32,000 nucleotides of DNA from an uncultured Opitutales bacterium (GTDB lineage Bacteria; Verrucomicrobiota; Verrucomicrobiia; Opitutales; Intestinicryptomonadaceae), in NCBI GenBank assembly GCA_934613415.1, contig CAKTSY010000004.1, positions 240,001 to 272,000 on the forward strand, in the 5' to 3' direction. Of the stretch, positions 1 to 32,000 are shown piece after piece. The translations under genes were made by a program, and so were the position numbers. The notes under the pieces are model-generated. The model was not told where the DNA came from. It did no database searches and worked only from the letters and a program-made list of their open reading frames with translations. Position 1 is the first letter of the stretch, and every line of letters starts with the position of its first letter.

Positions 1-1583
1 TTCTGCTCTACGTCCCAGCGGCATATATAGGCGTTGTTTTCGGTGTAGTAGTCTCTAAAGCCCAACCCGCCGCCGAACGAATAGTCTACATTCTTTATAA
101 ACTCGCCCCTGTCGTCTTTCGGGTGCATAAATTTTGTTTTCGGGTGCAGCAAATTGCGGTAGTTGTACGACTGTTTTAAAAGCTTTTCCGCCGACTCTTT
201 TTCGCCTATTATTTCGGCTATCTGCGAAAGGCACCAATCGTCGTAGGCGGTTGCCGTTGTAACGCTTACGGGCTGGCGCTTCATGCGCAGGTTAACCTCT
301 TTAAAAGTTTCCTCCTGCCCCTCTCTTAGGGCTGGAATGTAGCCCTTTTCATAGTAGAATTTTGAAAGCTCGCCCGAATCGCAAATCGTATCGGGCAAAA
401 GCGATTTTGTCCGAACGGTGTTCATAGCCAAGCGATACGCCGTTTTTAAATCCAAATCGCGAATCCCCTTGTTGTAGGCGTCTATAAACGAAGCTACAAT
501 GTGGTTGCCATTCATATACTGGTTGTCGCCGTCTATTGTCGGGAATTTAGGCAACCATTTTTTGGGGCTTGATTCGCCGAAAAACAGAATGCTTTTCAGG
601 CACTTTTTTTCGTAATCGGGGTTTAAAATCAGATAAAGCGGGTGGCTTGTTCTGTAGGTATCCCACGACCAGTCGTCGCAGTATATGTAGGAATTGTCGA
701 AGCTTTGGCAAACCTTGTCGGAATAGGCGTTGTAAAATTGGCCGTATTCGTCGTAATTAACCATACGCTCTTTTGTGCGCCAAAAAGACGTGTAAAACAC
801 CGTTTTTTCGTTTTCGTTTTTGCCGAAAACCTCTATTTGGGAAAGCGCGTCGTTCCATATCTGCCTTCCTTTTTCGGCAACAGCATTCAGATTAAAGTCT
901 TTAATTTCGCGAGCTAGGTTGTCTTTTGCCTTTTCGTAACTTATAAACGACACTCCGTATTTTGCGCCGAGCTTTGAGACATTTTCGGCAAATATTGCCG
1001 TTTGCGAATTTTTTGTTTTATTATAGCTTTCGGGCTTGGCATCAAAAGCTACATATATGTATACCTTTGTATTCCCCCTTAGGCGGTACGAAACTCCGAA
1101 GGCGTTTTCGTCGGTAAAGCTGTCTAAAAAGTCTTTTGCATATATGCAAAACTTGCGCTTTTGGCTTGGGCTGCTTTGCGAAAAATCGAAAGAATAAATC
1201 GCCGACCTTTTCGATACCGCATAGTCTACCGAAATTTTGTCGTCTTCCAAAAACACCGAATAGGAATAGGGGGTAATCCTTTCCCTGTCGAAAAGATACA
1301 GGGCTTTGGGCGTTTCGCCGTTTGTAAACACGTTCAGTTTTGTGTTCGGCAAAAAGCGGTGGGTATGAACAAAAAGCGGAAGCGAATGCAGCGCTACAGC
1401 GGCGGAATCGAATTTAAAAGCAAAAGCCCTCATCATAGAGTTGGGAAGCTGCACAGTTTCGCGGGCGGGAACTAAAACGTGGCTTACGCCGCCCATCTTG
1501 CAATTCACATAGTCTACATAATCTTTTGCAAAAATACTTGCTGCAAAAAGCGCGAACAATGACGTAAAATAGTTAATCTTCAT
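1..1583 (-). CDS. Glycoside hydrolase family 92-like (alpha-mannosidase-like) protein; the 3' end runs off the window
   Basis: It is absent from the ORF track because it has no stop in the window. My translation from the ATG at 1583 (plus-strand cat 1581-1583) reads MKINYFTSLFALFAASIFAKDYVDY... with no stop down to position 1. An N-terminal signal peptide is present. The internal blocks ...CDDWSWDTYRTSHPLYLI... and ...NGNHIVASFIDAYNKGIRD... match GH92 central motifs as I recall them. Confidence 0.7.
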   Translation of the reverse strand, partial: MKINYFTSLFALFAASIFAKDYVDYVNCKMGGVSHVLVPARETVQLPNSMMRAFAFKFDSAAVALHSLPLFVHTHRFLPNTKLNVFTNGETPKALYLFDRERITPYSYSVFLEDDKISVDYAVSKRSAIYSFDFSQSSPSQKRKFCIYAKDFLDSFTDENAFGVSYRLRGNTKVYIYVAFDAKPESYNKTKNSQTAIFAENVSKLGAKYGVSFISYEKAKDNLAREIKDFNLNAVAEKGRQIWNDALSQIEVFGKNENEKTVFYTSFWRTKERMVNYDEYGQFYNAYSDKVCQSFDNSYIYCDDWSWDTYRTSHPLYLILNPDYEKKCLKSILFFGESSPKKWLPKFPTIDGDNQYMNGNHIVASFIDAYNKGIRDLDLKTAYRLAMNTVRTKSLLPDTICDSGELSKFYYEKGYIPALREGQEETFKEVNLRMKRQPVSVTTATAYDDWCLSQIAEIIGEKESAEKLLKQSYNYRNLLHPKTKFMHPKDDRGEFIKNVDYSFGGGLGFRDYYTENNAYICRWDVEQ

Positions 1584-1726
1584 AGCATTGGAGTTGTAGA
1601 ATATATCCAAAGCCTATTCAAATGTTTTTTTCGAAAATTTTAAGTATGTTTAGCAAAGTTAAAAACCAAAACTATACCCAAAAATTTCTTGTTAAGTTTG
1701 CCGAAAGTGCTTAGCTTCGGCTTTAT

Positions 1727-2179
1727 ATGGTAAAAATATTCAAATTCGCCCAAATAAAAGATTCGCCCTTTGCAGCAAAAAAGGGCTTCGACAAACTTGT
1801 AGAATACGTTTTAAAGAACGATATTTTTAAAATGCCGCTGGGCAAATACGAAATAGACGGCAAAAACCTGTATTTTGAAATTTCGAACTGCAATTTGCGC
1901 GCAAAGCAAAGCGCCCCGCTGGAAGCCCACAAAAAATATGCCGACTTGCAGCTTATTTTAGAGGGCAGCGAAACTTTCGGTCTTGCCGACACAAACGTTT
2001 GCAAGAGCGTAAAAACGCCATATAACCCCGAAAAAGACATAGAGTTTTTTGAAGACGCCCCCGAACAATACAAAACCTTAAGTGCGGGCGAATTTATGGT
2101 GTTTTTCCCCGAAAACGCGCACGCCCCGCTTATAGGCGAAGGCTCGGTTAAAAAAGTTGTTTTTAAAATACTTCTTTAG
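1727..2179 (+). CDS. YhcH/YjgK/YiaL (DUF386) family protein, EbgC/NanQ-like cupin
   Basis: The 150-aa ORF has the size and C-terminal block ...EFMVFFPENAHAPLIGEGSVKKVVFKI typical of DUF386 proteins. Confidence 0.7.
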   Translation: MVKIFKFAQIKDSPFAAKKGFDKLVEYVLKNDIFKMPLGKYEIDGKNLYFEISNCNLRAKQSAPLEAHKKYADLQLILEGSETFGLADTNVCKSVKTPYNPEKDIEFFEDAPEQYKTLSAGEFMVFFPENAHAPLIGEGSVKKVVFKILL

Positions 2180-2296
2180 CTGCAGGTAAAATTTGTATTT
2201 GACCGAACGCGCGTTTATGTAGATTATAGACGCGCATTTAAAGAAATTGGCAAATTCAAAAAGAACACTTTTGCAGCTTTTTTAATGCAAAACATA

Positions 2297-2330
2297 CGTC
2301 TCCGTAAAGGGAGGCGCTTTTTTTCTTTTT
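2297..2330 (+). terminator. Rho-independent terminator-like hairpin lying 19 nt upstream of the cstA start
   Basis: Stem CGTCTCC (2297-2303) pairs with GGAGGCG (2310-2316) with one G-U pair, around loop GTAAAG. It is followed by CTTTTTTTCTTTTT. It could terminate the yhcH-like gene or act as an attenuator in the cstA leader. Confidence 0.5.
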
Positions 2331-2348
2331 ACATCACGCATCAAAAAT

Positions 2349-3812
2349 ATGTTCTTATTTTTAACAGGTATGGTTCTTTTGGCGGCAGGCTATTTTTTCT
2401 ACGGCCGCCTAGTCGAAAAAATATTGTCGCCCGACGACAGAAAAACGCCGGCAATAGAAATGGCCGACGGCGTAGACTACGTTGTTCTTCCTCACTGGAA
2501 GAATATGCTTATACAGCTTTTGAACATTGCGGGGGTCGGCCCGGTAATAGGGGTTATTTTGGGCATAAAGTTCGGCGAAATAGTTTTTTTGGTAATCCCC
2601 TTCGGCAATATGATTGCGGGGGCTACCCACGACTTCCTGTCGGGAATGATGTCGCTTAGAAACGGCGGCGCAAACTTGCCCGCAATAATTAAAGACAATT
2701 TGGGCAAGGGCTACTACCGCTTCTTTTCGGTATTTAGCGTGTTTTTGCTTTTGCTGGTTGTGGCGGTTTTTATAAACATTCCGGCAAATCTGCTAAGCAG
2801 CCTTGTTTGCGAAAATTCTTCGCTATTCTGGTATATGGTAATTGCAATTTTTGCCTACTACATTGCGGCAACGCTGTTTTCGGTAGACAAAATTATAGGC
2901 AAGATATACCCTCTTTTCGGCGCAATGCTTATTTTGGGAACAGCCGCAATTTTTGCGACCCTTATGTGGAATGCAATAGAAAACCCTTCGCTACTAAGCG
3001 AAAGCGCGGCGTTTAAGGAAAGAATGTTCACCGCCGAAAACGGCAACCCCGTTTTGCCCGTGTTGTTTGTAACAATAGCCTGCGGCATAATTTCGGGCTT
3101 TCACGCAACGCAGTCGCCCATAGTTGCCAGAACTATGAAAAGCGAAAGGCAGGCACGCCAGTCGTTCTACGGAATGATGATTGTAGAAGGCTACATTGCA
3201 ATGATTTGGGCGGGGGCTGCAATGGCAATCTACAACATTTGCCCCGACTATATGCTTATTAAAGCCGACACCGTTTTAGGCAAAATTACCGAATACTTTC
3301 TGGGTGCAAACGTGGGAACTGTAACAATTCTTTCGGTTGTAATTTTGTCGATAACATCGGGCGATACCGCCATGCGCAGCGTAAGGCTTTCGCTTGCAGA
3401 AATGCTAAAGCTTAACCAAAAGCCGCTTTTTAACCGCGTTTTGCTGTGCATACCCGCCGTTGTAGTTGTTGCGCTTTTGTTGCTTTGGTCTAACCAAAAC
3501 GCACAAACATTCAAGCATTTGTGGAACTATTTTGCGTGGGGCAATCAGGTTTTGGCGGCCTCTACCTTAATGGCGGCAACCGCCTGGCTTATAAGAAGCC
3601 GCAAGAATTTCTACATAGCAATAGTGCCCGCGATGTTTATGACTTTTATAGTTTCGTGCTACATAATTTGGGTTTCGCCCGAGCATAAGGGGCCCTACGG
3701 GCTTGGGCTTGATTTGAATTTGTCGTACATAATTGCCGCTATATTTACCCTTGCAGTTTCCTATGCCGTAATGCGCAGAGCAAAGAAAGCCCCGAAAATT
3801 TTGGACAAATAA
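2349..3812 (+). CDS. cstA: Carbon starvation protein CstA family transporter (short ~490-aa form)
   Basis: The 487-aa polytopic membrane protein has the N-terminus ...GRLVEKILSPDDRKTPA...DGVDYVVLPHWKNMLIQLLNIAGVGPVIG...GATHDF, characteristic of the CstA family. Confidence 0.8.
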   Translation: MFLFLTGMVLLAAGYFFYGRLVEKILSPDDRKTPAIEMADGVDYVVLPHWKNMLIQLLNIAGVGPVIGVILGIKFGEIVFLVIPFGNMIAGATHDFLSGMMSLRNGGANLPAIIKDNLGKGYYRFFSVFSVFLLLLVVAVFINIPANLLSSLVCENSSLFWYMVIAIFAYYIAATLFSVDKIIGKIYPLFGAMLILGTAAIFATLMWNAIENPSLLSESAAFKERMFTAENGNPVLPVLFVTIACGIISGFHATQSPIVARTMKSERQARQSFYGMMIVEGYIAMIWAGAAMAIYNICPDYMLIKADTVLGKITEYFLGANVGTVTILSVVILSITSGDTAMRSVRLSLAEMLKLNQKPLFNRVLLCIPAVVVVALLLLWSNQNAQTFKHLWNYFAWGNQVLAASTLMAATAWLIRSRKNFYIAIVPAMFMTFIVSCYIIWVSPEHKGPYGLGLDLNLSYIIAAIFTLAVSYAVMRRAKKAPKILDK

Positions 3813-3834
3813 CAAACTAACCATTTTCAAAGTC

Positions 3835-3873
3835 AAAAACGCCGCAATTTTTCGCGGCGTTTTTGGTTTTTTT
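3835..3873 (+). terminator. Rho-independent terminator of cstA
   Basis: The sequence AAAAACGCCGC-aatttttc-GCGGCGTTTTT has a perfect GC-rich stem and is followed by a TTTTTGGTTTTTTT tract. Confidence 0.8.
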
Positions 3874-3959
3874 AGCCCACGCAAAATCTTTTATGGCAAA
3901 AAACGCCTTTAGTTGCCAAGGCTTTTTACGATTTATTCAAGACAAACAAATATATAAAA

Positions 3960-4469
3960 ATGAAAAGTTCGTCTTTAAGAATTACAGGTGTGTTTTTGCT
4001 GCTGCTTGGCATATTGTGCCTGGTGTATCCCGTTTTTTCGGCATTTTGGGCAGAGAGTTTTACCGCAATAGTTTTGGCTATTGCCGCAGTTTTTACATTT
4101 GCACTGGCAGGCAAAGAAAGCTCGTATGCCGATAAGGCAATATATGCCTTTATGGGCATAATATATCTTGCAGGGTGCCTGTTTTTGGTGTTTAACCCCG
4201 TTGTGGGGCTTACCGTTATGATGGCGGCTTTTGCCGTTATATTCTTTTGCGAGGGCGTTTTTGCGCTGGCATTGTTTGCGCGCAAAAGCAAAAGCCGCAA
4301 CTGGCTTATGCTTATAAACGCGCTTGCAAGTTTTATCTTGGCATTCTTGGTTTTTGCAAACGTAAACGAGGGCGTTTTGTTTATAGGCCTGCTTGTTGGC
4401 ATAGACCTTATTTTTACGGGAATTGGGCTTTTGTTTTGGTCGCCCGCGCAAAATTTAAACGAAGCTTAA
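3960..4469 (+). CDS. HdeD/DUF308 family small integral membrane protein
   Basis: The 169-aa ORF has about 6 predicted TM helices with the repeated G-rich helix pattern (..GVFLLLLGILCLVYP.., ..GLLVGIDLIFTGIGLLF..) typical of DUF308/HdeD. Confidence 0.6.
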   Translation: MKSSSLRITGVFLLLLGILCLVYPVFSAFWAESFTAIVLAIAAVFTFALAGKESSYADKAIYAFMGIIYLAGCLFLVFNPVVGLTVMMAAFAVIFFCEGVFALALFARKSKSRNWLMLINALASFILAFLVFANVNEGVLFIGLLVGIDLIFTGIGLLFWSPAQNLNEA

Positions 4470-4495
4470 AGGCAATTTCTTGTAAACACTCCGTC

Positions 4496-4540
4496 AAAAA
4501 AAACGGCATATGCCCCATAGCATATGCCGTTTTCCGTTTT
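4496..4540. terminator. Bidirectional terminator between the convergent hdeD-like gene and the 731-aa gene
   Basis: A perfect 11-bp stem, ACGGCATATGC (4503-4513) with GCATATGCCGT (4520-4530), has loop CCCATA. It is flanked by an A-run upstream and T-runs downstream. Confidence 0.8.
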
Positions 4541-4551
4541 ATGTGGCAGCC

Positions 4552-6747
4552 TTATTTTGCAGGCGCATTTTCGGGCTTTGCAGTGGCCGCCTTTGCTAAA
4601 GTCTCTTTTGCCTTGGCTTTGTCGGCATTTTCCTTTTCGGCTTTCGCCTTCATATAGGAGCTTTGCGGCAAAAACTTTGCATCTTTAAAGCAGCCAAAAT
4701 ACCATGCGCCGTAAAATATAGCCGTTATCAACGCCAAAATAACAACAAAATTTCTTACGCCGTGGTGCGGCGAATATGGGTCTAGCAAATCGCGCTTAGA
4801 GCCTTTGGGCAAAGAGGCTGTTTTTGTTAGCATACCGCCAAAAGCTATGTTTATTTTTGCCCTTGTGTTTACCGCCCAACCGTTGGCGTCTAGCAAAGGT
4901 CCAAGATTTCGCGTTCTAAGCTTTAGGGCCGCCAATACCATGGAAGGCAGCGATATTGCAAGAATTATGCCCGCAATGCCAAGCGGAATATACCAGCCCA
5001 AACCGAAGAAGGAATCCAGCAAAATGCCGAATGTTGCAGTTAACCCGCTAACGGCAACACCCAAGGCGGCAACCGTGCCTACGTCTATTTTCTTTTGCGG
5101 GGTTGCAACCGAAGTTTGCAGGTTTGCCTGAGCCTTTTCGTCGGCCTGACTTGCAAATTTTGCGATTTGTTCGGAAATCCATTTCGAGCATTTTTTGTAG
5201 GGCGACCAAAACGCCTGAGCGATGCTTATCGGGTTTTCTACCACCTTTACAACAACGGCGTCCCAATCGCGGCCGAGGTTGTCGTAAAATACGCCGTTGC
5301 GCCCCGCCATTAGGTTGTCGTTGTCGCCCGAAGTTACGGCGGCTACAATTGTCATAGGCGGCATACCCGCCCTTTTGCAGTCGCAGTAAAGCAGGTAGGT
5401 GTAGCTTAGCGCGCTCATTGCCGAATGGTTGCCTACGTTTTCGACCGCAATGCACAAGTCGCAAACTCTTTGATCTATATAAAGCCTGCCAACCTGAAAT
5501 GCCGACTTGTTTTTGCCCTCGTAAAACGACTTAAAGCTTACAAAATTTGTAAGCACATTAAGCAGATCGGCGTTAAGGCGAACAAGCTTTTCTACCGAAA
5601 ATATCGCGTCGTATTCCGCGCGCAACGTTTCGTCTTTTTCCACAATTTTTGCAAGCTTTTCGCGGTAATCCGATTTTGCAAATTTTGCGATAAATTCTTG
5701 CCCCAATTTGTCGGGCAAGTCGTTCGGCTTTGCCGAAATCCATTTTGCAAATGGCGCAAATTTTGCCGCTATTTTTGCAAAGTCGGCAGCACTAATTTCA
5801 GAAACTTCGCCGCCCAAGATTTTTGAAGCTACGTTTTTAAAATTGTCTACCTGAGGCTGCCATACGGGGTTTATCCCCTTTTCGAAATCGAAAAATTCGC
5901 TGTCGCCAATCAACGCAAGCGGCAGCTTTTTAAGTTGCGCATCGCGCGAATCTGCGTCTGCAAAAATTGCGGCAATTGTATCGTTTGTAGGGTTAAGGCT
6001 GTTTGCCGCAGAATTGTCGTAGCTAAGAACAGCCCTGCGGGTAAAATAGTCGTTCAGCTTTTCGGCAATAGCATTGTAGGCGGCATAGGCGGCTGCGGTA
6101 TCGTTGCCTAAAAACAGAATGGCGTTGTCGCTCTTTTCGTTTTCAAGCCAAGTTTGCGAAGCGTTCAAATCGTCAAAAAACGCGTTTATTTGGCCTAAGT
6201 CTATGCCGTCTTTGCCCGAACGGTCTTTCTTTGCGCCATATAAATCGGCTATTTTTTTGATTAAGTCGGCACAAACGGCGTCGTCTTCGGCAGATTCCGG
6301 AATGATTATGCCGTCGGCATTAAAAACAGTATTTTCGTATACCGAGTCTTTGTCGAAATCTTCGGGCAAAAGAGTGTTGTTCTTGCCGAAGTTTTTTGCC
6401 AAGTGCAAGGCGGCCGACTTAACAATTTTAGAATTTTCGTTGTCGTCGCAAATATTCGAGATTTCAAGTTCGCGGCTGCCGCTTAAAAGGCTGTCGGAAT
6501 TTTTCAGCATTTTGCAAGTCCACTCGCAGGCTTCTATCAATTCCTGCGCGCGTATTTTGCCGTCTTTGTCCAAATCTATAAAGGCAAGGGTTTTTTCGTC
6601 TAAATTCGTTCCCTTAACGGGGCAGCTTAACGCCGTCCACAATTTTAAATCTAGGTTGCGCAAATTTGCTATGTCGCTACCCGACTCGAATTTTACCTGA
6701 TAAACGCCGCCTGCCTTAAAAAAGCTCCAAATATGTTTTGTTTCCAT
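4552..6747 (-). CDS. Conserved-looking protein of unknown function: N-terminal EF-hand-containing domain, long soluble region, C-terminal multi-TM domain and a Lys/Ala-rich tail
   Basis: The 731-aa ORF has no signal peptide. It carries the canonical 12-residue EF-hand loop DLDKDGKIRAQE (aa 58-69). Hydrophobic segments lie after ~aa 560 (VAALGVAVSGLTATFGILL, WYIPLGIAGIILAISLPSMVLAAL, FVVILALITAIFYGAWYF). The tail is KAKAEKENADKAKAKETLAKAATAKPENAPAK. I cannot assign a family. Confidence 0.85.
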   Translation of the reverse strand: METKHIWSFFKAGGVYQVKFESGSDIANLRNLDLKLWTALSCPVKGTNLDEKTLAFIDLDKDGKIRAQELIEACEWTCKMLKNSDSLLSGSRELEISNICDDNENSKIVKSAALHLAKNFGKNNTLLPEDFDKDSVYENTVFNADGIIIPESAEDDAVCADLIKKIADLYGAKKDRSGKDGIDLGQINAFFDDLNASQTWLENEKSDNAILFLGNDTAAAYAAYNAIAEKLNDYFTRRAVLSYDNSAANSLNPTNDTIAAIFADADSRDAQLKKLPLALIGDSEFFDFEKGINPVWQPQVDNFKNVASKILGGEVSEISAADFAKIAAKFAPFAKWISAKPNDLPDKLGQEFIAKFAKSDYREKLAKIVEKDETLRAEYDAIFSVEKLVRLNADLLNVLTNFVSFKSFYEGKNKSAFQVGRLYIDQRVCDLCIAVENVGNHSAMSALSYTYLLYCDCKRAGMPPMTIVAAVTSGDNDNLMAGRNGVFYDNLGRDWDAVVVKVVENPISIAQAFWSPYKKCSKWISEQIAKFASQADEKAQANLQTSVATPQKKIDVGTVAALGVAVSGLTATFGILLDSFFGLGWYIPLGIAGIILAISLPSMVLAALKLRTRNLGPLLDANGWAVNTRAKINIAFGGMLTKTASLPKGSKRDLLDPYSPHHGVRNFVVILALITAIFYGAWYFGCFKDAKFLPQSSYMKAKAEKENADKAKAKETLAKAATAKPENAPAK

Positions 6748-6770
6748 AAGCCGTTAAAATATGTAAACAG

Positions 6771-6798
6771 CCTATAAAACGAGCGCGCAATTTGTCAA
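6771..6798 (-). promoter_or_regulatory. Candidate sigma-70 promoter for the 731-aa gene
   Basis: The minus strand reads TTGACA (6798-6793), a 16-nt spacer, then TATAGG (6776-6771), about 25 nt upstream of the ATG at 6747. Confidence 0.4.
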
Positions 6799-6831
6799 AT
6801 AAGCTTTATTTAAAAGCACAAAAAAAGCTTA

Positions 6832-6906
6832 TGGCACCCCCTATCGGATTCGAACCGATGTTTTCTGAATGAGATTCAGAAGTCCTAACCACTAGACGAT
6901 GGGGGC
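6832..6906 (-). tRNA. tRNA-Glu (anticodon CUC), CCA encoded
   Basis: The reverse complement GCCCCCATCGTCTAGTGGTTAGGACTTCTGAATCTCATTCAGAAAACATCGGTTCGAATCCGATAGGGGGTGCCA folds as a cloverleaf. The D arm is GTCT/GGAC. The anticodon stem is TCTGA/TCAGA with loop A-T-CTC-A-T. The T arm is ATCGG-TTCGAAT-CCGAT. The acceptor stem has a G1-U72 wobble and an A7/A66 mismatch. Confidence 0.8.
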
Positions 6907-7009
6907 ACTATAAGCTAAAAATTTATCCGAAAAATATCGCAACAGTGCGCAAAATTGTCAAGCAATTTGCGGCATTTTTTTGACGCTTAAAACGCGGCAA
7001 AGGTTACGC

Positions 7010-7504
7010 TTATATGTCTATTGTATTGTTGTTTTTTGTGTCGGCATTCTCGGCGTCTGTCCAAGTATTTTGCGACTCTGGCGAATTATTGCATTCGTCT
7101 TTAAACAGGCTTTTGCCGTATTTATTGTCGGAATTTTGCCCCTTGCAAAAGAGCAGAATAATAAGAACAACCAAGCTTGCAACAGGAACAAGCGACAACA
7201 CCGAAAACCAACCGCTTAGCCCCAAGTCGTGAAAGCGTTTTGCAGAAAGAGCCAAAGTTGTATAGCTAATAACAATCTGAATCGGCAAAAATATAATGCT
7301 GGCAAGGCATGATGTTGCAATCTCTTCGATGCTGGCTCCGTTCATTGCAAGCCCGATTCCAAACGGAATCATTATAAACACAGCCAATAGTCCGAAAAAC
7401 AAGCTAGACAATACCGAGTAAATAAAATAGTCCAAACGCCCTATTCTTCCCTTAAAAGAAAAGAACATTCTTACACACTTTTTTATAAAACTTTCTTTTT
7501 GCAT
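7010..7504 (-). CDS. DUF805 family inner-membrane protein (YhaH/YhaI-like)
   Basis: The protein reads MQKESFIKKCVRMFFSFKGRIGRLDYFIYS... and ...SAKRFHDLGLSGWFSVLSLVP..., which are DUF805 hallmark blocks. I chose the start at Met11 of the track ORF (ATG at 7504). Confidence 0.75.
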   Translation of the reverse strand: MQKESFIKKCVRMFFSFKGRIGRLDYFIYSVLSSLFFGLLAVFIMIPFGIGLAMNGASIEEIATSCLASIIFLPIQIVISYTTLALSAKRFHDLGLSGWFSVLSLVPVASLVVLIILLFCKGQNSDNKYGKSLFKDECNNSPESQNTWTDAENADTKNNNTIDI

Positions 7505-7565
7505 ATTTAGATTATAATCGCAAAAAACGCACACTATTCAAGCAAATTGAAGCAAAGAATTTTGC

Positions 7566-7600
7566 ACAAAAAATCTCCGAAGAAATTTTCGGAGATTTTC
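7566..7600 (-). terminator. Rho-independent terminator after metY
   Basis: A perfect 9-bp stem, ATCTCCGAA (7573-7581) with TTCGGAGAT (7588-7596), sits beside a plus-strand A-run at 7567-7572, which gives a T-tract on the minus strand. Confidence 0.75.
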
Positions 7601-7633
7601 GTTTTTGCCTTTTATAGCTATGCGGATTGTTTT

Positions 7634-8908
7634 TTACAAAACGCTGTCGAGAGCCTCTTTTAGGTCGTCGATATGTTCCAGGCCAATCGAAAGACGTATA
7701 AGCTCGGGCGTCAGGCCGCTTGCCGCCTGCTGGGCTTCGTCTAGCTGCGAGTGCGAAGTGGAAGACGGGTGCAAAATAAGGCTTTTCGAGTCGCCCACAT
7801 TTGCAAGGTTGCTAAATAGCGGAATATTGTCTACCAACTTTACCGCCGCATTGTAGCCGCCTTTTACGCCGAATACAACCATTCCGCCAAAGCCGTTTTT
7901 AAGATATTTGCTGGCAAGCGGGTAGCTTGGGTCGTCGGGCAAGCCGGGGTAGCGAACCCACGAAACCGACTTGTGCGCCTTAAGGAATTTTGCGATTTCA
8001 AGCGCGTTTTCGCTGTGGCGTTTTATGCGCAAGGGCAAACTTTGCAAGCCCTGCAAGAATATCCATGCGGCATCGGGGGCAAGGGTCGGCCCTATGTTGC
8101 GCAAACCGACCGTTCTTAGCCTTAAGATGAAGGCAAGCTTGTTGTTTTCGCCCAAGTCGTGCGCAAAGCGCAGGCCGTGATAGCCGCCGTCGGGCTCGTT
8201 ATACAAAGCAAACTTTTTGTCGCTCCAGTCGAAATTGCCGGCGTCTATAACTGCGCCGCCAATGCCCGTGCCGTGCCCGCCAATCCATTTCGAAAGCGAG
8301 TGTATTACAATGTTGGCTCCATAGTCTATCGAGCGTATCAATGTAGGAGGCGTAAAGGTGGCGTCTACAATCAAAGGCAGGTGGTATTCTTTTGCGATTT
8401 TTGCATAGCCTTCAATGTCGGCTGCGTCCAAAACGGGGTTGCCCAAAGTTTCTATATAGATTGCGCGCGTGCGTTCGTTTATGGCGGCTTTAACTTCGGC
8501 GAAATCGTTTACCTTTGTAAAGTGCGCCTTAATGCCAAACTGCGGCAAAATGGAGTTGAACTGAACATAGGTGCCGCCGTAAAGATTGTTGGCAGCAACA
8601 AGCTCGTCGCCCGCTTTTAAGATGTTGGTTATGGCAAACGCTATTGCCGCCGTGCCCGACGAAAGTGTAAGAGCTGCAGCCCCGCCCTCTAAAGCGGCGA
8701 GCCTCTTTTCGAGAACGTCGTTAGTCGGGTTCATTAGGCGGGCGTATATGTTGCCCGGTTCTTTCAGGGCAAAAAGGTCGGCTCCGTGCTTTGCGCTTTT
8801 AAAATTAAAAGCTGTTGTTCTGTATACGGGAACGGCTCTTGCCAATGTAGTTGGGTCGGGAACCTGCCCTGCGTGAAGTGCCAATGTTTCGGGTCTGTAG
8901 TTGCTCAT
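7634..8908 (-). CDS. metY: O-acetylhomoserine (thiol)-lyase / O-acetylhomoserine sulfhydrylase, PLP-dependent
   Basis: The 424-aa ORF reads MSNYRPETLALHAGQ...VPVYRTTAF...NIYARLMNPTNDVLEKRLAALEGG...HSLSKWIGGHGTGIGG (PLP lysine block). This is a typical MetY/Met17 family pattern and length. Confidence 0.9.
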   Translation of the reverse strand: MSNYRPETLALHAGQVPDPTTLARAVPVYRTTAFNFKSAKHGADLFALKEPGNIYARLMNPTNDVLEKRLAALEGGAAALTLSSGTAAIAFAITNILKAGDELVAANNLYGGTYVQFNSILPQFGIKAHFTKVNDFAEVKAAINERTRAIYIETLGNPVLDAADIEGYAKIAKEYHLPLIVDATFTPPTLIRSIDYGANIVIHSLSKWIGGHGTGIGGAVIDAGNFDWSDKKFALYNEPDGGYHGLRFAHDLGENNKLAFILRLRTVGLRNIGPTLAPDAAWIFLQGLQSLPLRIKRHSENALEIAKFLKAHKSVSWVRYPGLPDDPSYPLASKYLKNGFGGMVVFGVKGGYNAAVKLVDNIPLFSNLANVGDSKSLILHPSSTSHSQLDEAQQAASGLTPELIRLSIGLEHIDDLKEALDSVL

Positions 8909-8939
8909 TTTATTTTTCCTTTCAAATAGTTTGTTGGTG

Positions 8940-9938
8940 TTAAAATTCGTATTTTATAGAGGCCGCCCATGCGGTATTTTCGCGTGTATTTAAAACCGTG
9001 CCCAAGTGCCCGTAGCCTGCGGTAACTGTAAGGTGTTCGTTTACAACGGCCGCAAGCCCAACGGTCCACCAGTCGCCCTCTTCGCCTACAAGCTGTTTAG
9101 AGCCTGCGCTTATGGGCGAATATTGGTTTATCTTTTGGCGGTATTCAAAGGCCGCAAAAAGCCAGTCGGTTATGCTGAATACCGCATTGCCTTCGGCGGA
9201 AAATTCGTATTTGCCCGAGTAGCCCGTATAGCCCAAATTCGAAGCGTCGGTAGCCCTACCTGTAATCGACAAAATTAGAGGGTGTCCGTAAATCAAAAAG
9301 GTTTTAGAGGCCGTTACGGTAAATTCAACGCCGTATTCCCTGTCGTAGCCTTTTTGCGAAAGAAGGCCGCCGAGGTTGTCGTTTATTTCGCTTATGCCAT
9401 CGTTATACTTGCCGTGAACGCCAACCGTTATTGCTGGCACAAAGCCTTCGTAAAACTCGTTTTCTTTTATTACATTATAACGGGCGTTTACGGTGTGCAG
9501 CCAAACGTCGTTGCGGTCTATATTAGCCCCTGCATATTGCAAAACGTCGCTTTGCAAAGAACCCGTGCCAAAACGGCTTGCATTGTACGAAAGTTCAAGC
9601 CTGCCGAACAGCGTTTCGCTTACAACAAAGCTTTCAACATTCTTTTGGCGCGCGTTAACGTAGGTTGCCCCAAAACTTGGCAAGGCAAAGTCGGTACCTT
9701 CGGGCCTCGGGTTTACCAAGTAGGCTATGGGGGTTAAAACCACGCCGCCTACGCCGTCTATTGTAAACAAGGGCAAGGGAGCTGCCTTTTGGGGTTTTGC
9801 GCTTTGCTGCGTTTTGTTTGCAGCCTCTTTGGGCTGGGCAGCTTCGGCGTTAACAGCAGCTTCGTTCGAAGCCGCATATGTTATGGGAGAAACGGCAAGA
9901 ATTGCCGCCAGTTTATATATTGTGGAAATTTGTTTCAT
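8940..9938 (-). CDS. Putative outer-membrane beta-barrel protein (possibly DUF3034-like), co-oriented 31 nt upstream of metY
   Basis: It has a signal peptide (MKQISTIYKLAAILAVSPITYAAS), then an Ala/Gln/Lys-rich linker and an alternating amphipathic beta-strand pattern. The C-terminus ...AWAASIKYEF ends in an aromatic residue, as OMP beta-signals do. Confidence 0.6.
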   Translation of the reverse strand: MKQISTIYKLAAILAVSPITYAASNEAAVNAEAAQPKEAANKTQQSAKPQKAAPLPLFTIDGVGGVVLTPIAYLVNPRPEGTDFALPSFGATYVNARQKNVESFVVSETLFGRLELSYNASRFGTGSLQSDVLQYAGANIDRNDVWLHTVNARYNVIKENEFYEGFVPAITVGVHGKYNDGISEINDNLGGLLSQKGYDREYGVEFTVTASKTFLIYGHPLILSITGRATDASNLGYTGYSGKYEFSAEGNAVFSITDWLFAAFEYRQKINQYSPISAGSKQLVGEEGDWWTVGLAAVVNEHLTVTAGYGHLGTVLNTRENTAWAASIKYEF

Positions 9939-10184
9939 TTTTATTGTCCTTATGCTTTTAAATTTTTTTGTTTGTTAATTTTTGCCTTTAACGGCGTGTT
10001 TGTTTTTTTGTCGATTTCCGTTTAAGAGCAACGGCGGCCAATTCCTTTTTTTTGGAACAACGGTTAAACCGCCGCCGCAAACATTCGCATAGAACAACAA
10101 CAGCTTTGTTTTTCGCTTATAAGATTGTAAAAATCTTTGTTGTGTGAAAATTGCCTGTAAGTTTCAAATTTCATTATGTCTACC

Positions 10185-10212
10185 GTTATGGTAATGTATT
10201 TTTAAAAGTCAA
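10185..10212 (-). promoter_or_regulatory. Candidate sigma-70 promoter for the OMP-metY operon
   Basis: The minus strand reads TTGACT (10212-10207), a 16-nt spacer, then CATAAC (10190-10185). This would give a ~240-nt 5' leader. Confidence 0.3.
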
Positions 10213-10390
10213 CACATTTTTTGAAAATTTTTTATTTTTCTAGCAAAATAGCTATATAAAGCGCATATTTGCCATATATTTTTGTATACATTCACTCCGT
10301 TTGCCCCAAATATTTTTCATAAAAATTGCAATTTAAAATCTATTCACTACTTTTTTAATAGCAAAATATGCGCATACCCATAAAAGAACG

Positions 10391-10428
10391 AAAAAGCCCG
10401 ATGCAAATACATTGCAAAGGGCTTTTTT
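10391..10428 (-). terminator. Rho-independent terminator after the GH92 gene
   Basis: The sequence AAAAAGCCC-ga-TGCAA-ataca-TTGCA-aa-GGGCTTTTTT forms an interrupted stem flanked by A and T runs. It lies 24 nt downstream of the stop at 10452. Confidence 0.7.
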
Positions 10429-10451
10429 ATTAGTTTTGCCGCCTCTACCCG

Positions 10452-12701
10452 CTACTTTATAACGGGTGTTTTAGACATTTTAAATACAAGTTTTTTGCCT
10501 GTTTTCAATGCGCTTATGGGCATTTTAAAATTTTCAAGCTTGCGGCCGTCTAGCCATACCGATTCAACATAGATATTCTCGGGGGCGTAATTTTCGCATT
10601 CTATCGTAAATGTATTGCCGCCGTATATATATTCGGGAAGCTTAAGCGTTATCTTTTTAAACAAGGGCGAACCCAAAATAAATTCGTCGCCTGCTGCAAA
10701 ATTTATGGGCGGGTACAAGCCCATTGCGCTCATTACATACCAACCCGAAATATTGCCGTAGTCGTCGTTATTGGGCAATGCTCCCGGCTCGTTGCGGTAC
10801 ATTGTATCCATAATAAAACGTACCATTTCTTGGGTTTTGTGCGGAACGCCAACTTCGGCATACAAATATGGAATAAACCTGTCGTTGCCGTTGCCGTGGG
10901 TATAGCAGCCTATCATACCGGAAACATCGCCTATGGCAGCCGTATACGGAGCTTTGAAGAATTCGTCCAGTCTTTTAACAAAGGCGTCTTTGCCGCCCAT
11001 CATTTTCACCAATTCGGGGATATCGTGCAGCACCATATACGAATACTGCCACGAATTGCCCTCGTTGTACGGGCTGCGCAATGTTGCCGTTGTGGGGTTA
11101 AAAGGTTCAACCCATTTGCCGTCGGCCGTTTTCGCGCGCAAAAAGCCTGTTTTCGGGTCGAACAGATTTTTGTAGTTTTTTGAATGTTTTAAGAGAAAAT
11201 CCGTTTCGCTTTGCGGCCTGTCGCCAAGCTCCTTTGCCAATTCGGCAAGGCAGTAAAATTCGTACGAATAACCGAGCGTTCTGTTCGAGCAGTCTTCGTT
11301 CATTTCGTACCTGCCGTTTTCGCGGTGTATATAGGGCAGATAACCGTACTTAATAAATTCGGCATAGCGTTCGTAATTCGGATCGCTTACAAGGCCGTAA
11401 TATTTGTTGTATATTGATTTTATATCTATTGTAGTTGCCCCCCTGCGGTAAAAGTTTAGGACTGCAGGAATGAACCCGTTTCCGAAAAACCCCCTGCGAA
11501 CATAGCCGCTTTTTACAATGTCGTCTATTTTATCGACAACCATTTTCGGCTCCATAAGGAACAGCACCTGATAGTTCATAGTATACAGCATTGCTATATC
11601 CTCTACCGATGCAAAATTTGAACAGCGCAAAACGGAAGTGTAGAACATTGTCCTTTGCGCCTGGGTGCCGCCCTCTACCTGAATTTTAGAGAAATATTTA
11701 TTCCATTCGTTTTCGCAGGTAACTTTTATGTCGTCAAAATTTTTGCCTTTTGTTTCGTCTTCCAATTTTTTGCGCGCGTCTTCTATACTTTTGTTCGATA
11801 CGGCAATTTTTACTTCGATTTGCTCGTTTTCATCTGTTGCGTAGTCTACAAACGCGCCCAATCCCTGTTTTTTTACATTGCCCTTGCTTTGAACTCGCCC
11901 AATGTAGGGATTAATTTTCATAATCCTTCGGTGATTTTGGTTGTTGTCTTTCCAAATTCCCCAATAGCGAAAGGGACGGCTGAATTTTGCGACAAAGTAT
12001 ATGTCGTTGCCGTAAAAATTGAATGAGGTTTTTAGTTTTTGGTAGCCTTCGATTTTATCGTTGCCCACTATTTCAAGCCAGGCTTCGGGAATGCTTGTAA
12101 ACTTGTGGGCAGCCCCCAAATCTATCAATATTTTAGACGAATGTGCTTTCGGGAAAGTATAGCGGTGAACGCCCACATGGTCGGTTGCGGTAATTTCAGC
12201 GCGAACGCCGTTCTTTAATTTTACCTTATAGTAATACGGTTTGGCAACTTCGCTTGCCGAATCTTTTTCGACACGATAGCCGCTTGCGCTGTTGGTGTCG
12301 TCTCCCGAAAAGGTATCAAGCTGGCCTACTACGGGCATAACTATGGGATTTGCATAGGCATTGTATTCAATGTTTAGCTGCGAAAACCCTATTATGTATT
12401 TGTCTCCATGCCTATAGCCCGAACCCCTTGAATGCGAAGCTACTCCCCTAAAGCTTGTAACCGGCGATGGCGAAACCATACCGCTAGGCATTCTTGGCCC
12501 GACAATTTCGTTTGCATACAACCCGTAGTCGGGGTCTAGCGAGTTGTTGCCGCTATATTCGGGACACGGGAAAATATCCGTTCCCAAAAGCAAGTTGGCT
12601 TCGTCTGCAAGCGGGGTTTGTTTTTGCTTTTTTTCGGCCGAAACGCAGCCGAGCATTGCCGAAAAAGCAATAGTTAATATTATATAAAAAACTCTTATCA
12701 T
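10452..12701 (-). CDS. Glycoside hydrolase family 92 (alpha-mannosidase-like) lipoprotein
   Basis: The C-terminal blocks NEGNSWQYSYMVLHD..LVKMMGGKDAFVKRLDEFF and YTHGNGNDRFIPYLYAEVGVPHKTQEMVRFIMDTMYRNEPGALPNNDDYGNISGWYVMSAMGLYP match GH92 signatures. I placed the start at the ATG at 12701 (MIRVFYIILTIAFSAMLGCVSAEKK, signal peptide plus lipobox-like MLGC). The upstream 77 codons of the track ORF are AT-rich junk. Confidence 0.85.
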   Translation of the reverse strand: MIRVFYIILTIAFSAMLGCVSAEKKQKQTPLADEANLLLGTDIFPCPEYSGNNSLDPDYGLYANEIVGPRMPSGMVSPSPVTSFRGVASHSRGSGYRHGDKYIIGFSQLNIEYNAYANPIVMPVVGQLDTFSGDDTNSASGYRVEKDSASEVAKPYYYKVKLKNGVRAEITATDHVGVHRYTFPKAHSSKILIDLGAAHKFTSIPEAWLEIVGNDKIEGYQKLKTSFNFYGNDIYFVAKFSRPFRYWGIWKDNNQNHRRIMKINPYIGRVQSKGNVKKQGLGAFVDYATDENEQIEVKIAVSNKSIEDARKKLEDETKGKNFDDIKVTCENEWNKYFSKIQVEGGTQAQRTMFYTSVLRCSNFASVEDIAMLYTMNYQVLFLMEPKMVVDKIDDIVKSGYVRRGFFGNGFIPAVLNFYRRGATTIDIKSIYNKYYGLVSDPNYERYAEFIKYGYLPYIHRENGRYEMNEDCSNRTLGYSYEFYCLAELAKELGDRPQSETDFLLKHSKNYKNLFDPKTGFLRAKTADGKWVEPFNPTTATLRSPYNEGNSWQYSYMVLHDIPELVKMMGGKDAFVKRLDEFFKAPYTAAIGDVSGMIGCYTHGNGNDRFIPYLYAEVGVPHKTQEMVRFIMDTMYRNEPGALPNNDDYGNISGWYVMSAMGLYPPINFAAGDEFILGSPLFKKITLKLPEYIYGGNTFTIECENYAPENIYVESVWLDGRKLENFKMPISALKTGKKLVFKMSKTPVIK

Positions 12702-12956
12702 ATATCCAATAATCTTTCTGTTTAAGGTTAGGTTTAACGATATATGAAAAAGAAAAAAAATACTCAAGCCCTTATTAAAAATTTGGCAAAAAACGCAATT
12801 ATTCAAAAAATAATTTCCGATAGAAATAAAGACCGCCAAAGGATAAAGATAAAACTTATATTGCATTTTGGCGGCCAGAAAAAAGTTTTCTGGCAATATA
12901 TTTACACCGCAAAAAATTTGCGCAGTGCACATTTAACCCGTGTTATTTACCATAAA

Positions 12957-13478
12957 ATGAGAATCTTTACCGCTATTTTGCTTATAATTTTATGCATATT
13001 CCTGTTCGATTGCACAACGCAGCCCCATGCGCCGCAACAAACCGTGCAGAACATAGATATAAAAAAATATATGGGGCTTTGGCACGAAGTTGCGCGCACA
13101 AAAAACCCGTTCGAAAGCGGCGTTGTAAATGCCCAAGCCAAATATTCGCTAAATACCGACAACACTGTAAGCGTGCTAAACACGGGCATACGCCAAAACG
13201 GCACAACAAAAAGCGCAAAAGGCAAAGCCTATGCGCCAAACCCGAAAGACTTTTCAAAGTTAAAAGTTACATTTTTTTGGCCCTTTTACGGCGACTATAA
13301 TATTTTGGCGGTAGGTAAAAACTATAGCTGGGCACTCGTAGCCAGCGATAAATATTTGTGGATACTTTCGAGAACCATTCCCATACCCCAAGGCGAACTA
13401 GCCAAAATTCTTCAAAAAGCCGCCTCGTTCGGCTACGCAACCGACAACCTAATCTACAACCTAAACACGGTAGAATAA
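12957..13478 (+). CDS. blc: Bacterial lipocalin (Blc-like)
   Basis: The protein reads MRIFTAILLIILCIFLFDC... then ..IDIKKYMGLWHEVAR..., ..YGDYNILAVGKNYSWALVAS.. and ..YLWILSRT.., which are typical Blc motifs. I moved the start to the ATG at 12957; the track ORF begins at 12744 in the AT-rich divergent intergenic region. Confidence 0.8.
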   Translation: MRIFTAILLIILCIFLFDCTTQPHAPQQTVQNIDIKKYMGLWHEVARTKNPFESGVVNAQAKYSLNTDNTVSVLNTGIRQNGTTKSAKGKAYAPNPKDFSKLKVTFFWPFYGDYNILAVGKNYSWALVASDKYLWILSRTIPIPQGELAKILQKAASFGYATDNLIYNLNTVE

Positions 13479-13479
13479 A

Positions 13480-13526
13480 CTTTGTATTTTTTGATGTAAA
13501 TTATAACAAAAACAAAAAATACAAAG
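13480..13526. terminator. AT-rich 13-bp inverted repeat between the convergent lipocalin and activase genes
   Basis: CTTTGTATTTTTT (13480-13492) and AAAAAATACAAAG (13514-13526) are perfect complements around a 21-nt loop. This is a weak, bidirectional terminator-like element. Confidence 0.4.
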
Positions 13527-13534
13527 CGGCAAAC

Positions 13535-14317
13535 TCACGGCAAACTTACGGTTTTTTTTGTCAATCCAGAGAGTTTTTCTGCAATTATTTTTCCGTAATC
13601 TAAATCGGGCATATCCGCCTTAAAGTACGGCTTTTTCAAAGCGATAGCCTTTTCTATACCGAAGGGAACATATGGTTCTATATGAATCTCCGACACCGAC
13701 GAAAGCGAATTTGCCAAGTCTGCAATTTTTTGCAAACAAAACCCGCTGTCGTTTAAAGAAGGAATCATAGGGCACCGCAAGAAAATGCGAGTACCTGCAT
13801 ATTCGGCATTTTCCGCAATAGCCTTGTCTATAAAATTAAGATTATCAACAACTACATTTAACGGCTTGCCCGTATATTCAAAATGCTTTTTTTCGTCTAA
13901 AATTTTTATGTCAAAAAGCCATAAATCTACCAACGGCAAAAAGCGCGCAAGCACCGACTTTGCAGCATAACCGCTAGTTTCCACCGCCGTATGCACCCCG
14001 TGCGATTTTGCGCCTTCCAACAACTCAACAGCAAAATCGGGTGCAGCCAAAACCTCTCCACCCGAAAGCGTAAGCCCGCCAGCCGACTCATCGTAAAAAT
14101 CTTTGTCTTTTAAGACTTCGTTTAAAACCGCCTTAGTAGACATTACTTTGCCTATAGGCGTTCCGTCGGGATACTGCCCTATTCCGAAATCCTGACTTTC
14201 TGGAGAATGGCACCAAATGCAGCGCAATGGGCACCCCCTAAGGAACACAACAGTGCGTATTCCGGGGCCGTCGTGGGTTGAAAATTTGTCTATTTTTAAG
14301 ACAACCGCTTTTTGCAT
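13535..14317 (-). CDS. Glycyl-radical enzyme activating enzyme (radical SAM, PflA-like short form)
   Basis: The protein reads MQKAVVLKIDKFSTHDGPGIRTVVFLRGCPLRCIWCHSPES (CX3CX2C), then GGLTLSGGEVL, and aligns along PflA as I recall it. The start at the ATG at 14317 lies 5 nt after the GRE stop. The track ORF's extra 60 codons overlap the GRE 3' end. Confidence 0.85.
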   Translation of the reverse strand: MQKAVVLKIDKFSTHDGPGIRTVVFLRGCPLRCIWCHSPESQDFGIGQYPDGTPIGKVMSTKAVLNEVLKDKDFYDESAGGLTLSGGEVLAAPDFAVELLEGAKSHGVHTAVETSGYAAKSVLARFLPLVDLWLFDIKILDEKKHFEYTGKPLNVVVDNLNFIDKAIAENAEYAGTRIFLRCPMIPSLNDSGFCLQKIADLANSLSSVSEIHIEPYVPFGIEKAIALKKPYFKADMPDLDYGKIIAEKLSGLTKKTVSLP

Positions 14318-14322
14318 GGACT

Positions 14323-16686
14323 CTACACAAGCCTGTGTCGTTCTATAACCTCGTTTTGCCAACGTTCCGACAAAGCGACAAAACGCGCAGAAAAACCGCA
14401 TACTTTCACCATTAAATCCATGTGGCGTTCGGGGTGCTTTTGCGCGTCTATAAGGTCTTCTACAGAATTGCAGTTGGGCTGCAAAAGGTGCCCGCATTTC
14501 TTTGCAAAAACCCTAAATATGGCGGCAAAAGTCTCGGCACTCATAGCGTGCTTGTCGAAAGTAAGATTGGCGTTCGATGCAATCAGACATTCGTGAGGAA
14601 GCGTTGCGATAGAGTTCAAAACCGTTGTAATGCCCTCTTTGCAGCGGTATTCGCTGGGCGAAAATCCCTGCGCAAAGCGGTCGCCGTTGTACCTGCCGTC
14701 GGGAGTCGCCTTTGCACCGTTTCCCCAATACATAAACTCTCTATATATCAAAATCGCCAAGTGGTACGAATCGTTTTGGTCGGTCGTAAAACCCTCTATG
14801 TCGTCGTGAATTTTCCGCATCCACCACGCCATTTGCTCGCACGACTTTTTCGAACCGTCGCCCCAATACGGAGCCTTTAACACCTCTGCGCGCAAACGTT
14901 GTCCGTAGTCGCCCTCCCAGTTGTTGCGAACGGCATTCAGCAGCTCTTTTATAGTGCAAATTTTTTTGTCGAAACAAACGTATTCTATTGCCAACAGCGA
15001 ATCCACAACATTGCCCAAAAACGCCAAAGTGATTACGCGCGGGCGAGATGCTACACCGCCGTCGGTAGTATCGCGTCGGCTTTCTATTGCACCTTTTAGA
15101 CACATAGAATATACGGGATAAGGCGAAATCTTCGCAATTTGCCTTCCGTACCTAGTATATTGCCCCATCACACTCCTGAAAAACTTTATAAAATTCCTGT
15201 ATGCAATGCGCTGCGCATCGCCCGCGCTCTTTGCGTTTTGCAGGGGCTCAATTTCTATTTGCGCCTCTTTTTCTAAATTTTTATCCTGGTATATTGAAAG
15301 CTCCAAAGTTCTTACAACGGAAACATAGTTTGCGTCGTCTACGTCCATTACCGAATCTATGTAGCCATTCCAACAACCGCACGCAACATATTCCCTCGCG
15401 TCCTCGTCAGAAAAACCGCAATTTTTGTAATATGGAATATGGCGGTCGTCGTTAAACAGAGCAAACACGCAATGCCCCTTCATAAGCATATCTCCGATTT
15501 GCAGGAAATATTCTTGCGGCGAATTAGACGATATCCTGCAATGCAATTTTGGGAATACGCAATCTGCGGCATAGTGCATTTCTATAAACATTTTTGTTAG
15601 GTCGTTATACACTACGTTCCCGTATTTGTCGCACCCGCCCAATGTTATGGGAATTTCCATTTCGTGGTCGTCGTATCCGTCTACCTTGCGCATACCGTCG
15701 TGATGGCAATCGGCGGTAATCATAAATTTTGCAATCAATTCCTTTGCCTGGGCTGCAGTTAAACGCCCTTCGGCTATGTCGGCCTTGTACAGGCCATACA
15801 GCCAAGCATCGCAACGCCCCATTGCATACACAGAAACCCCGTCTATATAGCCGAGTATTTCGCGCATAAACCAAAGAGTGTTTAGCCCTTCGTAAAATGT
15901 TTTCGGCGGTTCCCACGGGCAACGCTTTGCGGATTGCGCAATCATCTTAAAGTTATTGCGCTGCCTTTCGGTTAAAGACAGGTCTTTTAAACGCCTTTCT
16001 GCTTCGTCTGCAAACGAAAGCTGTATCTTATGCAGAGTTTTCAATCCTTCAAGAGCCGTCTGCAACTCCTTTTTGCCCAATATATCGTCGCTTGGGCAGC
16101 TCTTTAACGCTGCTTGAACATCGGCATAAACACCGCCAAAACCCTTGCTTAAAATTGTTCTCGCAGGTGGAATGTGGTGAATTGAATCGACAAAAGGCCC
16201 GCAACAAAGCGTGAGGCGTTCTTTATTGCGCCTATTGAACACCTTAAAGGCCTCGTCGGGAATCAAGTTTTTTTCGCGGTAAAAACGCGAACAAAGATGC
16301 CAAGCCATTCTGGCTGGGCGCGCTCCCGCCCAGCCACCGTTTACGCCGGCTTCAAAATAAAACGGCGATTCGGTAAAAATAAACGGGACAAAGTGCGTAC
16401 GCATAGACTCGTACAATTTTTTGCGTATATCCAATGCATCATAATTGGGGTTGAGTTTTGTATACGCGATTATTTCGCTCTGAATTTTCTTTACGCTGTC
16501 TATTTGCCTAATGTCTTTTGCTTTACCGTGGCATTCGTCAGGATAAAAAGCGCGAAGCTGCTTGCGTAAAGCCGCATAGTCTTCGGAGCAATTTAAAGTT
16601 GAAGCCCCAAGCACGCCATTGCCGGCAAAAACCGTTGCAGTTGCTGCCATAGCCGTATTTTTTATAAAATTTCTCCTCGATATCAT
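14323..16686 (-). CDS. Glycyl radical enzyme (PFL-like fold, uncharacterised subtype) with an N-terminal twin-arginine signal peptide
   Basis: The 787-aa ORF has the C-terminal glycyl-radical motif MVKVCGFSARFVALSERWQNEVIERH (Gly764, 14395-14397). Its candidate thiyl loop is EYVACGCWNGY (Cys438, 15373-15375). The activase lies immediately downstream. An AAAGG Shine-Dalgarno-like element sits 9 nt upstream of the ATG at 16686. Confidence 0.85.
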   Translation of the reverse strand: MISRRNFIKNTAMAATATVFAGNGVLGASTLNCSEDYAALRKQLRAFYPDECHGKAKDIRQIDSVKKIQSEIIAYTKLNPNYDALDIRKKLYESMRTHFVPFIFTESPFYFEAGVNGGWAGARPARMAWHLCSRFYREKNLIPDEAFKVFNRRNKERLTLCCGPFVDSIHHIPPARTILSKGFGGVYADVQAALKSCPSDDILGKKELQTALEGLKTLHKIQLSFADEAERRLKDLSLTERQRNNFKMIAQSAKRCPWEPPKTFYEGLNTLWFMREILGYIDGVSVYAMGRCDAWLYGLYKADIAEGRLTAAQAKELIAKFMITADCHHDGMRKVDGYDDHEMEIPITLGGCDKYGNVVYNDLTKMFIEMHYAADCVFPKLHCRISSNSPQEYFLQIGDMLMKGHCVFALFNDDRHIPYYKNCGFSDEDAREYVACGCWNGYIDSVMDVDDANYVSVVRTLELSIYQDKNLEKEAQIEIEPLQNAKSAGDAQRIAYRNFIKFFRSVMGQYTRYGRQIAKISPYPVYSMCLKGAIESRRDTTDGGVASRPRVITLAFLGNVVDSLLAIEYVCFDKKICTIKELLNAVRNNWEGDYGQRLRAEVLKAPYWGDGSKKSCEQMAWWMRKIHDDIEGFTTDQNDSYHLAILIYREFMYWGNGAKATPDGRYNGDRFAQGFSPSEYRCKEGITTVLNSIATLPHECLIASNANLTFDKHAMSAETFAAIFRVFAKKCGHLLQPNCNSVEDLIDAQKHPERHMDLMVKVCGFSARFVALSERWQNEVIERHRLV
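16603..16686 (-). other. Predicted Tat (twin-arginine) signal peptide of the GRE
   Basis: The peptide is MISRRNFIKNTAMAATATVFAGNGVLGA|ST. SRRNFIK matches the S/T-R-R-x-F-L-K consensus. It is followed by a weakly hydrophobic Ala/Thr/Gly h-region and an LGA site. Confidence 0.65.
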
Positions 16687-16750
16687 ATAGTATAACCTTT
16701 AATTTAATTCATCGAGCAGAAATGTATTGTCGATTGGGTGAAATTGCAAC

Positions 16751-16783
16751 AAAAAAAGGGCTCGTTTACACGAGTCCTTTTTT
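16751..16783 (-). terminator. Rho-independent terminator downstream of tRNA-Thr and the RND operon
   Basis: The plus strand reads AAAAAAAGGGCTCG-tttaca-CGAGTCCTTTTTT. It is a 7-bp stem with one wobble and has A/T runs on both sides. Confidence 0.75.
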
Positions 16784-16788
16784 GACCG

Positions 16789-16861
<73 letters not shown>

Positions 16862-16888
16862 CAAGTATTAAAGCTTTTCATGAAAGCA

Positions 16889-19800
16889 TTACTGATTTTG
16901 TTTTGCAAGCTTTTTTTGACTTAAAATTACATCTTTGCCGAAAATTCTGCGAATTATGTAATAAAACACGGGAGTCATTAGGCAGCCGCATATTGTTACA
17001 CCCAACATGCCGAACAAAACCGATGTTCCCAACGCCTGTCTTAGCTCAAAACCCGAGCCCGTGCCGTATGCCAAGGGAACAACGCCCAAGATAAAGGCGA
17101 AAGATGTCATCAAAATGGGGCGCAAACGGTTTTTGGAAGCATTGCTTACGGCGCTTACAATCTCCTCGCCCCTTGCCTCTCTTTGCTTTGCAAATTCGAC
17201 AATCAAAATCGCGTTTTTGCAGGCAAGGCCTATAAGCACAACAAAGCCTATTTGCGACATTATATTGTTGTCCATCTTGCGATAGTCTATACCGAGCACC
17301 GCAAACAACAGCACCAGCGGCACAATAAGTATAACCGAAAGCGGAATTGTCCAGCTCTCGTACAGTGCCGAAAGCAAAAGGAAAATAAACACAACGCACA
17401 CGCCGAAAATATACAGCGCGGTATTGCCCGCCTTGCGTTCCTGATAAACAAGGTCTGTCCATTCTATGCCCATGCCCACGGGTAAAATTTGGCGGGCAAG
17501 CTCCTCTATTTGGTTGGCAACATAACCCGTGCTATAACCCTTTTTAAGGTTGCCCTGAATGGGCGCGCTTGAATACAAGTTAAACCTTTCCACACGATCG
17601 GGCCCAATGCCGCGCCTTATTTTTACAAGCGAGCCAAACGGAACGCTTTTGCCGTTTTTGCTGGGCACTTTCAAGTTGTATATGTCGTTTATACTGCCCC
17701 TGTTTTCGGGCTGGCCTTGGGCTACAACCCTGTAAACGCGCCCTAAAATATTAAAGTCGTTAACGTATGCCGAGCCAAAATTATACTGCATTGCGGCGAA
17801 AATTTCTGATATGGGAACGTTTAGCTTTTGCGCCCTTTCGCGGTCTACCTCCATAAACAGCTGCGGATCGCTTACCCTATACGAAGTAAACACGCTGTCT
17901 ACGGAATCGAGCTTTTCTATTTCCCCTACCAAAAGGGTTGCGTAGTGGTTTAGCTGCATAACGCCAAGGCCTGCCCTGTCTTGCAACATAAATTTAAAGT
18001 CGCTGCCCGACCCTATGCCGGGAACGGGCGAAGGCGTTAAAATATTGCTCTTTGCCTCCGAAATATTTTCGTCGAGAACCTTTCTTGCCTCCTGCATAAT
18101 GTGCGCCATTGTGTAGCCGTGGGCGTCTCTATACGAGCGTTCCCTGAAATTTACAACCAATCTGCCGCACGAAGACGAAACCATACCCGTTGCCGCATTT
18201 TGCCCGGCGTTAGACTGTGCATACCTTATGCCCGCAATACGCATAACAAGGTCTCCCGCGCGTTTGGTAACCTCTTCGGTTGTGCTAAACGCCGTTCCGT
18301 TGGGCATATCAAGTCCTATGTTTATAAAGCCTCTGTCCTGCTTGGGTATAAAGCCCTTGGGTGTTGTTTCGAAAACGTGAACTGTTAGATACAACAAACC
18401 TATGTACAAAAGGAAAATTATAATCGAAATTCTTATTAAACCTGCAACCAAGCGGCCGTAGAACTTTGCGCAAAGTTCGAATACCTTGTTGAAAAGCCAG
18501 AATATTTTGCCGAATGTATTGTTGTATAACTTAAACAAAAATCCCTTTTTTGCATTGGGCTTTTCTTTAAGGAAAAGCGCGCAAAGCGCGGGAGTAAGCG
18601 TAAGCGAAACTATGCCCGAAAATATTGTAGAAGCTGCAATTGTTATTGCAAACTGCCTGTAAAACTGCCCGGAAATGCCGCCCAAAAACGCGGTGGGTAA
18701 AAACACGCAGCTTAGCACCAAAACAATTGCTATAAGCGCGCCCTGCACTTGCGTCATTGCCTTTTCGGTTGCGGCTTTTGCGTCCAGGCCGTCGGCCATA
18801 TTGCGCTCTACGTTTTCTACAACAACAATCGCGTCGTCTACAACAATGCCTATGGCAAGCACCAAACCGAATAGCGTAAGGTTGTTTATTGAATAGCCCA
18901 AAGCATACATAACCGCAAATGTGCCAACCAGCGAAACGGGAATTGCAAAAAGCGGAATAACGGCCGCCCTGAATTTTTGCAGGAACAACAGCACCACAAA
19001 AACAACCAAAATTACGGCGTCGAAAATTGTGCTGTAAACGGCGTTGATTGATTCTGAAATATATTCGGTTGTATCGAAGCCTATTATATAGTCGACATCG
19101 TTTGGGAAATCTTTTTTAAGCTCTTCCAGCTCTTTGCGAATGTTTTTAACGGTTTGCACCGCGTTAGACCCTGGCAACTGGTACGCCCCCATACCCACCG
19201 TACTTTTGTTGTTGATATACGAGTCGGTATTGTAGTTGTAGGAAGCCAGCTCTATTTTAGCTACGTCTTTTAGGCGAATAACCCTGCCGTCGGGCAGGTC
19301 TTTTACTATAATCGAGCCAAATTCCGATTCGGTAGAAAGCCTGCCCTTCATATTTATCAGCAGCTCAAGCGTTGCGTCCTCCTTGTGGGGCGACTGGTTT
19401 ATTTTGCCCGCGGCAACCTGTTTGTTTTGCTCTTCTATTGCCGAAATAATTTCCTTTGCGCCCATATTCAGGCTGGCAAGCCTGTCGGGGTCTATCCAAA
19501 TACGCATACAATATTCCTTTGCGCCCCAAACGTCGAACTCGCTAACGCCGTATACGCGCGAAAGCCTGTCTTGCATATTTGTAATTGCATAGTTTGTTAA
19601 ATACAGTTTGTCGCGCGTGCCCTTAGGCGAAATAAGGTTCACAGTCATCAACATATCGGGCGAGCGCTTTGCCACGGTTACGCCCTTGTCGCGCACCTCT
19701 TTCGGCAATCTGGAAAGCGACTGCGAAACTTTGTTTTGCACCAAAACCTGCGCCATGTCTATGTTGGTGCCCGTTTCGAAAGTAACGGTAATTCTAACCG

Positions 19801-20065
19801 AGCCGTTCGAAGCGCACTGGCTTTGCATGTAAATCATATTTTCTACGCCGTTTATTTCCTGCTCGAGAGGGGCGGCAACGGTGTTCATCAAAACTTCGGG
19901 CGACGCCCCAGCATAGTTTGCCGAAACCGAAATTGTGGGCGGCACAATGTTCGGATACTGCGTAATTGGCAAGTTTTGGAACGCAACGGCACCTACAAGC
20001 ATTATGAAGATTGAAATAACGCTTGCAAAAATTGGCCTGTTTATAAAGAAGTGCGAAAAATTCAT
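16889..20065 (-). CDS. RND family efflux transporter permease (HAE1/AcrB-like)
   Basis: The 1058-aa ORF begins MNFSHFFINRPIFASVISIFIMLVGAVAF..LPITQYPNIVPPTISVSANYAGASPEV, the canonical AcrB N-terminus. It has 12-TM architecture with two large periplasmic loops. Confidence 0.9.
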   Translation of the reverse strand: MNFSHFFINRPIFASVISIFIMLVGAVAFQNLPITQYPNIVPPTISVSANYAGASPEVLMNTVAAPLEQEINGVENMIYMQSQCASNGSVRITVTFETGTNIDMAQVLVQNKVSQSLSRLPKEVRDKGVTVAKRSPDMLMTVNLISPKGTRDKLYLTNYAITNMQDRLSRVYGVSEFDVWGAKEYCMRIWIDPDRLASLNMGAKEIISAIEEQNKQVAAGKINQSPHKEDATLELLINMKGRLSTESEFGSIIVKDLPDGRVIRLKDVAKIELASYNYNTDSYINNKSTVGMGAYQLPGSNAVQTVKNIRKELEELKKDFPNDVDYIIGFDTTEYISESINAVYSTIFDAVILVVFVVLLFLQKFRAAVIPLFAIPVSLVGTFAVMYALGYSINNLTLFGLVLAIGIVVDDAIVVVENVERNMADGLDAKAATEKAMTQVQGALIAIVLVLSCVFLPTAFLGGISGQFYRQFAITIAASTIFSGIVSLTLTPALCALFLKEKPNAKKGFLFKLYNNTFGKIFWLFNKVFELCAKFYGRLVAGLIRISIIIFLLYIGLLYLTVHVFETTPKGFIPKQDRGFINIGLDMPNGTAFSTTEEVTKRAGDLVMRIAGIRYAQSNAGQNAATGMVSSSCGRLVVNFRERSYRDAHGYTMAHIMQEARKVLDENISEAKSNILTPSPVPGIGSGSDFKFMLQDRAGLGVMQLNHYATLLVGEIEKLDSVDSVFTSYRVSDPQLFMEVDRERAQKLNVPISEIFAAMQYNFGSAYVNDFNILGRVYRVVAQGQPENRGSINDIYNLKVPSKNGKSVPFGSLVKIRRGIGPDRVERFNLYSSAPIQGNLKKGYSTGYVANQIEELARQILPVGMGIEWTDLVYQERKAGNTALYIFGVCVVFIFLLLSALYESWTIPLSVILIVPLVLLFAVLGIDYRKMDNNIMSQIGFVVLIGLACKNAILIVEFAKQREARGEEIVSAVSNASKNRLRPILMTSFAFILGVVPLAYGTGSGFELRQALGTSVLFGMLGVTICGCLMTPVFYYIIRRIFGKDVILSQKKLAKQNQ

Positions 20066-21195
20066 TATTTAAGCTCCACCTTTACGGGTTTTACAACCGA
20101 ATTTAACTTTGCGCGGTGAAGTGCTTTTACAACAACCCAATCGCTGTCTTTTAAGCCGTCTAAAATTATTATGTTTTTGCCTATGTTTTCGCCAACAGTT
20201 ACCGCTCGGTATTCAACAACGTTCTTGTCGTTCACAACCAAAACATAGCGACCAACTAAGTCGGTGCCTACAATTTGTTCGGGTAGCATAAGGCGGTCTA
20301 CACCCTCGCTGCGGCGCAAACTTGCCTTTGCATACATACCGGGGAAAAGCTTGCCCTTAGAATTGTCCACATCGGCCCTAAGCTCCATACTTGCCGAATT
20401 TAGCTTGTTGTCGATATACGTTAACACACCGGTGTGCGACGCGGTTTTTTCGTCCATAAGCTTTATCTTTACGGGCGGGCCGCTGCGGGTGTCGCCGTTG
20501 ATTTTATCTATAAGGTTTTCGTTTGAATAGTTTATTATATCGCGTTCGCTAACTTCGAAATACGCATATATTGTAGCTCTCGAAACCACGTTTGCCATAA
20601 GGGTACTCGAAGCTTCAATAAGGTTGCCTGCGTCTACCATACGGCGGCTTACATAGCCCGAAATTGGAGAGGTGATTTTAGTAAATTCAAGATTAAGGTT
20701 TGCCTCTTTTAACTGGGCTTTTGCGCTCATTAACAATGCGTTTGTAGTAAGGTATTCGCTGCGGCGGGTTTCCAAAGTTTCTTTCGAAATTGCCTTGGCG
20801 GCAAACAGTTCTTCGGCGCGGCTTAGGTTGCTTTTTGCCAAGCTTACCTTCGATTCTGCCTCTATAACCGATGCCTTGCAGTTTTCTACTACAACCTCGA
20901 AAGGCCTTGGATCTATAAGGAAAAGCGGCTGGCCCTCCTTTACATATTGGCCGTCGAAAAACAAAATCTTTTCGAGATAGCCGCTAACGCGCGAGCGTAT
21001 TTCAACCGACTTTTCGCCCTCTAGTCTTGCAACGTAGTCGTCCCAAATTTCTACCTTGCGCTTTATGGGGTTTGCAACCTCTACCGAATTGTTCTGTGCA
21101 GTCGTTTTGGCTGCGGGTTGTTCGTCTTTGCAGGATACCGCAAAAAATGCGCACAATGCAAATAATGCAAATGTATATAAATTTGTTTTAGCCAT
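20065..21195 (-). CDS. RND efflux periplasmic adaptor (membrane fusion protein), lipoprotein
   Basis: The protein begins MAKTNLYTFALFALCAFFAVSCKDE (lipobox AVSC). It has barrel-sandwich and coiled-coil blocks (..VEIRSRVSGYLEKILFFDGQYVKEGQPLFLIDPRPF.., ..TKITSPISGYVSRR..). Its stop overlaps the pump's ATG by 1 nt (TAATG). I chose the start at the ATG at 21195. Confidence 0.85.
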   Translation of the reverse strand: MAKTNLYTFALFALCAFFAVSCKDEQPAAKTTAQNNSVEVANPIKRKVEIWDDYVARLEGEKSVEIRSRVSGYLEKILFFDGQYVKEGQPLFLIDPRPFEVVVENCKASVIEAESKVSLAKSNLSRAEELFAAKAISKETLETRRSEYLTTNALLMSAKAQLKEANLNLEFTKITSPISGYVSRRMVDAGNLIEASSTLMANVVSRATIYAYFEVSERDIINYSNENLIDKINGDTRSGPPVKIKLMDEKTASHTGVLTYIDNKLNSASMELRADVDNSKGKLFPGMYAKASLRRSEGVDRLMLPEQIVGTDLVGRYVLVVNDKNVVEYRAVTVGENIGKNIIILDGLKDSDWVVVKALHRAKLNSVVKPVKVELK

Positions 21196-21380
21196 ATATA
21201 GAAGATAAAGTTTTTTAAGGCTTAAAAAAGAGAACTGCACCGCAATTTGCCGCAAAACCCGACAACACAGCGTTTAACAAAGCCCTCCCCCGCAAGCCGT
21301 TAAAGTTTTAAAGATTTACAATTATATAAAAGGGGCTGCTTTTCAAGAATTTTTACATAAAAATTTGCATATTTTTGGGC

Positions 21381-21413
21381 AAAAAAAACGCCCCGCCGAA
21401 TGTCGGCGAAGCG
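21381..21413 (-). terminator. Rho-independent terminator after the isomerase-like gene
   Basis: The minus strand reads CGCTTCGCCGA-cat-TCGGCGGGGCG followed by TTTTTTTT. The stem has 2 mismatches. Confidence 0.65.
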
Positions 21414-21437
21414 CGGTAAACCTTGTGTAAGTTTAAA

Positions 21438-22271
21438 TTAGTTTTCCCTTAAAAACTTTACGCACTTTTCCAAATCTTTTAGGTTGTCTTTGTAGTTGGC
21501 TTCGTACTCGATAACAAAAAAGCCGTTGTAGCCTTGTTTGTCGAGCTCGGCAAGCATTGCCTTGTCGTTAAGCGCGCCCTCGCCCAGTGGAACGGGCTGG
21601 TTTTTTGCGTTGCCAAATTCGGCCTGGTCTTTAAAGTGAATAGAGCCTATGTTGCCTTTTAAAAGCCTAAGGGCATCTACGGGATTTATGCCGCAGCGCG
21701 ACCAGTGCCCGACATCTGGGTTTGCCATAACGTTGTCGAAAGGCCTTGTGTATTTATTCATAACTTCGGGGTCGAAATACTGGTTTAGGCTGTCTTTTGC
21801 ATGGTGGTGCAAGCACATTTTTATGCCGTATTTTTTGCCGAATTTATCCCATACGGGGAATCTCGAAACGGGGTCTTCGGTAATTATGCGTTCCATACCG
21901 AATTCGTTTGCAAAGCGACAATATTTTTCAACATCGGCGTCTTTCGACGTTCTTTTTACACCAAAGCTTACCATCTTTAACTTTGCGTCGGCAAAAAGCT
22001 TCTTCACAAATGCCTTTTGTTCGTCCGTCATATTAACGTCGAATTTTGCATTGCCGAATTTGTCGGAAATTCTCTGGTTCGGATAGCATTCAACGCCGTC
22101 TATATCAAGACCTTTTATTCTATTTACGGTTTCTTCTAGCGTATAGCAATTCATAGAAAACGCCTGAATTGCAATTTTGCGGTGTTTTTTTGCGGGCGAT
22201 TGGGTCTGCGCAAACGCCGACGAAAGCGAAACGGCAAACAACAGTATTAACGATATAATTTTCTTTGTCAT
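21438..22271 (-). CDS. Secreted xylose-isomerase-like TIM-barrel protein (sugar phosphate isomerase/epimerase family)
   Basis: The 277-aa ORF has a signal peptide (MTKKIISLILLFAVSLSSAFAQ). The blocks ..IAIQAFSM..GLDIDGVECYP.., ..MCLHHH.., ..GSIHFKD.. and ..FFVIEYE.. follow the AP-endonuclease-2/xylose-isomerase-like TIM pattern. Confidence 0.65.
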   Translation of the reverse strand: MTKKIISLILLFAVSLSSAFAQTQSPAKKHRKIAIQAFSMNCYTLEETVNRIKGLDIDGVECYPNQRISDKFGNAKFDVNMTDEQKAFVKKLFADAKLKMVSFGVKRTSKDADVEKYCRFANEFGMERIITEDPVSRFPVWDKFGKKYGIKMCLHHHAKDSLNQYFDPEVMNKYTRPFDNVMANPDVGHWSRCGINPVDALRLLKGNIGSIHFKDQAEFGNAKNQPVPLGEGALNDKAMLAELDKQGYNGFFVIEYEANYKDNLKDLEKCVKFLREN

Positions 22272-22372
22272 AATGCCGATTATCTAACTTCGGTAAAATT
22301 TTTATTCAAGAGTTTTTTTAATTTTCTTGATAAAGCGCAAAACTATACATATTCGTAAATCAATTTATAGAT

Positions 22373-24049
22373 ATGTATATGAAAAACAAAGCAAGATTCA
22401 TTTTTTCTTTAGCCTGCATTATGGGCTGCCTAAACGCGTTTGCAGCGGCAAATATTTCGATAGACTCGGTTAAATTAAACTACGCTCAGGCAAAAAAATT
22501 GTATGCAAAAACAATTAAGGTTTCGGATTTTGGCGCAATTGCAAACGACGGCAAAGACGATACCAAAGCCATTAACGCCGCGCTTGAAAAAGCAAAAGAA
22601 ATTGCCCAAAGCGAACCCGTTTGCCTGCTTTTCGAAAACGGTAGCTACGACATTACTCCCGAAAACAACGAGTTTTACGCGCTAAAAATAAAGGGGGCAA
22701 AAAATATTTTAATAGACGGCAACAACGCTACATTAATAAGGCACAAAGGGGCAGTGTTTTTTATAAAAAACAGCACCAACATTGCGGTTGCAAATTTTAA
22801 AATAAAAAATTCGGAATTGGCTATAACGGGAGGCGTGGTTGTAAACGCAGGCGAAGGATTTTTCGACTGCAAAATTGCAGAGCAATTTCCCGTCTACGAA
22901 AAGCCCGTTTTGGCAATTATTGGCTACAACCAAGAGCACGATTGCTACAACGTAAAAGTTACCGACATTTACCAGCTAGATAGCACTGTTAACGCAAAAA
23001 AAATTGCCGACAAAACTTTGCGCGTGTTTTTAAACAAAGACAAAAAAACCCCGCCTTTAAATTCTACCGTATTGCTGCGCTACACGGTTTACGGCCCGCA
23101 GGCGGTAATGTCGGAAAACTGCAAAAACGCAAGGTTCTACAACCTAACGGTGCTTGAACACTCGGGAATGGGCATTTTGGCGTTGAACACCGAAAATATT
23201 TATGTGGATAATTTCAACGTAAAAACAAGCGACAAAAAGTATTGGATGGCAGCCACCGCCGACGGTCTTCACTTTAAAAATTGCAGAGGAAAAGTGTTCA
23301 TATATAATTCATACTTTGAAAAGCTTGGCGACGATGCATTGAACATACACCAAATGTACCTTACCGTTAACAAAAGAATTTCGCCGAAAAAAATAGAGGT
23401 TTTCCATGCAAGGAATTTAAACGAAAGCCAAAAGCACCCCTCTAAAGAAAGGCCATTCCCCTACTACCTTGTTCCCGCCAAGGGCGACACAATTGTTTTC
23501 GGCGAAAAGGAAAACTACCTAAGGCTGGCATCTCCCAACAAAATTGTTAACGCGCAAATTTTGCACGACAAAGGCTCTGCAATTTTCGAGTTCGAAAACG
23601 ACCTGCCAGAACACGTCGACTACGGGCTTACCGTTGCCAACATTTCGCAAGACCCATACACCGAAATTAAAAACTGCACGGTAAGAGGCAACAGAGCAAG
23701 AGGCTTTCTTATAAAAGTTTCAGACGCTGTAATAGAAAACTGCACTTTCATACGCCCTACAATTTCCGCCATACTTTTAGAAAACGACGCCAGCTACTGG
23801 TACGAAGGCATAAGGGTTAAAAATCTTTTGATAAAAAACTGCAAGTTCGACAACTGCGGAACAATGTGGAACAGAAACAAACTGCCCCCCGCAATTTGGG
23901 ACGATGCCTCTTTTTGCAAAGGAGTTCCCAAAAACGGCTATGTTAACGAAAACGTTACAATAGAAAATTGTGAATTTTTAAACTGCAATGTTTTGCTGCA
24001 GCAAACAAAGAATCTTGTAGAAAAAAACAACAACTACGAAGAAGACTAA
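22373..24049 (+). CDS. Secreted right-handed parallel beta-helix protein (pectate-lyase-fold glycosidase-like; GH28/GH110-type features)
   Basis: It has a signal peptide (..FSLACIMGCLNAFAAA). The N-terminal block is KVSDFGAIANDGKDDTKAINAALEKA. It shows repeated beta-helix-like N-x-x-I/V-x-N periodicity, plus ..DGLHFKNCRG.. and ..GDDALNIH... The start could be 22373 or 22379. Confidence 0.6.
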   Translation: MYMKNKARFIFSLACIMGCLNAFAAANISIDSVKLNYAQAKKLYAKTIKVSDFGAIANDGKDDTKAINAALEKAKEIAQSEPVCLLFENGSYDITPENNEFYALKIKGAKNILIDGNNATLIRHKGAVFFIKNSTNIAVANFKIKNSELAITGGVVVNAGEGFFDCKIAEQFPVYEKPVLAIIGYNQEHDCYNVKVTDIYQLDSTVNAKKIADKTLRVFLNKDKKTPPLNSTVLLRYTVYGPQAVMSENCKNARFYNLTVLEHSGMGILALNTENIYVDNFNVKTSDKKYWMAATADGLHFKNCRGKVFIYNSYFEKLGDDALNIHQMYLTVNKRISPKKIEVFHARNLNESQKHPSKERPFPYYLVPAKGDTIVFGEKENYLRLASPNKIVNAQILHDKGSAIFEFENDLPEHVDYGLTVANISQDPYTEIKNCTVRGNRARGFLIKVSDAVIENCTFIRPTISAILLENDASYWYEGIRVKNLLIKNCKFDNCGTMWNRNKLPPAIWDDASFCKGVPKNGYVNENVTIENCEFLNCNVLLQQTKNLVEKNNNYEED

Positions 24050-24075
24050 TCTTTGTTTTACGCCTTTTTTAGATA

Positions 24076-24115
24076 AAAGAAAATCCCGCTCCTGTTTGGG
24101 GCGGGATTGTTTTTG
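24076..24115. terminator. Bidirectional terminator between the convergent beta-helix gene and glnN
   Basis: The sequence AATCCCGC (24082-24089) ... GCGGGATT (24101-24108) forms a stem. An A-rich run lies upstream and GTTTTTG downstream. Confidence 0.75.
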
Positions 24116-24139
24116 TGTCTCTTTATAATAGCAGTTTTT

Positions 24140-26272
24140 TTAGTAGACAAAAAGCATTTCGCAATACTTGGGCAAGGGCCACAATTCGTTGTCGACTTCG
24201 CCTTCAAGCGTATCGGCAATTTTGCGGACTTCGGCCATTGCATCGAGCAGCTTTACGGGAGCTTCGCCCTTCTTTATAAGGGCTTCAAGCTTGTCGGCAG
24301 CCAAAACCAAAGCGTTAAGCCTTGTATCGATTTTTGCAGCCAGTGCCTTTACAGCCGAATTCTTTGTGCCCAAAATCTTTTCGGCTTCAAGCGACTTGCC
24401 AAGCTTTTCTATGTAGGCAACCACTGCGGGGATTATGTGCGTGCGCGAAATCTTCAAGGTCAACCCGGCTTCTATTCCTACTTTGCGGGTATATTCTTCC
24501 AAGAATACTTCGTAGCGCGACTTTAATTCTACCGCATTGAAAACTCCGTACTTTTCGAAAAGCGCAACGTTCTTGGGGTCTACCAAGGGCTTGATTGCCT
24601 CGGGGGTTGTGCGCAAATTTGGCAACTTGCGCTTTGCGGCCTCCTTCTTCCAAGCGTCGCCGTAACCGTCGCCGTTGAAGATAATCTTCTTGTGCTTTTT
24701 GATTATGGCCGAAAGAATCTTTTGCAATTCATCGTGGAAGTTTGCGCTTTTTGGCAGATTCTCGAGCATTGTTGCAATTTCGTCGAAAGCTTCGGCAACC
24801 GCGGTATTCAAAACAATGTTCGGGCTTGCGCAGCTTTGCGAAGAGCCAGCGGCTCTAAACTCGAACTTGTTGCCCGTAAATGCAAATGGGCTTGTTCTGT
24901 TTCTGTCGGTTGCATCGCATGGCAATACGGGCAAAATGTCGGCACCGATTTTCAAAATCTTACCGTGCTTGCTCGACTTTGCGCCGCCATTTTCTATCTG
25001 CTCTACAATGTCGGCGAGCTGTTCGCCCAAGTACATCGAAATGATTGCCGGCGGAGCTTCGTTTGCGCCCAAACGGTGGTCGTTGCCCGCCCCCGCAATT
25101 GCCGAGCGCAACAAGTCGGCGTGTCTGTCTACAGCTTCTATTACCGCGCAAAGGCTTGTAAGGAATATTGCGTTTTGGTGGGGGTCGTCGCCGGGGTTAA
25201 GCAAATTGATGTCGCCAACCGAAATAGACCAGTTGTTGTGCTTGCCCGAACCGTTTACGCCATCGAAGGGCTTTTCGTGAAGCAGGCATGCAAAACCGTG
25301 TTTGTCGCCTATTCTCTTTAGCGCGTCCATAATAAGCATATTGTGGTCTACCGCCAAGTTAAGCTCTTCAAACATCGGGGCAATTTCGAACTGCGCGGGG
25401 GCAACTTCGTTGTGCCTTGTTTTTGCGGGTATGCCAAGCCTCCACAATTCGTGGTCAAGCTCGCTCATAAACGACAAAATTCTGGGTTTAATTGCGCCGA
25501 AGTAGTGGTCTTCCAATTGTTGGTGCCTTTGCGGAGGCGCGCCAAACAATGTTCTGCCGGTTTGCATTAGGTCGGGGCGTTGAACATAAAAACGCTTGTC
25601 GATTAAAAAGTATTCTTGCTCCGCACCCAAGGTTACCTTTGCGTTGGCTTCAAAATTCTTGCCAAAGCACTTTAGCAGGCGCTTTGCCTGTGCGCCCAAA
25701 ACCTGCATAGAGCGCAACAAAGGAGTTTTCTTGTCGAGAACTTCGCCCGTGTACGAGCAGAAAGCCGTGGGAATGTACAAGGTTGCAACACCGTATTCGC
25801 GCTTAATAAAGGCGGGGCTTGTCGGGTCCCAAGCGGTGTAGCCGCGGGCTTCCGCCGTAGAGCGCAAACCGCCCGAGGGGAAACTGGAAGCGTCGGGTTC
25901 GCCCATTATAAGGTTTTTGCCCGAAAATCTTGCAATGACTTCGCCGCCGCCGACAGGTTCAAGGAAAGAGTCGTGCTTTTCGGCACTGGAGCCAGTAAGG
26001 GGCATAAACCAGTGAGTGTAATGGGTAGCCCCCCTCTTAATCGCCCAGCTTTTCATTGCGTGGGCAACATCGTCGGCAATCGAAGAATCTATTGCCTTGC
26101 CAGTGTTCATAGTTTCCAACAGCTTCTTGAAAACGGGCTTGGGGAGATATTCCGACATTGCCTTAATGTTGAATACGTCGCAGCCGTAGTCTTCTATGAA
26201 GTTGTCTGCCGCCGCCGTTTCGGGAACGGCGGTGTCGGCAATATTTGCCAGTGCTATTTTTCTGCTATTCAT
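24140..26272 (-). CDS. glnN: Glutamine synthetase type III
   Basis: The 710-aa length and the N-terminus ..FNIKAMSEYLPKPVFKKLLETMNTGKAIDSSIADDVAHAMKSWAIKRGATHYTHWFMPLTGSSAEKHDSF.. are characteristic of GSIII (GlnN) as known from Bacteroides and cyanobacteria. Confidence 0.9.
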   Translation of the reverse strand: MNSRKIALANIADTAVPETAAADNFIEDYGCDVFNIKAMSEYLPKPVFKKLLETMNTGKAIDSSIADDVAHAMKSWAIKRGATHYTHWFMPLTGSSAEKHDSFLEPVGGGEVIARFSGKNLIMGEPDASSFPSGGLRSTAEARGYTAWDPTSPAFIKREYGVATLYIPTAFCSYTGEVLDKKTPLLRSMQVLGAQAKRLLKCFGKNFEANAKVTLGAEQEYFLIDKRFYVQRPDLMQTGRTLFGAPPQRHQQLEDHYFGAIKPRILSFMSELDHELWRLGIPAKTRHNEVAPAQFEIAPMFEELNLAVDHNMLIMDALKRIGDKHGFACLLHEKPFDGVNGSGKHNNWSISVGDINLLNPGDDPHQNAIFLTSLCAVIEAVDRHADLLRSAIAGAGNDHRLGANEAPPAIISMYLGEQLADIVEQIENGGAKSSKHGKILKIGADILPVLPCDATDRNRTSPFAFTGNKFEFRAAGSSQSCASPNIVLNTAVAEAFDEIATMLENLPKSANFHDELQKILSAIIKKHKKIIFNGDGYGDAWKKEAAKRKLPNLRTTPEAIKPLVDPKNVALFEKYGVFNAVELKSRYEVFLEEYTRKVGIEAGLTLKISRTHIIPAVVAYIEKLGKSLEAEKILGTKNSAVKALAAKIDTRLNALVLAADKLEALIKKGEAPVKLLDAMAEVRKIADTLEGEVDNELWPLPKYCEMLFVY

Positions 26273-26305
26273 ATTTTTGTCCTTTCAAAATTCGTCTTTT
26301 AAAAA

Positions 26306-27637
26306 CTATTCGTTAGAGAAGATTTGGAATCCGTTATAGGCCTCCATCGCGTGTTCCGAAATATCCAAGCCCTTCAATTCGTCGCTCCTGCTTACCCTTA
26401 TGCCCATTGTCTTCTTTATTGTGTAGAAGATTGCAAAGCTTATCGAAATGCTTGCCGCAGCCACTGCAACTATGCCTATTATTTGCGGGAGAAGTTCGTG
26501 GTCGGGCGAGAATAGTCCAACCGCCAAGGTTCCCCAGATGCCGCATACCAAGTGTACCGAAAGCGCGCCAACAGGGTCGTCGATTTGCAGCTTGTCGAAG
26601 GCGTATACCGCAATTACAACTATCACACCCGAGATTGCACCTATTAGGCACGAAGCTTGAATCGATACGCAGTCTGCAGCAGCCGTTATACCCACCAAGC
26701 CTGCCAAGCAACCGTTAAGAACCATAGACAAGTCGGGCTTGCCTTGCGCTACCCACGAAGTGAACATTGCAGCCATTAAACCAGCCGCGGCCGATAAAGC
26801 CGTTGTTGTGAATACGTAAGCTACCATTACGGGGTCGGCACTGAATACCGAAGCACCATTAAAGCCGAACCAACCGAACCACAGTAGGAATACACCCAAT
26901 GTTGCAAAGCCCAAGTTGCTGCCGGGAATTGCGTGGGCAGTCTTGCCAACGTACTTGCCGATTCTTGGCCCTACCAATATTGCGCCTACTAAGGCTGCCC
27001 AACCGCCAACGCTGTGTACGAATGTAGAACCCGCCAAGTCGTAGAAGCCGAGCTTTGCCAACCAGCCGCCGCCCCAGCCCCACGAGCCGATAAGCGTGTA
27101 ACCGAACGCCGCATAGAGTATTGCAAATATTATATATGCGCTAAACTTTATTCTTTCGGCAACCGCACCCGAAACAATAGTTACGGAAGTCGCCGCAAAC
27201 ATACCTTGGAATATAAAGTCCGTCCAGTAGCCATAGTTGCCGCCATTATAGGCAATCCCGCCCAGCGCGCCTTCGGGCGAAGAAACGCCAAAGCCCATAA
27301 AGCCCAACACACCGTTTATAAGCCAAGAATCTTTCGGATACATAATGCTAAAACCGATTACCACATAGGTAAGCAAACCGATTGCCACCGTGATAACGTT
27401 TTTAGAAAGAATGTTCACGCTGTTCTTTGCGCGGCACAAACCAGTTTCTACCAGTGCAAACCCGGGGTGCATTGCAAAAACCAAAATTGCACCCAAAAGT
27501 ATCCACAAGTTGTTAATTGTAAACATTTCGTTCGAAACTGCGGGCGTTGCAGCCTCGGCGTTTGCCGCCACCTCTTGCCCAAATGCCGAACACGCGCCCA
27601 TCAGCGCGCCTATATATAACAATGTCTTTAGTCTCAT
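26306..27637 (-). CDS. amtB: Ammonium transporter (Amt family)
   Basis: The 443-aa ORF has a signal-like N-terminus and 11 TM segments. Amt blocks are present: ..AMHPGFALVETGLCRAKN.., ..DLAGSTFVHSVGGWAALVGAILVGPRIGKY.. and ..GWFGFNGAS... Confidence 0.9.
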   Translation of the reverse strand: MRLKTLLYIGALMGACSAFGQEVAANAEAATPAVSNEMFTINNLWILLGAILVFAMHPGFALVETGLCRAKNSVNILSKNVITVAIGLLTYVVIGFSIMYPKDSWLINGVLGFMGFGVSSPEGALGGIAYNGGNYGYWTDFIFQGMFAATSVTIVSGAVAERIKFSAYIIFAILYAAFGYTLIGSWGWGGGWLAKLGFYDLAGSTFVHSVGGWAALVGAILVGPRIGKYVGKTAHAIPGSNLGFATLGVFLLWFGWFGFNGASVFSADPVMVAYVFTTTALSAAAGLMAAMFTSWVAQGKPDLSMVLNGCLAGLVGITAAADCVSIQASCLIGAISGVIVVIAVYAFDKLQIDDPVGALSVHLVCGIWGTLAVGLFSPDHELLPQIIGIVAVAAASISISFAIFYTIKKTMGIRVSRSDELKGLDISEHAMEAYNGFQIFSNE

Positions 27638-27659
27638 AACTGTAAATGCGTTAAAGTTT

Positions 27660-28001
27660 TTAGCCTATTGCCTCGCGACCTGTTTCGCGCGTTCTCACGC
27701 GAATACATTCCTCGACGTTCAATACAAAAATTTTGCCGTCGCCGATGTGGTCGGTTTGGGCACCTTTTATAATAGACTCTATTGTCTGGTCGAGATACTC
27801 GTCGTTAACAGCGATTTCCAAGCGTACTTTTTTAAGGAGGTTTACCTCTCTAACATTTCCGCGATAGTTTTCGCTATAACCCTTCTGCCTTCCGCAGCCG
27901 AGTGCGTTAGTAACCGATAGCCTGTATATTTCGTTCTTGAAGAGTTCCTTTTTTACCTCTCCAAGTTGTTCGGGCTTAATGTATGCTATTATTAGTTTCA
28001 T
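27660..28001 (-). CDS. glnK: P-II nitrogen regulatory protein (GlnK/GlnB family)
   Basis: The 113-aa protein MKLIIAYIKPEQLGEVKKEL...GCGRQKGYSENYRGNV...GDGKIFVLNVEECIRVRTRETG aligns along E. coli GlnB. I chose the start at the ATG at 28001. It lies 22 nt upstream of amtB. Confidence 0.9.
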   Translation of the reverse strand: MKLIIAYIKPEQLGEVKKELFKNEIYRLSVTNALGCGRQKGYSENYRGNVREVNLLKKVRLEIAVNDEYLDQTIESIIKGAQTDHIGDGKIFVLNVEECIRVRTRETGREAIG

Positions 28002-28032
28002 TTTTTTGGAATGATGAGATACTTTTTTGACA

Positions 28033-28048
28033 AGCATAAAGCGTGCCA
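28033..28048 (-). promoter_or_regulatory. Sigma-54 (-24/-12) promoter of the glnK-amtB-glnN operon
   Basis: The minus strand reads TGGCACGCTTTATGCT. This matches TGGCACG-N4-TTGCW at every specified position but one, with exact GG-N10-GC spacing. It lies 32-47 nt upstream of the glnK ATG. Confidence 0.7.
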
Positions 28049-28190
28049 GTTTTTTTACACATTTTTGCAAAAATGCGGCAAAAACCACAAACACCGCATA
28101 AACACTAAGTTCTACAAGAATGTAGGCACCTGCAAAATTGGCGCATACAAAAAAGTAGCCCTTTATACCCCATTTTTTAGCCCTTCTGCG

Positions 28191-28238
28191 CTACAAATTT
28201 GTTGCAACTACATTTTTGTGCTACTACAAATTTGTAGT
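28191..28238. promoter_or_regulatory. Two copies of CTACAAATTTGT, one inside a perfect 16-bp palindrome; candidate enhancer (UAS) for a sigma-54 activator
   Basis: CTACAAATTTGT occurs at 28191-28202 and at 28224-28235, 33 bp apart. The second copy sits inside ACTACAAATTTGTAGT (28223-28238). Both lie ~145-190 bp upstream of the -24 element. Confidence 0.45.
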
Positions 28239-28254
28239 TCAGCAAAATATACAA

Positions 28255-28283
28255 CAAAAAAGGCGGTGCATTTAAGCACCGCC
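28255..28283 (-). terminator. Rho-independent terminator after the dapF-like gene
   Basis: A perfect 8-bp stem, GGCGGTGC (28262-28269) with GCACCGCC (28276-28283), has loop ATTTAA. The plus-strand A-run at 28255-28261 gives a T-tract on the minus strand. Confidence 0.8.
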
Positions 28284-28307
28284 CGACAACAATCCAATTT
28301 ACACAAA

Positions 28308-29168
28308 TTACATATTAGGAATGTCTTGCGTTAAAACGCTATCGAACATTTCGTATACTCCCACTTTTGTAGCGGGCCCGCTCATAGTTATAGAATAGTC
28401 GGGTTTTATTGAAATTTTCAAAATTCCGCCGGGCATATGAACAGTTATGTCGCCTTCGCATAAGCCAAGTTTGTAGGCAACGCTTGCCGCCGCGCTAGAA
28501 CTTGAGCCCGAAGCCAACGTATAGCCTGCGCCCCTCTCCCAAATTTGGATGTTAATGTTGTTTTTGTCTACAACCTCTAAAAACTGCACATTTGTTCTAT
28601 TGGGAAATTTCTCCGTCATATTCTCCAAAACGGGGCCAATTTTGTGCGCAATTTCCGACGAAACCTTTTTCATAGGCACAACGCAGTGGGGGTTGCCAAC
28701 GGTTGCGCAGCAATATTTATAGGCTACGCCGTCTATTACAACCTCTTGGTTTATAACTTCGTCCTTTACGCCGTTTACGGGAATTTTGTCGGCGTCGAAG
28801 CTTACGCGCCCCATTTCAACAGTAATATAATTTCCGTTTTGTGAAACCGTGCACGAAACTACGCCACCTAAAGTATCTACCGTAAAGGGCTTGTTTTCTT
28901 CAACGCGCCCAGTGTCGAACAAATAGCGCGAAAATATCCTAAGGCCGTTGCCGCTTTTTTCGGCTTCGCTGGCATCGGGGTTTAATATGCGCAGTTTAAA
29001 GTCGGCTTTGTCGCTCTTTTCGGGGCCGAACAAAATTCCGTCGCTTCCCAAGCCGAAATTTCTGTGGCAAATTTTAACAACGTCCAAGCCCTGCGGGCAA
29101 ACGGGGCAATCTTTGGGGTCTAAAACCAGATAGTCGTTGCCCAATGCGTGGTATTTATAAAACTTCAT
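28308..29168 (-). CDS. Diaminopimelate epimerase (DapF) family protein with both catalytic Cys positions occupied by Ser
   Basis: The 286-aa protein has MKFYKYHALGNDYLVLDP, ..LNPDASEAEKSGNGLRIF.., ..VGNPHCVV.. and ..WERGAGYTLASGSSSSAA... These align block for block with E. coli DapF (..MHGLGNDF.., ..NADGSEVAQCGNGARC.., ..MGNPHCV.., ..YERGAGETQACGSGACAA..). I chose the start at the ATG at 29168, which has AGGA 9 nt upstream. Confidence 0.75.
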   Translation of the reverse strand: MKFYKYHALGNDYLVLDPKDCPVCPQGLDVVKICHRNFGLGSDGILFGPEKSDKADFKLRILNPDASEAEKSGNGLRIFSRYLFDTGRVEENKPFTVDTLGGVVSCTVSQNGNYITVEMGRVSFDADKIPVNGVKDEVINQEVVIDGVAYKYCCATVGNPHCVVPMKKVSSEIAHKIGPVLENMTEKFPNRTNVQFLEVVDKNNINIQIWERGAGYTLASGSSSSAAASVAYKLGLCEGDITVHMPGGILKISIKPDYSITMSGPATKVGVYEMFDSVLTQDIPNM

Positions 29169-29181
29169 TTTTGTATCCTTA

Positions 29182-30420
29182 TTAAAATTCGAATTTCGAC
29201 TGCGACATTCTCTTTTTGATTTCGGCAACAACCGCCTTTTCGGCATCTATGCCGTGCGCTTCAAAAGTTACCGAAAACCTTACATACGGGCCTTCGTCGT
29301 CCCACGGAACCGTGCTTATTAGATGTTGCGAAATCATCCACTGCGAAAAATCTTCGCCCGACTTAAACTCGGTTTTGCTTCCGTCTTCGTTCAAAGCGGC
29401 TTTTGGAGCTTTCATATAAAGGAAGAACCCTGCTTTCGGCTTTTTGGGGCTAAAGCCCAAGTCTTTTAACACGCCCACAAGCAAATCCATACGTCTGGAA
29501 TATTTTGCGGCAATTTGCCTTGTAATAAGCGGGTTTTCTAGCCCCTTTGCCCCAGCAAGCTGTATGCCCAAAAATTGTCCGGAATCGCAGTTGTCTTTAA
29601 CGTCGCCGTAGGCTTTTACAAGCAGGGGATTTCCGCAAACCCAGCCAATTCGCCAGCCGGTCATATTGTGGCTTTTCGACATCGAGTGCAGTTCAAGAGC
29701 CACGTCTTTGGCACCTTGAACCTGAAATATAGAAAGCGAAGGTCCTTCAAATGTCAAAGACGCGTACGCTGCATCGGAGATTATTATTATGGAGTTTTCC
29801 TTTGCAAACTTTACAAGCTTTTCGAAAAACTCAAGCGTTGCACTTGCACCCGTTGGGTTGTTAGGATAGTTTACAACCATAACTTTTGCCCTTTTCCTTA
29901 TGTCTTGGGGAATGGAATCTAAATCGGGCAAAAAGTTGTTTTCTTCGGAAAGCTTTACGTTGTATACTTCGCCGCCCAAATATTTTGCGTGCGTACCAAA
30001 AACGGGGTAGCCTGGTATTGTCATTATAACAACGTCTTTGGGGTTTATAAAGCAATAGGGCAAAATGCTCAGGGCCGCTTTAGAGCCTATAGAGTGTATA
30101 ATTTCGGTGTCGGGATCTAGCTGTACGCCGAAAACCGCCTTCATATATGAAGCGGCCGCCACTTTAAAATCTCTGCCGCCGTTGTCGGCATAGCCGCGGT
30201 TTGCGGGGTTTTTTGCCGCAGCATACAAAGCCTCTACAACTTCGGGGAAAGCCATTTCGTCGGGCTCGCCAACGCCCATATCTATAAGCTCAACATCGGG
30301 CTTGGCGGCTTTTGCCGCGCGCTTTGCCCTCTTGATTTTTTCGAACTTGTAAATTTCGTTCGTTTTGCCGTAGTTTACTCCGCCAATTCTTTCGGCGAAC
30401 ATATTCTGAAGGAATGTCAT
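29182..30420 (-). CDS. Class I/II PLP aminotransferase, probably LL-diaminopimelate aminotransferase (DapL-like)
   Basis: The 412-aa ORF has ..IDMGVGEPDEMAFPEVVEAL.., ..NYPNNPTGA.. and the PLP-lysine block HSMSKSHNMTGWRIGW. It lies directly upstream of, and probably in an operon with, the dapF-like gene. The subfamily call is by context and recollection only. Confidence 0.6.
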   Translation of the reverse strand: MTFLQNMFAERIGGVNYGKTNEIYKFEKIKRAKRAAKAAKPDVELIDMGVGEPDEMAFPEVVEALYAAAKNPANRGYADNGGRDFKVAAASYMKAVFGVQLDPDTEIIHSIGSKAALSILPYCFINPKDVVIMTIPGYPVFGTHAKYLGGEVYNVKLSEENNFLPDLDSIPQDIRKRAKVMVVNYPNNPTGASATLEFFEKLVKFAKENSIIIISDAAYASLTFEGPSLSIFQVQGAKDVALELHSMSKSHNMTGWRIGWVCGNPLLVKAYGDVKDNCDSGQFLGIQLAGAKGLENPLITRQIAAKYSRRMDLLVGVLKDLGFSPKKPKAGFFLYMKAPKAALNEDGSKTEFKSGEDFSQWMISQHLISTVPWDDEGPYVRFSVTFEAHGIDAEKAVVAEIKKRMSQSKFEF

Positions 30421-30442
30421 TTTTGTACGAGTGTTAGGTTGT

Positions 30443-31990
30443 TTATTTGTATAAAAGCGGGTCTATATTAAGCTTTTTAATTTTATATAGTATAATGCGC
30501 GGCGTAGTTTTTAGATATTTTGCCGCAGCGCTTGCATTGCCGTTATTTTTCTTTAGCGCGTTTATTATTATCTCGCGCTCGAAATTGCCTACAAGCGTTT
30601 CGTAGTCGGTATTTTCGGGCTCTGCTCCGTCGCCTGCAAAGGCGGGAACCGACGCCGTCGACAAATCGGTTTGCAAAGTCGGCGGCAGGTTGTAGCCACT
30701 TATAACGTTGTCGGAAGTATTTAAAACCGCATATTCCATACAGTTTTCAAGCTCTCTTACGTTGCCCGGCCAATAATACGAAGTCAGCATATTTATTGCC
30801 GTTGTTGAAATTCGCGAAACGCTTTTGTTGTGTATTAAATTGTATTTTTCCAAAAAGTGCTCCGCCAAAGATGTAATGTCGCACTTGCGGTTTCTTAGCG
30901 CAGGCAAATATATGGGAAATACGTTTAGGCGGTAGTACAAGTCTTCCCTGAAAGTTCCAGCCTTAATCATTTCCTCTAAATTGCGGCTTGTTGCCGCCAA
31001 TATGCGAACGTCTACCCTACGCTCTTGGCTAGAACCTACCCTAAAGAAAGTGTGCTCTTGAATGAAGCGCAAAAGTTTTAACTGCATAAACAAGGTCAAA
31101 TCGCCCACTTCGTCCAAAAACAAAGTTCCCGTATCTGCAACTTCAACCAAGCCCGCCTTGCGGTTTACAGCCCCCGTAAACGAGCCCTTTTCGTGCCCGA
31201 ACAATTCGCTTTCTATAAGGCCCTCGGGCAAAGCCGCACAGTTTATAGAAACAAAGGGTTTGTCTTTCCTAAGCGAATTTTTTTGGATTGCTCGGGCTAC
31301 AAGCTCTTTGCCCGTTCCCGATTCGCCCCTAATTAAAACCGTTGCATTCGAAGACGCCACTTTGAAAATCATCGAATACACCTTTTTCATATTCGCGCAA
31401 TTTCCCACAATTTCGGTTGGGCGCAATTTGTTTTCCAACTCCAAATGCAAACGCTTGTTTTCGCTTATCAACTTTTCGCGCTCTTCAACCTCGGCGTAGG
31501 CTGCATATACGGCGTCGGCCATAATATTGGCTATAATTTCAAGCAAGCGCAAATCGGCGTCTAAATCGGTATTTTCGTCGGTTTTGCGGTCTATGCTTAT
31601 GGTGCCAATTACGTCGTCCATATAAATAATGGGAACGCAAATAAAGGCTACGTTCGTTTCGCCCGAGCGCGCGCCCGTGCGGTTTAAAAAGCCCTTTTCT
31701 TTAGAAACATCGGCAATAACGCGGGATTTGCCCTCTAGAGCAACCATACCCGTAATGCCCTCGCCTATGCGGTAGGTACCGCGCTCGGCCTCGCGCTTGC
31801 TAAGCCCTTGCGAAGCTTCTATTACAAGCATATCGCCCTCGCGAAGGGCCACGGTGCCCCTAAGCAAACCCATTTCGGTATGCAATGTATCCAAAATCTG
31901 CGAAATCATCTCCTGCACCGACGACCTCTTTGCCACAAGGTGGCTGATTTTCTTTAATACTTCAATGCTAACGTGTTGGTGGTTGTCCAT
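30443..31990 (-). CDS. Sigma-54-dependent transcriptional activator with an N-terminal GAF domain (NifA-like architecture)
   Basis: The 515-aa ORF has a GAF-like N-terminus (..LRGTVALREGDMLVIEASQGLS..GEGITGMVALEGKSRVIADV..). Its AAA+ core has GESGTGKELVARAIQ and ELFGHEKGSFTGA (GAFTGA variant), then ..FLDEVGDL.. and ..RVDVRILAATSRNLE... A C-terminal Fis-type HTH is present (..NASAAAKYLKTTPRIILYKIKKLNI). There is no receiver domain. Confidence 0.85.
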   Translation of the reverse strand: MDNHQHVSIEVLKKISHLVAKRSSVQEMISQILDTLHTEMGLLRGTVALREGDMLVIEASQGLSKREAERGTYRIGEGITGMVALEGKSRVIADVSKEKGFLNRTGARSGETNVAFICVPIIYMDDVIGTISIDRKTDENTDLDADLRLLEIIANIMADAVYAAYAEVEEREKLISENKRLHLELENKLRPTEIVGNCANMKKVYSMIFKVASSNATVLIRGESGTGKELVARAIQKNSLRKDKPFVSINCAALPEGLIESELFGHEKGSFTGAVNRKAGLVEVADTGTLFLDEVGDLTLFMQLKLLRFIQEHTFFRVGSSQERRVDVRILAATSRNLEEMIKAGTFREDLYYRLNVFPIYLPALRNRKCDITSLAEHFLEKYNLIHNKSVSRISTTAINMLTSYYWPGNVRELENCMEYAVLNTSDNVISGYNLPPTLQTDLSTASVPAFAGDGAEPENTDYETLVGNFEREIIINALKKNNGNASAAAKYLKTTPRIILYKIKKLNIDPLLYK

Positions 31991-32000
31991 AAGCTTATGT

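Follow-up and report, generated by a model that had tools for sequence, protein, structure and literature searches.

A glycyl radical enzyme with a predicted twin-arginine export signal, encoded beside a leaderless activase in an uncultured Opitutales bacterium

Glycyl radical enzymes (GREs), like the radical-SAM enzymes that activate them, are cytoplasmic by all textbook accounts, and activation requires SAM and a very low-potential electron donor. The GRE 1,2-eliminases are the best sequence matches (phmmer, about 140-172 bits) of a GRE encoded in a 32,000-nucleotide stretch of DNA from an uncultured Opitutales bacterium, hereafter the window. GDH (1R8W), PD dehydratase (5I2G), CutC (5A0U) and HypD (6VXC) share with the window GRE the same full-length ten-stranded barrel (Foldseek, TM 0.76-0.81), and the eliminases have in common with it a C-terminal Gly radical domain, the position of the Cys loop and an adjacent, dedicated radical-SAM activase. 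They are only about 20% identical to it, however, and have a GCxE loop where the window GRE has GCWNG; unlike them, the window GRE has a Cys directly before its radical Gly (VCGF). All of them are cytoplasmic, some inside microcompartments, whereas the window GRE carries a Tat-type leader. Among the top structural matches were also the PflD and YbiW 1,5-anhydro-hexitol-6-phosphate dehydratases (8ID0, 8ID7, 8YJO), which are GREs that act on sugar derivatives; in contrast to the window GRE they use phosphorylated cytoplasmic substrates and have no signal peptide, and the identity is about 19%.

Described export systems offer other likenesses. DmsAB and the small and large subunits of NiFe-hydrogenase are assembled or modified in the cytoplasm and exported folded, with an S/T-R-R-x-F-L-K signal that may serve two proteins at once: DmsB travels with DmsA, and the hydrogenase large subunit with the small subunit. 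Their cargoes carry metal cofactors, whereas the "cofactor" of the window GRE would be a post-translational protein radical. In the case of anSME/AtsB, a cytoplasmic radical-SAM enzyme modifies a periplasm-bound protein before export, as we propose below for the window pair, but the product is a stable formylglycine in a sulfatase exported via Sec, whereas that of the window pair would be an oxygen-labile radical. A full-text literature search found no report of exported or Tat-tagged GREs or of activases with a Tat signal, and we know of no precedent for a Tat leader on a radical-SAM enzyme.

The two window genes are arranged as the original prediction had described them (Table 1). The GRE gene runs on the minus strand from an ATG at 16686-16684 to a stop codon at 14325-14323, and the activase ATG at 14317 follows after a spacer of 5 nt; the AAAGG element that had been cited in support of the GRE start does lie exactly 9 nt upstream of the ATG, at 16700-16696. 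A hairpin and T-run, called by consensus match only, sets the pair apart from an RND pump and a tRNA upstream. GH92 is among the glycan-degrading (CAZyme) genes near the window GRE.

Table 1. Features of the GRE-activase gene pair (window coordinates)
Feature	Coordinates	Strand	Basis
GRE precursor, 787 aa, family F1	14323..16686	-	ORF; Pfam PFL-like and Gly_radical; AF2/Foldseek
Leaderless GRE-activating radical SAM enzyme, 260 aa, without ferredoxin-like insert	13535..14317	-	TIGR02494; Pfam Radical_SAM and Fer4_12
Predicted signal peptide of Tat type, residues 1-28, with putative cleavage by signal peptidase I after VLGA28	16603..16686	-	TIGR01409, orthologues, pLDDT
Twin-arginine motif S3-R-R-N-F-I-K9	16660..16680	-	Sequence reading; [ST]RRxF[ILV] in P0001-P0007
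AAAGG Shine-Dalgarno-like element, 9 nt before ATG of GRE	16696..16700	-	Sequence
Cys loop G437-C438-W-N440-G; C438 putative thiyl radical residue	15364..15378	-	phmmer alignment to CutC GCVEP
Glycyl radical motif K761-V-C-G764-F-S-A-R-F769	14380..14406	-	Aligned to CutC RVAGYSAYF
Activase CX3CX2C radical-SAM cluster motif C29-PLR-C33-IW-C36	14210..14233	-	Sequence; invariant in alignment A3
Terminator-like hairpin and T-run after tRNA-Thr	16761..16774	-	Consensus match only

The window protein is a glycyl radical enzyme. It had been called full-length, and both Pfam models matched its 787 residues: PFL-like (PF02901) at 169-648 (E 2.4e-75) and Gly_radical (PF01228) at 671-770 (E 3.3e-18), with residues 34-170 outside the coverage of the models. 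An AlphaFold2 model (pLDDT 87.6, pTM 0.88) superimposed in Foldseek on GDH, PD dehydratase, PflD, CutC and HypD with a TM of about 0.8. The radical motif KVCGFSARF noted earlier near the C-terminus occupies residues 761-769 and aligns in phmmer with RVAGYSAYF of CutC, just as GC438W aligns with GCV. G437, C438, W439 and the radical Gly are invariant in our alignment A1, and of 179 family members, with leaders of every type, 175 retain the radical Gly motif and about 173 a Cys loop of the form xGCW[ND][GPA]. The barrel with its Gly domain, the radical Gly with its thiyl Cys, and a cognate activase, three sequence and structural marks of the superfamily, are all present.

Neither of two described subclasses fits the GRE. 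We rejected the 1,2-eliminases (GDH, PD dehydratase, CutC, HypD, IslA) on the loop difference given above and on a TIGR01774 score of 232 bits against a cut-off of 678. Pyruvate formate-lyase proper was rejected as well, the window sequence reading C436-G-C438 instead of an adjacent CC and scoring 48 bits with TIGR01255 against a cut-off of 994. With every NCBIfam equivalog or subfamily model the window GRE fell far below the cut-off. Asn440 occupies the place of the general-base Glu of the GCxE eliminases, and at this point in the loop Asp or Glu is found in relatives further removed.

Residues 1-28 of the GRE are MISRRNFIKNTAMAATATVFAGNGVLGA, followed by ST. The SRRNFIK leader that the original prediction had placed in this segment was recovered at the N-terminus by NCBIfam TIGR01409 (TAT_signal_seq), which matched residues 2-24 at 18.2 bits, above its curated cut-off of 16.7. 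After the motif come 19 uncharged residues and then LGA/S, which supply an h-region and a small-x-small c-region. The form [ST]RRxF[ILV] was present in all seven closest cluster representatives (P0001-P0007, 63-99% identity), in which the remainder of the leader diverges and the h-region drifts in sequence and stays uncharged; all six members of the window clade have RR. In the AlphaFold2 model residues 1-4 and 12-32 have a pLDDT below 50, and the folded enzyme begins at about residue 34. Screening the other window ORFs of 150 aa or more with a rule of our own gave no further N-terminus with RR plus an h-region at a real start. From the above-cut-off match and the retention of RRxF in the seven closest clusters despite drift of the h-region, we judge on comparative grounds that the predicted leader is real and under selection. 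A lipoprotein signal was considered and rejected for the window GRE, which has no lipobox (Cys33 is preceded by TLN), as was a microcompartment targeting peptide: such peptides are short amphipathic helices, whereas these leaders have the three parts and the putative cleavage site of a signal peptide, and the neighbourhood contains no shell genes.

TIGR01409 scored the leader of P0014 above the cut-off (17.7 bits) and that of P0002 just below it (16.1), and matched neither P0005 nor P0011 nor any of the five leadered activases tried (three RR, two RK). Because this model is too short and insensitive, leaders were classed by our own rules, which ask for RR, RK or KR and then for a run of 12 or more uncharged residues, which take hydropathy into account, and which are home-made and distinct from SignalP and TatP.

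The clade to which the window GRE belongs is large, with members in Kiritimatiellia of the gut and rumen and in other bacteria of the PVC group. Of the 120 clusters closest to the window GRE, about 111 have an N-terminal signal (26 RR, 28 RK or KR, 57 Sec-like), and about 2 at most lack a leader altogether. Over 10 residues the leaders reach a peak hydropathy of 1.95 in the RR class, 2.18 in the RK class and 2.51 in the Sec-like class, the order to be expected on passing from Tat to Sec signals. A good number of relatives have RK in place of RR, which in E. coli makes a weaker Tat motif. Among the paralogues there are also classical Sec signals and possible lipoprotein-type leaders, and one paralogue, P0050, was found on several independent contigs as a fusion of a Sec signal, a GH16 domain with an intact EIDVLE motif, and a GRE. 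In other crown-group paralogues (L022, L027, L028, L031, L046, L048) the leader has been lost secondarily.

The GREs of a basal branch of Lentisphaeria, Victivallales and Oligosphaera have no leader, and 111 of 113 full-length 50%-cluster representatives of more distant relatives are leaderless; the representative search added no characterised members among these. With the same classifier, leaders were found in 0 of 35 GREs of other families and in none of roughly 60 ordinary activases. By these comparisons, the signal trait is derived and specific.

The window activase begins MQKAVVLKIDKF. It was said to have no signal peptide, and this is upheld by its orthologues, in which no upstream extension into a leader is possible; leaderless activases are likewise found in the orthologous pairs L002, L004, L005, L023, L032 and L033. 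The protein scored 221.8 bits with the GRE-activase model TIGR02494 (cut-off 174.35) and 148 bits with TIGR02493 (PFLA; 232), and it is therefore not PFL-AE proper. The core features of an activase are present. As in PFL-AE, it lacks the ferredoxin-like auxiliary-cluster insert that is usual in most non-PFL activases.

Elsewhere in the family it is the activase that bears a Tat-type leader. Leaders of the form T[RK][RK]xF[IL] ending in A-x-A were present on 117 of the 120 clusters nearest the activase of locus L011, and these T-type activases have a ferredoxin-like insert with four Cys. L060 encodes an activase that resembles the window one in type (47% identity) but has gained an RR leader in front. 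Within F1, strict RR was found in 8 of 8 GREs that accompany a leaderless activase versus 1 of 7 that accompany a leadered one (Fisher p = 0.0014); apart from that one, the GREs beside leadered activases are RK, Sec-like or GH16-fused, and none within F1 is leaderless. Tat-tagged activases adjoin Sec-type GREs in L060, in L085 (a GRE of a second family, F2) and in L081 (a GRE of a third family). At L074 a leaderless F2 GRE lies 3.5 kb from a Tat-leader activase, so the pairing rule is not absolute outside F1.

A search of the window, of roughly 10 kb of additional flanking contig and of the window-clade loci examined gave neither tatA nor tatC. Among all loci examined, tatA-tatC was seen in the UMGS1035 lineage only, where L067, L068 and L011 encode on one strand an FAD-oxidoreductase with a Tat leader, a membrane protein, the GRE, a Tat-activase, an OmpA-like protein, tatA and tatC. 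The membrane protein is polytopic, 389 aa long and confined to the UMGS1035 lineage, its gene running into the start of the GRE gene in L067, and the FAD oxidoreductase is common only to this lineage and Oligosphaera, in which it is leaderless. No conserved gene for periplasmic SAM or electron supply recurs beside the Tat-activases.

Secreted proteins are frequent among the neighbours. In the window-clade locus L003 a protein with a Tat leader (GH109) follows the GRE, and downstream of many paralogues, on the same strand and often within 20-130 bp, are secreted CxxCH haem-c proteins. Large secreted proteins with an HZS_alpha domain lie near F1 GREs at 15 loci; the domain was confirmed in all three that we checked, and two of these also had either CxxCH motifs for haem c or a weak match to cytochrome c. 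CAZyme-rich clusters surround many loci other than the window (GH78, GH71-like, GH109, CE15, DUF4838, GH106, GH39). The enzymes are diverse and share no single theme, and given the abundance of CAZymes in these genomes, adjacency is weak evidence for a substrate.

Taking these data together, we think it rather probable that the two window genes work as a pair and that the GRE is a true cargo of the Tat system, which would receive its radical in the cytoplasm, cross the membrane already folded and act on substrates derived from glycans. The precursor would fold in the cytoplasm, where the co-translated leaderless activase, with SAM and a cytoplasmic low-potential reductant, would place the radical on Gly764 before export. 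The Tat translocase would then move the folded, radical-bearing enzyme out, and signal peptidase would remove residues 1-28 at the predicted site. The mature GRE, of about 86 kDa, would work through a thiyl radical on Cys438 in the anoxic periplasm of a gut anaerobe, and its substrate would probably be a sugar or glycan fragment freed by neighbouring secreted glycosidases. We know of no case in which a Gly radical survives Tat transport or a GRE dimer of about 170 kDa is exported.

Two other readings, each of which we consider unlikely, differ from this one in what crosses the membrane. In one of them the leaderless activase remains attached to the GRE and passes the membrane by virtue of its partner's Tat signal, so that a [4Fe-4S] activase able to re-activate quenched enzyme would be present in the periplasm as well. 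The close spacing of the genes would probably yield the two proteins in 1:1 amounts, the activases of sister systems have export leaders of their own, as though a periplasmic activase were wanted, and the arrangement at L074 fits a reverse piggy-back. Against this, GRE-activase complexes are transient in characterised systems, and re-activation outside would still call for SAM together with an electron donor at about -450 mV.

In the other reading nothing is exported: the leader is a remnant, a NarG-like chaperone or membrane-tethering peptide, or an uncleaved anchor, and the enzyme is cytoplasmic, as is every characterised GRE known to us (the literature search gave no counter-example). The lack of tat genes near the window locus fits such a view, and the repeated loss of the leader in crown-group paralogues means that localisation is clearly labile. 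A NarG-type remnant, though, lacks a proper h- and c-region, whereas the full n-h-c architecture and the small-x-small site are conserved here in orthologues, and even an uncleaved peptide would, from its positive-inside topology, put the bulk of the protein outside. Moreover, paralogues have exchanged the leader for plain Sec signals, possible lipoprotein-type leaders or a secreted GH16 domain, sister-system activases have Tat leaders of their own, one operon adjoins tatA-tatC, and secreted haem-c proteins lie downstream of many paralogues. Between real export and a vestigial leader of the NarG kind, these comparisons favour export.

It is very unlikely that the GRE fold is exported for use as a binding or non-radical catalytic module. 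Such reuse would explain the Sec-type paralogues, which cross the membrane unfolded and so could not be activated beforehand, and the eliminase general-base Glu is indeed Asn here; yet the radical Gly and thiyl Cys motifs are nearly universal in the family, a dedicated activase is co-encoded almost everywhere, and Tat-tagged activases stand beside the Sec-type GREs of L060, L085 and L081. Translation from the in-frame Met13 or later, which would leave the RR peptide unmade, is scarcely credible given the AAAGG element before Met1 and the conservation of RRxF in the protein sequences of orthologues that are 63-70% identical and whose leaders differ in other respects, and a Met13 start would still leave a hydrophobic, signal-like N-terminus.

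Returning to cytoplasmic activation followed by Tat export, we extend this reading to the wider family with more reserve than conviction. Kiritimatiellia and related PVC bacteria may possess a complete glycyl-radical system outside the cytoplasm, in which at least three GRE families are exported by Tat or Sec, some of them fused to GH domains, and a Tat-exported [4Fe-4S] radical-SAM activase equips them with the radical once they are in the periplasm. Acting directly on complex glycans by radical C-O or C-C chemistry, such enzymes would be a new, oxygen-sensitive class of carbohydrate-active enzyme, of which the window gene would encode the variant activated before export. Activation in the periplasm would demand either that SAM and a donor of low potential be available there or that the activase be a "single-shot" enzyme, reduced and preloaded with SAM when it is exported.

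The comparative rule, that a cytoplasmic activase goes with strict RR on the GRE and that with an exported activase the GRE may use Sec, can guide experiments. If the whole clade is exported, either a protein radical passes the Tat pore or radical-SAM chemistry runs in the periplasm, and both would, to our knowledge, be unprecedented. The glycan-degrading clusters in abundant rumen and human-gut Kiritimatiellia, together with the GH16 fusion, suggest an unrecognised anaerobic radical route against recalcitrant polysaccharides, which would be relevant to fibre and mucin turnover, rumen function and enzyme discovery. The export signals on the window GRE and hundreds of its relatives suggest that radical chemistry extends beyond the cytoplasm, where it probably acts on complex sugars.

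The 787-aa product is a full-length GRE, as the original prediction held, with both a PFL-like and a glycine-radical domain in Pfam. In phmmer alignments to PDB sequences (CutC, PFL2, glycerol dehydratase and similar enzymes, about 140-172 bits), Gly764 of its glycyl-radical motif KVCGFSARF aligns with the radical glycine of known GREs, and Cys438 with the thiyl cysteine. The predicted twin-arginine (RR) leader was also borne out: the protein begins MISRRNFIKNTAMAATATVFAGNGVLGA|ST, and the NCBIfam model TAT_signal_seq matches residues 2-24 at 18.2 bits, above the curated cut-off of 16.7. A scan of the 32-kb window for RR ahead of a hydrophobic, charge-free stretch found no second such leader at any genuine ORF start. 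The adjoining gene encodes the leaderless activase that had been noted there (TIGR02494, a GRE-activase model, 221.8 bits vs 174.35; CX3CX2C motif). Each factual point of the original prediction was confirmed. The GRE ATG lies 74 nt past a terminator-like hairpin, itself behind tRNA-Thr; because the hairpin and its T-run part the RND efflux genes from the GRE-activase pair, the pair probably has its own promoter in the 74-nt gap.

Coordinates of features in the window and at compared loci (L-numbers)
Feature	Position	Strand	Remarks
GRE ORF	14323-16686	minus	787 aa
PFL-like domain of window GRE	residues 169-648		Pfam
Glycine-radical domain of window GRE	residues 671-770		Pfam
GRE start ATG	16686-16684	minus	AAAGG exactly 9 nt upstream
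Window activase	13535-14317	minus	260 aa; start 5 nt past GRE stop
tRNA-Thr(TGT), then hairpin and T-run	16761-16861
RND efflux genes	16889-21255
GH92 α-mannosidase-family gene and lipocalin-like gene	10452-13478	GH92 on GRE strand, lipocalin-like gene opposite	GH92 downstream of GRE
731-aa ORF	4552-6747		no Pfam match
F2 GREs	L076:7719-10004, L074:14379-16688, L009:7689-9980		also L085, L080
Third GRE type	L081:5725-7998
GH16-GRE natural fusion (P0050)	L069:6021-9137		also L043, L070, L071
389-aa membrane protein	L067:8835-10004		no Pfam match
PF12831-type FAD oxidoreductases	L050:6252-9986, L067:7403-8827		Oligosphaera; UMGS1035 lineage
Large secreted proteins	L008:12282-15578	same as GRE	also L018, L019, L039, L054, L066, L013, L060

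The fold and catalytic apparatus of the window GRE belong to the known superfamily. Its confident AlphaFold2 model (39 homologues; pLDDT 87.6, pTM 0.88) is mostly unstructured over residues 1-32, with the fold beginning at about residue 34, and Foldseek places it on GRE 1,2-eliminases and PflD (TM about 0.8, roughly 20% identity). The enzyme is nevertheless outside every characterised GRE subfamily, and all NCBIfam subfamily and equivalog models score far under cut-off. Whereas GCxE enzymes carry a general-base Glu in the Cys loop, the window GRE has Asn (loop GCWNG); Cys763 directly precedes the radical Gly. Invariant cysteines are unusually many (C51/H52, C132, C162, C197, C256, C352, C529, C571, C739 and C763), and the set takes in a PDECH motif located at the N-terminus of the mature protein. 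In an exported protein, such residues might build a metal site or pair as disulfides.

In a search of 5.8 billion proteins, at least 120 clusters share 55-99% identity with the window GRE (family F1). No cluster is annotated specifically: names are mostly missing, and where there is one it is either generic (pyruvate formate-lyase family) or just states the source (Kiritimatiellae, 'Candidatus Colisoma'). Their N-termini all precede a conserved mature start, …YAALRKQLRAFYPDECHG. By our own classifier, the 120 nearest clusters comprise 26 RR, 28 RK/KR and 57 Sec-like leaders; the other nine are mostly truncated gene calls, with about two truly leaderless. Peak 10-residue hydropathy climbs from RR (1.95) through RK (2.18) to Sec-like leaders (2.51), the known Tat-versus-Sec trend. 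An xGCW[ND][GPA] loop is present in about 173 of 179 family sequences, irrespective of leader type. In one cluster, P0050, a Sec signal leads into a GH16 domain, whose EIDVLE catalytic motif is intact, and the F1 GRE comes after it; this layout was recovered on several independent contigs. An RK-leader activase follows the fusion, and genes around it encode a BNR/sortilin-like protein and a Tat-lipoprotein.

Two kinds of activase adjoin F1 GREs. The window type is without a Cys-rich insert, has a C-terminal …KPVRLP tail and is leaderless in L001, L002, L004, L005, L023, L025, L032 and L033; at L060 a 47%-identical orthologue of this type has an appended RR leader, MNITRRAFAGAAAAFAAAGHGMAEG, and the GRE signal is Sec-type. 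The T type carries a four-Cys, ferredoxin-like insert and is never without a leader; among the 120 clusters closest to the L011 activase, 117 open with a Tat-like T[RK][RK]xF[IL]…AFAVSPML-A-x-A peptide. A regular expression divided these into 66 RK, 30 RR, 10 'KR' and 11 'other', although, read by eye, the 10 'KR' and most of the 'other' sequences also contain RR. A Tat leader on an FeS protein is what would be expected of a truly periplasmic radical-SAM enzyme.

Within F1, an RR leader on the GRE is associated with the leader state of the activase (Fisher p = 0.0014). GREs beside a leaderless activase are RR in all eight loci. Those beside a leadered activase are RK (L009, L010, L011), Sec-like (L060) or fused to GH16 (L043, L052), with RR only at L015, and no leaderless GRE adjoins a leadered activase within the F1 loci. 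If the activase is confined to the cytoplasm, the GRE would have to be folded and activated before transport, and Tat would be needed; if the activase is exported, the GRE would be free to cross unfolded via Sec. The pairing seen in these sequences is the pattern expected under this scheme.

For the window pair, the most likely reading, which we hold with some confidence, is that the GRE is activated in the cytoplasm and then translocated by Tat with its radical in place, its leader presumably being cleaved after Ala28. Activating the Sec-type paralogues would take SAM and a reductant in the periplasm, or else an activase that arrives there pre-loaded. It is unlikely that the leaderless activase hitchhikes across with the GRE; we give no better chance to a GRE leader that does not drive export. 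Export of a non-radical GRE protein is very improbable; 175 of 179 family sequences keep the radical Gly motif, whatever their leader. A start-codon artefact is the least credible alternative: the AAAGG element was found where it had been predicted, and [ST]RRxF[ILV] is kept in 7/7 clusters closest to the window while the remaining leader diverges.

On metagenome contigs, the commonest neighbor of Tat-leader activases is a second GRE family, F2, which is 24% identical to the window GRE (loop GC[FY]E, motif RV[AC]GWN[IV]RW). F2 leaders are Sec-like (L085, L009), RK (L080), odd and uncharged (L076, L086) or absent (L074). At L009 the order is Sec-tagged F2 GRE, RK-leader F1 GRE and RR-leader activase. 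L074 is an exception, its F2 GRE lying without a leader 3.5 kb from the Tat-activase; either hitchhiking or a partner GRE at another locus could account for this. A third GRE type at L081 (27% identity) bears a Sec signal of classical form (MRLLAALPFLLTVLIAQSAYA) and adjoins an RK-leader activase.

A scan of one genome per species gave 66 loci with an F1 GRE. Nearly all lie in MAGs whose labels read Kiritimatiellia, Lentisphaeria, Victivallales, 'Opitutales' or Verrucomicrobia; the sources are human gut, rumen and comparable anoxic settings, and a single genome often carries several paralogues. Oligosphaera ethanolica is the sole cultured carrier, and L001, a Hadza-gut MAG contig, is 99% identical to the window. 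Midpoint rooting of an NJ tree gives a basal branch (Lentisphaeria, Victivallales, Oligosphaera) that is leaderless throughout. Most members of the crown group, largely Kiritimatiellia-labelled MAGs, have leaders, with several Tat/Sec/none switches, and the window clade (L001, L002, L003, L004, L005, L023) is RR in all. An exhaustive search across 1.84 billion cluster representatives brought in wider relatives (25-45% identity). These have the N-terminal ELRxFY motif in common with the window GRE; their Gly motif, where one was detected, is of the RVCGFSAKF type, and their loop is mostly GCW[DE]. Of the 113 full-length representatives among them, 111 lack a leader. The same classifier found leaders in 0/35 control GREs of other families and in none of roughly 60 ordinary activases from unrelated metagenome loci. 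Together, the leaderless basal branch, wider relatives and controls indicate from sequence that the export signal of F1 GREs is a derived, lineage-specific gain.

At L067, L068 and L011, genes for a Tat-leader FAD oxidoreductase, a polytopic membrane protein, the GRE, the Tat-activase, an OmpA-like protein, tatA and tatC lie on one strand. Neither tat gene turned up in the window, in about 10 kb of added flank or in the compared loci of the window clade. The Trp-rich membrane protein of L067, whose stop overlaps the GRE start in this tatAC-linked operon, is limited to that lineage; that it supplies SAM or electrons is pure speculation. The FAD oxidoreductase and GRE, encoded side by side in both lineages, are both leaderless in Oligosphaera and both have Tat-type leaders in the UMGS1035 lineage, and may have moved to the periplasm as one module. 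A family of large secreted proteins is encoded near the F1 GRE, on its strand, at 15 genome loci, in several beginning 20-130 bp past the GRE stop. All three checked (L008, L018, L060) contain HZS_alpha, the hydrazine-synthase-alpha middle domain (PF18582); CxxCH haem-c motifs were seen in that of L008, and one other has a weak cytochrome c match. An AXE1 esterase or F5/8-C domain is an additional feature of some members. Attachment of haem c takes place only outside the cytoplasm. These proteins could be GRE partners or electron donors.

CAZymes near the GRE include GH92 in the window and elsewhere GH78, GH71-like with LamG, and GH109 with a Tat-lipoprotein leader; CE15 glucuronyl esterase, DUF4838, GH106 and GH39 also occur. 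Because CAZymes are very numerous in these genomes, adjacency is suggestive only, and the GH16 fusion is a stronger pointer to glycan chemistry. The longest ORF of the window GH92 gene (826 aa) overlaps a lipocalin-like gene on the opposite strand; public gene calls use a 749-aa start. The 731-aa ORF, with a hydrophobic Lys/Ala-rich C-terminal tail, is conserved in the sister contig L001.

Full-text literature searches uncovered no account of GRE export or of a GRE activase bearing a Tat tag, and a 2024 review on FeS enzymes of the gut brings up the periplasm for molybdoenzymes only. An exported GRE, as these sequences suggest, would be striking because it would break the assumed confinement of glycyl-radical and radical-SAM chemistry to the cytoplasm.
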